Assembly: GCA_050287085.1 (NCBI GenBank)
Contig: JBNKBE010000006.1
Coordinates: 74,381 to 138,380, forward strand
Source of the DNA: Polyangiaceae bacterium
Lineage (GTDB): Bacteria; Myxococcota_A; Polyangia; Polyangiales; Polyangiaceae
Length of the DNA stretch: 64,000 bases
Reading direction: 5' to 3'
This document shows, in pieces, positions 1 to 64,000 of this stretch (positions within the stretch are counted from its first letter, which is position 1; every line of letters begins with the position of its first letter). A program made the translations under genes and the position numbers. Under the pieces are notes generated by a model, which worked only from the letters and a program-made list of their open reading frames with translations, did not search any database and had not been told where the DNA came from.

Positions 1-94
1 CTACCGCGCCGCTGTGCCTACCGCGCCGCTGTGCCTACCGCGCCGCTGTGCCTACCGCGCCGCTGTGCCTACCGCGCCGCTGTGCCTACCGCGC
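1..94. repeat. 17-bp tandem repeat CTACCGCGCCGCTGTGC, 5 full copies plus a partial; may continue beyond the window edge
   Basis: Identical units at 1, 18, 35, 52 and 69; the partial at 86 overlaps the stop codon of the 86..673 gene; no spacers. Confidence 0.95.
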
Positions 95-673
95 GCCTCG
101 CAGAGCTGCCTGAATCTGTGCCTCGAGCTCTCCGTCACGAGTCTGTGTGTAACCCTCGGTCCGGCGCAGAATTCGACCGTCTCGGTCGACCAACACGCTG
201 TAGGGAGCGCTGGTCTTGGGGTTGTACAAGCTGACCACCTCTGACGACTCGTCCAGTAAGACGGGAAATGGCACCTGCAAGCGGGAGGTTTCCGTGCGCA
301 CCTGGGCAATCGACTCCGGGCCATCGATAGAGACCCCGAGAACAACAAAGCCCTCGTCTCGATAGCGCTCGTAGAGCTCGGCCAGATGGGGCATGGCGTG
401 GAGGCAGGGTTCGCAGTAGGTCGCCCAAAAATCGATCAAGACCACCCGTCCGCGATGCTCTGACAGGCGCAGCGCGCGCCCTTGCAGATCGTAGAGTTCG
501 AAATCAGGGGCACCGTCCCGGGTGACCGTATTGGAGCTCGCCTCCGTCGCGTCGGCGCTGACGCTGCGAGCGGGATTCGAATTCGCCAGCGCGGGCTCCT
601 GGGGCGCGTGGGCCGTGCAGGCCATCACGAGCCCCGGCCACAAGAGATACGATCGGTAGCTCAACTTCCGCAT
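86..673 (-). CDS. TlpA/ResA-family thiol-disulfide oxidoreductase, probable lipoprotein
   Basis: APDFEL..VVLIDFWATYCEPC thioredoxin-fold motif; VMAC lipobox-like signal. Confidence 0.9.
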   Translation of the reverse strand: MRKLSYRSYLLWPGLVMACTAHAPQEPALANSNPARSVSADATEASSNTVTRDGAPDFELYDLQGRALRLSEHRGRVVLIDFWATYCEPCLHAMPHLAELYERYRDEGFVVLGVSIDGPESIAQVRTETSRLQVPFPVLLDESSEVVSLYNPKTSAPYSVLVDRDGRILRRTEGYTQTRDGELEAQIQAALRGAR

Positions 674-702
674 AGCCTCAACACACTCGACGCCAGAACA
701 GC

Positions 703-1533
703 TCAGCGTCCGCGGGCGCTCAACTCACGATCGATCTTGTCGAATATGTCCGCCGAGTAACCGGTGTACGACACGAGGATTTCCATCGTGCGAGCATCTA
801 TCACCATATTCATCGGAGTTGCGGACTTGTCGAAGTAGGCGCCCGTGGTGAATCCGGGATCCATGACGAAGGGGAAGTCGACGTTGAAGGCTTCCGTCCA
901 CGTGGTCATGTCCTCATACTTCGGCTCGCGACTGTCGAGGTCCTCGAATAGAACCCCCACGATCTCCAGCCCGCGCGGCCCATACTCCTCGTACAGCCCT
1001 GTGCTGTCGATCTCGCGATACTCGAGCTGACAAGCGCTGCACCACAACGCCACGGCGTTGAATAGGATGAGTTCGACGTTGCCGTCACCATCAGGGTTGT
1101 AGAAGTCGCTGAGCGAGATCGGCTCGGCTCGCTTCATATCGAAACCCGCCTCCACCGGATCGCGCAACCCGAGCCAACTGAGATTGGCAATGCGGCTGCC
1201 CGCGAGCACTCCGTAAGGCCCCTCAGGATACGCGACCGGCTGATAACCTGGTATCAGCCCGTCGAAGGGCGCGTTCGTTTCGCCATCGGTGTCAGCCACG
1301 GTGGGCGACTTGGACCCCTCCGACGCTGTGCCGCGCTCAGGCTCCCGGACTTGGCTCGTCTCGCCCCCACTCTCGCCGAAACCCGCATCGCCCCCGCACC
1401 CCACCGCAACCCAGCCGAGAAAGGCGCAGCAATAGACCGCACGAGTGGCGGCTCCCCGTGGCAAAGATGGTCCGACTCCCCGCGAAGAAAGCGGAAGGGC
1501 CCCGAGGTTCAACGTATTCTCCGCTTTGGTCAT
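703..1533 (-). CDS. Redoxin/thioredoxin-like lipoprotein; start uncertain (ORF track extends to 1686)
   Basis: ALWCSAC CxxC motif, TPMNMVID cis-Pro loop, AVGC lipobox, YPEGPYG motif. Confidence 0.8.
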   Translation of the reverse strand: MTKAENTLNLGALPLSSRGVGPSLPRGAATRAVYCCAFLGWVAVGCGGDAGFGESGGETSQVREPERGTASEGSKSPTVADTDGETNAPFDGLIPGYQPVAYPEGPYGVLAGSRIANLSWLGLRDPVEAGFDMKRAEPISLSDFYNPDGDGNVELILFNAVALWCSACQLEYREIDSTGLYEEYGPRGLEIVGVLFEDLDSREPKYEDMTTWTEAFNVDFPFVMDPGFTTGAYFDKSATPMNMVIDARTMEILVSYTGYSADIFDKIDRELSARGR

Positions 1534-1593
1534 AGGGTACCTCACAAGATGGCATGGAAACCTAGCGCCAGACCGCCCATATAGCAATGGACT

Positions 1594-1635
1594 CGCTCGC
1601 CGCTCGCCGCAGACCGCTCGCCGCTCGCCGCGGAC
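1594..1635. repeat. 21-bp tandem duplication in the divergent intergenic region
   Basis: CGCTCGCCGCTCGCCGC(A/G)GAC x2. Confidence 0.8.
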
Positions 1636-1788
1636 CGAAGCCCGCCCCAGCCAAGCGCCAGAGGCACGCTCGTGGGGATTGCGCACGACGCATCTCCCAA
1701 GTAAATCGTCAACATGACGACTGTTTCTCGTCGCACGCGCGCGTGCTCAGGGCCCAAGCTCCAGGGGCTCAGCGCCTCGCGGCTGGAA

Positions 1789-3087
1789 ATGGTTAGGGCT
1801 GGCTATCGAATGCTGGGGCTGCTGGTCGTGCTCTTGGGCTGCTCACAGCGAGCCAAGTCCGATTGCGACGCCGGAGACTGCAGCACCTGTCGAGACGACA
1901 CGTGTCAGGATGGAGCTCGCTGCGTATTCGGCCAGTGCCAGGCCTCCTGCGCGGGTCGCGATGACTGCGAGGGCCGGGAGGTGTGTGCTCGGGTGCGGAC
2001 CGATCATGGCGCCGAAGGCCAATTCTGCATCGCCGAGTCTCGAGTGAGCGGCAGCGGCGACAACGATGGCGCGAGCGGTGACAACGACGCGCCCGGCAAG
2101 ACTCGAAGCTGTGAGACCAGCGAGGACTGTTCGGACCAGCGCGAAGAGCGCTGCGTGAAGGGTACGTGCCAAGTTGCGTGCTTGCAGCACGCTCACTGCG
2201 GCAGCGCCGGCTACTGCGACGAAGCGACCACAGACGACGACGGCAACCCGGTCCGATTGTGTGTGGCCGACGCATTTCCGCGAGGCCCCGGTCAGTTTGA
2301 ATCCAGCTGCGTCGATGGCCGCGCCGATTGTGCCGACGACTTCGTTTGCATCACCGCGGGCGAAGGGGATTTGGCAAGTTATTGCACAACCGGTGGCTGC
2401 CAGGCGGACGCGGAATGCCCCACCGGCTATTATTGCCACGAACAGCGCGTTCGGGTCGCGCCCCCGTGTGAAGACCAATGCGGACTGCGCGGCGCTCCGG
2501 GTACTGAAAACTGCATTCCAAAAGCGGACATCGGTCCCGACAAGACCTATCAGTGCACAGAAGGCGGCATCGTCGAGCACGTCTGCCGTCGCAAGGATTA
2601 CTGCACCCCCTGTGACTCCGACGCCGACTGCGCAGCTCTCCCCAATCAGGTTTGCGCCGAAGGCCCCGACGGAGAAAGAAGCTGCACCACGCTATGCGAT
2701 CCCGCCCGCCCAAGCTGCCCCTGGGGGAGCGCAAGCGAGTGTGCCGTATTCGACCGCAAGCTGAACCGACACACCTGCGGCCCTCGCGCGGGCAGCTGCC
2801 GCGGCGAAGGGGGCTCCTGCACTGCATGCCTGGACGATCGAGATTGTCCATCCGGTTTCTGTATTGTCGAAGCCTACTCAAAAGAGCGGTATTGCTTCGA
2901 TGCGACGACGAGCTGCGAATGCGATGATAACGCTGCCGCTTGCGTTGGCGGCGGTTGTCCCATGACCCCAGGAGGGCTGGAGATGAACTGCTACGCCGAC
3001 CTGGGCGGCCCGTTTCAGAACGTGTGTCTGGGCGCCGCCACCGTTCCTGGTGACCCCAGTAGTCGCGCAGGGTGCTGGCCCCAATAA
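1789..3087 (+). CDS. Cysteine-rich repeat lipoprotein
   Basis: LLGC lipobox followed by 52 further Cys (manual count) in recurring CxxDxDC-type modules. Confidence 0.8.
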   Translation: MVRAGYRMLGLLVVLLGCSQRAKSDCDAGDCSTCRDDTCQDGARCVFGQCQASCAGRDDCEGREVCARVRTDHGAEGQFCIAESRVSGSGDNDGASGDNDAPGKTRSCETSEDCSDQREERCVKGTCQVACLQHAHCGSAGYCDEATTDDDGNPVRLCVADAFPRGPGQFESSCVDGRADCADDFVCITAGEGDLASYCTTGGCQADAECPTGYYCHEQRVRVAPPCEDQCGLRGAPGTENCIPKADIGPDKTYQCTEGGIVEHVCRRKDYCTPCDSDADCAALPNQVCAEGPDGERSCTTLCDPARPSCPWGSASECAVFDRKLNRHTCGPRAGSCRGEGGSCTACLDDRDCPSGFCIVEAYSKERYCFDATTSCECDDNAAACVGGGCPMTPGGLEMNCYADLGGPFQNVCLGAATVPGDPSSRAGCWPQ

Positions 3088-3184
3088 CCCCGCGGCTCGT
3101 TCATTCGTTCACCGCACCCGCGACGCAGTTCCCAAATTTCGCTACAGGTTGGGTGCGCGCTGACGTTCTGTAGGCGTAAAGCCA

Positions 3185-4333
3185 ATGTTCGACGAACGAC
3201 GTGTTGCTGACTACCGCCTCGGCCCTGAGCTGGGCACCTGGGGAACGCAATCGGTCTATCGCGCTACTCGCTCGAGCGATGGTGAGCGTGTGTTGTTGGT
3301 GACGTTGCCCGTTCAGCAACGGGAGGAGCCAACGGCTCGAGCGCGCTTCGCGCGTCAGCTCAAGCTCCTAACGCGCCTGCAAGGCGAGTGTGTCCCCCGC
3401 GCCAGAGGTGTCGTCCGAGACGACACCGGCGAACCCTGGCTGGTCTTGGAGCGCCCGCCTGGAACCACCTTGGCCCACGTGCTCGCCGAAACCAACCTGC
3501 GAACTGACGAAGCTTGCACCATTGCGTTGTGTGTGCTCGACGCATTGTCTGACGCCCACGCTCAAGGCTTGGTTCATGGCTATATCAGCCCTGAGAATGT
3601 AGTCCTCGACCTCGACGGCGAGCAACTCGATCGCCCCTGGGCCGTCCTCCTCGGGATCGGCGCGGCGGAGGCGGGTCAGTCTACCCCTCTCGCTTCGGCC
3701 GAGGGTCGCGAACTGGCGCCCGAGGTCCGTGCAGGCCAACCCGTGTCATCCTACAGCGATATTTTCCAGGTCGGCGCCCTGCTCTTCGAAATGCTGAGTG
3801 GACGGCCCTACTCGGGGGCTGGCGGCGAAGAAATCCGCCGTGCGCTGCTGGCGAAGAACGCCGGGACCTCGCCTGAGCTGGTCCTGGTGCTCGAACAGGC
3901 GCTGGCGGACCAAGCCGGAGATCGACCGGATTCGGCCGAAGACCTAGCCCAGGCGCTGTTTTCCTTCATCCCAATCGGCGACGACACGACGCGCTTGCCA
4001 GCGCGCTACGTGTGCCCAGACTCCTGGGACTTCAGGGCGGGTAGTTTGCCCGCGTGGGTGATCGCCCAAGCGCCAAGGCCCGCTGCCGATTCCGCGTGTC
4101 CCGAAGACATGCTGGTCGCTCCCGAGTTTCCGCGCGCGCCTCAAGCCCCTCGCCTGGACAGCCTCTTTCGAGATGTATTCGATATCAGCAGCCTGCCCCC
4201 GCCACCGCGTCAGCGAACCGGCGCCCCGTCGCGGCGAACCCTGGATGAGCGCGAGAATCGAGCGGCAGCCGTTGCCGTCAGCGCTGGGGCGGGTCTAGGC
4301 GCTGCCCTCGCTTGGCTGAGCGCGCTGTTCTAG
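3185..4333 (+). CDS. Ser/Thr kinase-like protein, probably a pseudokinase, with C-terminal membrane segment
   Basis: Kinase subdomain spacing kept (LVHGYISPENV, LAPE, SDIFQVGALLFEMLSG, RP) but catalytic K, HRD Asp and DFG Asp are absent. Confidence 0.8.
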   Translation: MFDERRVADYRLGPELGTWGTQSVYRATRSSDGERVLLVTLPVQQREEPTARARFARQLKLLTRLQGECVPRARGVVRDDTGEPWLVLERPPGTTLAHVLAETNLRTDEACTIALCVLDALSDAHAQGLVHGYISPENVVLDLDGEQLDRPWAVLLGIGAAEAGQSTPLASAEGRELAPEVRAGQPVSSYSDIFQVGALLFEMLSGRPYSGAGGEEIRRALLAKNAGTSPELVLVLEQALADQAGDRPDSAEDLAQALFSFIPIGDDTTRLPARYVCPDSWDFRAGSLPAWVIAQAPRPAADSACPEDMLVAPEFPRAPQAPRLDSLFRDVFDISSLPPPPRQRTGAPSRRTLDERENRAAAVAVSAGAGLGAALAWLSALF

Positions 4334-4410
4334 GCCACGCCTGACTCGGTCCAGAACACCCCGCGCGGGAGTCACTCTCACTCCCCACCTCCCCGCGACG
4401 GCGTAGCGCG

Positions 4411-4439
4411 TTGACAGCGTCGCTCGGTACGCGTAAGTG
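4411..4439 (+). promoter_or_regulatory. Possible sigma70-type promoter for mrp
   Basis: TTGACA-17 bp-TAAGTG ending 8 nt before the ATG; the -10 is weak. Confidence 0.35.
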
Positions 4440-4447
4440 CCAGCGAC

Positions 4448-5317
4448 ATGACTCCCGGTGCCCCGTCGCCCGAATCCACTTCCCTGCTGTCCTCGGTGCG
4501 CCACGTCGTACTTGTCATGAGTGGCAAAGGCGGGGTGGGCAAAAGCACCGTCTGCACCAACCTCGCCCTGGCCCTCCGACGCCGCGGTCACGAGGTCGGA
4601 CTGCTCGACGCGGACATGTACGGTCCGAGTATTCCGACAATGCTGGGTGTGCACGGACGCCCCGTGGGCGATGGGCAGCGAATCGAGCCGTTGACGCGCT
4701 TTGGTCTGAAGTTGATGAGCGCTGGGTTTCTGCTGGAGGACGCGAAGAGTGCCGTAGTTTGGCGCGGTCCGATGCTGCACGGCGCACTGCTTCAATTCAT
4801 GCGCGATGTGAACTGGGGCAAGCTTGACTACCTGCTGATGGACCTGCCTCCCGGCACGGGCGATATCGCATTGACCCTGGCGCAGAACGTCCAGGCGCGC
4901 GGCGCGGTGATCGTGACGACACCTCAAGAGGTGGCGCTCGTCGACGTGTACAAGTCGGTGTCGATGAACAAAAAGGTTGGCATCGCAACGCTGGGCGTCG
5001 TCGAAAACGAAAGCTACTTCGTGTGTGACCAATGCGACAAGCGCCACACCCTATTCGGCGTGGGTGGAGGACAGAAGATCGCAGACTTTGCGGGTTCGAG
5101 GCTGCTGGGGCAGCTCCCCATCGATCCTCAGATCGGCAGATGGGCCGATGCTGGCACACCGATCGTACAGGCCTCACCGGGCTCTGCCGTCGCCCAAGCC
5201 TTCATGACCATCGCCGACGAGCTCGTCGCAGAATGCGAGTCCCGAAGCCAAGAGAAGGCGTTGGAAATCGACCGTAGCGGCGGAGCACAGCGCCACCTCC
5301 CGATCGCGCGCAACTAG
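4448..5317 (+). CDS. mrp: Mrp/ApbC/NBP35 Fe-S cluster carrier ATPase
   Basis: SGKGGVGKST, DADMYGPSIP, WRGPM, DLPPGTGD, VTTPQ, CDQC. Confidence 0.93.
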   Translation: MTPGAPSPESTSLLSSVRHVVLVMSGKGGVGKSTVCTNLALALRRRGHEVGLLDADMYGPSIPTMLGVHGRPVGDGQRIEPLTRFGLKLMSAGFLLEDAKSAVVWRGPMLHGALLQFMRDVNWGKLDYLLMDLPPGTGDIALTLAQNVQARGAVIVTTPQEVALVDVYKSVSMNKKVGIATLGVVENESYFVCDQCDKRHTLFGVGGGQKIADFAGSRLLGQLPIDPQIGRWADAGTPIVQASPGSAVAQAFMTIADELVAECESRSQEKALEIDRSGGAQRHLPIARN

Positions 5318-5516
5318 ACGCCCTTCGAGCTCAGCGTTCAGGTCTGTGCCCCGAGCCAACTCGCAGGCCTATCCGGTGAAAGTGATACCGAAACGTCCGC
5401 CACTACTACCGCCACAGCGGCAGATAGGGCGGCAAACAAAAAGCGCTAAAACGAGGCTTGCGCGTTGGCAGGCGCGCTCGGCCGCGATATACGCTCGGGT
5501 TCCTTAGCAGGTCACG

Positions 5517-7340
5517 ATGTCAGCGAACACAACAGAAACCACCCCGGAATCGCAGCTCGCTCAAGGGGCGCAGGCCGTTCCCGAAGCGCAGGCCGTTCCC
5601 GAAGCGCAGGCCGTCCCCGAGGCGCAGGCTGTTCCCGAAGCGCAAGCCGTACCGGGTTCACCCAGCGGCGAAGCGCAGCCCGCAGCCCTTTCAAGAGCTG
5701 AAGGCGAGGCTCCCAGCGCGGCCCCCATCTCGGACGATGCGGCCCCAGCGCCCGGCCCACTTGAGGCTGCCTCCAGCCCGGTCGCTACTGCCGAGCCAGG
5801 TGCCGGGACAACACCCGATCCGGATGCGGACGCTGAGCCAGGGACCCATGCGCCGAGCGAAGCCAGCGCCGAGGCCACAAGCGCCGACGGTGAACCGAAG
5901 AAGAAGCGGCGACGACGCAAGAAGAAGAAGGGCGCTCCCGAGACGGACGCTCCTGCCACCGAGCGGGCGCCGTTTCACGTTGGAGAAGAGGTCTTCGGAC
6001 GGGTCACAGCGGTGTTGCCGGAGGCGATCATGGTGGATCTGTCCGGCAAAGCGCTGGGCATCTTCGACCGCGAAGAGATGGAGGCCGATGATCTGGTTCC
6101 CAACGAGGGTGACCGCTTCCTAGCGCGCGTCCATCACACCAGCAACCGCGGTGGCCTAACGGTATTAACCCGCAAGCCGCTACGCGAAGAGGACTCGCGC
6201 AAAGCCGTGGAAGAGGCGGCCAAGAGCGGTCAGACCGTCAGGGGACTGGTCACCGGCGTAATCAAGGGCGGCGTGGACGTGGACTTGTCGGGCCTACGCG
6301 CCTTCGCCCCCGCCTCGGGCATGGATTTGCATCCGCAAAATGCGAACTTTGCAGCGCTCGTTGGAACGCGGCTCGAGTTCAAAGTCACTCAATTCGACAA
6401 TAGCGGGCGCGACGTTGTCGTCACGCGACGCCCCATGCTGGAAGCCGAGGCCCACGAGCGTCGCAAGAAGGCGCTCGAGATCCTGCAAGAGGGTAGCGTC
6501 ATGCCCGGCACGGTTCGCACCGTGGTCGAATGGGGTGTCTTCGTTGCCCTTCCAGAAGCAGAAAACCTGGAGGGCCTGGTGCACGCCAGTGAAGCCTCCC
6601 ACGACCCTCGCGCCAAGCTAGCTGACTTGTTCAAACCCGGGGACAAGATCGAAGTCAAGATCAACAAGATCGACGACAAGGGCAAGATCTGGCTCAGCCG
6701 CAAAGCACTGATCGCCGACCCTTGGAAAGAAGCCAAGGAGAAGTACCCTTCCGGGGCTCGCTTCTCGACCAAGATCACCCGCGTTGAAGCGTTCGGCGCA
6801 TTCTGCCAGCTTGATGGCATCGAAGGACTCATTCACGTCTCGGACCTCAGCCCCCAGCGCGTGGCCCACGCCAATGAGGTGGTGAAGCCCGGGGACGAAC
6901 TCGAAGTCGTGGTTCACCAATTCGACCTCCGCAACCACAAGGTGGCGCTGCACCCGGCGCTCACCGGAGCCCACGCTGACGAAGCGCCGCAGAAAGTCAC
7001 TAAGAACGCTAGCGTCAAGGTTGAGGTGCTCAAGGCTGAAGGGGCCGGCGTTCAGGTGCGGATCAAGGGTGCGACCGGACGCGCTGCGCGAGGGTTCATC
7101 CCGGCGGGGCAAACAGGCACCCAGCGCGGTACCGACCTTCGCAAGCACTTCAAAGTCGGCGAGGAGCTTGAAGTGGCCGTCATCGACATCGATCCACGAC
7201 GGGGCGAACCCAAGTTGAGTATCCGCCGCTTCCACGAAAACGAGGAGCGCAGCGCCCACCGCGAATACCGGAAGCAACTCGCCGCCGAAGGCGGATTCGG
7301 TACGCTTGGAGATCTCCTGCGCAAGAGCCTGAGTCACTAA
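5517..7340 (+). CDS. Ribosomal protein S1-like RNA-binding protein (about five S1 domains) with a long low-complexity N-terminus; possibly a paralog rather than the main rpsA
   Basis: Repeated S1 motifs (VTGVIKGG, EWGVFV..EGLVHASE, AFGAF..EGLIHVSDLS) and C-terminal GFGTLGDLL. Confidence 0.88.
   Translation: MSANTTETTPESQLAQGAQAVPEAQAVPEAQAVPEAQAVPEAQAVPGSPSGEAQPAALSRAEGEAPSAAPISDDAAPAPGPLEAASSPVATAEPGAGTTPDPDADAEPGTHAPSEASAEATSADGEPKKKRRRRKKKKGAPETDAPATERAPFHVGEEVFGRVTAVLPEAIMVDLSGKALGIFDREEMEADDLVPNEGDRFLARVHHTSNRGGLTVLTRKPLREEDSRKAVEEAAKSGQTVRGLVTGVIKGGVDVDLSGLRAFAPASGMDLHPQNANFAALVGTRLEFKVTQFDNSGRDVVVTRRPMLEAEAHERRKKALEILQEGSVMPGTVRTVVEWGVFVALPEAENLEGLVHASEASHDPRAKLADLFKPGDKIEVKINKIDDKGKIWLSRKALIADPWKEAKEKYPSGARFSTKITRVEAFGAFCQLDGIEGLIHVSDLSPQRVAHANEVVKPGDELEVVVHQFDLRNHKVALHPALTGAHADEAPQKVTKNASVKVEVLKAEGAGVQVRIKGATGRAARGFIPAGQTGTQRGTDLRKHFKVGEELEVAVIDIDPRRGEPKLSIRRFHENEERSAHREYRKQLAAEGGFGTLGDLLRKSLSH
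5568..5654 (+). repeat. In-frame 18-bp repeat encoding (AQAVPE)x4 + AQAVP
   Basis: GCGCAGGCCGTTCCCGAA-type units with synonymous variation. Confidence 0.92.
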
Positions 7341-7424
7341 GCGATTGGCCCACTAGCCGGCACCACCCCACCCTTTTTTGCTCCCGGATCCAAACCTGCG
7401 AAGGATGCGGGTGTCGGAACCGGG

Positions 7425-8078
7425 GTGAAGTCGCTTGCGCCCGGGGCTGCCCTAGCCGACCTTCCCCCGCCAGCCGGGGAGCGCTCAGAGGCGCTCGGAA
7501 CCAGTTCCGATGTTGCTTTGATGAGCGCAGCGAAGGCGGGGAATGCGTCGGCATTCTCTGCCCTCGTGCTTAGATATCAGCCGCGGCTCCAGCGTTTGGC
7601 GGCCAATCTCCTACGAGATGCTGCCGTTGCGGAAGACATCACCCAGGAAGTCTTCGTGCGCGCCTACCGGGCCCTCGCGCGCTTCGACGGACGCAGCCAG
7701 CCATTCACTTGGTTCTATCGCATCACCGTTAACCTGTCGCTGAACCGACTCCGCGCAGACAAGAAACGGCAGTTTGAAACACCGCTGACGGCGCCAGGGG
7801 TAGAACAGGCCTTGCTTGCGTCTAGGAGGCACGGCGCCCCGGATCAGGCCGCACAGCAGCGGCAACTGCGCACCGCGCTCGATCGCGGGCTCAACACGCT
7901 CAGCGAAACCCTAAGAACGACATTGCTCCTCGTGTTGGTGGAAGGACTATCGCACAGCGAAGCGGCAAGCGTTCTCGGTTGCCCAGAGGGCACCATCGCG
8001 TGGCGCGTGCACGAGGCGCGGCGCCAACTGCGAAGCATATTGCTCAGCGCCGGACACCTCGAAGGAGCCTCCGAATGA
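7425..8078 (+). CDS. ECF RNA polymerase sigma factor
   Basis: AEDITQEVFVRAY..FTWFYRITVN (region 2); EGLSHSEAASVLGCPEGTIAWRVHEAR (region 4). Confidence 0.92.
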   Translation: MKSLAPGAALADLPPPAGERSEALGTSSDVALMSAAKAGNASAFSALVLRYQPRLQRLAANLLRDAAVAEDITQEVFVRAYRALARFDGRSQPFTWFYRITVNLSLNRLRADKKRQFETPLTAPGVEQALLASRRHGAPDQAAQQRQLRTALDRGLNTLSETLRTTLLLVLVEGLSHSEAASVLGCPEGTIAWRVHEARRQLRSILLSAGHLEGASE

Positions 8079-9244
8079 ACCAAGAAGCGCTGCTGGCCGA
8101 GCTACTCGTCGACGACGATGCGTTGGACAACGCCGTCCGCGAGCACTTCATGCTTGGACATGCGGACAATGAATCGAAGGTTCAGTGCGCGGGCCCCGGT
8201 CATCCCTCGAGCCCTGAGCTCAGACGTCAGACCGTGTTTCGCCCCGCCTGTTGGGCACCCGAAGGTCCAATTCGTCGAATTGAGGCCAAGCTGCTCGAAG
8301 AGCGCCAAGCGTCAGTCCCGAGGGAATGCGAGGACCTGTGGCTGGCCGCCCCGCTGCCGGAACACAGCGCCGAAATGGCGGAACGCAGCGCCGAAGCCGC
8401 CCGGAATGAACATCGGGCACCCCGACGTCCTCCGGCGCATTCCGGGGTGATAGTGAAGGACAATGCGTCGCTGGCTTGGCACGCTGAAGACCCGTCGGGC
8501 GCCACTGAACGGCTCGCGTCCGCCCCCTCCGCGGCCATCACCTCGCACTGCAGAGTCCGCGCGAATGCTCCGGCGCGGCTTTCGCGGGGGGTGTATTGGA
8601 CCTGCCTTGGACTCGCCGCCGCGGCGGTGCTGTGGGTGCATCAGAGTGGTCGTCAGGCAAGCGGAGACCTCGCGGGCGCACGGCGAGCCCCTCCCCGGGA
8701 GCCGGTCGCTGCCCAAGGTCCTTCACCGCTGAAACAAGCACCGAACATGCACGGCGAGTTGAAGCCATCACGAGTGTGGCGATTTGAAGAGCTCCCCGCA
8801 GAAGGGCGTAGGCCCGTCCAGCCTCTGCCGCCAATGGCAAGTAAGAGTCGTGGCGCCACACGAGGCCCCGGATGGCCATCGAAGGCTGAGACCACGCCAA
8901 ACCTATCGCGGCCCCCAAGCACCGAGGTGCCACCACGAGTGGCGCCGCAGCCGGAGCCGCTGATCCCGGCCGCTGCCGCGCGTCAACTGCGGCTTGCCCC
9001 CTCACCGGCAGAGCTCAGCACGGCACTTGCGGTCGGCCGAATGCGGGCAACCCGCTGCGTGGCGACCGACATCGAGGTGCGGGTCGCGTTTGGAGCGGAC
9101 GGTCGCGTCACCGCTCTGGGACCGCTGGGCGCCCGGCTCGAACCCGCGGCTCAGAATTGCCTTCGGGAGGCCTTCCAGCCGGTGCGCGTTGCGCCATTTG
9201 GCGGCGAATATGCCACCCGGACCTGGATCCGTCGGCAACGGTAG
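8075..9244 (+). CDS. Single-pass membrane protein, candidate anti-sigma factor
   Basis: ATG overlaps the sigma stop (ATGA); one TM segment, Pro-rich linker, C-terminal two-Cys domain (VRVAFGADGRV). Confidence 0.6.
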   Translation: MNQEALLAELLVDDDALDNAVREHFMLGHADNESKVQCAGPGHPSSPELRRQTVFRPACWAPEGPIRRIEAKLLEERQASVPRECEDLWLAAPLPEHSAEMAERSAEAARNEHRAPRRPPAHSGVIVKDNASLAWHAEDPSGATERLASAPSAAITSHCRVRANAPARLSRGVYWTCLGLAAAAVLWVHQSGRQASGDLAGARRAPPREPVAAQGPSPLKQAPNMHGELKPSRVWRFEELPAEGRRPVQPLPPMASKSRGATRGPGWPSKAETTPNLSRPPSTEVPPRVAPQPEPLIPAAAARQLRLAPSPAELSTALAVGRMRATRCVATDIEVRVAFGADGRVTALGPLGARLEPAAQNCLREAFQPVRVAPFGGEYATRTWIRRQR

Positions 9245-9318
9245 CGGCGCAGGCCTGCGCGCTCGAACGCTGCTGCGCCCCAGGCCATTTTGAACGCGAG
9301 AAAAGCCGTGCGTGAGCG

Positions 9319-9347
9319 TTGACATCCCCTTGGCTTTCCCTCATATT
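9319..9347 (+). promoter_or_regulatory. Sigma70-type promoter with GC-rich discriminator upstream of the small ORF and rpsT
   Basis: TTGACA (9319-9324)-17 bp-CATATT (9342-9347), then CCCGCGC. Confidence 0.65.
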
Positions 9348-9356
9348 CCCGCGCCC

Positions 9357-9455
9357 TGGGCCCGGCCGACCGCCGGTCTGATAGGTGAAACCGGTAGTCC
9401 TAGCCCCGGCTGGTCCTGAGGGACAAGTCTAGCTGCTGAGCGCACACCGGCCCCA
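9357..9455 (+). promoter_or_regulatory. Candidate structured 5' leader RNA (three-way junction)
   Basis: Complementary segments 9357-65/9447-55, 9368-77/9390-99, 9408-16/9421-29, found by eye. Confidence 0.45.
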
Positions 9456-9472
9456 AGCACTCGAGGAAAACC

Positions 9473-9640
9473 ATGGTTTCTGCAACCCAACAAACCCGCC
9501 GTCGTCGTTACAATCGTGATCGTGCCCTCGCGCGGGCGCGCAAGCGTGCTTCTACCAAGGCCGGCACACCCGCCTTCCCGCTCCACCCCGAGGGTTATGA
9601 CCCCACGGCGCCGGACGCGAAACCCCAGAGCAAGAACTGA
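9473..9640 (+). CDS. Small basic protein, 55 aa (MVSATQQTRRRRYNRDRALARARKRASTKAGTPAFPLHPEGYDPTAPDAKPQSKN); not in the ORF track
   Basis: GAGGA SD-like site 5 nt before ATG; 6 of 9 Arg codons are CGT; lies between a promoter and rpsT. Confidence 0.75.
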   Translation: MVSATQQTRRRRYNRDRALARARKRASTKAGTPAFPLHPEGYDPTAPDAKPQSKN

Positions 9641-9677
9641 TCAGCGCCCCGGCGCCTCATCCACCAGCTAGATCTTT

Positions 9678-9941
9678 ATGGCGAATCATCCCTCCGCAGA
9701 AAAACGCAACCGTCAGCGCCTCAAGCGTACCGCACGCAACCGTGCGCACCGCTCGGAGCTGCGCAGCACTTTGAAGACCGCGCGCCTCGCCCTAGCCGGC
9801 GACGACACCGCGGAAGCAGCCACTTTGGTGGCCCAGGCGCAGCAAGCGTTGGCTCGCGCCGCGAGCAAGGGACTCATCCACCGCAACACTGCGGCGCGCG
9901 GCAAGTCACGCTTGGCCAAAGCGCTGGTCAAGGCTAGCTGA
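9678..9941 (+). CDS. rpsT: 30S ribosomal protein S20
   Basis: MANHPSAEKRNRQ..RN..RS..KGLIHRNTAARGKSRLAK. Confidence 0.97.
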   Translation: MANHPSAEKRNRQRLKRTARNRAHRSELRSTLKTARLALAGDDTAEAATLVAQAQQALARAASKGLIHRNTAARGKSRLAKALVKAS

Positions 9942-10152
9942 AGCTAAGCTCGCCTTGAGCTGCTGAGCGCCACGAGCTCCGCCTGAGCGGACTGCTCGCG
10001 GCGTTCAACGGAGCGTGCGCTTTCAGCTGAAGGCACGCTCAGCTCTGGGTCGGAGAGGTCCGAGTCGTGGGAGCTCGGTTCAACCGGGCGCGGCCTGGTG
10101 GTGTGACCCGGAATTGGAGGGGTGATGGTCCTGCCGTCGCCCCTTTTGCCAT

Positions 10153-10169
10153 TTGGCAGCGCAGTTGCA
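10153..10169 (+). promoter_or_regulatory. Putative sigma54 (-24/-12) promoter for acs
   Basis: TTGGCAGCGCAGTTGCA fits TGGC-N7-TTGC with exact GG-N10-GC spacing. Confidence 0.55.
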
Positions 10170-10206
10170 AGGGTCCCAAACGAGACCTGCGCGCTACGGG
10201 AGGCAT

Positions 10207-10256
10207 CTCCACACGGCGCCACGCCTCTCCGCACGGCGCAGCTCCGCACGGCGCAG
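10207..10256. repeat. 15-bp tandem repeat upstream of acs
   Basis: CTCCGCACGGCGCAG at 10227 and 10242; degenerate copy at 10207. Confidence 0.75.
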
Positions 10257-10361
10257 CGCCTCTCTCCGAACCACGCTCCAGTCCCGACGTGCGTCGCGAG
10301 CCCTGGGCTTCGTTTTCGGCACCGACCGGTATAGGGTCGCTGTAACGGGAGCGAAAAGTCC

Positions 10362-12332
10362 ATGAGCAAGCAGCAGCCAACCAGTATCGAAACCCAGGCG
10401 CACGAAGAGGCGAAGGTCCCACCTCCCCCGGGCTTCATGAGCCGGGCACGGATCAACTCGATAGAGCAATACGAAGCCCTCTATCGCGAAAGCATCGAGG
10501 CGCCGGAGACGTTCTGGCGCCGGGAAACCAGCGACCTCACCCTGAGAGCACCGTGGACGGAGACCCTTGCCTGGGAGCCCCCCTTCGCTCGGTGGTTTTC
10601 CGACGCCAAGCTAAACGTATCGGAAAGCTGCCTGGACCGGCACCTCGGTAGCCCCCGCGAAGACAAGCGCGCCATCGTCTGGGAAGGCGAAGATGGAAGT
10701 ACGCGCAACGTGACGTACAAGGAGCTGCACGCGCAGGTCGTCCAGCTAGCGGCCGCACTGCGTGAACTCGGTATCGAGGCCGGCGATCGCATTGTCATCT
10801 ACATGGGAATGGTCCCGGAAGCCGTGGTCGCCATGCTTGCGTGCGCTAGGATTGGAGCTCCTCATAGCGTCGTCTTCGGAGGTTTCGCGGCTGATGCCTT
10901 GCAGAAGCGTATCCAAGACTGCGGCGCACGGCTGGTCATCACGCAAGACGCTGCGCCCAGACGGGGTCGACCCGTTCTGCTGAAGGCAACGGTCAACGAA
11001 GCCCTGGCGAGCGGCACCCCGGTCGAACACGTTGTCGTACTCGACCGCATGGGTTTGGCGGCCGAGCACCACGTTGCTGGCCGCGACCTCGACTATGCGG
11101 AGTTGGTCGCCAAAGCCGATCCTGCGCGCGGCGCGGCGGAAGTCGTGGACGCAGAGCACCCGCTCTTCATCTTGTATACCTCAGGCTCAACTGGGAAGCC
11201 CAAAGGCATTCTGCACACATCGCTAGGTTATCTCGTAGGAGCCCACGTAAGCACCAAGTACGTCTTCGATCTTCAAGAGGATGACGTGTATTGGTGCACG
11301 GCGGACATCGGCTGGATCACGGGGCATTCCTACCTGGTCTATGGTCCCCTCTCCAACGGCGCGACCTGTGTGGTCTACGAAGGAGCCCCCAATCATCCCG
11401 ATTGGGGCCGTTTCTGGAGTATCGTCGAACGTCACGGTGTTACCATTCTCTACACTGCGCCCACTGCAATTCGCGCGTTCATGAGAGCCGGAGACAAGTG
11501 GGTGACCGAACACGACCTCAGTAGCTTGCGCCTGCTCGGAAGCGTCGGAGAGCCGATCAACCCCGAGGCGTGGCAGTGGTACCATAGAGTGGTGGGCGGA
11601 GGCCGCTGTCCGATCGTGGATACGTGGTGGCAAACCGAAACCGGCAGCATCCTGATCACGACGCTACCCGGCGCCCACCCAGCCAAACCGGGCAGCGCGG
11701 GCTTGCCCTTCTTCGGCGTCGAGGCCCAAGTCGTGAGTGATAGCGGTGAGCCCGTCCCTCCGGATCGAGGGGGACTGTTGGTGCTAGATCGTCCGTGGCC
11801 GAGCATGCTCCGAAACGTATACGGAGATCCAGAGCGCTATCGGACCCAATACTTCTCCATGAGCACCAATCGCTACTTCTGCGGAGACGGCGCCCATCGC
11901 ACTTCGGACGGCTACATCCAAGTCATCGGTCGAATCGACGACGTCCTCAACGTCTCCGGGCACCGTATCGGCACAGCTGAAGTTGAGAGTGCACTCGTAG
12001 GGCATGAGGGCGTTGCCGAAGCCGCCGCGGTGGGGCGCCCCGACGAACTCAAGGGACAAGCACTCGTCGTCTTCGTCACGACCAAAGCGCCGCCCGACGA
12101 CGCCTCTCGCCTCGCCGCGGATCTACGAGCCCACGTCGCTCGCGAGATTGGCAAGTTCGCGGCCCCAGACGAGATTCGCTTCGCTGAGGCTTTGCCCAAG
12201 ACCCGCTCGGGCAAGATCATGCGACGACTGCTCAAAGATATCGCCGCCGACCGCACTCCCCAAGGCGACGTTTCCACGCTCGAAGACGCCAGCGTCTTGG
12301 ACCGACTCTTGGAAGCTGGCAAAGGACACTGA
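10362..12332 (+). CDS. acs: Acetyl-CoA synthetase
   Basis: YTSGSTGKPKG, WCTADIGWITGHSY, VDTWWQTETG, PKTRSGKIMRRLL. Confidence 0.97.
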   Translation: MSKQQPTSIETQAHEEAKVPPPPGFMSRARINSIEQYEALYRESIEAPETFWRRETSDLTLRAPWTETLAWEPPFARWFSDAKLNVSESCLDRHLGSPREDKRAIVWEGEDGSTRNVTYKELHAQVVQLAAALRELGIEAGDRIVIYMGMVPEAVVAMLACARIGAPHSVVFGGFAADALQKRIQDCGARLVITQDAAPRRGRPVLLKATVNEALASGTPVEHVVVLDRMGLAAEHHVAGRDLDYAELVAKADPARGAAEVVDAEHPLFILYTSGSTGKPKGILHTSLGYLVGAHVSTKYVFDLQEDDVYWCTADIGWITGHSYLVYGPLSNGATCVVYEGAPNHPDWGRFWSIVERHGVTILYTAPTAIRAFMRAGDKWVTEHDLSSLRLLGSVGEPINPEAWQWYHRVVGGGRCPIVDTWWQTETGSILITTLPGAHPAKPGSAGLPFFGVEAQVVSDSGEPVPPDRGGLLVLDRPWPSMLRNVYGDPERYRTQYFSMSTNRYFCGDGAHRTSDGYIQVIGRIDDVLNVSGHRIGTAEVESALVGHEGVAEAAAVGRPDELKGQALVVFVTTKAPPDDASRLAADLRAHVAREIGKFAAPDEIRFAEALPKTRSGKIMRRLLKDIAADRTPQGDVSTLEDASVLDRLLEAGKGH

Positions 12333-12399
12333 CGACCGTGGCTAGCTCGGAATGGATTGCGCCAGCCTTCCCCTGAACTCAGTGAATACAGTTGCAGAT

Positions 12400-13125
12400 A
12401 TGAAATCCCGTCTTTGCCTCAGAGTCATGGCCGTCGCGTCCGGTGCAGCGCTGTTCATCGCTTGCGCCGGCACACAACCCCCACCCGCTGAGCCGGAGTC
12501 GGACAAAGCCGCCGACGACGACGCGGACTCAACCTCCGACATCACCATGATGGCCGAGGTTGGAGCCCTGCCCGAAGATGCGGCGATCTACGCCTTCAAG
12601 GACGCCTTCGAGGATATTGAAGACTGTTTCGCGGACGCCACCGCCCAGAACGAATTGCTTTCGGGTGACGTCGCCTTCTTCGTAGAGGTGAACGCGCAGG
12701 GAGGGGTGAACCACGTGTACGCGAAAGAAAGCACGCTCGGTGATCGCCGCGCGGAGCGGTGCATGTTCGATGCACTCCGCAGCGCCCCATGGCCAAAACC
12801 CGTCGGCGGCCTAGTGGGCGTCGCTGAGAACAGCGTCAAGTTGCCGTCAGCGTCGGACGCGCGTCCCGCCACGCCGTGGGGACCCGAGCGGGTGCAGGGC
12901 GTGCTGCAGGAAAACGGAGGTGCTATTGCTCGATGCAAACGCGCCTACAGCGGAAAGTTCACCGCAACAGCCTACATTGCTCAAGACGGCAAGGCTCTCA
13001 GCGTGGGGATAGCCCCTCCGAATGAAGACGCCGAAGCGGCCAGCGACTGCTTGGTCGACGTGCTCCAGAGCGCCAGCTACCCCAGTCCAGGAAGCTGGCC
13101 TGCAAAGGTCTCGTTTCAGTTGTGA
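12400..13125 (+). CDS. Lipoprotein with AgmX/PglI (TonB-C-like) domains
   Basis: FIAC lipobox; C-F..LSGDV..STLGDRRAERC..WPKPVGG pattern; second similar domain at the C-terminus. Confidence 0.7.
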   Translation: MKSRLCLRVMAVASGAALFIACAGTQPPPAEPESDKAADDDADSTSDITMMAEVGALPEDAAIYAFKDAFEDIEDCFADATAQNELLSGDVAFFVEVNAQGGVNHVYAKESTLGDRRAERCMFDALRSAPWPKPVGGLVGVAENSVKLPSASDARPATPWGPERVQGVLQENGGAIARCKRAYSGKFTATAYIAQDGKALSVGIAPPNEDAEAASDCLVDVLQSASYPSPGSWPAKVSFQL

Positions 13126-13171
13126 GAACACAACAGGCTGTGGTTTCGCCCGGGCCCTCACAGCCCCGACG

Positions 13172-14554
13172 TTAGATCGCGAGCCCGGGCAAAGCACCCG
13201 ATGCCATGTCGGGGTGACCAAAGCGCTCCATGGACAGCCCCATGGCTTGAGCGATGGAAACGAGTAAGCGATTGTGCGGAGCACCGCCAAAATTCACCAG
13301 CCGCTCAGTGCCAAAGTACCCGCCTCCACCAATCATGAGAAACGGGATGTCCGTGAGCGAGTGGACATTGCCAATGCCCAGCTCATTGCCCCAAAGAACA
13401 ATGGTGCTGTCGAGCAACGTGCCCTCGCCATCGGGAATATCCGCCAGCTTCGACACAAAGTGCGCGATCTGCTCTGCGTACCAGGCGCCGCGAGCTATCA
13501 GCTGAGCGCGAGCACTTTCGTCAGAATCCCCGGCGTGCGAAAGCGAGTGCCCCGTTCCCATGCTGTCGATCCACGGAAAGCGGATATCGTTGATGGCATC
13601 GGAGAGCTGGACCGTGGCGACGCGCGTCACGTCACAGGCCAGGGCCGTCGCCAGCAAATCGAACTGCAGACGTGTCACGTCCACCATGGTCTCTTCGTCG
13701 TCCTCAGCCATCGCCGCTGGCATAGACGGACTTGAGCAGTTGTTGGCCAACCCCAGTTGTTCGAGGCGACGCTCGATGCCGCTAAGCGCATCCTGATGCT
13801 GCTCGAACTTCTGCCGATCGGCCACCGACACTTGCGGCGCTACGGCGCCGTAGAGCTCTTGTAGCGCGGAAGAGACCAATACCCGACGCGCTCGCGTTGA
13901 GGGCTCCAGATCCACCACACCGGAGAACACTCGCTGATAGGTCTCGAGGGGAGTATTGATCGGAGGAAGTGGTTCAGCCGGCCCCGCATAACTGAGGCGT
14001 CCTCGCACCTCCGCCGAGGTCGCTCGCACTCCCAGCTCGAGAGTGCCAAATAGGGTTTCGTCTCGCAGCACCGCTCCCATATGCTGATCGAGACTCTGAC
14101 CGTTGGCCCATCCGGCATGGGAGCCGTCACCGCCGACAAAGTCACCGTTCTGCAGTTCCCGCCCCGTTAGCAGTGCCCCCATTCCCCGCTGATGAGGTCC
14201 TCCGGGACCAATGCTGGTGACGGACAGATCCAAGCCCCGCAAGAAGAGCAGCCGCGAGCGCAACGACTCAAAGGGTGCCGTGATCGCCCCCAGCGTGTCG
14301 AAGGCTTCTCCCTCCCCGGAAGTCGGCCAAAACTCCTCAGGCACCGTGCCGTTTGGCGTGTAGACGAAGACGAAACGGCGAATCGGGGCTCCGCCGGCTC
14401 GTGCGCTCCGCAGGGAGGCCAGTAGTGGCATTGCCGTCGCGAGAGATCCCATTCCCAAGCCCATGAGCTGGCGCCGTGAGCACGTATAGGACGCGCGTCT
14501 GCCGCGCTCCAAGCGGAGTGGCACAGAACCCGCGTGTTGGCGACTGTGTGTCAT
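13172..14554 (-). CDS. DUF1552-family protein, Tat-exported
   Basis: SRRQLMG Tat motif, RFVFVYTPNG, SLDQ, LELGV, ALACDVTRVATVQ, HSLSH, GTLLDST. Confidence 0.88.
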   Translation of the reverse strand: MTHSRQHAGSVPLRLERGRRASYTCSRRQLMGLGMGSLATAMPLLASLRSARAGGAPIRRFVFVYTPNGTVPEEFWPTSGEGEAFDTLGAITAPFESLRSRLLFLRGLDLSVTSIGPGGPHQRGMGALLTGRELQNGDFVGGDGSHAGWANGQSLDQHMGAVLRDETLFGTLELGVRATSAEVRGRLSYAGPAEPLPPINTPLETYQRVFSGVVDLEPSTRARRVLVSSALQELYGAVAPQVSVADRQKFEQHQDALSGIERRLEQLGLANNCSSPSMPAAMAEDDEETMVDVTRLQFDLLATALACDVTRVATVQLSDAINDIRFPWIDSMGTGHSLSHAGDSDESARAQLIARGAWYAEQIAHFVSKLADIPDGEGTLLDSTIVLWGNELGIGNVHSLTDIPFLMIGGGGYFGTERLVNFGGAPHNRLLVSIAQAMGLSMERFGHPDMASGALPGLAI

Positions 14555-16509
14555 GGACTGTTCCTCAGCTGGGGGTTGGTGCGGTAGCGAAACCCATCGG
14601 TACGCACCAGAGACAACATCAGCTCACGCAGGTCGCCGTTGCTGTTCAACAACGCATCGCGTGCCGCAATGAGGCTGCACAGATCCTCTTCGCGTTGCAC
14701 CCGCCCCATAGCAAACTGATACCACTGCGTCGCGGCGCATGTCTGCAGCTGAGCGCTCCCCGCGAGGCGCTGCGCCAACTCAGCCACACCGTCCACTGCC
14801 CCTTCCAAGCCGTCTTCCAGAGAGTCCGCGGCGCCATCCAAGACCGCACCCGTGGCATCAACGGGCTGGCCATTCTCGGTCAGGCGCAGACGTCCCAGGT
14901 GGTCGAATTGCTCGAATACAAAACCGATCGAATCGATCGGCTCATGACACGCGCGACATCCGGCTTGTTCCGTGTGCACGGCAAAACGCTCCCGCGTCGT
15001 CAATCTGGGATCTGGATCGGGCGCGACAACCGCAAGCCCCGGTGGCGGGGGCGTCGGAGGACTGCATAACATGCGGTCCAAGACAAAGACGCCGCGCTGC
15101 ACAGGTCCGGTCTGGGTCGGGTGGGAAAACATGGCGAGCACAGCCGGCTGAGTTAGCAGCCCCGCGCGATGCCCCGCTTCAAGTTCGAAGGGAACGAAGC
15201 CGGCGTCTAATGGGACAGCCTTTCCGAATAGGGGAGCCATCGTCGAATCTAGAAACACCTGATCGGACGTAAAGAGCGCGGGCAACGACGGAGTCTCACT
15301 CTGGAAAACGCTCTGCACGAACAATTCGAGCGAGCGCAACCAACCTGCGTCCAGCGCGATGCTTTGCGCGGACGTCGTCCCCGTTGCCGGGAGGTCCCGC
15401 ACAGCCCCCCCCGCCTCGAGCAGCTCGGCCCCGAGCCACTGTTTGAAGAATTCCTGGAGTGTCGACAACGCTTGCGGCTGAGCGAGGAGTCGCTGCGCCT
15501 GTTGCTCGAGGCCCTCAACTTCAGCCAGCTCGCCCGCTTCAGCGGCCCGCAACAACTCCGCGTCGGGTGGCCCATTGTGGATCAAGAAGCTCAGCCGCGT
15601 CGCAAGCTCGTATGGACCGAGCGCGATAGCCTTGCCCGGCTCCTCATCGGCGCCGCTGCGCTCGATGCGATACAAGAATGCAGGCGCCTGCAAGAGCGTT
15701 TCCAGCAAGACCCGCAGAGCGCCGGCGTCCCCCAGTTCGTCGGCCGCGCGGCGAAATAGCGACAGCAAGACATCACGCTCCGGGGACTCCACCGGACGGC
15801 GAAAAAGCTGCGAACCATAGTCTTCGATGAGGCGCTCCGCGCAGGCCTCACCGGTCACCACCGGTGCAACTTGACAGGGAGCCTCCAACTGGCCGTGGGC
15901 CACCGCCCAATCCGCAATGCGCTCGGCTTGACGCATCTGCACTTCAGCCAGAAGGGGCGTAATTCGATGATGCTCTTGACTCGTGCCGAAGAAGAAGACC
16001 TTCGTTTCGGCAGGGAACTCCGCGGTCTGCCCCGAAGGCAGCTCGGGAAAAAGGACGTGCACCGAACGCTCATATTGGCTGCGGGTGAGCAGCCGAGCCT
16101 CGCTGGGCACCGCGGCAACCGACTCGCAACTGAGCGATTCGGGTACGTCGAGGCCACGCTCAACGACAGCGCGCCGTTCCGGTGACCACTGATCGCCCTG
16201 CCCAGCGCCGCCGGCTCCCGGATCCACCTGCGGGGTATCGTCGCAGGCCACCGCCGCCAAGGCGCCGAGAGCGAGAACCAGCGAGCTGAGTGTAGTTGGT
16301 CCACGTCGGCGCAACCCGCGGGGCCTCGCGCTACCAAACGTAGCGAGATTGCCGGGCCTCGCTGCGCGGGTGGGAGGCGCCACACCACCAGACGGCGCCG
16401 CTTGGGCTCGGCGCTCAGCAACGTGCTCCCGGTAGGTGCAGCGCAGTCGACTCAGTAATAGGTTCCGAAACATGGCGGGGCCGCGGCGAGGCAAAAACAC
16501 GAACGGCAT
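14551..16509 (-). CDS. DUF1592/1588/1595/1587/1585 multidomain lipoprotein with CxxCH; start uncertain
   Basis: RLLTRSQY, YELATRLSFL..PPDAELL, RAGLLTQPA, PVQRG, CRACH; stop overlaps the DUF1552 start. Confidence 0.88.
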   Translation of the reverse strand: MPFVFLPRRGPAMFRNLLLSRLRCTYREHVAERRAQAAPSGGVAPPTRAARPGNLATFGSARPRGLRRRGPTTLSSLVLALGALAAVACDDTPQVDPGAGGAGQGDQWSPERRAVVERGLDVPESLSCESVAAVPSEARLLTRSQYERSVHVLFPELPSGQTAEFPAETKVFFFGTSQEHHRITPLLAEVQMRQAERIADWAVAHGQLEAPCQVAPVVTGEACAERLIEDYGSQLFRRPVESPERDVLLSLFRRAADELGDAGALRVLLETLLQAPAFLYRIERSGADEEPGKAIALGPYELATRLSFLIHNGPPDAELLRAAEAGELAEVEGLEQQAQRLLAQPQALSTLQEFFKQWLGAELLEAGGAVRDLPATGTTSAQSIALDAGWLRSLELFVQSVFQSETPSLPALFTSDQVFLDSTMAPLFGKAVPLDAGFVPFELEAGHRAGLLTQPAVLAMFSHPTQTGPVQRGVFVLDRMLCSPPTPPPPGLAVVAPDPDPRLTTRERFAVHTEQAGCRACHEPIDSIGFVFEQFDHLGRLRLTENGQPVDATGAVLDGAADSLEDGLEGAVDGVAELAQRLAGSAQLQTCAATQWYQFAMGRVQREEDLCSLIAARDALLNSNGDLRELMLSLVRTDGFRYRTNPQLRNSP

Positions 16510-16744
16510 ATCGGGACAGACGCGGATATGTCGCTTTCAGGGAAGAACGCAGCCGGAGGTGCCGTCACGAAGGAAAGACGTCCGGCCAGGAAATACACGC
16601 TCGGAGCATAGCAAACAACCGCCGCCGTCGCCGGCACTCAGACTCCCCAAGGCCCTCTTCTCCTTGCATTCTCCGCCCCCTCCTCCCGTCCTGCGACACG
16701 GGACATCCCTTGGCGTTTGCCCGAATTGACATTCTACGGCCGAC

Positions 16745-18250
16745 ATGGAACGAAGCGCCATGGCGTCGTGGAAGAAGCTCGATCACCTGACCCCCGGCAT
16801 GCCGCTCCTGGTCGGCGGCGATCGGATAGTTGAAGTGTCACAAACCCTGGCCGAAGCATTTCGCCCAGGAGACAAGCTCTTCGTCGTCCCGACCACCGGC
16901 GAAATCCTCCACATTCCGGAGTCAGTGCATGCGCTCACCGAACAAGCGGTAGGACGTGCCCATCGCGCTTTTGGTGAAATGCGCAACATCTCGGACGAAG
17001 CCATCTCAGCCTTCTACGCTGACTTCGCCGCTCGCCTCGCCGACGATGAGGTGTGGAACGCTATTGGCGCTGCCAACATCGAAGATGTGGCGCAAGCGCA
17101 AGCCCGGGGGCGTTCAACGACGCGCTTGGTCGCCGATGAGCAATTGCGGACCAATGTCATCGCGGGACTCAAGGGCTGGCTCAGCGCCAGCTCTGCGCGC
17201 GGACGCGTGCTGGAGACCGTGCAGCACGAGTCTTGGAATGCCGAGCTGGTTGCAGCCGAACTTGGCGTTGTGGGTTTCGTTTTTGAAGGGCGGCCCAATG
17301 TGGTCGCCGATGCCACCGGCGTCCTGCGGGGGGGCAACACCGTGGTGTTTCGCATCGGTAGCGACGCGCTGCGTACCGCCAAAGCAATTCTTGAACACGC
17401 ACTGGAACCGGCGCTCCGTTCCGCCGGACTTCCGGCAGGTGCCGTCAGTTTGGTCGAAAGCCCCAGCCACGCGGCTGGGTGGGCGATGTTCGGCGACTCC
17501 CGCCTCTCATTGGCCGTCGCTCGAGGCTCGGGCGAAGCCGTCGAAACGCTGGGTGCCGTGGCGCGGACCGCGGGGATCCCAGTCAGTTTGCACGGCACTG
17601 GAGGAGCGTGGATGGTCGTATCCGAGGGTGTTACGCCGGAGCGAGTCACGGACGTCGTGTCCCGTTCCCTGGACCGCAAGGTCTGCAACACGCTCAATAC
17701 GCTTTGCCTTGTGCAGAGCGAGGCAGAGCGTCTCCTGCCCGCTATCCTGCTGGGAATGGAGCGCGCGGGGGCCGCGCGGGGACAGACTTTCAAGCTCCAC
17801 GTAGCGAGCTCCGATGGGGCGGCCGTCCCGCAAGAGCTCTTCAACAAGCGGGTTCAGGTAGTGCGCGCAGAGGGCCCCGTTGAAGAGCCTCAGGCCGAGC
17901 TCATCTCCGACGATGCGTTGGGCCGCGAATGGGAATGGGAAGAAACGCCCGAGGTTACGCTGAAGTTGGTCGCTTCCACGGACGAGGCCGTCAGCCTATT
18001 CAACCAGCAGAGCCCTCAGTTCGTCGCAACTTTGCTCAGCTCCAACCCCGACGAGCACGAACGCTTCTACCAGACCGTCAACGCACCCTTCGTCGGCGAT
18101 GGCTTCACCCGCTGGGTGGATGGTCAGTTCGCGCTCAAGCGACCGGAACTCGGCCTGAGCAACTGGCAACATGGACGGCTTTTCGCGCGCGGTGGTGTGC
18201 TCAGCGGAGACAGTGTCTTCACCGTACGAACCCGCGCCCGCGGACACTAG
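16745..18250 (+). CDS. proA: Gamma-glutamyl phosphate reductase (ProA-like, divergent, with N-terminal extension)
   Basis: LGVVGFVFEGRPNV, VARGS, KVCNTLNTL, EW..PEVTLKLV, FTRWVDG..ELGLS. Confidence 0.82.
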   Translation: MERSAMASWKKLDHLTPGMPLLVGGDRIVEVSQTLAEAFRPGDKLFVVPTTGEILHIPESVHALTEQAVGRAHRAFGEMRNISDEAISAFYADFAARLADDEVWNAIGAANIEDVAQAQARGRSTTRLVADEQLRTNVIAGLKGWLSASSARGRVLETVQHESWNAELVAAELGVVGFVFEGRPNVVADATGVLRGGNTVVFRIGSDALRTAKAILEHALEPALRSAGLPAGAVSLVESPSHAAGWAMFGDSRLSLAVARGSGEAVETLGAVARTAGIPVSLHGTGGAWMVVSEGVTPERVTDVVSRSLDRKVCNTLNTLCLVQSEAERLLPAILLGMERAGAARGQTFKLHVASSDGAAVPQELFNKRVQVVRAEGPVEEPQAELISDDALGREWEWEETPEVTLKLVASTDEAVSLFNQQSPQFVATLLSSNPDEHERFYQTVNAPFVGDGFTRWVDGQFALKRPELGLSNWQHGRLFARGGVLSGDSVFTVRTRARGH

Positions 18251-18452
18251 GATCCAGGCCCCGCCTCTTGCGTTGCGGCTCGTCAGCGTTGCTGAAATTT
18301 TTTCGTAGATGCGACGCTACAGCGCCCTTTGCCTGGACTAGCTGTTTCACTGCGGCAAGCTGTTTCCCCGGTGTAGCACTTGAGCACTAGAGCCTGGTTC
18401 ATTATGCCTCCCAAGCTTGCACATTGGCCCAGGTCCGGGCGAGGGTAGTGCT

Positions 18453-18962
18453 GTGACCCCGGTGCAGCCCCTGTTCGAAAACCGGCACTTCACCGCCACC
18501 TTGCTGCGAGACGAACCCATCGTCCTGCTCGTGAGAACAAGCGTGCCTTTTTCGTCCCCGCTCGACGCGACCCGAGCGTGTCTGCCACTGATGGCCGCCC
18601 TCGCCCCCTACCAGCGGCAAGGCCACCGCCTGTTGTTGGATTCGCGTGAGGCAGTAGGCAACAACGACCCTGAGTACGAGACTTGGTTTGCTCGCTTTCG
18701 CCGAGAGCTGATTGTGGGCTTTCAACAGACGGCCGTCGTAGTTCAAACGCACGTGGGCACACTGCAGACGCAGCGCCTACTCACGGCGGATGGTGCCCGA
18801 GCTCATGCGGTGGTATTCAATGCGCTGAGCGAGGCACTCGCGTTCTTGCGCCGTGGGCTGCGACACGAGCGCAGGTCCACCCCGGTGCGGGAGGGCGACC
18901 CCACCTCGTCGCCGCTGGCTCGGAGCGCCAAGGCGCATGTGCACAACCGATTCTTGCGCTAG
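18453..18962 (+). CDS. Hypothetical protein, STAS/SEC14-like; start uncertain
   Basis: LVRTSVPF..LLLDSREAVGNNDPEYE..AVVVQTHVGTLQTQRL pattern. Confidence 0.6.
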   Translation: MTPVQPLFENRHFTATLLRDEPIVLLVRTSVPFSSPLDATRACLPLMAALAPYQRQGHRLLLDSREAVGNNDPEYETWFARFRRELIVGFQQTAVVVQTHVGTLQTQRLLTADGARAHAVVFNALSEALAFLRRGLRHERRSTPVREGDPTSSPLARSAKAHVHNRFLR

Positions 18963-19699
18963 CGCAAGGCGTCGATATTGCGACTGACGTCCTTGCGCTC
19001 GAAGAAGGCTACTACCGCCAAGATCAGCCTCCGCAAAGGATCGCTCGGGGCTAGCTCCGCGGCCAAGGCCGCCACTTCTGCGTCACGGGCCTCCGTCTCG
19101 GGCAACCACTGCTCGCCCGGAAGCGCTGCCAACCGCCGACCAAAGCGCCAAGAAGACTCTCGTAGTCCCTGAATGAACGACAATCCGAGGCGTTCATCCC
19201 AGCGCCCCATGAGCCAATCCAACAGCCAAATGGCAGGCGAATACTCCGCCACGGCGTTTTCGGTCGGGTCCAGCTCGCTTGCGATAATATCGTTGATGCG
19301 AAGATAGTCCGCATACAGCGAATCATAGTCGGAATCGACTGAGACGCGGGCGGCCGCTATCCCCAGATCCAGGTGAATGTGCGCGTTCATTCCAAGGAGC
19401 AAATGAGTCAAGACTGGAAGCTTGCGGGCTTCGGCCGCATCGAAGGCGATACGCCATGACCGTGGCACGCCAGTCCCGGCCTTGTACCCTTCCCAAGCGT
19501 CCAGGTAGTATTGCGCAAAGATGACATCGAAGCGCTCCATTCGGCTCGGATCTTCAAAGCGCCCGTCGGCGATCGCCTCTTTGACCCGCTGCGTCACCCG
19601 GCGATAGAGCGCCGGAAAGTACCCCAGACGCGAACCGGCGCCGCGTTGCTCGTCGATGATGAGGTCGAGCCTCCGCAATACCCCTTCGATCCCACTCAT
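18959..19699 (-). CDS. DUF5995-like protein
   Basis: GYFPALYRRVT, FEDP..RFDVIFAQYYLDA, SWRIAF, LLGMNAHIHLDLG. Confidence 0.8.
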   Translation of the reverse strand: MSGIEGVLRRLDLIIDEQRGAGSRLGYFPALYRRVTQRVKEAIADGRFEDPSRMERFDVIFAQYYLDAWEGYKAGTGVPRSWRIAFDAAEARKLPVLTHLLLGMNAHIHLDLGIAAARVSVDSDYDSLYADYLRINDIIASELDPTENAVAEYSPAIWLLDWLMGRWDERLGLSFIQGLRESSWRFGRRLAALPGEQWLPETEARDAEVAALAAELAPSDPLRRLILAVVAFFERKDVSRNIDALR

Positions 19700-19773
19700 A
19701 CGACTACCCTACTCCCCATTCCTGCGCCCCAACTGAGTTGGCAGTGGCGCACTCCAACTTCCACGTGAAGCTG

Positions 19774-20058
19774 CTACCGTCGCCGACGCGACTTCGACTG
19801 CCGCCGAAGCAACCCGATGTCGCTGAGCAGCCCGATCCCCACCAGCAGCCAACCAAAAGGCGGCACCGCCCCGGGCGCACCTAGATCGTTGCTCGCGAAG
19901 GCAAAGGCCAAAGTCGTGAGCGGGACGCAGAAGAACCCGAGCAAAGGCCACCCCCAATGCCCATAGGCCGCGCTCAGGTACCCATCTCTAAACAGCCAAA
20001 CAAGAGCCAATACAGCGCGAGGAAAGAGCAACGAGAGGCATCCCAGTGCAACGGGCAT
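19774..20058 (-). CDS. Small integral membrane protein
   Basis: Three hydrophobic segments (FPRAVLALVWLF, WPLLGFFCVPLTTLAF, GWLLVGIGLLSD) and a basic tail. Confidence 0.75.
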   Translation of the reverse strand: MPVALGCLSLLFPRAVLALVWLFRDGYLSAAYGHWGWPLLGFFCVPLTTLAFAFASNDLGAPGAVPPFGWLLVGIGLLSDIGLLRRQSKSRRRR

Positions 20059-20239
20059 GTGATGAGCCTATTTGCAATTGGCTGCGGCGTACAGCTTTTC
20101 GCGTTTTCCACCGCGGGATATCGTCCCCCGACGCCGGAAGGCTTCGCGAACTCGGTCGGCCCTCGGGTGCAGCGTTTGGCGCCGCGAAACGGATGATCAC
20201 AGCACAATACCGCAAACGGGTACAGCCGAGCACCTCTGG

Positions 20240-20563
20240 CTAGAGCCCAATCGCTAGCCAGCTCACATCAACCCGCCAGATCTTCGAGTTCAGCCAGGTA
20301 GATAGCTGGATGTCAAAGCCCGATACTGTTACCCCCTCAACCGAGGCCGTGAGCCGAGCGGCGTCGTGGTTCGAGATGTCGAATCCTACGATACCAATGT
20401 GTACGATGGGCACGGCCCTAAAGGGTCGAGCGAAGACGACTTTGGCTCGAAATACGCGATCTTGATCGTCCTGGGCGGCTTCATCGAGGGGCCATCCGTC
20501 GTGCGCATTGCCTAGCGCCTCGGTCCCGGACAGGAAGCAGAGGGGTTCGACGCCATTGCTCAT
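20240..20563 (-). CDS. Stand-alone H-type lectin domain protein
   Basis: VVFARPFRAVPIVHIGIVGFDI..RL..VTVSGFDI..TW..VSWLAIG; GGAG SD upstream. Confidence 0.82.
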   Translation of the reverse strand: MSNGVEPLCFLSGTEALGNAHDGWPLDEAAQDDQDRVFRAKVVFARPFRAVPIVHIGIVGFDISNHDAARLTASVEGVTVSGFDIQLSTWLNSKIWRVDVSWLAIGL

Positions 20564-21115
20564 TTTGAAACTCCGTTTCGAAGCGGGCTTGCCACCCGTG
20601 CCAACTGCACACTAACGCCGTGGGTCTGCGCGCGACGAATGTGACCTACCGCAGGTCTGCCCCTTCAGCGTGCGCGCAGACAACATCGGCAGCATGCCCG
20701 AGTGCTTCGACGCCGGCCAGACCTTTCGGCAGCCCGTTGTCGCGCACGCGCCCTGCTGCGCTTCATCCGCCTGGGAACACCAAAACCGCCTTGAACCAGA
20801 AACACACCCCTCTGCGCCCTGGGCCCCGCGCCGGCTGCTAGATCGCGCCTGCTGCACGCCGCACCTCGACCACGCTCGCAAGCGCGACCCTCAAAATTCT
20901 AGCCTGTCGACAACGGTTGAGCCCAGACCGACCCTAAGAGGGCGATATGACCGAATAATGACAGACGCGAACGTCCAACCTTGCCGATTGTTGTGTACCG
21001 ACCGTCTATTGCCGTATGCCGCGCCGGTCGTTGCTGCCGCAAGCGGCTAGGCCTGCACGAGGCGACGCATGATGAGTCACACGTCTCCTCCAACTGACCT
21101 CCCCCGGAGCCCTTC

Positions 21116-21931
21116 TTGATCATTCTCGCCTTTTTCGTAGGTCACTGGACCCTCTCGGTCTTCTGTCAAACGTTCTTCCTGCACCGCTACGGCGCCCACC
21201 GAATGTTCACGATGTCGCGGGGGTGGGAACGGGTCTTTCACCTGCTTACGTACGTAGCGCAGGGTTCAAGTTATCTCGATCCACGCGGCTATGCGGTGCT
21301 GCACCGCATGCACCATGCCTTCAGTGACACACTCCGAGATCCCCACTCTCCGCGCAATCACACCAATCCGTGGACGATGATGTGGGCCACAAAGAAGACG
21401 TACGACGACTTCGCCTACAATCGCGTCGCCCCCGAGGCCCGCTTTGACGGGGGCGTGCCTACTTGGCCCGCGCTCGATCGCGTGGGTCAGAACTGGCTGG
21501 CTCGCATCGCCTGGGCAGCGGCCTACGCCGCGTTCTACCTGGTGTACGCCCCCAGTCTGTGGTGGTTGCTCCTACTTCCCTGCCACTTTCTGATGGGCCC
21601 TATCCACGGCGCGATCGTCAACTGGTGTGGGCACCGGTATGGCTACCAGAACTTCGACAACCACGACGATTCTCGCAATACGCTGCCCTTCGACTTTCTG
21701 ACATTGGGCGAGCTCTTCCAGAACAACCACCACAAGTTCGGAATGGCCCCAAACTTCGCCGCACGATGGTTCGAGATTGACCCTACCTACGCGGTCATTC
21801 GGCTCCTCGATGCTGTCGGTATCGTCAAACTCGCCAGCTCCCAGAAGATGCGATACCCAGCCGCACCCGTTGCTCCGAGTTCCGACGACGAGACCCCGCC
21901 GGATAGCGTTGAGTCAATCGCAGCAGAGTAA
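21116..21931 (+). CDS. Membrane fatty acid (acyl-CoA) desaturase
   Basis: His boxes HRYGAH, HRMHH, QNNHH; DPHSP; VNWCGH; WFEIDP. Confidence 0.9.
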   Translation: MIILAFFVGHWTLSVFCQTFFLHRYGAHRMFTMSRGWERVFHLLTYVAQGSSYLDPRGYAVLHRMHHAFSDTLRDPHSPRNHTNPWTMMWATKKTYDDFAYNRVAPEARFDGGVPTWPALDRVGQNWLARIAWAAAYAAFYLVYAPSLWWLLLLPCHFLMGPIHGAIVNWCGHRYGYQNFDNHDDSRNTLPFDFLTLGELFQNNHHKFGMAPNFAARWFEIDPTYAVIRLLDAVGIVKLASSQKMRYPAAPVAPSSDDETPPDSVESIAAE

Positions 21932-22022
21932 AAACGAGGCGTAGGACCACCCCTCGGTATCGGGCGCCGGCGTGGGGTCACACACCGGCGCGCTGGCATT
22001 CGGGCTGTGTGGGCTGTCGCGT

Positions 22023-23471
22023 TTATGCTTGAAGCTCCGGCAGCTCCCCCGGAGCGCCTGATTCATCCCCAAACGACGTAACCTCCTCAGCCCCCATCAT
22101 CTGCGCAATGGACACCAGCAGCTGATTGTTGTCACGCCGGGCGCTTCCGTAGTCGACAACACGTCCCGTGGTGAAGGCGCCACCCGCTCCTCCAGCGATA
22201 ACGTAGGGCATCATCGTGAGATCGTGCTGCGTCGACTCACCGATTTCCGAGCCCCAGAACACCACGGTATTGTCCAGCACCGACCCATCCCCCTCGGTGG
22301 ATGAGTTCAGGGCAGACAGTAGGTAGAAGACTTGCTCCGCAAACCAGGTCTGAATTCGACCATATTCGGCAAAACCCGTGGTGCCCTGCCAGTCGTGGGA
22401 TATCACATGATGGTTGCGGGTCAGGTCCAGGAACTTGAAGAGATGCTCGCTCTCCGCGTAGTTCCACTGCAACGTGATGATGCGGGTTTGATCGCACGCC
22501 AGCGCCGCAGCGGCCAGATCCATCTGTAACCGCCCCGTCGCTTCCAACGTGTCATCATCGCCCAGGTTGATCTCTGGATCAACTTGGGGAACGACGCACT
22601 TGCCCCCCTCCGCAACCCTCTCGCTGGCGTCGCCGGCGGTTGTCAGGCGCTGCTCGATATCGCGAATGGCGTCTCGGTGCGCCTGCAGCTTAACCTTGTC
22701 TTCGGCGCCCAGAATCCCTTCCATTCTGTTGAGTTCAGCCAGCGTGAGATCGAATACGCTCCGGCGCTGCCGTCTTAGCTCCTCGAGCGTGGTCGCCGCC
22801 ATCCCCCCGTCTCCACCCGCGTCCGCCGCCAAGTCGCCAAACAGAGCCGCGAACACGTCCCGCGGATCCTCGCGGGGCGGGATGGGCCGGTCCGGTCCCG
22901 CGTAGGCGATACGCCCGCGGACCTCTGCGTCTCGTACGTGCACGCCAAGCTCCAGCGTCTTGAAAGTCGTCGGAGGATTGAGCACGTTGGCGATGTGCTG
23001 ATCGATCGAGATCCCCGAACCCCATCCCGATGTCGCCATGAAGCTCTGAAATGTTCCGGTGCCGAGTGGTCGCGCCGTCAGCAACCCGCCGATGCCGCGC
23101 GCATGCTCAGATCCGTTGAGTCCACCGTTGAATCCGTTGTCCCCCACCACAGCTGGACAATGCCGGATCCCCTTCAGGAAGGTGAGCTTGTCGGCCAGCG
23201 GCGCTAGGGGAGCCGTATACTCTGGAAACACGAGCCCGTCGGGTCCCGAAACGGGCCAAAACAGCTCGTTTCGTGTTCCGTTGGGGGTTGCCACAACGAC
23301 CATCCGCTTCGGAACGTCCGCCTGTCCGCGCGCCCGATGACTGTTCAGCAGCGGGACCGATGCAGTGGTTGCCAAAGCCCCGCCCAGGAGCTGTCGTCGG
23401 GTCAGACCCGGCAGCGAAGGGCGCGACCGCGACCATCCGCGCTGCAACGCTTTGGAGCGAACGTTCATCAC
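22023..23471 (-). CDS. DUF1552-family protein, Tat-exported (second copy)
   Basis: TRRQLLG, TPNG, SIDQ, LELGV, ALACDQTR, HHVISH, GSVLDNT. Confidence 0.88.
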   Translation of the reverse strand: MMNVRSKALQRGWSRSRPSLPGLTRRQLLGGALATTASVPLLNSHRARGQADVPKRMVVVATPNGTRNELFWPVSGPDGLVFPEYTAPLAPLADKLTFLKGIRHCPAVVGDNGFNGGLNGSEHARGIGGLLTARPLGTGTFQSFMATSGWGSGISIDQHIANVLNPPTTFKTLELGVHVRDAEVRGRIAYAGPDRPIPPREDPRDVFAALFGDLAADAGGDGGMAATTLEELRRQRRSVFDLTLAELNRMEGILGAEDKVKLQAHRDAIRDIEQRLTTAGDASERVAEGGKCVVPQVDPEINLGDDDTLEATGRLQMDLAAAALACDQTRIITLQWNYAESEHLFKFLDLTRNHHVISHDWQGTTGFAEYGRIQTWFAEQVFYLLSALNSSTEGDGSVLDNTVVFWGSEIGESTQHDLTMMPYVIAGGAGGAFTTGRVVDYGSARRDNNQLLVSIAQMMGAEEVTSFGDESGAPGELPELQA

Positions 23472-25426
23472 AATCCCTCCGCACTGACCGAGCGCCGGTA
23501 GAGGAAAGCCTCCGTCTGTGTCGTCCGCACCATCATCTCCATCAGATCGCCTCCGCTCTCAGCAAACGCCTCCTGCAACGGCGCAAGCGAACAGGCGTCC
23601 CCCAGCTCAACGCCTCGCCCAACGACGTACTTGTACCATTGAGTGACAACGCAGTCCCGAACCTGGTCGCTCTCGGCCAAACGCTGCACCATCTCTCTGG
23701 GCCCCACAAAGGACCCGTCCAGGTCACGCGTTGCGACGAACTGGCCACTGAGGTCCAAGGCCGCCCCGTTGTCTGTAGTGCGAAACCGTCCGATCGCGTC
23801 GTAGCCCTCCAGAGGATAGCCGAGTGGGTCCATCAAGGCGTGGCAACCCGCGCAGGACTCGTCCGTCGCGTGACGACTGAAACGCTCGCGAGCCGTCCCC
23901 CCTTCCGCTACGTCAGGAGCCTGGAACATCACATTATCAGGCGGCGGCGAGGGAGGCGTGCACAGCAGCTTGCTACGGATGAACTTACCGCGAGACACGG
24001 GCGAGGTCTGATCCGGATGCGATTGCGCGGCCAAGAAGCCCGGAAGAGTGAGAAACCCCAGCCGCTCTGTTGGCTCCAAGTCAACGACGCCCGCACCAGC
24101 CGGAACACCGTAGAGTTCGGCAAGTGGGGCAGACGGCTGCCCCAAGGGGGCCGTCAGAAGCTCGGCCAAACTCGCACCGCGCTTCCACAGCAGCTCGGCG
24201 ATCACGGCCTCTGCCTCATCGAGCATCGACTGCCGCAGCTCCGAGCTCCACAGCGGAAACAGGCTCTTGTCTTTGTCGTCCTTGAGCGTATTGAGTTCAG
24301 TCCACTGTCGATAGAATTCGGCGACCGCCGAATGTGCTCGCTCATCGGCGAGAAGCCGCCGCGCTTGGACTGCTACCTCCTCAGCGCTAGCCAGCTCCCC
24401 GTTTTGCGCCGCATCCAAGAGGACGTCGTCCGGACCCGACGCCCACAATAGAAATGACAGACGTGCAGCCGTCTCATAGGGATCCAAGCGGACCATGCCA
24501 CTCCCGGGCCGCTCCAGGCCCGTGTATTCAACCCGATACAAGAAGTGGGGTGACTGCAACATCGTCCGGATCATCAGCTCGATACCGGTCGAATAGCTCC
24601 CGCCGGCCGCATAAGCTGCCATCAGCATATCCAGATCATCGGAGGTGAGCGCCCGACGAAACGCTCGACGTCCGAACTCTTCGGCAAACCGTTGCGCGCA
24701 CTCGGTCTCGCCCAACGATTCCGTCTCGCAGGGCAAGAGCTCGTCCAAACGCGTCACCGCGTCCGCGGCCAGCAACTCCGAAGCTTCGACGTACCTCTCC
24801 ACGTGTAACGAAGACACCGTTAGCACCAGCGCATTGTTGCTGAACCCATCAGCAATCTCATCCACCGGAAAGTTGCTCGACGGTCGAAGACTGGCTCCCA
24901 AGAGATCGCGCACCGCGTTGTCGTACTCGAAGCGCGTCAGGCGCCGCAGCGGCGTCGGCGGACGCACAAGAGTCGTGCAATCAACCGCCTTCCCCGTTTC
25001 GGTGAGCACCGAGTCGGGAGCGTTGGTTGGAAGCGTGTTGCTGTTGACTGCACCGCCGTCAGCTGACGGCCCGCCCGCATTGCTGGCCTGCCCTCCGCCG
25101 CTTGCGCCCGCGTGCGTCGAGCCGCTGACGCCCGGGGGTGAAGCCTCACCCATCAACTCGTCGGACCCCGCCGAACACGCTATGGTAAGCCACAACCCTG
25201 GGAGCCATCCCCACACGCGGGCACAGGCTCGAAGCACGCTACGCTCCGGGCCGCCCTCCCGTCGCTGACCGGGGCTTCGCTGACCGGGGTTTCGCTGACC
25301 GGGGTTTCGCTGACCGGGGTTTCGCTGACCGGGGCTTCGCTGACCGGGGCTTCGCTGATCACAGCTAACCTGACCAGAGCTCCGCAAATCGTTCCCACTA
25401 TTCGTCACGCAGGTTACCTCCGTCAA
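23468..25426 (-). CDS. DUF1592/1588-type multidomain lipoprotein with CxxCH (second copy); start uncertain
   Basis: LRRLTRFEYDNAVRDL, LQSPHFLYR, ARLSFLLWASGPD, TSPVSRG, CAGCH; TIAC lipobox. Confidence 0.88.
   Translation of the reverse strand: MTEVTCVTNSGNDLRSSGQVSCDQRSPGQRSPGQRNPGQRNPGQRNPGQRSPGQRREGGPERSVLRACARVWGWLPGLWLTIACSAGSDELMGEASPPGVSGSTHAGASGGGQASNAGGPSADGGAVNSNTLPTNAPDSVLTETGKAVDCTTLVRPPTPLRRLTRFEYDNAVRDLLGASLRPSSNFPVDEIADGFSNNALVLTVSSLHVERYVEASELLAADAVTRLDELLPCETESLGETECAQRFAEEFGRRAFRRALTSDDLDMLMAAYAAGGSYSTGIELMIRTMLQSPHFLYRVEYTGLERPGSGMVRLDPYETAARLSFLLWASGPDDVLLDAAQNGELASAEEVAVQARRLLADERAHSAVAEFYRQWTELNTLKDDKDKSLFPLWSSELRQSMLDEAEAVIAELLWKRGASLAELLTAPLGQPSAPLAELYGVPAGAGVVDLEPTERLGFLTLPGFLAAQSHPDQTSPVSRGKFIRSKLLCTPPSPPPDNVMFQAPDVAEGGTARERFSRHATDESCAGCHALMDPLGYPLEGYDAIGRFRTTDNGAALDLSGQFVATRDLDGSFVGPREMVQRLAESDQVRDCVVTQWYKYVVGRGVELGDACSLAPLQEAFAESGGDLMEMMVRTTQTEAFLYRRSVSAEGL
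25262..25358. repeat. 15-bp tandem repeat x6; encodes (QR[S/N]PG)6 if the upstream start is used
   Basis: TCGCTGACCGGGG(C/T)T units from 25262. Confidence 0.95.
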
Positions 25427-25593
25427 GCACGCCGCTCACACGCACCCTAGACGACAACCGGCACCTGTCCACTCGGAAGCACCGCCGGGAGCGCAATTCC
25501 TGCGTGGAAGCATAGATCAACTCGGACCACAACACCGCCGCAGGCGCACTTCGACCGCCCTGGCCGGGCCCAACGATATCGCCGCAGCGCCCC

Positions 25594-26634
25594 TCAGCAC
25601 TTGCTCGGCAAGACCGTACGCCCGTAACAGGCCGCAAGCTTTCGCGCTTCCGCGGCCATGGCCTCTCGAAGCTCCAAGGGCTCGAGGACTTCGACCAGCG
25701 CCCCCAGAGAACGCAAATAGCCCCGCAGCTCCATCGAGTCGCTCACCGACGCGCGAAGCAGGCACCAGCCTTCCTCCGACGCGGCCTCCACCCGCTGATC
25801 GCTTGAGAGGGGAGATTCCATGAGACTGGCGGCTACCCCGGCGTCGACCCGCACATGCAACGACACGCGACTTCCCAGCAGGAACCCTAGCGCTCCTGAC
25901 TCGATGTGCTTGTCGAGGGAGAAGCGAACCGGAAACCGGAAGTTGCGCTCCGCAACCCGCGCCTGCCCCATGCGGTGCAATAGCAAGTGCCGCAGCTGCT
26001 CTGTACCAGCGAGTTGGCACACCAATGTAATGACGCCATCGCGCAGTACCAAGGCAAGAGGCTCTACACTGTAACTGGCAGCCGTACGCGCGCCTCGTTT
26101 GGTGTACTGCACGTCCAATACGCGCTCCTCCAGGAGCGCGTCGTACACGGCATCGACAACACGCGACGATACACGAGGCGCGCGCCTTGGATAGCCCCTC
26201 GGTAGCGCACGCACCTTCTGTCGCCAACGCGATAAGCGAGCATCTTGGCTCAAGGCAAGCGCCCGCTCCGCCTCCTCGAAGGTGGGCTCCAGTGCCCGCA
26301 AGAGCGCACGCGGAAGCGCCGCCTGCAGGTGAGCTCTCGACAGGTCCAGGGTAACAGCCGCAGACAGTCCCATCAACGACAGCTGCAACGCTGGCGCGTC
26401 CCGATCCCAGCTCCACGCATAGGGCTTGCTGCGTGTGTCACAGACCAAGCCGCGAAAGCCGTGAGAAAGCTGTTCCAGGTCGCGCTGCACGCTGCGAAGA
26501 TGCACTTCGTAGCCCTCGGTGGTCAGTAGTTCGTGCAGGCGGCTGGCTGTTATCCGCCGCGGAGCGCGTGGTACCTTGGACAGCAGTGACCAATAGCGCT
26601 GCAATGTTTCACCCAGTGGCGCAGTTCTCGGCAC
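25594..26634 (-). CDS. wHTH-WYL-WCX transcriptional regulator
   Basis: HTH LRSVQRDLEQL; WYL domain Y..VEPLALV..LV..RHLLLHRM; WCX LRSLGALVEVLEPLELR. Confidence 0.9.
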   Translation of the reverse strand: MPRTAPLGETLQRYWSLLSKVPRAPRRITASRLHELLTTEGYEVHLRSVQRDLEQLSHGFRGLVCDTRSKPYAWSWDRDAPALQLSLMGLSAAVTLDLSRAHLQAALPRALLRALEPTFEEAERALALSQDARLSRWRQKVRALPRGYPRRAPRVSSRVVDAVYDALLEERVLDVQYTKRGARTAASYSVEPLALVLRDGVITLVCQLAGTEQLRHLLLHRMGQARVAERNFRFPVRFSLDKHIESGALGFLLGSRVSLHVRVDAGVAASLMESPLSSDQRVEAASEEGWCLLRASVSDSMELRGYLRSLGALVEVLEPLELREAMAAEARKLAACYGRTVLPSKC

Positions 26635-26702
26635 TTCCCTAGGCTAGTCGCGGCGCAGCGCCCGTGCATAGGAATGTGCCCTAGACTGGGCTTTGAGCGG
26701 AA

Positions 26703-26881
26703 GAGGGGGGAGCGAGCTTGCTCCCTCCTCGCGCTTTGGGGTTCGGCCGTTGGGAGGGGGTTCGGTTTTTGGCGGCCGGTTGCAGCACCGCCCTGCTGAT
26801 GATTGCGTGCGGGCAGCGAGGGCAGCGCCCTCGCTCGCTCTCCCAACCCCGCAGACTATTGTCCCCAAGGGGGTTCGGCCG
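26703..26881. other. Highly base-paired intergenic element (ncRNA or REP/MITE-like)
   Basis: Hairpins at 26703-26730 and 26815-26835; long-range pairs 26749-58/26838-47 and 26736-41/26863-68; GGGGTTCGG x3. Confidence 0.5.
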
Positions 26882-26934
26882 CGCGCTTAGCCGCCACTTG
26901 CGCTAGGCGGCGGGTACGACTACGGTTTTTCTTC

Positions 26935-27465
26935 GTGTGGCGTTCGATTCAAGTCATCGTAGCGGCAATCCAGCTGGCTTCACCAAAAGTACCCGACGAA
27001 GACGCCAAGCGGATCGCAGCCGCCCTGCAGGAGCAGGCGAAGGCCCACGACTTTGATCCACTGACCGGCGTCGCCATCATCCGACACGAGAGCAACTTCA
27101 ACCCGAAGGCAGTCTCCAAGAACGGTGAAGATATGGGCCTTGCCCAGATCCGAGCCCGCTTCATCGGGGACTGCAAGCACACCCAATCGCCCGTCAAGGC
27201 CCCCACACCCGCCTGCAAGCGCGTCAGAATCAGCCTTCTGGAGCCCGAGGAGAACATCCGGGTGATGGCTGAGCTCATCACGCGCAACAGAAAATTCTGC
27301 AAGCAGAAGACCGGCAGTGCCAATTTCGCCCGCTGGCTGGCGAGCTACCAGGGCAGAAATAACGTGCGCAAGAAGCGCTGGTGCAAGCCTGGCAAAGGCA
27401 CGTGGCGCGTCATCGAGACCCGGCGTCGGCTCATCCAACAGCTGACCAAGGCGCACCTTCTCTGA
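26935..27465 (+). CDS. Lytic transglycosylase (SLT domain) protein
   Basis: AIIRHESNFNPKAVS, GLAQI, LLEPEENI, LASYQG; GTG start inferred. Confidence 0.8.
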   Translation: MWRSIQVIVAAIQLASPKVPDEDAKRIAAALQEQAKAHDFDPLTGVAIIRHESNFNPKAVSKNGEDMGLAQIRARFIGDCKHTQSPVKAPTPACKRVRISLLEPEENIRVMAELITRNRKFCKQKTGSANFARWLASYQGRNNVRKKRWCKPGKGTWRVIETRRRLIQQLTKAHLL

Positions 27466-27528
27466 TTCTAGGGAGGTCTCGGCAGACCGACTTGGCGAGG
27501 CGAGCTCCGGGGTGCCGCTGCGCTCGCT

Positions 27529-28743
27529 CTACGTGTCCAGCGCCTGCTCAGCGCTCAGTGCGTCCAAGCGCCGCTGGACTTGTCGGGCGCTGAGTGTCCC
27601 TTTGAAGACAAGCAAGCGTGCGGAATCCTCCGAGCTCAGGAGCTCTTCGCTAACCCGTAGTCGTTCACTGACAGCAAAAACAATCCGCTCGTTCAGGCCA
27701 GCCTCCACCAATTCAATGCGCTTGAACACAGCATCGCGACTCCAAAAGCCGAGCAGCTCGAAGTAGACCCGCTGCCCCGCACACTCAAAGACCAGGTCCG
27801 GAACGCATATACCAAGCCCCGGCACATGGAGAATGCGGTCGCTCGGCGCAACGCTCCAGCGAGTATCTAGCGCATCGAATGCCGAAACGAGGCGATCGAG
27901 CTCCGGTGTGTTCGTCTGATCGTCGGTCTGACTGCGCGCCGCCCTTTGCTGCTCATAGCTAAACGTCAAAGGCGTGCGACTCTTGCCCCAAAGCACCTCG
28001 GCGCGAATCGACGCGGTGCCACACGCCAACAGGTGGGGCCAAAGGAGCGCAAGCTGCAAGCCGTATTTCGTCACCGATTCAAACAGGCTGAAGGGGCCAT
28101 CGATCTCGATTCGATACCCTTGCTCCACCGGCTCAATCGTGTGGAGCAGCCGCCGGAACTTGAGAGCGCGAAACAACGCCCGATAGTCGCCCGGAGCATC
28201 CGCCTGAACCACTGCACTGACACGCACCGCACGAAGCAGCACAGCCTGGTATTGAGCCGCTTCGTAGCGGCGGACCAAAGCCTCCGCGTCCAACGTCGGA
28301 CGCTGCACGAGGCGATGTTCGCTCTTCAAATCGGCGAAGAGCACCGCATCCATTTGTGCCGCCTCCAAACCGAAAGCTGCGCCCACCTCAGCGAGCAAGC
28401 CATCGCGATCCAGCTCCACCGACCCAGCCTTGCGCAGCTCCGCGGCACGGCGAAATAGCCTTCGCCGGACTTCGAGCGGCGAAGGCTCCGATACCTGTTC
28501 AAACTCACAAGCATCTTCCACGAGCTTCGCTAGACCGTCGTAGAGCTTCCGTTCACGAGCCCCAACCAATAGAGACGCCCACTGCGCTTTGAGCTCCCCC
28601 CGCGTGCACACGTCGTCGGATGTGGCCGCGGACAGCAAAGCCAGTGATAATTCCAGGGCACGAGCGCGCGCCTTCGGCGTCAAGGCCGTGACCAACAGCC
28701 GTGTTCCGCTCTTTCGGGTGCGGACCAAGTCCGGAGTCAGCAT
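27529..28743 (-). CDS. DUF790 / Bax1-like PD-(D/E)xK endonuclease
   Basis: MLTPDL, LFADL, QAVLLRA, IDGPFSLF..KYGLQLA, VPDLVF..YFELLGFW. Confidence 0.85.
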   Translation of the reverse strand: MLTPDLVRTRKSGTRLLVTALTPKARARALELSLALLSAATSDDVCTRGELKAQWASLLVGARERKLYDGLAKLVEDACEFEQVSEPSPLEVRRRLFRRAAELRKAGSVELDRDGLLAEVGAAFGLEAAQMDAVLFADLKSEHRLVQRPTLDAEALVRRYEAAQYQAVLLRAVRVSAVVQADAPGDYRALFRALKFRRLLHTIEPVEQGYRIEIDGPFSLFESVTKYGLQLALLWPHLLACGTASIRAEVLWGKSRTPLTFSYEQQRAARSQTDDQTNTPELDRLVSAFDALDTRWSVAPSDRILHVPGLGICVPDLVFECAGQRVYFELLGFWSRDAVFKRIELVEAGLNERIVFAVSERLRVSEELLSSEDSARLLVFKGTLSARQVQRRLDALSAEQALDT

Positions 28744-28779
28744 GGCAGCACCACATCCGGGGCCCGTGTCAACGAGAGC

Positions 28780-30156
28780 TCAACGGTACGCATCATGCTC
28801 CCTCCGACGCTCGCTGATGTCGGCCTCGTTGGTGCTGGCAGACAAGATCTCGTAGAGCTGCGCGCGCTTGCCCTCACGTGGTCGCAATATGCGTCCCAGG
28901 CGCTGCACATGCTCTCGGACGCTGCCGCTGCCGCTGACGACAATGGCCGCACTCGCTTCGGGCACGTCAACGCCCTCATTGAGCACCTTCGAGGTGGCAA
29001 TGGCAGTGAGAGTGCCACGCTTGAAGTCGTTCAAAATCTCCGTGCGCTCGCTCACCTTGGTCTGGTGCGAGATGACAGGCAATAGAAAGCGACGGCCGAT
29101 CTCGTAGGCGGTGCGATTGTCCTGAGTGAAGATCAGTGTTCTGTCGGCTGCGTGCTGCACGAGGAGACGTCCGACCAGCTCAAGCTTCGCGCTAGAGGCC
29201 AGCGCCAGCTCCTTCTGCCGTCGGTAGGCGCGCATGGCCGCCCGTCCCTCCTCCGTCGCGGCAGAGCGCATGATGAAGTCACCGAAGCCGGTGGGGGTCC
29301 CCATGCGGATCCCCTGCTTGCGCACGAATGCCAAGTAGCTGGTACGCGACGCCTCGTACTCAGCGCGCTCCTCGGCACTCAACTCCACCTCTAGGCGTCG
29401 AATGTCGTATTCCGCCAGGAAGCTGCCCCGCAACGCCCGGATCTGTTCCTCATAGACAACGGGACCGATCAGCGCCTCCAGCTCACTCTCTCGGCCGTCC
29501 GTGCGAGCCGGGGTCGCGCTCAATCCGAGGCGATAAGGTGCCAGACACTGTTTGGCTGCCAAGGCATACGCCTCGCTTGGAAGATGGTGACACTCGTCGA
29601 ATACCACCAACCCGAAGCGGTTGCCGATGTTCTCCATGTGGATGTACGCCGAGTCATAGGTGGTCACCGTCAACGGCTCCAGCCGGTAGTCACCGCCCCC
29701 GATCAGCCCAACAGCAACTCCGAAGCTCGCGCTGAGCAGCTGATGCCACTGCTGCATCAGGTCCAGCGTCGGAACCACCACGAGCGTCGAACGACGCTTC
29801 TGAGCGATAGCCATCGCTGCGACAAAACTCTTGCCAGCGCCGGTGGGAAGCACCACCACGCCGCGCGCACTGGCTGCAAGCCAGGCCTGCAGCGCCGCTT
29901 CCTGGTAGTCGCGAGGGGTGCGATCCGTTGGCAGACGCACGTCCAACTCGTCGTAGGCCCGGGCCCGATCCTCGAACGGAATCCTCCCGTATACGGCGCG
30001 AACGATCGCCGCGTAATGCACAGCCGGAGCGCGCAGGCATCCGCTGCGAGGATCGGCGACCGTCAGCTCACCCAAAGGACCGCCGGCGGCATCGAAGCCA
30101 CGCAACTCCAGGGTTCCGCCCCGAAAGTCCAGCGAAGGGACTGAACTCGCGTTCAT
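28780..30156 (-). CDS. XPB/Rad25-like SF2 helicase
   Basis: RDYQ, LPTGAGKS, DECHH, GLSATP, VLNEGVDVP, QRLGRILR. Confidence 0.92.
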   Translation of the reverse strand: MNASSVPSLDFRGGTLELRGFDAAGGPLGELTVADPRSGCLRAPAVHYAAIVRAVYGRIPFEDRARAYDELDVRLPTDRTPRDYQEAALQAWLAASARGVVVLPTGAGKSFVAAMAIAQKRRSTLVVVPTLDLMQQWHQLLSASFGVAVGLIGGGDYRLEPLTVTTYDSAYIHMENIGNRFGLVVFDECHHLPSEAYALAAKQCLAPYRLGLSATPARTDGRESELEALIGPVVYEEQIRALRGSFLAEYDIRRLEVELSAEERAEYEASRTSYLAFVRKQGIRMGTPTGFGDFIMRSAATEEGRAAMRAYRRQKELALASSAKLELVGRLLVQHAADRTLIFTQDNRTAYEIGRRFLLPVISHQTKVSERTEILNDFKRGTLTAIATSKVLNEGVDVPEASAAIVVSGSGSVREHVQRLGRILRPREGKRAQLYEILSASTNEADISERRREHDAYR

Positions 30157-30225
30157 TCCCTTGCTTCTACCATCGATGCCCGCCGAGCCGAAGCCCCCGT
30201 GCGGTGGGCCACCGTCCAGGCGGTA

Positions 30226-31815
30226 TCAGATCTTCGGACCGCCGCTCAAAATATCCGGCCCAGCCTGCGCCTCGTACTTCCGGAAGTTCTCGTGAAACGC
30301 CGCGGCGAGCTTCTTTGCAGTTGCGTCGTAGGCGGCTCCGTCCACCCAGGTGCTGCGCGGCTGCAACACACGGGCCGGCACGCCGTCGCACTCGGTGGGG
30401 ATCTGAAAGCCAAAGATCGGATCCGCCTCACAACGGGCCTCCTGCAAGCGTCCGCCGACGATGCCCTCCACGATAGCGCGGGTGTGAGGCAAGGACATCC
30501 GCCGCCCAACGCCAAAGGGGCCTCCCGTCCAACCGGTGTTGACGAGCCAAGCCTGACTCCCGTGTCGCTGCAGGCGTTCCTTGAGAAGCTCAGCGTAGCG
30601 CGCCGGATGCCACACGAGGAAAGGGCCACCAAAACAGGGAGAGAAGGTAGCTTCTGGCTCGTTGATACCCACTTCCGTACCCGCCACCTTCGCCGTGTAG
30701 CCGCTCATGAAGTGGTACATCGCCTGGTTGGCATCCAGCTTAGCCACGGGGGGCAAAACGCCAAAAGCGTCCGCAGTCAAGAAGATGACGTCCTTTGGAT
30801 GAGGCCCCACGCACGGGATCTGCACGTCGTCTATGTACTCGATCGGATAAGACGCGCGGGTGTTCTTCGTGATGGTGGTATTGCCAAATTCGACATTTCG
30901 GTCCGGCGCTAGCACCACGTTCTCAAGCACCGTCCCGAAGCGTATCGCCCGATAGAGCGCCGGCTCCTGCTCCGGGTTGAGATCGATCACCTTGGCGTAG
31001 CAACCCCCTTCGATATTGAACAACCCGTCGTCGGTCCAGCAGTGCTCATCATCGCCGATCAACAATCGGTGCGGATCGGCTGATAACGTCGTTTTGCCGG
31101 TACCGGACAGACCAAAGAGGACACAAGACTGCGCGCCATCACGCGACAACGTTGCCGAGCAGTGCATCGACAGTACGCCGCGCTTGGGCATCAGGTAGTT
31201 CATGACCGTGAAGACGCCCTTCTTCATCTCGCCTGCGTACTCGGTACCCAAGATGATGAGCTCCCGACGCGAGAAGCTCAGATCGACACTTGTCTTCGAC
31301 GACATACCCGTGGTGTGGGCATTGGCAGGGAACCCCCCGGCATTGAGCACAACGAAGTCGGGCGCTTCGAACCTATCCAGCTCTTCCGCCGTTGGACGGA
31401 TCAGCATGTTGTGCATGAACAAGGCGTGGTACGCACGCGCGCAAATGACCCGGACTTTGAGACGATACGCCGGATCCCATCCCGCGTAGCCGTCTACGAC
31501 GTACAGTCTCTTGCGGGTGTGAAGATAATCCAGAGCTCGCTCGCGATTGATCTCAAACGAATCAGATGTGAGCGGGATGTTAACGGGTCCCCACCACACT
31601 TCGTCTTCCGTCCCTGCCTCACGCACAACACGCTTGTCGGCGGGACTTCTGCCTGTGCGTTCTCCCGAGAGCGCCACCAAGGCGCCCGAGCCTGCGATCT
31701 GCGAGCCGTGCTCTCGAGACAACGCAAGCTCGTACAGCTCAGCTGGCGTACGATTGCGTAGCAGCTCCGCATTGCCCAGACCATACGCGGCCATTTCCTT
31801 CTGAAATACGCCCAT
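30226..31815 (-). CDS. pckA: Phosphoenolpyruvate carboxykinase (ATP)
   Basis: TGRSP, YAGEMKKG, GLSGTGKTTLS, IGDDEH, NIEGGCYAK; GAGGAGG SD before ATG 31815. Confidence 0.97.
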   Translation of the reverse strand: MGVFQKEMAAYGLGNAELLRNRTPAELYELALSREHGSQIAGSGALVALSGERTGRSPADKRVVREAGTEDEVWWGPVNIPLTSDSFEINRERALDYLHTRKRLYVVDGYAGWDPAYRLKVRVICARAYHALFMHNMLIRPTAEELDRFEAPDFVVLNAGGFPANAHTTGMSSKTSVDLSFSRRELIILGTEYAGEMKKGVFTVMNYLMPKRGVLSMHCSATLSRDGAQSCVLFGLSGTGKTTLSADPHRLLIGDDEHCWTDDGLFNIEGGCYAKVIDLNPEQEPALYRAIRFGTVLENVVLAPDRNVEFGNTTITKNTRASYPIEYIDDVQIPCVGPHPKDVIFLTADAFGVLPPVAKLDANQAMYHFMSGYTAKVAGTEVGINEPEATFSPCFGGPFLVWHPARYAELLKERLQRHGSQAWLVNTGWTGGPFGVGRRMSLPHTRAIVEGIVGGRLQEARCEADPIFGFQIPTECDGVPARVLQPRSTWVDGAAYDATAKKLAAAFHENFRKYEAQAGPDILSGGPKI

Positions 31816-31949
31816 GTCGTCCTCCTCTTCCGAATGTAGGGGCGCGCCTGCTCGCACCCGCCTCGTGCAGCCTAAAACGCACCAATGCGCTGAACGGATA
31901 ACCGCGAAAGGTCACCGATATTGATCCCCTCGAGTGTATCGGCCCGCCA

Positions 31950-32561
31950 TCAGCCGACAGGCATCACGCGGCTCGCCGTGTCGGCCACACGACTTACATA
32001 GTGGTAGACGGGATGATGCTCAAAATGCGGCAGCGGGTGCTCTCCGGCCTTGAGCGGTGGTTCGACGGCGGGCAGCCGATGACCCTGGAAGAAGTCGCGC
32101 GGCCGCAAGACCAGAACGCCGCAGGGAGCACGCCGCACAACCGCCTCGGCAACAGAGCCTAGCAACATGCGACTTACCCCTGAGCGACTGTGGGTTCCTA
32201 GGATGACCAGCGAGGCCTCTATGGCTGTCGCCAGTGCTACGATGCGCTCCGCAGGGTGCCCGGCGGCGACGTACACCGCGATCTTCTCGACCGGTACCTG
32301 GCCCGACTCGCGCTGATGGACGTCTACCAGCTGAGCGATACGCTGCCGAACGAGTTCACTGGCCGCATCCTGCTCCAGAACGTCCTCGGCCCCTGGGATC
32401 CGCAGCATGCTTCCTTCGTACGCACCAACGCATAGGACATGAACCTCCACATGACTCCTTCGCTGCGTCTGACTCAGCGCCTCGAAGAAGGCTCGCTCCG
32501 CGAGCTCGGAAAAGTCGAATGCAACAACTACCTTGTAGGCCGGTGTGTTTGTCTCTGTCAT
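31950..32561 (-). CDS. Universal stress protein with His-rich C-terminal tail
   Basis: VVVAFDFS, GHPAERI, ILGTHSRSGVSRMLLGSVAEAVVRRAPCGV; GAGGAGG SD. Confidence 0.9.
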   Translation of the reverse strand: MTETNTPAYKVVVAFDFSELAERAFFEALSQTQRRSHVEVHVLCVGAYEGSMLRIPGAEDVLEQDAASELVRQRIAQLVDVHQRESGQVPVEKIAVYVAAGHPAERIVALATAIEASLVILGTHSRSGVSRMLLGSVAEAVVRRAPCGVLVLRPRDFFQGHRLPAVEPPLKAGEHPLPHFEHHPVYHYVSRVADTASRVMPVG

Positions 32562-32633
32562 GGGATCCTCCTCGATGGCTCTCTTGGACTGGGCGGGCAA
32601 ACTCGCTGACCGCCACTGTGCTGCCCGTCGGGA

Positions 32634-32649
32634 TGCACTTGCCGTGCCA
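32634..32649 (-). promoter_or_regulatory. Putative sigma54 promoter for the USP gene
   Basis: Minus strand TGGCACGGCAAGTGCA, GG-N10-GC. Confidence 0.65.
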
Positions 32650-32947
32650 CTACACAGACCGCCCCCGACCTCGTCACACGGCCAGAGCGCGCAAGCTTTT
32701 CCACACCTCATCCCAAACGAGAAACCCTTGCGGACCCCAGCTGAAGTCGTGTGGCCACCGCCGGCGGGATGAATGAGGGGAGGACATACGCCAAGACGCG
32801 CTCCTCGTCGCGCCTCGCAAGGCGTCTCGCCGCGCCGGGGCCTCTGACGCGTCTCAGATGCGACGGTGGATCTGAAACGAAGACCACAATGGTTGCAAGA
32901 CCAGGGAGGTAGCAGCTCTCGGAGGTGGCAGAGCGCTTCTCATGAGC

Positions 32948-33021
32948 GCGTACGCGCCGTTCTTCGACGGCGGCGCTGGGCGTACGCGCCGTTCTTCGAC
33001 GACGGCGCTGGGCGTACGCGC
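32948..33021. repeat. 32-bp tandem repeat (2 copies + partial), each with an internal hairpin
   Basis: GCGTACGCGCCGTTCTTCGACG(G/A)CGGCGCTGG. Confidence 0.85.
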
Positions 33022-33286
33022 TGCGTGCGTGCCGTCGGGCAAGGAGTCCCGGTGATGTAGCGCGGCGGCGCCGCAGCGAACAGGCTGGTGTTCGCCCGGA
33101 GCAGCCCAGCCACTGCGCATCGTTGTTTGCGTGCGCCGTTTCCCCCAGCCCACACATTGCGGCCCCTCGGAGCCCACGCGTTGAAGGGTGAGCTACGGGA
33201 GTAGCTCAAGGAGAGGGCTGCGACGAGCCCTCCCCCCAGAGCAAGGGGATTTTGCTGCGCAATGCGGCTTTCCCGTTCGCGGGCTC

Positions 33287-33790
33287 TTAGCTTTCCGCGG
33301 CGTTCTGCCCCACCGTCGCTGGGGCGGGTACGATCATCACCGGGCACGCGGCGTGACGCAAGGTATGCTCTGCGACGCTACCCAGTACCAAACGCCTGAT
33401 GCCAGTGCGTCCGTGGCTTCCGATCACGATCAGGTCCACTTGCCGTTCGTCGGCGATTTCCAGGATCTTCACCCGCGGATCCCCGGATACGACAAACCAC
33501 TCAACCTCAACGCCTGCCGCCTCCGCATTCTCTTCACGGATAAACTCGACCATCGTCTCGGCGGCCGCGTGCCGTACCCGCTCGAACAAATCGTGCTGAG
33601 CACGGTACAACTCGTCGCTGGCAATCGCTCGTGGCGCGAAGGGTGCAGCCCAGACAAACACCGCTAGCACACGGCTATTTCCCGCCCGAGCCAACGCAAG
33701 CGCTCGGCGAAAAGCCAAGCGACTTCCAACTTCATAGTCAATGGGAACAAGAATCGTCTTGGGCAATTGCGTTACGTCCAACTCAGTCAT
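33287..33790 (-). CDS. Universal stress protein
   Basis: ILVPID, GDPRVKI, LIVIGSHGRTG..LGSVAE..CPV. Confidence 0.93.
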   Translation of the reverse strand: MTELDVTQLPKTILVPIDYEVGSRLAFRRALALARAGNSRVLAVFVWAAPFAPRAIASDELYRAQHDLFERVRHAAAETMVEFIREENAEAAGVEVEWFVVSGDPRVKILEIADERQVDLIVIGSHGRTGIRRLVLGSVAEHTLRHAACPVMIVPAPATVGQNAAES

Positions 33791-33793
33791 GGC

Positions 33794-34246
33794 TCACTTC
33801 TTGTCACGGAGGGGGATCGTCAACACGGGGCAGTGGGCGCCTCGAACAACTTTCTCGGCGACGCTGCCGAGCATCAAACGAGGCAATCCACTGCGGCCAT
33901 GGGTGCCCATGACGACCAGATCGTACTCCTCATCCTCAAGCGCTGATATGACCGTAGCCGCAGGTGGTCCGAGCCTAACTTCATGAGTTAGTTCGCAGTC
34001 GGCGGCGTTCTGCTTGAGAAAGCTCTCGAACTGGAGGCGCGCCTCGCGTTCGATGTGATCCCCCAGCGGTGCGTCGAGTTCGCCCATGACCACAACCACA
34101 TGCGCCGGAACCATAGTGGGTATCTCCACCGCGTGCATGGCATGCACTTTGGCCCCGAAGGTTCGTTGCAATAGAGCCGCATAGTGTAATGCCGCTTTCG
34201 AACAGTCGGAGAAGTCGACAGGAACAAGTATCTTCTTAAACGGCAT
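33794..34246 (-). CDS. Universal stress protein
   Basis: FKKILVPVDFS, LVVMGTHGRSG..LGSVAEKVVR..CPV. Confidence 0.93.
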   Translation of the reverse strand: MPFKKILVPVDFSDCSKAALHYAALLQRTFGAKVHAMHAVEIPTMVPAHVVVVMGELDAPLGDHIEREARLQFESFLKQNAADCELTHEVRLGPPAATVISALEDEEYDLVVMGTHGRSGLPRLMLGSVAEKVVRGAHCPVLTIPLRDKK

Positions 34247-34282
34247 ACTGCCTCTTTCTTGGAGTGTAGACTTTCCCTGGCA

Positions 34283-35665
34283 TCAGGAGACTTCAAACAG
34301 CGGTCCGCCCCCTTTGGGCGACGACTTGTACTCCTGAAGCTTGTACTGAATTTTGCGAACGCTGATACCCAGCCGGTCCGCCGCGCGGCTCGTCGAGCCC
34401 CCTTCGGCCTCCAAGGTCGTCAAGATGGCGTACCTCTCGATATCCGCCAACGTTGCGCCCGGTATGGCTGGCCCGTTTGCGTTGGCGCGCATGGGCAACA
34501 ACTCGGCCGGCAGATCCTCCGCTTCGATTCTGTCTCGAGTAGCAAGCACCACTGCGCGCTCCAACACGTTTTCCAGTTCCCGAACGTTGCCCGGCCAGTG
34601 GTAGCTGACCAAGCGCTGCAACGCCGACTCGGACAGTGACTGATGTGTCTTATTGTTCTCGGCAGCAGACTTCTCGAGAAAAAACGCGGCCAATGAGGGA
34701 ATATCCGTGGGTCTTTCGCGAAGCGCCGGCATGTGAATAGCAACGACGTTGAGACGATAGTAGAGATCCTCGCGAAAGGTTCCAGCCTCCACCATCGCAC
34801 GCAAGTCACGATTGGTCGCAGCAACCAGTCGTACGTCGGTGCGAATGGTCTGATTGCCTCCGACCCGCTCGAACTCTCTTTCTTGCAGCACCCGGAGCAG
34901 CTTCACCTGGATAGCAGGGGTGATATCACCAATCTCGTCCAGAAAGAGCGTTCCCCCATTGGCTGTTTCGAAGCGCCCCTCTCGCCGCCTTTCCGCTCCG
35001 GTGAAAGCCCCACGTTCATGTCCGAAGAGCTCACTCTCCAGAAGATTCTCAGCTAGGGCCGCACAATGAAGCTTCACAAACGGACCGCGCACCCGCTGTG
35101 AATGATGATGTACAGCAGCCGCAATGAGCTCTTTGCCCGTCCCCGATTCCCCCGTAATCAACACGCTCGCACGACTGGGCGCGACCTGCTGAACGGTCTT
35201 GAACACGCGCTGCATCGCTGGAGAATGGCCAATGATGTTGTCAAAGCTGAAGCGCTCGTCCAGGCGTCGCTTGAGTGCCTGAGTTTCCCGCCGCAATCGC
35301 CCCCGTTCGAGCGCGCGAGACAAGACGAGTAGGAGCGCGTCCGCGTTGAGGGGCTTGGTCAGGTAGTCATAAGCCCCCGATTGCATCGCTCGAACAGCGG
35401 TGTCCACAGCGCCGAAAGCCGTCATCACGACAACCCCAACGTCGCGATCGTGCTGCTGGATCTTGGCGATGAACTCAACGCCGTCCATGCCCGGCATCTT
35501 GAGGTCGGTCAGCACAACCTCCGGGGCAAAGTCCCGCAGCTTCGGCAAAGCCTTGAAGGCGTCCGCAGCTGTTTCTACATCGTACCCCTCGTCGCGCAAG
35601 ATCTCCGCGAGCGCATTGCGTGCGCTCGCCTCGTCATCCACGACCAAGATTCGTCCTTGAGGCAT
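34283..35665 (-). CDS. Sigma54-dependent response regulator (REC-AAA+-Fis HTH; NtrC/AtoC family)
   Basis: ILVVDDE, TDLKMPGMDG, GESGTGKE, ESELFGHERGAFTGA, WPGNVRELEN, C-terminal HTH. Confidence 0.95.
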   Translation of the reverse strand: MPQGRILVVDDEASARNALAEILRDEGYDVETAADAFKALPKLRDFAPEVVLTDLKMPGMDGVEFIAKIQQHDRDVGVVVMTAFGAVDTAVRAMQSGAYDYLTKPLNADALLLVLSRALERGRLRRETQALKRRLDERFSFDNIIGHSPAMQRVFKTVQQVAPSRASVLITGESGTGKELIAAAVHHHSQRVRGPFVKLHCAALAENLLESELFGHERGAFTGAERRREGRFETANGGTLFLDEIGDITPAIQVKLLRVLQEREFERVGGNQTIRTDVRLVAATNRDLRAMVEAGTFREDLYYRLNVVAIHMPALRERPTDIPSLAAFFLEKSAAENNKTHQSLSESALQRLVSYHWPGNVRELENVLERAVVLATRDRIEAEDLPAELLPMRANANGPAIPGATLADIERYAILTTLEAEGGSTSRAADRLGISVRKIQYKLQEYKSSPKGGGPLFEVS

Positions 35666-35732
35666 CGTCTTCTACCGCGTCTTTCGTTCCCTTTCTTGCG
35701 CCCTTTGCGCAAGAGCCGGCACCCGCTGCGTC

Positions 35733-35749
35733 TGCAATACTCGGGCCAA
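35733..35749 (-). promoter_or_regulatory. Putative sigma54 promoter for the regulator-USP-USP unit
   Basis: Minus strand TTGGCCCGAGTATTGCA. Confidence 0.7.
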
Positions 35750-35778
35750 TCAAATCATGCGCAACCCACCCCCCAATC

Positions 35779-35823
35779 GCGCACATTTTGCACAGCCACC
35801 CTCAACTAGCGCAACGGTTGCCC
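35779..35823. promoter_or_regulatory. Pair of candidate activator boxes GCGCA-N5-TGC, 30 bp apart
   Basis: GCGCACATTTTGCAC at 35779; GCGCAACGGTTGCCC at 35809. Confidence 0.5.
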
Positions 35824-35994
35824 ACGTTCCCCCGATTGCTTTTTGGCAACGGGGGGCGTTTCGTCCGCCAGCATTCGGATCGCCGGTGAAACGAGATCGT
35901 CCAGTTGCCCGCGACGAGCGCCCCAGACAAACGCCACAAGAGCCCCGATGGCCATCAGCGTTGCTAGCGGAACAAGGATTATCAGAACACTCAT
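35806..35994 (-). CDS. ccoS: cbb3 oxidase assembly protein CcoS/FixS
   Basis: MSVLIILVP..AFVWGARRGQLDDL..PAIRML; start overlaps the ATPase stop. Confidence 0.9.
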   Translation of the reverse strand: MSVLIILVPLATLMAIGALVAFVWGARRGQLDDLVSPAIRMLADETPPVAKKQSGERGQPLR

Positions 35995-38447
35995 GTTTGC
36001 ATATTCCACGCTTTGAACAGACGCGCACGAAGCGAATTCGCGAGCACGGACAATGACGAAAGCGGCATCAAGATAGCAGCCCAAAGCGGGGAGATGTGCC
36101 CTGATACCGCCAACGCCGCGGCGAGCAGATTGTACCCCAGACTGAACGCTAGGTTCTGCCGAATCGTGCTGAGCGTGCGGTGGCTGCCGAGAAGTAATTC
36201 CACCAAGGGAGCCAGTCCAGCGCGAGTGGCAAATACGTCGGCGGCCGCCAAGCTTGCCTCAGCCCCACCATGCACCGCGATCCCTACGTGTGCCGCCGTC
36301 AGAGCCGCGGCGTCGTTGACACCGTCACCGACCATGATCACCGGGCGGTGCGCGCTGTGCTTCCGCACGAACTCAAGTTTGTCTTCGGGTGAACACCGGC
36401 CGCGCACCTCGAGCAGCGGCAAGCCCAAGGTCGCCGCAACGCCCGCGACAACCGCGGGGTGGTCCCCGGATAGAATGGCCAACTCATGTCCCCGTGCAAT
36501 GAACTGCTCCAGCGCCCGACGCGCCTCCGGGCGCAATGCGTCCCCGATGCCGAGAACGGTTGCCAGCTCCCCGTCGACTGCGACAAAGACCGGTGACTCG
36601 CCGCGAGCCACAACGGCCACGGCTTCTGGATGCGCTCTCAGCTGAGCTTCCGTTGGGGCCGCGCCCTCTCCCTTTCGCAGCGCTCTTCGAACCCATTCGG
36701 AACGCCCCACGGCGACCGAATGCCCTCCCACCTGGGCGACAACGCCTTGGCCAAGCTCTTCGACGCAACGCTCCACCACCGGCAGTTCACCGGTCTGGGG
36801 TAATGCTCTAATCGCTTCAGCAACGGGGTGTCGCGACTGCGCCTCAGCGGCTTGGATCAAGCCCAGCAAAGCGGGCTCCTCAGGAGCGCGCGTCACCGTC
36901 AGGCGCCCTTCGGTGAGCGTACCGGTCTTATCCAATACCACAAGCGCAGGCCGAGTGAGCTGCTCCAGGTACTTGCCACCCTTGACCAGCAGACCGCGGC
37001 GAGCCGCTTGTCCAACGGCCACGCTGGTCAGAAGCGGTGTAGCGAGGCCCAGGGCGCACGGACAGGTCACGATTAAGACGGTCGCTCCAATCTCGAGAGC
37101 TCCAACCCAGCCGTTCGGAAGCCAGAACAAGAAGGCCCCCACCGCCAGCAGCAACACGACCGCAAGGAAATAGCTCGACAAGCGATTAGCCAGCTCCGTC
37201 ACGTCCGACTTGTATTGGGCGGCAGCGTTCAACTCCTCCACGATATGCGCCAGGCGCGTCTTGGTTCCGGGCACCGAGGTGCGCACCAATAGGCGAGCAT
37301 TGAGGTTGACGGTGCCGGCCAGCACCTCATCGCCCGGCCCGACGAAAACGGGGCGCGACTCCCCCGAAAGGAGGGATTGGTCCACGCGACTTTCCCCCTC
37401 GACGACGTGGGCATCGACCCCAACGCTTTGTCCCGGCAGGAGCTCTACGAGCGCCCCCACCGGGACATCCAGAGTGGCAATCTCCCGCACGCGACCGTCT
37501 TGCCAGAGACGCGCCTTAGAGGGCGCCAACGCTCGCAGCAAGTCGGTGGCCCTAGCCGCGACCCGTTGCTGCTTCATCTGGAGCCAGCGCCCCACCAAGA
37601 GGAGCAGAACGAGCATGGTCACCGAATCGAAGTAGATTTCGCCCTCGGCCCGAAACGTCGCCACGGTGCCTGTGACCAAAGCCGCCAGAATGCCAAGACT
37701 GATAGGCAAGTCCATGTGTGCGGTTCGCGTCCGGATTGCCGTGAGGGCTCCGCGAAAGAAAGGCCAGGCACTCCACAAGGTGCAGGGGACCGCGATCGAC
37801 CAAGACAACCAGCGAAAGAGCTGAACCGTCTCGTCGCTCATGCCGTAGGCATCCCCGCTATACAACGCTACGGACGCGAGCATAACGTTGCCAAAAGCGG
37901 CCCCGGCAACTCCCATACGCACAAGCAACGCTCGCTCCGCGCGCGTGCGGTCACGCCCCACGTCGAGCATGTCATTCGACGTCGCCACGTGCGGGAGGTA
38001 GCCCAATGAATCCAGCTTGCGAGCGATGTCACCGAGCGACACCTCCGACGGCTCGTAGCGTACGGTGAGCCGCGCGTCAGCGTAGTTGAGTCGCGCATGG
38101 CTCACCCCGGTCAAGAGCGTCGGTAGCTTCTCGAGGAGCCACAAACACGCAGCGCAGTGAACACCGTCGACGAAGAACTCAACTTCGCGTCCTGCTGGCA
38201 ACTCTCGACTGAAGCGGGCCATCGCCTCCTCCCCGTCGAGCTCCGCATAGCTGTCTCCCCGGGTTGTTGGTCGAGGCGGAGGCTGCTCTCGAAGCGAATA
38301 ATACCCCTCGAGCCCCGCACCGTGGAGCGCTGAGTAAACAGCTTCGCAACCGGCGCAACAAAATGCGTAGCTTCCGGGCTCTGCGATGGACTGCTGACAG
38401 TGCTTGCACCGCATCACGACGGAAGAATTACACGCGCTCGATGCCAT
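35991..38447 (-). CDS. ccoI: Copper-type P1B ATPase CcoI/FixI
   Basis: CKHC..FCCAGC, HCAAC, SGES, CPCALGLATP, DKTGTLT, GDGVNDA. Confidence 0.92.
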   Translation of the reverse strand: MASSACNSSVVMRCKHCQQSIAEPGSYAFCCAGCEAVYSALHGAGLEGYYSLREQPPPRPTTRGDSYAELDGEEAMARFSRELPAGREVEFFVDGVHCAACLWLLEKLPTLLTGVSHARLNYADARLTVRYEPSEVSLGDIARKLDSLGYLPHVATSNDMLDVGRDRTRAERALLVRMGVAGAAFGNVMLASVALYSGDAYGMSDETVQLFRWLSWSIAVPCTLWSAWPFFRGALTAIRTRTAHMDLPISLGILAALVTGTVATFRAEGEIYFDSVTMLVLLLLVGRWLQMKQQRVAARATDLLRALAPSKARLWQDGRVREIATLDVPVGALVELLPGQSVGVDAHVVEGESRVDQSLLSGESRPVFVGPGDEVLAGTVNLNARLLVRTSVPGTKTRLAHIVEELNAAAQYKSDVTELANRLSSYFLAVVLLLAVGAFLFWLPNGWVGALEIGATVLIVTCPCALGLATPLLTSVAVGQAARRGLLVKGGKYLEQLTRPALVVLDKTGTLTEGRLTVTRAPEEPALLGLIQAAEAQSRHPVAEAIRALPQTGELPVVERCVEELGQGVVAQVGGHSVAVGRSEWVRRALRKGEGAAPTEAQLRAHPEAVAVVARGESPVFVAVDGELATVLGIGDALRPEARRALEQFIARGHELAILSGDHPAVVAGVAATLGLPLLEVRGRCSPEDKLEFVRKHSAHRPVIMVGDGVNDAAALTAAHVGIAVHGGAEASLAAADVFATRAGLAPLVELLLGSHRTLSTIRQNLAFSLGYNLLAAALAVSGHISPLWAAILMPLSSLSVLANSLRARLFKAWNMQT

Positions 38448-38517
38448 TTACCGCCGCCTCTACTTCCATTGCTCAAGCAAACCCAACGCCACTCATCCAG
38501 TCACAACGCGACTCGGT

Positions 38518-39258
38518 CTAGTGACAACGCGGAGCGTCGCGCGCGTCGGTTGCGCCCTGCATCTGATGCGCGGCAAACCCATCTCTCGACAAGAGATTGT
38601 AGCCGCCCACAACAAGCAATACGAGGGCCGCGACCGCTGGATAGAGCCCGCGTGCACGGGCCCCAAGCCGCGAGACTAGGACCGACGCGCCGCTCAGTAC
38701 GGGCACGGCCCCCAGCCAGAATGCGCCCAACAATAAGGCCCCCGACAACGCCGAGCCGGTCCCCACCGCCATCGCGACGAAGCCATACAACCAGCCACAA
38801 GGCAGAAGCCCCGTGGCCAGCCCCAACAGACCCGCGCGCAGGGACGACGGCAAACGCGCCGCCAGCGCAACGACGCGGGAGAACCCCCCAACGCGCGTCC
38901 CGCCAGCGAGCCGCGATGACGCGACGTCCGGGCGGCGCTGGCGCCACCAAGCAGTGACAGAAGGTGCAATGACCGTCACAGCCCACAACGCCATCACGAC
39001 AAACGACACCCACGCGCCGAGTCGTTGCCAACCGGTTCCGCTACTCCACACGTTAAGCCAGGCACCCACCTGTCCCGCCAGAGCCCCCAACACCAGATAG
39101 GCGACCAGACGTCCGAGCTGGTAGAGCCCATGACGAGCGAACACACTTGCGCCGCTGCTAGCTCCACGTTGGGTGGCGACAGCCGCCACCGCCCCGCACA
39201 TGGCCCCGCAATGCAGACTGCCGAAGAGGCTTGCGACCAAGACCGGAACGAGCGACAC
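38518..39258 (-). CDS. DsbD_2/TauE-like membrane protein typical of cco operons
   Basis: SLHCGAMCG, YQLGRLVAY, GLLPCGWLY. Confidence 0.88.
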   Translation of the reverse strand: MSLVPVLVASLFGSLHCGAMCGAVAAVATQRGASSGASVFARHGLYQLGRLVAYLVLGALAGQVGAWLNVWSSGTGWQRLGAWVSFVVMALWAVTVIAPSVTAWWRQRRPDVASSRLAGGTRVGGFSRVVALAARLPSSLRAGLLGLATGLLPCGWLYGFVAMAVGTGSALSGALLLGAFWLGAVPVLSGASVLVSRLGARARGLYPAVAALVLLVVGGYNLLSRDGFAAHQMQGATDARDAPRCH

Positions 39259-39264
39259 GATGCC

Positions 39265-39774
39265 CTACCTGCGCTCCGGGGGCGCAAGATCGGTGCTGAC
39301 CTGCGAGAAGAACGTGTCCTCTCCGCGGCGCACCTCCAGGTTGAACTGCCACAGTCCGGAGCGAGTGGGTCGAAACTGGAGCGCATACCGCCCCGGAGCA
39401 ACAGAATGCAACTCCGCTCGCGCGCGATCTCCAGCCCGAGCATTGGCGAAATACTCGGCGCTGATCGCATCAGCGTCGAGGGGTGCGCCCGTAGCATCTG
39501 AGAGGGTCAGCTCCAAGCGGGCCAGCTCACGCTGCCGTGTCAAGGCTACGACCTTCGCCGACCACCCCAGCGCCTGACTCTTGCTCCGGCGAGCCGCTTC
39601 ATCATCCCAATGCGTGGCGCGCTCGTAGTAGTCGGGCTCTACCGCAAAGGCCGGATCGCTCATGGCGACCATCGCCATCACGCCCTGAATGGCCATCAAA
39701 GACACCAGGAGCACCACCGGCAACCAGGCCCAGGCTCGCCCCGACGGTCGTTTCGTTTCAGAGGATTCCATCAT
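39265..39774 (-). CDS. FixH/CcoH-like protein
   Basis: W.WLPV + TM, DP..VEPDYY..W, LGW, GRY..GLW; position in the cco operon; GGAGA SD. Confidence 0.8.
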   Translation of the reverse strand: MMESSETKRPSGRAWAWLPVVLLVSLMAIQGVMAMVAMSDPAFAVEPDYYERATHWDDEAARRSKSQALGWSAKVVALTRQRELARLELTLSDATGAPLDADAISAEYFANARAGDRARAELHSVAPGRYALQFRPTRSGLWQFNLEVRRGEDTFFSQVSTDLAPPERR

Positions 39775-39811
39775 TTGTCTCCGCGAGATGTGCGAAATAG
39801 GCTGGCCATGC

Positions 39812-41206
39812 TCAATACGGCCCGAGCAGCTTGTAGTGCACGCGCTGGACATCGCCGTCGTCGTCGGTGACCACGACGTCGACCGGTCGAACACCGGACT
39901 TGAATAGGCCGCGCTCAGAAGTCACGAAGGCAGTGGTGGTCACCTGCTGCCCGGCGGGAACCTCCAGCGGATTCTGGGGCACCACCAATTCGCTGTCGCC
40001 AGCGTTCTTCAGGGCGATATGAAACGCCTTGTCGTTCGTACTCCGGTTGTGAACCTTGATACGGATCTGATTCTGCACCTTGCCTGAAACCTGCAGAAAG
40101 GGTGCGCCCAGGCCGCGCAGCACAACCACCTGAGCGTGTTGCGTCACGCTGCCGAACACAACCAGCCCCGTCACCAAGACCAATAGCACGACGGGGTAGA
40201 TGAAGATGCGGGGGCGCCCGCCCTTCTTCGCAATGCCCGTCAAGCGCTCCTCCGTCGAGTAGCGGATCAAGCCCCGGGGCTTGTGCAGCTTGTCCATCAC
40301 TTGATCGCAGGCGTCAATGCACTGCGTGCAGGCAACGCACTCGAGCTGCAGCCCATTGCGAATGTCGATACCCGTAGGGCACGCTATGACACACGCCTTA
40401 CAGTCGATGCAATCGCCACCGCTGCTGCGCCCCCTGCCGCGCGGCTCGCCGCGTTTCTGGTCGTAGCCGACCAGAAGACTCTTCGGATCGAGCAACACCG
40501 ACTGGAGGCGAGCATAGGGACAGATGATCGTACACATCTGTTCCCGAAAATACGCAAAATCGAAGAAGATTAGGGCCGATGTGATGGCCACGACCAGGAA
40601 GGGAACCGGCTGATCCAGCGGGGACGCGACGAGCCATTGCCGCAAACGATGAACCCCCACGAAATAGGAAAGGAACACATTGGCCAGCAACACCGCCAAG
40701 ACGGCATAGATCGCGAGCTTGAGCATCCGACGCCCGTTCGCCCCCTCCTCGTCGAGCTTCAGCTGCTGTCCTCGTGAACCTTCTAGCCACTGCTCCAGCG
40801 GTCGGAATAGGAACTCCAGGTACAGCGTCTGCGGACAAGCCCAGCCGCACCAAACGCGACCGAGCAAGGCGGTTAGCCAGAAGATGAACACGAAAAGCGA
40901 AAGCAACGCCAACATGAGCAACAACCCGTCGGTTGGCAGCAGCGTGGCACCTAGTAGATGAAACCGTCGCGCCGGGACGTCCAACAAGACCGCTGGGCTC
41001 CCCCCCACCTTGACGAAAGGAAGCACGACGAAAAGAGCGATCAGCCCCCACGCCACCACCAATCGACGACGATAGTACCGCCCCTTGAACAGCTTGGGCC
41101 GAACCCATCGCCGCGTCCCATCATTGTTGAGCGTTGGAAGAACCCGCCCTGAGGGCCTGGGAGGACTGTTTGCCATGTTTCGCTTCGCCTGATCCGAATG
41201 TTGCAA
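39812..41206 (-). CDS. ccoG: Cytochrome c oxidase accessory protein CcoG/FixG
   Basis: GRVWCGWACPQT, EQMC..CPY, CIDCKACVIACPTGIDIR..ECVACTQCIDAC. Confidence 0.95.
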   Translation of the reverse strand: MQHSDQAKRNMANSPPRPSGRVLPTLNNDGTRRWVRPKLFKGRYYRRRLVVAWGLIALFVVLPFVKVGGSPAVLLDVPARRFHLLGATLLPTDGLLLMLALLSLFVFIFWLTALLGRVWCGWACPQTLYLEFLFRPLEQWLEGSRGQQLKLDEEGANGRRMLKLAIYAVLAVLLANVFLSYFVGVHRLRQWLVASPLDQPVPFLVVAITSALIFFDFAYFREQMCTIICPYARLQSVLLDPKSLLVGYDQKRGEPRGRGRSSGGDCIDCKACVIACPTGIDIRNGLQLECVACTQCIDACDQVMDKLHKPRGLIRYSTEERLTGIAKKGGRPRIFIYPVVLLVLVTGLVVFGSVTQHAQVVVLRGLGAPFLQVSGKVQNQIRIKVHNRSTNDKAFHIALKNAGDSELVVPQNPLEVPAGQQVTTTAFVTSERGLFKSGVRPVDVVVTDDDGDVQRVHYKLLGPY

Positions 41207-41251
41207 AGTGTTGCGTGGGCGGCAGTTTTGGCGCCGCCCCGCGTCGCTGTG

Positions 41252-41830
41252 CTACTTCAGATCAACTTTCGTGCCTTCGGCTCCCTTCGGTCCGGGCACG
41301 TTGGTTCCGCGCAGTGACCCGACAAAAGCGGCCACTTTCCGCAGCTCTACTGGTCGCAACTGACGCCCCCACGGCGGCATGCCCTTGGCCGGAACGCCCT
41401 CGTTGACAGTATTGTAAATGGCCATGAGCGAGCCATCGCCATGAAGCCAATACTCGTCCGTCAAGTTGGGCCCAATCTTCCCTTCTCCCTTGTCACCGTG
41501 GCATTGCGCACACTTCGCAAGAAAGAGCTTCGCCGTATCGTTCATGAGCGCGGTGTTGTTCATGAACTCGGAAAGCGCCTCTTCGCTGACCGCATTGCGC
41601 ATCAGCTCTTGGGCTTCGCGTTCACGCGCCGCACTCACTTCATCCTCGTAGAGCAAGGCTACGGACTTGCCGTTTTCGCTGATGTGGTAATGAAAGGAGT
41701 ACCCGATCGAGAAATAGAACGTCGTCCAGAAGATGGCTTTCCACCATCCCGGCATGGGATTGTCGTATTCACGGATCCCGTCGTATTCGTGGGCTAGCAG
41801 GAGGCTCTTTTCACTTTGATTGTCACTCAT
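41252..41830 (-). CDS. ccoP: cbb3 oxidase subunit III, short mono-heme form
   Basis: HEYDGIREYDNPMPGWW, single CAQCH, GPNLTD, GMPPW. Confidence 0.92.
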   Translation of the reverse strand: MSDNQSEKSLLLAHEYDGIREYDNPMPGWWKAIFWTTFYFSIGYSFHYHISENGKSVALLYEDEVSAAREREAQELMRNAVSEEALSEFMNNTALMNDTAKLFLAKCAQCHGDKGEGKIGPNLTDEYWLHGDGSLMAIYNTVNEGVPAKGMPPWGRQLRPVELRKVAAFVGSLRGTNVPGPKGAEGTKVDLK

Positions 41831-42027
41831 TTCTCTAGCTCCGTAGCTGCAGCAGTCGTCCCATGATCATCGGCGAGTGGAAGCGAGCCCGCATGCTCAA
41901 GCTCCGCTTTTGACGTGAAGAGCAGCAATCGGATGCACACCGCTACGAACGTCGCCCCGAAGATGACCAACCCCACCTCGGCGTATTGCGCGAGGTGCAT
42001 CGACGCCATGATGTCACTGAGTCTCAT
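41827..42027 (-). CDS. ccoQ: cbb3 oxidase subunit CcoQ-like
   Basis: Single TM followed by LPLADD; overlaps both neighbours by 4 nt. Confidence 0.8.
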   Translation of the reverse strand: MRLSDIMASMHLAQYAEVGLVIFGATFVAVCIRLLLFTSKAELEHAGSLPLADDHGTTAAATELEK

Positions 42028-44255
42028 GGGGTCGCCCCCGCGTTGAGCGCGACGTCGCTGCCGCCAGCGGGGGGCGCGTTCTTGATATCGGTGCCGAGGC
42101 GTTGCAGGTAGGCAACGAGCGCGACTATTTCCTTCGACTCGAGTCCATCGGGCCCTCCCTGCTCGCGAATTGCGACGGCGATCGTCCGCGCCTGCGAGCG
42201 GGCCATTTCCTCGGCACGTCCAATGGCATCACCATAAGGAACCCCGAGCATGGCCATCACGTCCACCCGAGCCTGGGTGACGCTGAAGTCCAGGTCGTCA
42301 CTGAGCAGCCACGGGTAGCGCGGCATGATCGACTGCGGCGTCGTAGACGTCGGATCGTCCATATGCCGAACGTGCCAAAGGTGCGGGTACTTGCCTCCAA
42401 TGCGATGCAAGTCAGGACCGATGCGCCGCGACCCCCACTGGAACGGGTGATCGTAGACGAACTCACCAGGCTTGCTGTACTCGCCGTAGCGTTCCGTCTC
42501 AGCATGAATCGGCCTCACCATCTGCGAATGGCAGTTGTAGCATCCCTCGGAGATGTAGATGTCACGCCCCAACAACTCGAGCGGGGTGTATGGCTTGACG
42601 GAAGCGATGGTTGGAACGTTCGAGCGAATCAAGAATGTCGGAATGATCTCGAACAAGGAAGCTACCGTCACCGAGAGCGCCACCATGACGGTGAACTTGA
42701 AGGGACGACGCTCCCACACGCGATGCCAAGCGGCATCCGCGAAATAGCGAACGCGGTGTCCGAACTCACTCATCGTGGTGTCCGTCGGGATCATCAGGCG
42801 CGGCCCGGCGCCAGCGTAGGGTTCTCGAGCGGGAGCCTCTTGCTCCGGCTCCTCATACTTCGCGGGACGGGACTTCCACGTCATGAGGACGTTGACGAGG
42901 CACATGAACACGCCGAGTACGAACAGCGAGCCGCCGAACGCGCGCACCCAATACATCGGGATGAGCCGAATGACGGTCTCGATGAAGTCCGGGTAGGCCA
43001 GTCTTCCTGTCTCATCGAACGCTCGCCACATGAGCCCCTGAGTGATGCCGGCCACGTAGATCGGAACGATATAGAAAAGAATGCCCAGCGTTCCGAACCA
43101 GAAGTGAGCATTGGCGAGTCGCTCAGACCAGAGCTTTGTCTGGAAGATGCGAGGCGCGAGCCAATACAGCATGCCGAATGACATGAAGCCGTTCCAGCCC
43201 AATGCCCCCGCGTGCACGTGCGCAATCGTCCAATCCGTGTAGTGCGACAGTGCATTCACGCTCTTGATCGAGAGCATCGGCCCTTCGAACGTGGACATGC
43301 CGTAGAACGTCACCCCCACCACGAAGAACTTCAGTACCGGATCCCGCGCCACCCGGTCCCACGCGCCCCGCAAGGTAAACAGCCCGTTGATCATCCCTCC
43401 CCACGAAGGCATCCACAGCATGACACTGAACACCATGCCGGCCGTAGAAGCCCATTCTGGCAAGGCCGTGTAGTGCAGATGGTGTGGCCCCGCCCAGATG
43501 TAGATGAACACCAGCGACCAGAAATGCAGAATAGACAGCTTGTAGCTGAAGACGGGACGGTTCGCTGCCTTGGGCAAGTAGTAATACATCAAGCCCAAGA
43601 AGGGCGTGGTCAGGAAGAACGCGACGGCGTTGTGCCCGTACCACCACTGCATGAAGGCATCTTGAACACCCGCGTAGATGGAGTAGCTCTTGAATAGCCC
43701 CGCTGGAATGACAAGGTTGTTGAAGATGTGGAGGATCGCGACCGTGACAATGGTCGCGATATAGAACCAAATCGCGACGTAGATGTGTTGCTCCCGGCGC
43801 TTGGCAATGGTGCCGAAGAGATTCACCGCGAATGCCACCCATACAACCGCAATGGCGAGATCGATAGGCCACTCGAGTTCGGCGTACTCGCGGGATTGTG
43901 TGATCCCGGAAGGCAACGTCAGGGCGGCTGCGACGATGATGGCCTGCCAACCCCAGAAGTGAAACGCGCTCAGGCCATCGCTGAACATGCGCGCTTTGAG
44001 CAAGCGCTGGCTCGAATGGTAGATAGCGGCGAATATCGCATTGCCTGCGAACGCAAAAATCGCCGCATTGGTGTGGAGGGGCCGCAGCCGACCGAAGGTC
44101 AGGTACGGGCTATCGAAGCTGAGCCACGGCAGGACGAGCTGCAGTGCCAACAGCAAGCCGACCAGCGTGGCGACCGCCGCCCAAACGATCGTCGCGAAGG
44201 CAAACTTCCGTACGACCGTGTCGTCATAGGTGAATTTTTCTATGTGTGCCGACAT
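42024..44255 (-). CDS. ccoN: Fused cbb3 oxidase subunits I and II (CcoN-CcoO)
   Basis: FGRLRPLHTNA, QWWYGHNAV, GPHHLHY, HVHAGALGW, then EGCYNCHSQMVRP and WGSRRIGPDL in one frame. Confidence 0.96.
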   Translation of the reverse strand: MSAHIEKFTYDDTVVRKFAFATIVWAAVATLVGLLLALQLVLPWLSFDSPYLTFGRLRPLHTNAAIFAFAGNAIFAAIYHSSQRLLKARMFSDGLSAFHFWGWQAIIVAAALTLPSGITQSREYAELEWPIDLAIAVVWVAFAVNLFGTIAKRREQHIYVAIWFYIATIVTVAILHIFNNLVIPAGLFKSYSIYAGVQDAFMQWWYGHNAVAFFLTTPFLGLMYYYLPKAANRPVFSYKLSILHFWSLVFIYIWAGPHHLHYTALPEWASTAGMVFSVMLWMPSWGGMINGLFTLRGAWDRVARDPVLKFFVVGVTFYGMSTFEGPMLSIKSVNALSHYTDWTIAHVHAGALGWNGFMSFGMLYWLAPRIFQTKLWSERLANAHFWFGTLGILFYIVPIYVAGITQGLMWRAFDETGRLAYPDFIETVIRLIPMYWVRAFGGSLFVLGVFMCLVNVLMTWKSRPAKYEEPEQEAPAREPYAGAGPRLMIPTDTTMSEFGHRVRYFADAAWHRVWERRPFKFTVMVALSVTVASLFEIIPTFLIRSNVPTIASVKPYTPLELLGRDIYISEGCYNCHSQMVRPIHAETERYGEYSKPGEFVYDHPFQWGSRRIGPDLHRIGGKYPHLWHVRHMDDPTSTTPQSIMPRYPWLLSDDLDFSVTQARVDVMAMLGVPYGDAIGRAEEMARSQARTIAVAIREQGGPDGLESKEIVALVAYLQRLGTDIKNAPPAGGSDVALNAGATP

Positions 44256-44268
44256 CGCCCTCGCGATT

Positions 44269-44285
44269 AGCAATTCATGGGCCAA
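44269..44285 (-). promoter_or_regulatory. Putative sigma54 promoter for the cco operon
   Basis: Minus strand TTGGCCCATGAATTGCT; the predicted start site (~44258) is only ~3 nt from the ATG. Confidence 0.6.
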
Positions 44286-44381
44286 ATTCCTATGCCGCTC
44301 TGAAACACCTCGTTCTTCGCCGGAAATCTTCAGCGGAACACATCGCATCACGCTGGAACGACTGGGACGCCCCCATGCACC

Positions 44382-44426
44382 GCGCAAGGAATGCAGAGAC
44401 AATACAAGTCCGCGCAAGCCGTGCAC
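44382..44426. promoter_or_regulatory. Pair of candidate activator boxes GCGCA-N5-TGC, 30 bp apart
   Basis: GCGCAAGGAATGCAG at 44382; GCGCAAGCCGTGCAC at 44412. Confidence 0.55.
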
Positions 44427-44460
44427 CTGCCCTGCCCAGTCGCTGCCCGCTGGAGTCCGG

Positions 44461-44880
44461 TTAGCTCCCTAAGACACGACGAAGCGAATCCGCGAGCTCC
44501 GCACCAGTCTGTGCGTCCAGGTGACCCGCAGGCCACTTCAGTCCGAGGCCGGCCGATTCTGACGGTTTCGGAATTACGTGAAAATGAACGTGAAACACCG
44601 CCTGATGGGCTGCGGCCTCGTTGTTCTGAAGCACGTTGTAGGCCGCACACCCCGTCACCGTTTTGACGGCCCGAGCCACTTGCACAAGGGCCAGCCCGAG
44701 AGCCGCCGCGGTTTCGGCTGGAACCTCATCCAGAGTGCGAGCCGGGACCTTTGGAATGACAAGCGTGTGTCCAGGACTCAGTGGGGCTATGTCGAGGAAG
44801 GCGAGAACGAGTTCATTCTCGAGTACCTTATGACATGGAATCTTGCCGGAAATGATGTGGGTAAAGATGGTCTCGCTCAT
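44461..44880 (-). CDS. HIT-family nucleotide hydrolase
   Basis: TIF..II.G.IP, AFLDIAPLSPGHTLVIPK, HQAVFHVHFHVIP. Confidence 0.93.
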   Translation of the reverse strand: MSETIFTHIISGKIPCHKVLENELVLAFLDIAPLSPGHTLVIPKVPARTLDEVPAETAAALGLALVQVARAVKTVTGCAAYNVLQNNEAAAHQAVFHVHFHVIPKPSESAGLGLKWPAGHLDAQTGAELADSLRRVLGS

Positions 44881-45099
44881 AACGAAGTGCAGCATAGGCG
44901 AGTGGCAACGAGCCTGTCACGGGCGCTCCGCCCGCTTGCGATGCACCGTACGCGGCGGTACGCAGAACGCCTCCTGTGCCCGCCCAGAGCGGCTCCGCTC
45001 GGGCCACGGTAGAACGGCGCTGCGAGGCGCTCCGCCGGCCTCCCTTCGGAACCCCTGCGGGAGCCGTGTTAGGCCCCCGCGCAACGAGGGCATCAACCG

Positions 45100-45381
45100 A
45101 TGACGTTGAGCCACTGGCACGACGACGGTGGACTCATCCCGTGTGCCCTTTGCGGCGCGGACGCCGCGGGTCCCTGCGCTCGATGTCGTCGCCCTCTGTG
45201 CGGAGACTGCTGCGTCTTGACGACCGATAGCGGCGGGCAGTGGGCCATCTGCATCGCGTGCGCTGAACGCGGAGGGAAGAGTCTGCGCCCCGCGTGGACT
45301 CGCGTCGCGCTCTGGCTCACGGCGCCCCTACTGGGCCTCACAGCCCTTCTCGTCGTACTCAACTGGGCGTTCGGCTGGTAG
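45100..45381 (+). CDS. Small Cys-rich (zinc-finger-like) protein with C-terminal TM anchor
   Basis: CALC, CARC, CGDC, CIAC then a hydrophobic tail. Confidence 0.7.
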   Translation: MTLSHWHDDGGLIPCALCGADAAGPCARCRRPLCGDCCVLTTDSGGQWAICIACAERGGKSLRPAWTRVALWLTAPLLGLTALLVVLNWAFGW

Positions 45382-45471
45382 CAGCCAAACCCAGTGGCAT
45401 TGAGCTCCTGCCGACAGCCCGCTGACGAGCGCGTCCCCCAGACCGTCAACCCACCGACGGCCGCACGCCAT

Positions 45472-47289
45472 TCAGCCAAAGTCTTCAGGGCTCATTAGCA
45501 GAGGCTCGAGGGCTGGACACTCTTCCAGGCGAGCTGCCTCGAACGCGGTTCGCGGCAAAACGGCCTTGGCAAAGTAGGTCGCGCTAGCGACCTTCCCGCG
45601 ATAGAAGGAGCCGTCAGCATGTCCTTCTTCCAGCGCCGAAAGCTTCTCGTGACTGATTGCCGCCGCGTCTAGCAGCAGCCACCCAACGCATAGCTCGCTC
45701 ATCAGTTTGAGGTAGGGCGAAGCCGATAGGGCGATCTGTCGGACTTTGCCTGCTCTCCCAAGCGCGCCAAGATGAACGGTCAACTGGGCGAGCGTCGTCC
45801 GCGTTCTGCCAAGCTGAGCGGTTGCGGTCCCCAATACGGGGTGGGCCGAGTGCTGCGTCTCAAAGCGCTGTATGTCCTTGAACAACTGATGAGCAAAAGC
45901 CCCATCATGTAGGCCGAGTTTGCGGAATACGAGATCGAGCGCCTGGATGTGATTGGTGCCCTCGTAGATAGAAAAGACCTTGGAATCCCTGCAGATTTGC
46001 TCGATGGGACAGTCCTTCGTGTAGCCTGCACCACCGTAGATCTGCAGAGCGGAGGTCGCAATCTCGAACACCTGATCCGAAGCGTATGCCTTGATGAGCG
46101 GGGTTAGGATTTCGATCTGCCCCTGATGGTAGAGACGCCGCTCACGATCGGACTCGAGTGCCGCTTGGTCCGCATGGTTGCCGGCTTTCACAATCAAGGC
46201 GCGAATGCCCTCCACCTTCGCTTTCATCTCCGCGAGCACACGGCGGATATCGGGATGGGCGAGGAGCTCGACTTTGGGTGCATCAGCGCCGCGGCCCGCC
46301 TCGATATCCGCCCCCTGCTTTCGTTCGCATGCGTACCCCAGTGCGTTGAGATAGGCGTTGGAGGCATTGCCGAGACTCTGAACTCCAACGGCTATGCGCG
46401 CGAAGTTCATCATCTTAAACATCTGACGAATGCCTTGACCGAGTTCACCGCCACAGGGCTCACCGTAGCATTCGCCCCGATCGCCGAAGTTCAACACACA
46501 GGTAGAGGAACCGTTGAGACCCATCTTGTGCTCGATGGACCCTACGTGTACGTCGTTGTCGCTGCCGTCTAGCCGCACCTTCGGAACGATGAACAGAGTG
46601 AGCCCCGCCGTTCCGGCTGGCGCCCCCTTCACCCGCGCCAGGACCAGGTGAATGATGTTCTCAGTGATATCCTGATCGCCGCCACTGATGAAGATCTTGC
46701 TGCCGGTGATACGGTAGGCACCGGACGCCGTCAGTTCGGCTTGGGCACTGCTGGCGCCCACATCCGAGCCCGCCTGCGGCTCGGTGAGACACATGGTGCC
46801 GGCCCACTTGCCACTGTACATCGCTTCGCAGAAGGTCTGCTTCTGCTCAGTGGTCCCAAATTCCGCAATCAACTCTGCCGCGCCCGCGGTAAGTCCTGCG
46901 TACATATCAAGCGCGGTATTGGCACCCGAGGTGAGCTCCGTCACCAATAGAGCCAGCGCTTTGGGAGCGTTGGCTCCTCCATATTCAGGCTCCGCGACAA
47001 GGGCCTTGAAGCCGTTCTCGCAAAGCTGCTCATACGCTGCCTTGAATCCGTCAGGGACCACAACTCCGGACTCAGTGAGCTTACAGCCCTGACGATCCCC
47101 GGAGCCGCTGAGCGGTCCGGCCACCTCTCGAGCAAAGCGTTCTGCGGTCTGAAGGACCTGTAGCACCTCCTCCTCGCCCCAGTCCGCGAAGCGACCACGC
47201 CCCAGAAGCTCGCGGGTATTGAACTGTTCGAGCAAGGCGAAACGAATGTCCCGCAGATTGTGGCGGTAGTAGTTGATGCCGTCTGTCAT
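45472..47289 (-). CDS. Acyl-CoA dehydrogenase (long form with C-terminal domain)
   Basis: GTMCLTEPQAGSDVG, GSKIFISGG, IEHKMG, QIYGGAGY, IYEGTNHIQALDL. Confidence 0.93.
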   Translation of the reverse strand: MTDGINYYRHNLRDIRFALLEQFNTRELLGRGRFADWGEEEVLQVLQTAERFAREVAGPLSGSGDRQGCKLTESGVVVPDGFKAAYEQLCENGFKALVAEPEYGGANAPKALALLVTELTSGANTALDMYAGLTAGAAELIAEFGTTEQKQTFCEAMYSGKWAGTMCLTEPQAGSDVGASSAQAELTASGAYRITGSKIFISGGDQDITENIIHLVLARVKGAPAGTAGLTLFIVPKVRLDGSDNDVHVGSIEHKMGLNGSSTCVLNFGDRGECYGEPCGGELGQGIRQMFKMMNFARIAVGVQSLGNASNAYLNALGYACERKQGADIEAGRGADAPKVELLAHPDIRRVLAEMKAKVEGIRALIVKAGNHADQAALESDRERRLYHQGQIEILTPLIKAYASDQVFEIATSALQIYGGAGYTKDCPIEQICRDSKVFSIYEGTNHIQALDLVFRKLGLHDGAFAHQLFKDIQRFETQHSAHPVLGTATAQLGRTRTTLAQLTVHLGALGRAGKVRQIALSASPYLKLMSELCVGWLLLDAAAISHEKLSALEEGHADGSFYRGKVASATYFAKAVLPRTAFEAARLEECPALEPLLMSPEDFG

Positions 47290-47349
47290 GAATCTGAGCC
47301 CCCTACCTGGAGTCCTTGCGCCCCCGGGCCGGATTCGAGCCCCGGCCAC

Positions 47350-48651
47350 TCAAGAACGTCTTAAGGTTTCTAGCACGTCAAAGTAGTCTGGAAAGGTCTT
47401 GGACGTACAACCCGGATCTTCGATGACAATTCCCGGCTGCACCAATCCAAGCAAGGCGAAGGACATTGCCATGCGGTGATCGTCATACGTGTGAACCCGG
47501 CCCGACCGCGGGCGGCCCGGGTGAACCACATAGCCATCCGCCTCTTCGACCGCCTCGATGCCGAGCGCAGCCAACTCGCGCACGACGTTGCCAACGCGAT
47601 CGGTTTCCTTGTGGCGAATGAAGCCAATACCCGAGATCCGCGTCGGCCCCTCGGCAAAAGGGGCGACGACTGCGAGCGTCTGGGCTACGTCGGACAAGTC
47701 GGCCATGTTGACGTCCACTCCGCGCAGAGTGCCCGTGCCCTCAACCGTCGTCGATGTTTCGTCTTGGACTACGGACGCGCCCATCTGCTCTAGAATCCGA
47801 ACAAGACCGAGGTCGCCTTGACGGCTGCGGCTCCCCAGACCTTCCACACGAACCCGGCCGCCAGTGATCGCAGCGGCGGCAAAGAAGTAGGAAGCAGCGG
47901 AGGCGTCCGGTTCGACCGCATAGTCCGTACCGCGGTATCGCTGTCCCCCGACAACGCTGAACTCATCGTAGCCACGTGCTTGTACCTGCACCCCGAAGTC
48001 CGACATGATTTCCAGCGTAAGATCGATGTACGGCTTGGAAACGAGTTCACCCTCAACCGCAATCCGCACATCACTCTCGTACGCAGGGGCGGCGAGCAAC
48101 AAGCCGCTGATGAACTGTGAGCTCGCGTTGCCGGGAAGCGATACCCGAACGGCCGTGCGTGGACGCCCCCTGCCGGAGACCGTCAGCGGAAAGCAACCGG
48201 GCTCGCCATGCTCCTCAATGCTTACGCCGAGGCCCTTGAGAGCCGCAACAAGGTGCGCCATCGGTCGCTTGCGCATGCGCTCCGTCCCGTCCAAGCGGTA
48301 ACGCCCAGGCCCCGACCCCAGGGCAGCCGTGAGAAAACGCGCGGCGGTCCCTGCATTGCCCACGAAGAGCTCGGCGCTTACGTCGGCGAGAACTCCGCCG
48401 CCCCCGGCTACGGAAAAAGTGCGGCGCTCACTGTCGCTCACAACCTGAACCCCCAGTTGATTGAGCGCAGCAGCCATGTAGCGGGTGTCGTCGCTGAAGA
48501 GCGCGCCGCTCAGGGTGCTGTGGCCATCAGCGAGCCCCGCCGTCATCAGCGCTCGATTGGTATAGCTCTTTGATCCGGGAACGCGGACGCATGCCTCGGG
48601 ACGGTGGCTGAGGGGAACGATCTCGATGCTCTTGGCACTCTGCTCCGACAT
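47350..48651 (-). CDS. aroA: EPSP synthase
   Basis: PGSKSYTNR, GNAGTAARF, SSQFISGLL, RHKETDR, DHRMAM, KTFP. Confidence 0.96.
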   Translation of the reverse strand: MSEQSAKSIEIVPLSHRPEACVRVPGSKSYTNRALMTAGLADGHSTLSGALFSDDTRYMAAALNQLGVQVVSDSERRTFSVAGGGGVLADVSAELFVGNAGTAARFLTAALGSGPGRYRLDGTERMRKRPMAHLVAALKGLGVSIEEHGEPGCFPLTVSGRGRPRTAVRVSLPGNASSQFISGLLLAAPAYESDVRIAVEGELVSKPYIDLTLEIMSDFGVQVQARGYDEFSVVGGQRYRGTDYAVEPDASAASYFFAAAAITGGRVRVEGLGSRSRQGDLGLVRILEQMGASVVQDETSTTVEGTGTLRGVDVNMADLSDVAQTLAVVAPFAEGPTRISGIGFIRHKETDRVGNVVRELAALGIEAVEEADGYVVHPGRPRSGRVHTYDDHRMAMSFALLGLVQPGIVIEDPGCTSKTFPDYFDVLETLRRS

Positions 48652-48777
48652 GGGGGACGCTATATAGCAACCCGGGGGCCGAGCAGAAGCGCTATCCGGG
48701 GCTGCCTAACAGACGGAGGGCCGCAAACGAGGCGTGGTCGGGCCCCAGATCGGCGGAAGCGCCCCTTCTTCGGACCC

Positions 48778-49584
48778 TCAGTCCGAAAGCGCGTTCTTGA
48801 CGCAGATGTCACGCTGCCGATCGGGGCAGTCGATACGAACGTGGAAGTGGTCGTCGTGTAGGCTCGAATTTGAGGGCTGATGCAGGAACGCCGCCGCAGC
48901 CAGAAGCTGCTCGCGGCTCGCCTTGTTGCGACGCGCGTAGTCCAGCAGCCGCTTGCGAACGTGCTTGGCGACGAATACGTGCAAGATCCCCGCGCGTCGG
49001 TCTTTGAGCCAACTACGAACCAAGAACCAATTGCGCTCGTCGTCGAAGTACAATCCTGGGTGCCCGATCACTGAGCCGTCGCCATCGATCTTGACGAGAC
49101 GGTCGACGCTCACCTGCGTACCACTCTTGTTGCGCAGATAGAAGCCAACGTCTGCGTCGCGCCCGCTCTGATGGGAACGGTGCTTCGAAATGGGTCCGCC
49201 ATGTTTGTACGACAAGTCGCCGACCAGCATGACCGAATTCGGAGCAGCTTTGGCGATGTCGCCAGCACTGCGTCGCAGCATCAGCACCAATGCTGGATGG
49301 CCGTAGACGCGACCACGACTGCTCGACTTGACTCGCAGATAAGGCGTCTGATGCAGCTTCTTGCTGCGCACCTGATAGCCGTCATTGGGCGCGCCCACCG
49401 ACAGCGACATGAGAGCGTAAGGCGACTTCTCATACTTCGCGGGCAGAGGCTCCCGCTTGGGCTTCGCAAGACCCAGCGACGAATTCAACGTCAGGACCAC
49501 CCCGAGCGCAGCCCCCACAACCCAACCCAGGCCGAGGAGGCGGCGGAGCAGACTGTCGCCGCCGAGGGCACTTGCGCCACGCAT
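48778..49584 (-). CDS. MepA-like penicillin-insensitive murein endopeptidase; start uncertain
   Basis: YGHP, VGDLS..GG..HRSHQSGRDAD, HDDHFHVRI; N-terminal signal-like segment. Confidence 0.85.
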   Translation of the reverse strand: MRGASALGGDSLLRRLLGLGWVVGAALGVVLTLNSSLGLAKPKREPLPAKYEKSPYALMSLSVGAPNDGYQVRSKKLHQTPYLRVKSSSRGRVYGHPALVLMLRRSAGDIAKAAPNSVMLVGDLSYKHGGPISKHRSHQSGRDADVGFYLRNKSGTQVSVDRLVKIDGDGSVIGHPGLYFDDERNWFLVRSWLKDRRAGILHVFVAKHVRKRLLDYARRNKASREQLLAAAAFLHQPSNSSLHDDHFHVRIDCPDRQRDICVKNALSD

Positions 49585-49861
49585 GCCCCAGATACGCGGA
49601 GGCCTGGAGGATCTTCCCGGTCGCATGGGCAATGACGCGCGGCACTCGGCCCAAGCCCGCTCCCCGTCCCTCTTGCGCCCCAAGCACTTGACCGGGCAGC
49701 CAATAGCCCTCAGCCAGCGGCCGCAACGGCTGATGGGAGCGCGCGACCGATGCAAGACGAGACTGCGTTGAATTACTGCGCAGCTAGGAGCAATCAAATC
49801 GATTCGAAACCCTCTTGCGCTCCGAGGACCGCTGCATCCCCGAGAGCCACAACTCGATTCG

Positions 49862-49945
49862 TGCGAAGAAGAGGACTCGAACCTCCACGCCCTTTCGGGC
49901 ACTAGAACCTGAATCTAGCGCGTCTGCCAATTCCGCCACCTTCGC
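49862..49945 (-). tRNA. tRNA-Leu (anticodon CAG); CCA not encoded
   Basis: GCGAAGG/TCTTCGC acceptor stem, GGAATTGGCAGAC D arm, CTAGA-TTCAGGT-TCTAG anticodon arm, long variable arm, GTTCGAGTC T loop. Confidence 0.97.
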
Positions 49946-49954
49946 AAGTGGTGT

Positions 49955-49983
49955 ATTTTCGAGCTGACCCGTCGCTTTGCCAA
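49955..49983 (-). promoter_or_regulatory. Possible sigma70-type promoter of the tRNA
   Basis: Minus strand TTGGCA-17 bp-GAAAAT, 9 nt before the tRNA 5' end. Confidence 0.45.
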
Positions 49984-50239
49984 GGGCTACCGCCCTTGCC
50001 CAGCCACGAGGGAAGAGCGGTCTATTCGCTCGCTCCGTGAATCGCAAGAGAATTTGCACGACTGCTCACTTGGCCACCGGAAAGCGCTAGCCCGTACCAG
50101 CCAAGGACCCTCCCGCGAATCCCGGGCCTCCGGGCCAAAAGGCGACCCACGAGGCCTGCCCGCACATCCGGTCGTCGGGGCCGTAATGGCAGGGCGTCAG
50201 CGTGGCCATCTTCCTCGCATGCTGTCACCCTTGCTGTCC

Positions 50240-51100
50240 ATGTCGCTGCCGCGCCCGCCCGAAGTCCTCGACGAACGCTACCGCCTCCTCGAAACGATAG
50301 GCTCCGGGGCTCACGGCGTTGTGTTTCGCGCGCTCGACCTCGACACGGATCAGGAAGTCGCCATCAAGTTCCTGAGCGACAAGCTGGACGATCACTCCAC
50401 CTTCGTGGAGCGCTTGCGCCGCGAAGCGCTGGCCATGGCCGAACTCAAGGGCACCGCCGCCGTGAAGATCTTTGCCCTCAATCAGGAGGGCGGACGCGTG
50501 TATCTCGTGATGGAGTACCTGCGCGGGATGGACTTGGCCAGCTACCTGAAGCAGGGCGAGGCTCGCGGCGGGCAGTTCAAGAGCGACTATCTGTTGCACT
50601 TCCTGCAGCCGATAGTCGAGACGCTGCAGGTGGCGCACGACAAGGGCATCGTCCATCGCGATCTGAAGCCGAGCAACATCTTCAAACTCGACAAGGCTCT
50701 GGGCGGAGGGGTACGCCTTCTCGACTTCGGATTGGTCAAGATGCTCGATCGCTCCCAGATCACGCGACAGGGACAGGTCGCAGGCACGCCTAGCTATATC
50801 GCGCCGGAAGCCTGGCGCGGGCGGCCCGAAACGCTCGACCACCGCGTGGACATCTACTCGCTTGGGGTGTTGGTATTCCGCTGCCTTGGCGGAAGAGTGC
50901 CTCACGAATATCAGGGGATCGCGGACATTCTGAACTGGGCACTCACGGGTGAACGCCCTGGCCTCAGCACCGTGCGACCCGATCTCCCTCGGGCTGTCGA
51001 TCCCTGGACCCTCAAGTCGCTAGCTATCGATCCGGCGAAGCGCTTTCAATCCGTCACCGAGCAGTGGGCTGCCTTACGGGCGGCGCTCGATTGCGAGTGA
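50240..51100 (+). CDS. Hanks-type Ser/Thr protein kinase, catalytic domain only
   Basis: IGSGAHGVV, VAIK, HRDLKPSN, DFG, GTPSYIAPE, DIYSLG. Confidence 0.93.
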   Translation: MSLPRPPEVLDERYRLLETIGSGAHGVVFRALDLDTDQEVAIKFLSDKLDDHSTFVERLRREALAMAELKGTAAVKIFALNQEGGRVYLVMEYLRGMDLASYLKQGEARGGQFKSDYLLHFLQPIVETLQVAHDKGIVHRDLKPSNIFKLDKALGGGVRLLDFGLVKMLDRSQITRQGQVAGTPSYIAPEAWRGRPETLDHRVDIYSLGVLVFRCLGGRVPHEYQGIADILNWALTGERPGLSTVRPDLPRAVDPWTLKSLAIDPAKRFQSVTEQWAALRAALDCE

Positions 51101-51132
51101 AGCGCCGCCCGGAGTGTGCATTGGGCTCTAAG

Positions 51133-54100
51133 TCACTGGCCCAGGTGTCTGGTCAGTTCCGTGACCTTGTCACCAAAGGCAAAAGCCATGACGGCACGTA
51201 GAACGCCCGCGGGCGTTTCTGCTCCGCGGGCTCGCCCCAAGACGAGAGCCCAGTCCTCGGTCGCAACGGCGCTCAGCCGCAGGGCGCTCGCTTGCACCGA
51301 CTCGAGCCACCCCGCCAAATCCGTCCCGAGTATCGCACGCCCCGCTGCATCCAGTCGGCTGCCAGAGAACCAGGGCATCGCCTTCTGAAGACGGCGGTAA
51401 GCAACCTCCGGCTCCAGACGCTCGTGGAAGCCAGGTTCAAAGTCCTTCTCGAAGGAACGCCCAACGCCAACGATGATCTCGCTAAGAGCACTCCGACCGA
51501 GTGCATCCAGCGGGGCCAAACCGCGTGCCGCATTGAACATGGGAGCGATCAACGCGCACGCCTGCTCACGTTCTGAGGCCTGCGACAAGCGTCGGTGGAT
51601 GAACAGAGCGATCGGCTCCCCCAAGCCAACGATCACCTCGCTCTTGTCCAAGTGTTCGTGAATGTAGAGCTCGAAGGCGCTAAGCCCAACCCACGACGCA
51701 ACCCGAGTGGCAAGCCGACGCAAGCCTTCCTGCGCGCCTACGCGCTCCGCGCGGCTAAGGCCAAGCGTTTCGAACGGCGCGGGATAGAGTTTTGCCAATG
51801 CCGGCTCGACCGCCTGCACAAAGCTACTGAATGGACCGCTGACCGGCTGCTCCGTCTCCAGAAGGGCCACCCACTCGGCGATGAGCTGTGGGCCATTGAT
51901 GCGCGGTTGCCCACACCCCGCGCGATAGCGCCGCACTTCGTCGGGTGTGGCCTGACCGAGCGCCACTGGCCAACTCAAGGCCCGCCGTGCGCTCTCTACC
52001 GCACCTTGACGCTCACAACACCCTGCCAGACAGCGCCAGTACTCCGCCCGAGACGGGTTGCGTAGCGAAAGCTGAAGATAGAGCTCCGCTGCCTGGGCTA
52101 GCGATCCCATCGCTTCTAGCTTGGTCGCAATCTCCAACTGCAGCGCGTCATCTTCAGGCTGCGCCTTGAGCGCTCTCCCCAAGCTCTTGAGGCCCGCTTG
52201 ACGCTGCTCCAAGTGTTCAAATTGAACGCGCCCGATGGCGATCCAAGCCTTGGACCGTGCGGCATCGCCCGCGGTGGTCCGTTGAACGTGCTTCTCGAGG
52301 GCGGCGCAATACGCAGCCCATCCGTCAGTACCCCCCGTGCGCCGGAGAAAGTCAGCCAGCTCCTCCGCTGCACCCTCGCTAAAGCCGAGAATACAAACCG
52401 CTTCTGAGTAGGCGTCCAGGGCCTCCTGAAAATGTCCCTGATGGGCCTCGATACGCGCCGTCTGCAAGATGGCCACGGCCTTTTCTTCACTGGTTGCCGC
52501 CAACTCTGCCAGCTGTTGGGCCGTGCCGGCCGCGTCTGCAACCTCCTCCCGTGCTAACTGGATCCGAAGCAGGACGGCGAGCGCCTCACGATTGTCGGGA
52601 GCTAGTCGCAGCGCAGCCCGGATATGGCTTTCGGCAGGCGCAGGCTTGTCCAGGCGATCTGTCTGAACCACGGCGAGGCGAACGAGCGCTTCCAGTCGCA
52701 ACGCGTCGGTGGGGCGTCGCTGGAGAAGCTCCTGCCATTGCGACGCGCTGTCCTTGTAGCGGCCCGTCGCCTCGTAGAGTTGTGCCAGAAAGCGCCGAGC
52801 TTCGACGCGGTCCGGCTCTTCGCGCACGACGCGTAGAGCCGCGGCTATCGCTGCCCCCGTGTCTCCCGTACGTTCCTTGTGAAGCGTCGCGACCTTCATC
52901 CACATCTCGCAACGCGCTCCGCTGGCTGTGGCGGAAACGGCGGCACGCGACATGGCGTCCAGCAGAAATCCATCTGAAGACGGGTCCCCCGGCGGATGCA
53001 ACACCAGCAGCCCGTCTGCCGCTTCCAGGTTGGTCGGATCGAGCTCGAGCGCTTCAGCAAACCACTTCGACGCGCCAACGCGCTCCCCGCCCGACGCAAG
53101 CTCTCGAGCCGCCAGGACATAGAGCCGCGCCGCTTCCTTGGGCGAGTGCAACAGCTTCTGCTCATTTGCGGCAGCGACTAGCAAGAGCTGAACATCACGA
53201 CGAGCCGCTGCCAGGCGCGAGATGCCACGAGCCGCCGCAAGGTTATCTCCCTCACCGCGAAGCGCCGCCTGGTACAAGGCTAGGGCCAGGTCGACTTCCT
53301 GCTGAGCTTCCAGCAGTTCCCCCAGGCGCGTTTGGTGTAGTGCGGTGGTCGCCGGGTCGAAGGCCGCCTCCGACAGCCGCACTTCTACCTGACGGAGCAG
53401 CTCTGGTTCGCCGTCGCTGAGCGCCAAGCGCTCGAGCGACCACAACGTCGCAATGTCGTCGGGTTCCAAGTCGAGCATCGCCTGACAGACCCGGATCAGC
53501 TCACTCGCTTGGGTCTTGGGCTCGTCCTCGGTCAGCACCAGCCAACTGCGATAGGCGCTCATGCGCAGACCTGGCTCGGTCAACTGTTCCGCTTGCCGCC
53601 GATACACATCCGCCAGGCGTTCCTTGTCGCCCACTTGAATCAGCAGGCGTTCCAGGGCCAGCCAACTGGCCACGTCCCCGCGCTCGACCGCGGTACGCTC
53701 AAAAAGCGCAAGGGCTGTCGTTAGCTGCTTCTGATGATCTCGCAACAACTCCCCCTGCCGATACAGCAGCTCCGTGCGTGCGTCCGGCAAAGCTGCCGCT
53801 TCTGTCTGCTCCGCCAGGTGCTGGGCGAGCGCCTTGTAGTCCTTGCTCTTCTCGAGCAAGCGCTGCACGCCGGCCGAGGCTGGCCTGAGCGCTGGCAATA
53901 GCGCGAGGGCCTTGCTGTAGCAGGCGATAGCGCGGTCGACATCGTCCAATTGTGCCTCGTGGATCTGTCCGGCCTCCAGCCAATGCTGCGCCCCAACCTC
54001 GGGGGCCAAGTGCCTAGCGGCACATCTCTCGAGAACCTGACACAGCTCCTTGTAGCCCTTGGTCTTGGTGAGCACCCTACCAAGAGCCGCAAATATCTCG

Positions 54101-56931
54101 GTGTCTCCGGGTGCGGCCTGGCCCGCCTGGCGATAGAAGGGCAGCGCCGCTTCGGGTCGTTCGAGCTCCAGCTCAAGCGTTTCACCAATGCGCAAGAGCA
54201 GACTGGCGCGCTGCTGCTCGTCCCGCTCGATTGCCAGCAGCTTTCGATAAGCTGAAACCAGCCGCGTCGCGTCTCGTTCGAGCGCGCAAATCCGAACCAG
54301 ACTTTCGAGCGCGGGCCGATACGCCGGATGCTCTTCCGTCAGCGCCTCCAGCATGTCGGCCGCCCGCGCGGACTCTCCGAGGTAGTCTGCTGCGACCTCA
54401 GAAGCGCGATGCAACAATCCGAGCTGACGCGGTGTTCCCACGAAGAGTGCAGCCTCAGCCTCCAGGGCTTGCAGCCAAAGCGCGTATTCTCCTGCGCGTT
54501 CGGCGGTTCTTTGCACGGACACCAAAGCTTCCAGATGCGTCGGGGTAAACGCGACCAGACGCTGGTAGGTGCGCAAGGCGCGGGCAGGAGCCAGCAACGT
54601 ATCTTCCTCGATGCGACCGATGCGAAATAGCGTAGCTACTCGCTCTTCCGGGGCCATTTCGCGTTCAAGTCGACGTTCCAACAGCTCTATCAGTGCGTGC
54701 CAATCCTGTTCCGACGCGTACAGTCGACACAGGGCTGCGTAGGCGCCGACGTGATCCGGATCCGCGGACAGCGCCTGTCGATAGTTGGCCAGGGCGTGCG
54801 AAATCGCCCCCAGATGACGTTCACATACCTCACCCACTCGAAACAGCAAGCGCGGCCGTTCATCGTCGCCCGCCAACCGAACTGTGGCAGCGAGCAACTC
54901 GGCAAGCGAATGCCACTGCCCCTGAGCGGCATACAGGCGTTCGAGAGCTCGCGTCGATGGCGTATGCCCCCCTTCGCTGAGAGCCGCCTCCCGATAGTGG
55001 GCTATCGCCTCCTCGTAGCGTCCTAGGCGCTCCTCGTAGAGTCGTGCAAGCCGGTAGCGCTCCGTTGCACGGGGCATTGGCTCTAACGCCAAGCGCTGTT
55101 CCAAGGTTTGGGCAAGCTCCGAGTAGCGTCCCTGCGCCTCGTAGGCACGCGTCAGGTGCTCCAAGAGTAGGAGATCGTCGGGGGCAAGCTCCTTCGCTCG
55201 CTGCAAGGTCGCGAGCGCTGCGTCGGGCAGTGCCAACCGTTCCATCTGGACCTGAGCGATACCGAGCAGGGTCTGAGCACGCTCACCGGCTTCCGTCGCA
55301 AGAGCGGCCTCCTGCTCCATGACGACAACCCACTCACTGAAGCGCCCTGACTCGAAGAGCAGCTGCTGCAAGGAACTCCGCACGCCTGCGGTGGTCGGGT
55401 CACACGCCAACGCCTGCTTGTACGCCTCAATGGCACGCGGCACGTCTTTGCAGCGCAGCGCTAGAACTCGGCCTTGATGGGCGAGATAAGCAGCCCGCGC
55501 AGCCGGCTCGCCGTCAAGCGCCGCAGCGATACCGCCCAAGGTCGTCGCCAGCGCTTCCCAATCGAGGGCTTCTTCGTGCGCCCTGGCAAGCAGCTTCAGA
55601 ACTGGAAGCGCGTGCGGCGTCAGCTCGGCTGCCTGCGACAGGATGCCGCGGGCTTCCGGACGTCGATCGAGGCGCTCGCCAAGCACTCGCGCTCGCTCGA
55701 TACATATCGCGGCCCGGTGTTTCGGTCGCGTTTGAAGCTGCGTCTCGCGCTCAAGAAGTCTGGCTGCCGTCGGCAGACGCCCCAAAGCCAGCTCCACCCG
55801 GCGCGCACCGCGCAGCGCCAACACGGCGTCCGGGGCCAGCTTCAAGGCACTCTCATAGCTCTTCGCCGCGGCTTGCCAATCCTTCAACCGCTCCTCTTGA
55901 AGGCGACCCAACTCAAAATACAAACGAGCGGCGCGAGCCCCCTCCGGCTTGCGTCGAAGCTCCGCTTCGATCAACGCGATGAGCTCCCAGGACGGCGGTC
56001 CCAAACGGGCATCCAATGCCGCCCGATCCAAGGGCTGGGGCGCGCCCTGCGCGGGCCGGCGGCCCCGAGTTCCATCCGCAGCGAGGGGCGGCGAGCTGAC
56101 TCCAGCCGGGGCTCCCGCCACCGGGACGACTGCAAGCGCCTCGGCGTTTCGCTCGCCTGCCCGATCTCGGGTATCGGCGTGACGCGGAGGCGGCGGCAGC
56201 CCACCCGCGGGGAGCTCAAGGTCAGCACTCGACAACTCCTGGGTCATGTCGACCTTCGAGGGCGCTTTCATCCGGGGAGGTGGAAGCCCCCGCGACGCCA
56301 CCTCACCATCACAAGCGGCCGCGCGTGAACGCCGCGCGCCGGGCGGCGCTGGCGAAACCCGGGGCGGCGGCGAGACGTGGGGCGCGCGCGGCGAAACTTG
56401 CGGCGGCCGCGGCGAAACCTGAGCTGGCGGCGGTGGGGGCGTCAGCCCGAGCGCGCCCGCTGGGCGCGGGGGCGGGGGCGGCGCGACCTTAGGGCGCCCC
56501 CCCCCTTCCGGTGGAGTCCTTGGTGCTGGCTGAAGCCGGGCGATGCTCGGGGCGGGAGGAGGCCTGGGTGCCGTCCGCGCCGCGGATGACAAGCCGGCGG
56601 GGGCCTGGCCGTCGAGTGCTTCGATCTCGGAACCCTCGACAATTGCAGTCTGGTCCGTTGCCCCCTCCGAAGTCGCTGTCGGCTCACTCGCGAGGGCCGC
56701 CGGGCGAGGCACACGCATCGAAGGCGAACGAGTTGTAGCTCCCTCCGCCTTGCGCGCCGGCTCCCCCACGAGCATCGCGGCGGCCTCCGTCCCATCGCGC
56801 TCCAACGGCGCCCCTTCCGCTTGCAACTGCGATGGCTCACCCAACTGCGATGGCTCACCCCCGCCGAGCTCGGGTGGCCTCCTGCTTTGAACGCGCCGCT
56901 GCTGCGCTCGCGGACTTTTCTTCTTCGCCAT
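51133..56931 (-). CDS. Giant TPR-repeat protein (~1930 aa) with Pro-rich N-terminus
   Basis: Many A..Y..AL..P helical repeats; probable start MAKKKSP at 56931. Confidence 0.88.
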   Translation of the reverse strand: MAKKKSPRAQQRRVQSRRPPELGGGEPSQLGEPSQLQAEGAPLERDGTEAAAMLVGEPARKAEGATTRSPSMRVPRPAALASEPTATSEGATDQTAIVEGSEIEALDGQAPAGLSSAARTAPRPPPAPSIARLQPAPRTPPEGGGRPKVAPPPPPRPAGALGLTPPPPPAQVSPRPPQVSPRAPHVSPPPRVSPAPPGARRSRAAACDGEVASRGLPPPRMKAPSKVDMTQELSSADLELPAGGLPPPPRHADTRDRAGERNAEALAVVPVAGAPAGVSSPPLAADGTRGRRPAQGAPQPLDRAALDARLGPPSWELIALIEAELRRKPEGARAARLYFELGRLQEERLKDWQAAAKSYESALKLAPDAVLALRGARRVELALGRLPTAARLLERETQLQTRPKHRAAICIERARVLGERLDRRPEARGILSQAAELTPHALPVLKLLARAHEEALDWEALATTLGGIAAALDGEPAARAAYLAHQGRVLALRCKDVPRAIEAYKQALACDPTTAGVRSSLQQLLFESGRFSEWVVVMEQEAALATEAGERAQTLLGIAQVQMERLALPDAALATLQRAKELAPDDLLLLEHLTRAYEAQGRYSELAQTLEQRLALEPMPRATERYRLARLYEERLGRYEEAIAHYREAALSEGGHTPSTRALERLYAAQGQWHSLAELLAATVRLAGDDERPRLLFRVGEVCERHLGAISHALANYRQALSADPDHVGAYAALCRLYASEQDWHALIELLERRLEREMAPEERVATLFRIGRIEEDTLLAPARALRTYQRLVAFTPTHLEALVSVQRTAERAGEYALWLQALEAEAALFVGTPRQLGLLHRASEVAADYLGESARAADMLEALTEEHPAYRPALESLVRICALERDATRLVSAYRKLLAIERDEQQRASLLLRIGETLELELERPEAALPFYRQAGQAAPGDTEIFAALGRVLTKTKGYKELCQVLERCAARHLAPEVGAQHWLEAGQIHEAQLDDVDRAIACYSKALALLPALRPASAGVQRLLEKSKDYKALAQHLAEQTEAAALPDARTELLYRQGELLRDHQKQLTTALALFERTAVERGDVASWLALERLLIQVGDKERLADVYRRQAEQLTEPGLRMSAYRSWLVLTEDEPKTQASELIRVCQAMLDLEPDDIATLWSLERLALSDGEPELLRQVEVRLSEAAFDPATTALHQTRLGELLEAQQEVDLALALYQAALRGEGDNLAAARGISRLAAARRDVQLLLVAAANEQKLLHSPKEAARLYVLAARELASGGERVGASKWFAEALELDPTNLEAADGLLVLHPPGDPSSDGFLLDAMSRAAVSATASGARCEMWMKVATLHKERTGDTGAAIAAALRVVREEPDRVEARRFLAQLYEATGRYKDSASQWQELLQRRPTDALRLEALVRLAVVQTDRLDKPAPAESHIRAALRLAPDNREALAVLLRIQLAREEVADAAGTAQQLAELAATSEEKAVAILQTARIEAHQGHFQEALDAYSEAVCILGFSEGAAEELADFLRRTGGTDGWAAYCAALEKHVQRTTAGDAARSKAWIAIGRVQFEHLEQRQAGLKSLGRALKAQPEDDALQLEIATKLEAMGSLAQAAELYLQLSLRNPSRAEYWRCLAGCCERQGAVESARRALSWPVALGQATPDEVRRYRAGCGQPRINGPQLIAEWVALLETEQPVSGPFSSFVQAVEPALAKLYPAPFETLGLSRAERVGAQEGLRRLATRVASWVGLSAFELYIHEHLDKSEVIVGLGEPIALFIHRRLSQASEREQACALIAPMFNAARGLAPLDALGRSALSEIIVGVGRSFEKDFEPGFHERLEPEVAYRRLQKAMPWFSGSRLDAAGRAILGTDLAGWLESVQASALRLSAVATEDWALVLGRARGAETPAGVLRAVMAFAFGDKVTELTRHLGQ

Positions 56932-57106
56932 TGTCAACCAGGTTAGAACAGAGCGTTCCCCGAAAGCGGGGAACATGCATTTCGAAGTGATACGCCGTGA
57001 CGTTCTGAACGGTTCCAGCCGCCCCAAGCGGCCGCAACCCTCGTTTGTCCCACGCGCCGCTTTTGCCATGCGGCGGCCCCGCATGGGTATGCTATTACCG
57101 CGCCCC

Positions 57107-58414
57107 ATGGTCGCTGCCACGGAGACACGCACTTTTCGCTCGCTTCGAATCCTCGACCCGAATACCGGGAGAGACGAGGTCGGAAACGCGACCATTGAAG
57201 ACGGCCGGTTGAGGTTTGTCGGTCATTCGACCGAGCCCTTGAGCCGAACCATCGACGCGACGGGCTGGATCGGTGCCCCCGCATTCATCGATCTGCGCGC
57301 GCGCTTCTTCGAACCCGGTCTCGAGTACCGAGAAGGCTTCTCCAGCGGACTCCTTGCCGCCGCGGCGGGGGGCTACGGTTGGGCTGCGGCCATGCCCTGC
57401 AGCGCCCCCGCCACGGACGAGGGAGCGCTGTTCTCGAGTGTCCTGGAGCGAGCTAGAGGCAAGAAGGGCGCTCGAGTGCTCCCGCTCGGAGCATTGACGC
57501 GCAAGCTGAAAGGGAAGGAACTAGCCGACCTGGGGGAATTGGCCGAAGCTGGGGCCGTGGCCGTGACCGACGTGTCCACCAGCCACGCAAGCAGTGAGCT
57601 TCTGCGCAGGGCCTTCGAGTACGCGGCCACCTTCGGCCTAACAGTATTCCAGCATCCGGGAGACATCGCGATGGAAGAAGGCACGATGGCCCACGAGGGT
57701 GTCCTCGCGGAACGCCTAGGCCTGCGCGGGCACAGCCCCGCGACGGAGCTCATCGGCTTGGTGCGGGATCTGGAGCTCGCAGCGCTCACGGGCGTGCACT
57801 ACCACGCCTCCGTGCTCTCCACCGCCGCGGCCGTGGAGGTCATTCGCCGCGCCAAACAAAACGGCCAACGCGTCACCGCTGATGTCGCAGCCCATCAGTT
57901 GCTACTCACCGATGAGGCGCTAGCCAACTACGACCCTCTGATGCGCGTCGATCCGCCGCTGCGTTCCGAGGAGCACCGCCGCGCACTCGTCGCGGGGGTG
58001 ATGGATGGAACCATCGATGCCATCGTGAGCGACCATACGCCGCTTTCACGGAACGAGAAAGACTGCGAATTCGACCAAGCGCTGCCCGGCATCTCGAGCC
58101 TGGAGACCACCCTTCCCGTGCTAGCGGAGTTGGTGCGTCGCGGCGAGCTCACGTGGCAAGTTGCGCTCCAAGCACTGACAACGGGTCCCGCGCGGGTCTT
58201 GGGTCTGGCCGCGCCCGCTTTGCGTGCCGACGAGCCAGCGTCATTGACCGTATTCGCCCCCGATGAGGCTTGGATCCCGAGCCAAGACGGCTGGCGCAGC
58301 AGGCAGCGCAACACACCGTTTTATGAACGCCAGCTGCGTGGCCGCGTCCGCTTCACCTACGTTGAAGGCGAGCTGATTTTCGAACAAGGCGCAAAATCGG
58401 CAATTGCGTGTTGA
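57107..58414 (+). CDS. pyrC: Dihydroorotase-like protein, probably inactive (PyrC'-type)
   Basis: EPG.EYRE, AAAAGGY, DPPLRSE, IDAIVSDHTP, RNTPF; the HxH metal motif reads DLRAR. Confidence 0.85.
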   Translation: MVAATETRTFRSLRILDPNTGRDEVGNATIEDGRLRFVGHSTEPLSRTIDATGWIGAPAFIDLRARFFEPGLEYREGFSSGLLAAAAGGYGWAAAMPCSAPATDEGALFSSVLERARGKKGARVLPLGALTRKLKGKELADLGELAEAGAVAVTDVSTSHASSELLRRAFEYAATFGLTVFQHPGDIAMEEGTMAHEGVLAERLGLRGHSPATELIGLVRDLELAALTGVHYHASVLSTAAAVEVIRRAKQNGQRVTADVAAHQLLLTDEALANYDPLMRVDPPLRSEEHRRALVAGVMDGTIDAIVSDHTPLSRNEKDCEFDQALPGISSLETTLPVLAELVRRGELTWQVALQALTTGPARVLGLAAPALRADEPASLTVFAPDEAWIPSQDGWRSRQRNTPFYERQLRGRVRFTYVEGELIFEQGAKSAIAC

Positions 58415-58448
58415 CAGAGCTCCCGAAAACAGGCGAGTCGCCAACAGC

Positions 58449-59612
58449 ATGGCTGAGCTGCAGAAGATAAAGGCGCGTCTTGCGCTTGCGGATGGCACTG
58501 TTTTCGAGGGCTTCTCGTGGGGGGCCGCGGGGGTCGCCACCGGCGAGGTAGTGTTCACCACGGGCATGACGGGCTATCAGGAAGTTCTGACGGATCCGTC
58601 CTATACAGGTCAGCTCGTCACCATGACGGCTCCCCATATCGGCAATACCGGAATCAACGCCGACGATCCGGAAAGCGTGAGCGCGAAACCTCAAGTGGCC
58701 GGCTTCATCGTCCGTGAACCGAGCCCCGTGGAATCCAATTTTCGGGCCGAAAGCAGCCTAAGAGACTACCTGGTGCAACACGGCGTGGTGGCCATCGGTG
58801 GCATCGATACGCGGCGCTTGACTCGCTTGCTGCGCGATAAGGGCGCGCAGAATGGCGCCCTGGGAACGGAAGACGCCGCGACACTTGTGGACCGCGCACG
58901 GAGCGCCCCCTCGATGGAAGGCCTGGACCTGGTCGAGCGCGTCACCCCCAAGGCCGCCTATCGTTTCACCGAGGGGCGCGCGACTTGGGCGGCGTCTTTC
59001 GACCCCAGCCGCGCCGCAAACGGGCCAAGCTCGTTCGCGCCGGAGCAACGATTCAATGTGGTTGCCCTGGACCTGGGGGCCAAGCGCAACATCCTGCGGT
59101 GTCTGGTGGACGCCGGTTGCGATGTGCAAGCCGTGCCCGCAACAACCAGCGCTCAGGATATTCTCGCGCACCGTCCGGATGGACTGTTCATCTCCAGCGG
59201 CCCGGGTGATCCAGCTGCGGTCCCCTACGTGCAAAAAACAATCGAAGAGTTGCTTGGCAAGCTCCCCATCTTCGGCATCTGCCTCGGCCATCAGCTCTTG
59301 GCTCGGGCTCTCGGGGCCGGCACCTACAAGCTGAAATTTGGCCATCGCGGAATCAATCAACCGGTGCAAGACTTGAGCACGCGCCGAGTCGAGATTACGA
59401 CGCAGAACCACGGCTTCGTGGTGGACGTGAAGTCCGTCGCCGGACGAGCGCAAAGCAGTCACCTGCACCTCAACGACGGGACGAGCGAGGGTCTTGACGC
59501 TCCCGACGCAAACGCCTTCAGCGTGCAATACCACCCCGAGGCTGCAGCGGGTCCCCACGACGCGCTCTACCTCTTCCGACGCTTCACCGAGCGGATGGCC
59601 GCGCAGCGCTAA
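58449..59612 (+). CDS. carA: Carbamoyl-phosphate synthase small subunit
   Basis: GEVVFTTGMTGYQE..DPSY, GPGDP, GICLGHQ, QNHGF, QYHPE. Confidence 0.96.
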   Translation: MAELQKIKARLALADGTVFEGFSWGAAGVATGEVVFTTGMTGYQEVLTDPSYTGQLVTMTAPHIGNTGINADDPESVSAKPQVAGFIVREPSPVESNFRAESSLRDYLVQHGVVAIGGIDTRRLTRLLRDKGAQNGALGTEDAATLVDRARSAPSMEGLDLVERVTPKAAYRFTEGRATWAASFDPSRAANGPSSFAPEQRFNVVALDLGAKRNILRCLVDAGCDVQAVPATTSAQDILAHRPDGLFISSGPGDPAAVPYVQKTIEELLGKLPIFGICLGHQLLARALGAGTYKLKFGHRGINQPVQDLSTRRVEITTQNHGFVVDVKSVAGRAQSSHLHLNDGTSEGLDAPDANAFSVQYHPEAAAGPHDALYLFRRFTERMAAQR

Positions 59613-59632
59613 GACGCGACCTGGTTCAGTCA

Positions 59633-61045
59633 ATGTCACAACGTATTCACTTCGTGAGTCTGGGCTGTCCCAAGAACCGCGTCGACTCCGAGGTGATGCT
59701 CGGGGTGGCCACGGATAACGGCGCAACGCATACCAGCGATCCCAACGACGCGGACGTTATCGTCGTCAACACCTGTGGCTTCATTGACTCCGCGAAAGAA
59801 GAGTCGATCGAAACCATCTTCGAGCTGGCCAAGCTGAAGGAAGCGGGGCGCTGCAAGACGCTCGTCGTGGCGGGCTGTCTGAGCCAACGCTACGGTCGCG
59901 AGATGGCCCAGGAAATGCCCGAAGTCGATCACTTCCTTGGGTCGAGCGACATGCTCAAGCTGGGAGAAATCCTGCGCGGCAGCGCCTCTCGTCACTTGGT
60001 AGGCAGTCCCGCTGAATGGCTTGTGAGCGCCAGCGATCCGCGACGGGTTAGCACCCACAACGGCAGTGCCTACGTCAAGATAGCCGAGGGCTGCAACCGG
60101 AGCTGTTCCTTCTGCGTTATCCCGAATCTGCGAGGCAAGCAGCGTTCACGCACCGTCGACGACGTTGTTGCCGAGGTGCAACAACTCGCCGCCCAAGGCG
60201 TGGTTGAGATCAATCTCGTCTCCCAGGACACGGTTTCCTTCGGACGAGACCGTGGGTCGGCCGAGTTGGAAACGCTGATCGGACGTGTATCGGACGTCCC
60301 AGGCGTAGAATGGGTGCGGGTCTTCTACCTCTATCCTGAAAAACTGACCGACGGCGTTATCGACTTGATCGCGTCTCACCCCAAGGTCGTTCCCTACATC
60401 GATATGCCGTTGCAGCACGCCGCAGACGGGATGCTGCGGCGCATGCGTCGGGGCCACGGCGGCGATCGCCTGCGCGAGCTCGTCACGAGGTTGAAGTCGA
60501 AGATCGACGATGTCGTGTTTCGAACCGCATTCATCGTGGGGCATCCGGGCGAATCGCAAGAAGAGTTCGACGAACTCGTGGAGTTCGTGCGCTGGGCGGA
60601 GTTCGACCGCGTGGGCGTCTTCCACTACTCAGACGAGGCCGAATGTCGCAGCCACGCGTTCGACAACAAGGTGGAACGCGCGGTGGCGGAAGAACGCGCC
60701 GCGTTGCTGATGGAAGTGCAACGCGAGATCAGCATCCGCAAGAATGCGGCCCTCGTTGGGCGCCAAGTGTCGGTGCTGGTAGAGGGCAAAAGCGATGAAA
60801 GCGACTGGGTGATGCGCGGCCGCTGGCGGGGCCAGGCCCCTGACATCGACGGCTGCGTCTATATTTCTGGTGGCCCGGTATACCCGGGACAGCTCGTGCC
60901 GGGCGTCGTCGAATCGAGCACCGACTACGACCTGGTTGTAGACGTCGGAGAGCTGGACGACGCCCCGCCGCCGCACCCCCCATCCATGAGCCCTATCGTC
61001 GGTCGGCACACAGACGGTCGCCTTCTGCTGCGAACTCTGCGCTAG
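59633..61045 (+). CDS. rimO: Ribosomal protein S12 methylthiotransferase
   Basis: SLGCPKNRVDSE, NTCGFI, KIAEGCNRSCSFCVIP, YLYP, APDIDG. Confidence 0.96.
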   Translation: MSQRIHFVSLGCPKNRVDSEVMLGVATDNGATHTSDPNDADVIVVNTCGFIDSAKEESIETIFELAKLKEAGRCKTLVVAGCLSQRYGREMAQEMPEVDHFLGSSDMLKLGEILRGSASRHLVGSPAEWLVSASDPRRVSTHNGSAYVKIAEGCNRSCSFCVIPNLRGKQRSRTVDDVVAEVQQLAAQGVVEINLVSQDTVSFGRDRGSAELETLIGRVSDVPGVEWVRVFYLYPEKLTDGVIDLIASHPKVVPYIDMPLQHAADGMLRRMRRGHGGDRLRELVTRLKSKIDDVVFRTAFIVGHPGESQEEFDELVEFVRWAEFDRVGVFHYSDEAECRSHAFDNKVERAVAEERAALLMEVQREISIRKNAALVGRQVSVLVEGKSDESDWVMRGRWRGQAPDIDGCVYISGGPVYPGQLVPGVVESSTDYDLVVDVGELDDAPPPHPPSMSPIVGRHTDGRLLLRTLR

Positions 61046-61064
61046 ACAGAGAAACACGCGAGTC

Positions 61065-61126
61065 GCGCGCGGCAGAGTGCGCGCGGCAGGGTGCGCGCGG
61101 CAGAGTGCGCGCGGCAGAGTGCGCGC
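61065..61126. repeat. 14-bp tandem repeat x4 + partial between convergent genes
   Basis: GCGCGCGGCAG(A/G)GT. Confidence 0.92.
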
Positions 61127-61167
61127 CTCTGGCAGGATGCAAGAATGCGCGCTGCCAGGGAGCGCCG

Positions 61168-61563
61168 TCAGGGAGCGCCGTCAGGCTCAGGCTCGGAGGC
61201 ATCGCCAGCATCTCGCGCCTGAGACTCTGCGATGACAAACTCCGTCGCAGGGCTGGTATGGCGGGCCGTGACGAACCAGATCAACATCGTATCGCCCGCT
61301 CGGGCCGCCGCGCTGAAACGATAGTCGTAGGCCGTCACGGCTTCCCCAGAGATGACGCCCGTACGAACGTTGAGCGCCAACACGTGCGCCCGCTCCTCCG
61401 GCAACGAGCCCGCAAGCTCCACCCTATCGTTCGACAACACCGTCACCTCGGGCGCGTTGGGAGGTGGCAGCGGAGGCAGCGTCGGAGAGAGGCATCCGAC
61501 GCACAAGCCACTCATCCCGCCGACAAACGTGACAGAAAACCAGCGGCGGGATATGGGGGCCAT
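61168..61563 (-). CDS. Small lipoprotein with a beta-rich domain
   Basis: CVGC lipobox followed by LSPTLPPLPPP; start uncertain. Confidence 0.65.
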   Translation of the reverse strand: MAPISRRWFSVTFVGGMSGLCVGCLSPTLPPLPPPNAPEVTVLSNDRVELAGSLPEERAHVLALNVRTGVISGEAVTAYDYRFSAAARAGDTMLIWFVTARHTSPATEFVIAESQARDAGDASEPEPDGAP

Positions 61564-61647
61564 CAGGAAGCCAAGAGCGAAATTCGTACCAACGACAAGC
61601 CCAGCCACGATGCGTGTGCCAGGGCAGAATTGTCAACCTAGTTGTCG

Positions 61648-64000
<2,353 letters not shown>

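Follow-up and report, generated by a model that had tools for sequence, protein, structure and literature searches.

What is encoded by the short open reading frame that lies just ahead of rpsT in this Polyangiaceae genome, and could it specify, as an earlier note on the DNA had proposed, a ribosomal protein or ribosome-binding factor that has escaped recognition? The locus belongs to a stretch of 64,000 nucleotides that was analyzed as a whole (the window). Its elements, all on the forward strand, are as follows:

9319-9324, +: -35 hexamer TTGACA of a sigma-70-type promoter, kept upstream of the gene in 113 of 131 Myxococcota homologs
9342-9347, +: -10 hexamer CATATT after a 17-nt spacer, present as CATATT or CATAGT in most rpsT-linked homologs
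9348-9355, +: GC-rich discriminator CCCGCGCC, of the class seen in tRNA and rRNA promoters of the same genome
9356-9472, +: 5' leader of the 55-aa gene, its length differing widely among homologs
9463-9467, +: Shine-Dalgarno-like GAGGA, 5 nt before the ATG
9473-9640, +: ORF of 55 codons, ATG to TGA, encoding a basic protein of an unnamed family, with a predicted helix (residues 4-30), a TPxFPxH motif (32-38) and then a variable tail
9678-9941, +: rpsT, 30S ribosomal protein bS20 (PF01649, E=3e-25; TIGR00029)

The layout described in the earlier note stands throughout. The 55-codon ORF and its GAGGA site are present, as are the TTGACA promoter with its GC-rich discriminator (9319-9355) and rpsT, identified by PF01649 and TIGR00029, which starts at 9678, 37 nt past the stop codon. 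The protein carries the 13 basic residues that had been counted (9 Arg and 4 Lys), with the N-terminal bias that had been described (11 of the 13 within the first 29 residues), and has a pI of 11.5. TTGACA-17-CATATT (9319-9347) is the sole promoter-like site between 9000 and 10300 (mean of 0.0 in shuffled sequences); transcription is predicted to start at about 9354, and rpsT is likely the second gene on the transcript. The leader shows no excess of structure over its shuffles (z=+1.06) and matches no Rfam family. The Shine-Dalgarno-like site recurs in 87 of 129 Myxococcota homologs and in 55 of 63 metagenome homologs.

Several other features of the window were recorded. A 607-aa S1-domain protein (5517-7340, +) combines N-terminal VPEAQA repeats with a KKKRRRRKKKK stretch, and two ORFs separate its gene from the small gene: 7425-8078, which we take to be an ECF-sigma-like gene, and a partner ending at 9244. 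The small gene is preceded by an S1-domain gene, at a distance of 151-167 nt, at two homologous loci (L002 and L020). Three short imperfect repeats with the core CACGGCGC were seen by eye at 10205-10260, between rpsT and an acetyl-CoA synthetase-like gene (10362), and a tRNA gene (49862-49945, -) is the sole Rfam match at the gathering score within the window.

The 55-codon ORF is a real, conserved gene. Its homologs keep the start and the frame and differ mainly at third codon positions (0.17/0.14/0.57 by position), which places the ORF beyond chance; an intact short ORF with the same start position is found in all of the best 30 loci, and a search with the single protein matches 39 of 41 related genomes, its own included. 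The dN/dS comparison that the earlier note had called for reveals purifying selection. Ten copies from the same genus give a pN of 0.155 against a pS of 0.688 (ratio after correction 0.09; pN<pS in 45 of 45 pairs), and 32 Kofleriaceae-type copies give a ratio of 0.27 (pN<pS in 496 of 496 pairs), the pairs in both counts not being independent of one another.

Codon usage resembles that of ribosomal-protein genes and lends a ribosomal role weak support. Scored against 22 ribosomal-protein genes of the source genome, the small gene reaches 0.072 bits per codon; in a leave-one-out comparison of those genes bL12 alone lies higher, and 55 of 3387 windows of the same length do as well as the small gene. 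With the Arg codons removed, 9% of genes score as high. The preference for CGT noted earlier is genuine at this locus (6 of 9 Arg codons against a genome background of 15%, P=0.0007), but it is peculiar to the source-genome copy and is no family trait, the CGT share being 17% in the small gene, and also 17% in rpsT, across 33 linked loci.

The search for conserved homologs across Myxococcota, likewise proposed at the outset, was productive. A profile of 28 sequences matches 155 of 301 phylum genomes, two of these matches being weak and probably due to chance; f34 (twice) and f61 (once) are later additions to the 155. The class to which the source organism belongs is complete at 59 of 59 genomes (23 of 23 in the same family, 25 of 25 in the rest of the order, 10 of 10 in the rest of the class, and the source genome), and its carriers include a genome of 1.8 Mb. 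Elsewhere, presence is mostly all-or-none by family, with matches in f29 (22/22), f31 (11/11), f27 (7/7) and f36 (11/13) and none in f26 (0/26), f39 (0/19) or f32 (0/9), and copy number is almost always one. Three further profiles, run against negative genomes (80 + 68, 76 and 76), returned no convincing divergent member; f34 and f61 are the only gains from the searches for divergent members, which included the relA/tatD neighborhoods of 5 genomes. Weak matches that lacked a start codon or lay within long frames were removed by eye. Because one f34 member escaped a profile and came to light through a sister protein, more distant members may be overlooked. By source name, the Myxococcota members come from Polyangiaceae, Kofleriaceae, Nannocystaceae and Haliangium, and they are always labeled hypothetical protein.

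Metagenomes were searched with a DNA pattern that covered codons 1-24 and had AT-rich third positions. The 73 matches reduce to 63 different proteins, short and basic, and none of them falls below 31.8 bits with a Myxococcota-only profile. Their tails, which lie outside the search pattern, are of the family type in 62 of 63 cases (TPxF in 43, LF in 19). Organism names for two of the ten metagenome members looked up are Pseudobdellovibrio sp. and Peredibacter starrii, and the family therefore extends to Bdellovibrionota. The earlier description of a lineage-specific myxobacterial family is thus right about lineage restriction but too narrow in reaching no further than myxobacteria, while large parts of the phylum itself yielded no member. 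Over 129 members the median length is 53 aa and the pI at least 10.1; lengths across the family span 41-83 aa. A set of Bacteriovoracales-type members (L304, L318, L328, L331, L347, L348, L357, L358, L362 and L365) have Lys/Ala/Pro-rich tails and measure 68-83 aa; near relatives of these end at 41 aa.

AlphaFold2 predicts a single helix over residues 4-30 (pLDDT 94-98 over residues 1-30) followed by a coil tail. Conservation among 39 diverse members falls on M1, S3, T/S5, T/S8, R12, K/R15, a small residue at 19, G20, R23 and K24, G20 being replaced by Ala in the source-genome copy. On a helical wheel, positions 1, 5, 8, 12, 15, 19 and 23 cluster within 40 degrees. The conserved face consists of Ser/Thr, Arg/Lys and Gly, with no hydrophobic face or core. 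A one-faced helix of this kind would have the chemistry for packing against a nucleic-acid backbone, with its N-terminus buried. A small residue, which permits Met removal, occupies position 2 in 129 of 130 members. Tails divide into TPxF (76), ELF (38) and other types (16) among 130 members. The motifs MVS.TQQT and GTP.FP.H, which had been put forward as family signatures, are conserved within sub-families and are not family-wide (10 of 130 and 29 of 130, respectively).

The family is new and unnamed; the kind to which it is assigned below, the lineage-restricted ribosomal protein, is known. In line with the earlier view of an unrecognized family, no characterized one emerged from Pfam, NCBIfam or the PDB. 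Pfam and NCBIfam gave no relevant match for any member scanned, and PDB searches by sequence, with four profiles and the single protein, gave nothing better than E=2; the best of these matches (E ~2), an isomerase and uS14, were taken as chance. Foldseek returned no match to the predicted structure, a single helix being a poor query. A literature search of openly accessible articles found no paper on the family. The nearest Atlas clusters are without a Pfam family.

Individual ribosomal proteins were considered in turn. bL32c is among the nearest named Atlas clusters (at 0.78-0.81), and one cluster of the family bears the automatic name 'L32 family'; that name was rejected, the cluster being without a Pfam family, as was identity with bL32 itself (no PF01783 match, hhalign probability 0.17%, no Cys motif, canonical bL32 at G000:C2). 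hhalign probabilities for bL34 (0.08%) and bS20 (0.12%) are equally poor, and canonical copies of both are present in the source genome. A stand-in for a missing bS21, bL34 or bL32 was discarded, since the source genome has canonical copies of all three; it presumably encodes uL30, uS14 and bL36 as well. Sequence comparison with PDB chains and Pfam/NCBIfam models gave no match to bTHX, bL37, bL38 or, as far as it is represented there, CLaSP. bTHX and bL38 nevertheless resemble the small family in being small ribosomal proteins restricted to a lineage, and the bL38 gene reportedly sits in a ribosomal-protein operon. The traits of such proteins (small, basic, conserved and single-copy across a lineage) are all found in the small family. 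As a separate observation on ribosomal-protein genes in the source genome, the uL3 gene (PF00297) lies outside the S10 operon and is divergent from the bL19 gene, and the S10 operon passes straight from uS10 to uL4 (G000:C1:80482-81150 and G000:C12:188732-189692; gene names other than uL3 are our assumption).

The strongest indirect evidence on function is the promoter, and it is independent of rpsT. A search for TTGACA-like and (C/T)AnnnT-like hexamers spaced 16-18 nt apart within 200 nt upstream, in which C was allowed at the first -10 position after inspection of the source locus, finds a site ahead of 33 of 33 rpsT-linked copies, 51 of 66 stand-alone copies and 29 of 32 Kofleriaceae-type copies (random windows, 25 of 4165). 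Among all copies not linked to rpsT the count is 80 of 98, and among metagenome copies 41 of 59 against a background of 43 of 1432. A matrix derived from 49 stand-alone promoters (consensus TATAAT-CCGCCGCC) yields 155 sites in the source genome, and the small gene ranks second among them. Five of the top 12 sites are tRNA promoters, and another is that of the rRNA operon, with a 16S start motif ~430 nt downstream; overall, the matrix matches 12 of 48 tRNA/tmRNA genes, where 0.25% would be expected. The top 60 comprise eight tRNA genes and many sites with no identified gene, together with promoters of genes that we take from their translations to be rpsL, rplS, rpsP, rpmI and rplM, and, on the same footing, groES, groEL, prs, dksA-like and cdnL-like genes. 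Because the chaperonin, prs, dksA-like and cdnL-like genes share it, the promoter class marks housekeeping genes generally. The small gene thus appears to be transcribed like translation machinery, in a class not exclusive to that machinery. Promoter class and rpsT operon layout, both read from sequence only, fit co-regulation with ribosome components.

In 24 of 131 copies, at most 12 nt separate the end of the -10 box from the start codon, which implies a near-leaderless mRNA. Distances of 8-12 nt, mostly without a Shine-Dalgarno site, occur at L012, L013, L019, L045, L053, L054, L062 and L070 and in 16 Kofleriaceae-type loci; these predicted near-leaderless forms arise in several families. 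The top-scoring promoter of the class (G000:C4:10470, +) has no gene identified within ~300 nt and may serve a non-coding RNA.

The reading that we favor, at a probability of about 0.58, is that the small protein is a lineage-restricted structural ribosomal protein. Once Met1 is removed, the fixed N-terminus would be buried in an rRNA pocket, the helix would run along an rRNA groove and neutralize backbone phosphates, and the TPxF motif could act as a second anchor point, leaving the variable tail exposed. Synthesized at ribosome-like levels, the protein would stabilize a junction of the rRNA, a task that falls to bS22, bL37 or CLaSP in other lineages. Of the original proposal, the real, conserved, basic family, the translation-type promoter and the operon in one sub-clade are borne out, while ribosome binding stays a prediction. 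Counting against a ribosomal role are the lack of a sequence or fold match to solved ribosomal proteins, the capacity of basic helices to bind DNA as well, and the long Lys/Ala-rich tails of some members.

Gene neighborhoods carry evidence of both signs. The proposed rpsT operon and its synteny recur in 33 distinct loci, but they are limited to part of one family: all of these loci lie within the source organism's own family, where 12 of 24 genomes of the phylum sample show the linkage. The gap between the two genes ranges from -1 to 238 nt (median 18), and none of the 33 intervals contains a promoter-like site or a simple terminator. Where rpsT is unlinked, it has a TTGACA promoter of its own in four of five genomes viewed (three scored, one by eye). 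The linkage is probably the result of one fusion event. Outside this sub-clade the small gene stands alone, which counts against the ribosomal reading. The 142 flanking ORFs at 72 Myxococcota loci include no ribosomal-protein gene other than an S1-domain gene in 2, and beside metagenome copies none was found in 44 neighbors scanned out of 101. The Myxococcota neighbors seen are relA/spoT, truA, pheS, metG, pnp, tatD and holB. Among metagenome loci, metK lies downstream in one and a tRNA gene upstream in one, and two low-GC loci (L315 and L321, 21-29% GC) have a SpoU-family rRNA methylase gene on the same strand, 11-14 nt ahead of the small gene. An rpsR-rpmB link was not seen at the metagenome loci.

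Such surroundings would suit a transient ribosome or RNA factor, such as an assembly chaperone or a partner of tRNA or another stable RNA, that is not permanent in mature ribosomes. A factor of this type would share the evidence from promoter class and helix chemistry, and it sits well with a mostly stand-alone gene found directly behind an rRNA methylase gene (two loci) or a tRNA gene (one locus), with relA/spoT, truA, pheS, metG or pnp adjoining in scattered loci. We nonetheless consider it unlikely. In 33 loci the small gene is predicted to share its transcript with bS20, an arrangement that points to a supply of about 1:1, and an rRNA-type promoter, in view of what is established on stringent control, fits growth-linked expression better than a role in hibernation.

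Quite unlikely, in our estimate, is a nucleoid- or RNA-polymerase-associated protein whose basic helix would act on DNA or on the transcription machinery. The presumed cdnL-like and dksA-like genes belong to the same promoter class, and several Bdellovibrionota-type members of 68-83 aa have Lys/Ala/Pro-rich tails resembling those of histone H1-like proteins. Most members, however, have no long tail, the helix offers no hydrophobic face for a protein interface, and the gene was recruited to the rpsT operon. Moreover, non-specific DNA compaction needs no fixed spacing of S3, T5, T8, R12, K15, G20 and K24 across two phyla.

Phyletic distribution raises a further alternative, in which the protein is a remote homolog of bS22 or a stand-in for it that occupies the 16S h27/h44/h45 pocket in genomes lacking bS22. 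Across the 301 genomes, the small family occurs in 155, PF08213 (bS22) in 73 and both in 11. bS22 resembles the small family in being tiny, very basic, helical, often unannotated and patchy, and both begin with M-small-S; it differs in length (~30 aa versus 41-83 aa) and in its conserved pattern. Within the phylum it is an ORF of 29-34 aa (e.g., L137-L142); on an RpoB tree of 58 families its carriers fall in two clades only, and the remaining lineages yielded none. One of the two contains f36 and f61, which have both proteins. With so few clades occupied, the near-exclusion is a weak one that reflects two or three events; about 80 genomes show neither protein. The PF08213 profile matches 0 of 24 and 0 of 43 members, and hhalign against six bS22 sequences of the phylum gives 0.7% probability over 2 aligned columns. 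Together, these results make the bS22 alternative very improbable. bS22 is described as analogous to mS38 and eL41 (PMC10618245).

The weakest alternative, a chance ORF or a leader peptide regulating only rpsT, might be prompted by the short length of the frame and its position between promoter and rpsT in the source genome, but its probability is negligible, since purifying selection and conserved stand-alone homologs, most of them not next to rpsT, refute it.

If the small protein is a structural ribosomal protein, as preferred here, its co-distribution with uL30 hints at a site. uL30 (rpmD) was not found in f29 (0/22), f36 (0/13), f61 (0/1, G231) or one genome of the two in f62. In each of five genomes examined (L276-L280), uL15 comes next after uS5, with no uL30 gene in the interval. 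G246 and G291 likewise yielded no uL30. In the uL30-lacking lineages the tail of the small protein forms one uninterrupted helix that lacks the T-P break, and in their sister lineages uL30 is kept and no member of the small family was seen. This link comprises about three independent contrasts, and it is opposed by G320, which has uL30 plus a helical tail, by G291, which has neither uL30 nor a member, and by f34, which has uL30 and a divergent tail. Descent by splitting from an N-terminal extension of uL30 was rejected: at all 30 loci inspected, in carriers and non-carriers of the family alike, uL30 is short and has no extension, and no fused form was found.

In other bacteria, the cleft between 5S rRNA and 23S H39-H42/H89 is filled by bL37 (Actinobacteria), by the N-terminal helical extension of Borrelia uL30 and by CLaSP in Coxiellaceae (PMC10618245; 10.1101/2025.11.08.686982). 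CLaSP, like the small gene, is a short ORF behind a housekeeping gene. Because these unrelated small basic peptides fill one and the same cleft, the cleft beside uL30 is a reasonable guess for the small protein as well, a site that we favor weakly and by analogy. The more specific proposal, a ribosomal protein of two predatory phyla that sits in the 5S/23S cleft and whose helical tail partly replaces the lost uL30 in f29, f36 and f61, is tentative and rather doubtful.

Small unannotated proteins are a recurrent find in recent ribosome structures, as exemplified by bS22 and bL38 (both Borrelia) and by CLaSP (Coxiella). The small family represents a ribosomal-protein candidate predicted ahead of any structure and spanning two phyla, and since cultured carriers that are not pathogens exist (Haliangium ochraceum and Peredibacter starrii), it is directly testable on ribosomes. 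The small gene would also serve as a single-copy marker that annotation mostly calls hypothetical or overlooks. If the link to uL30 loss is true, the family shows how a ribosome tolerates the loss of a core protein.
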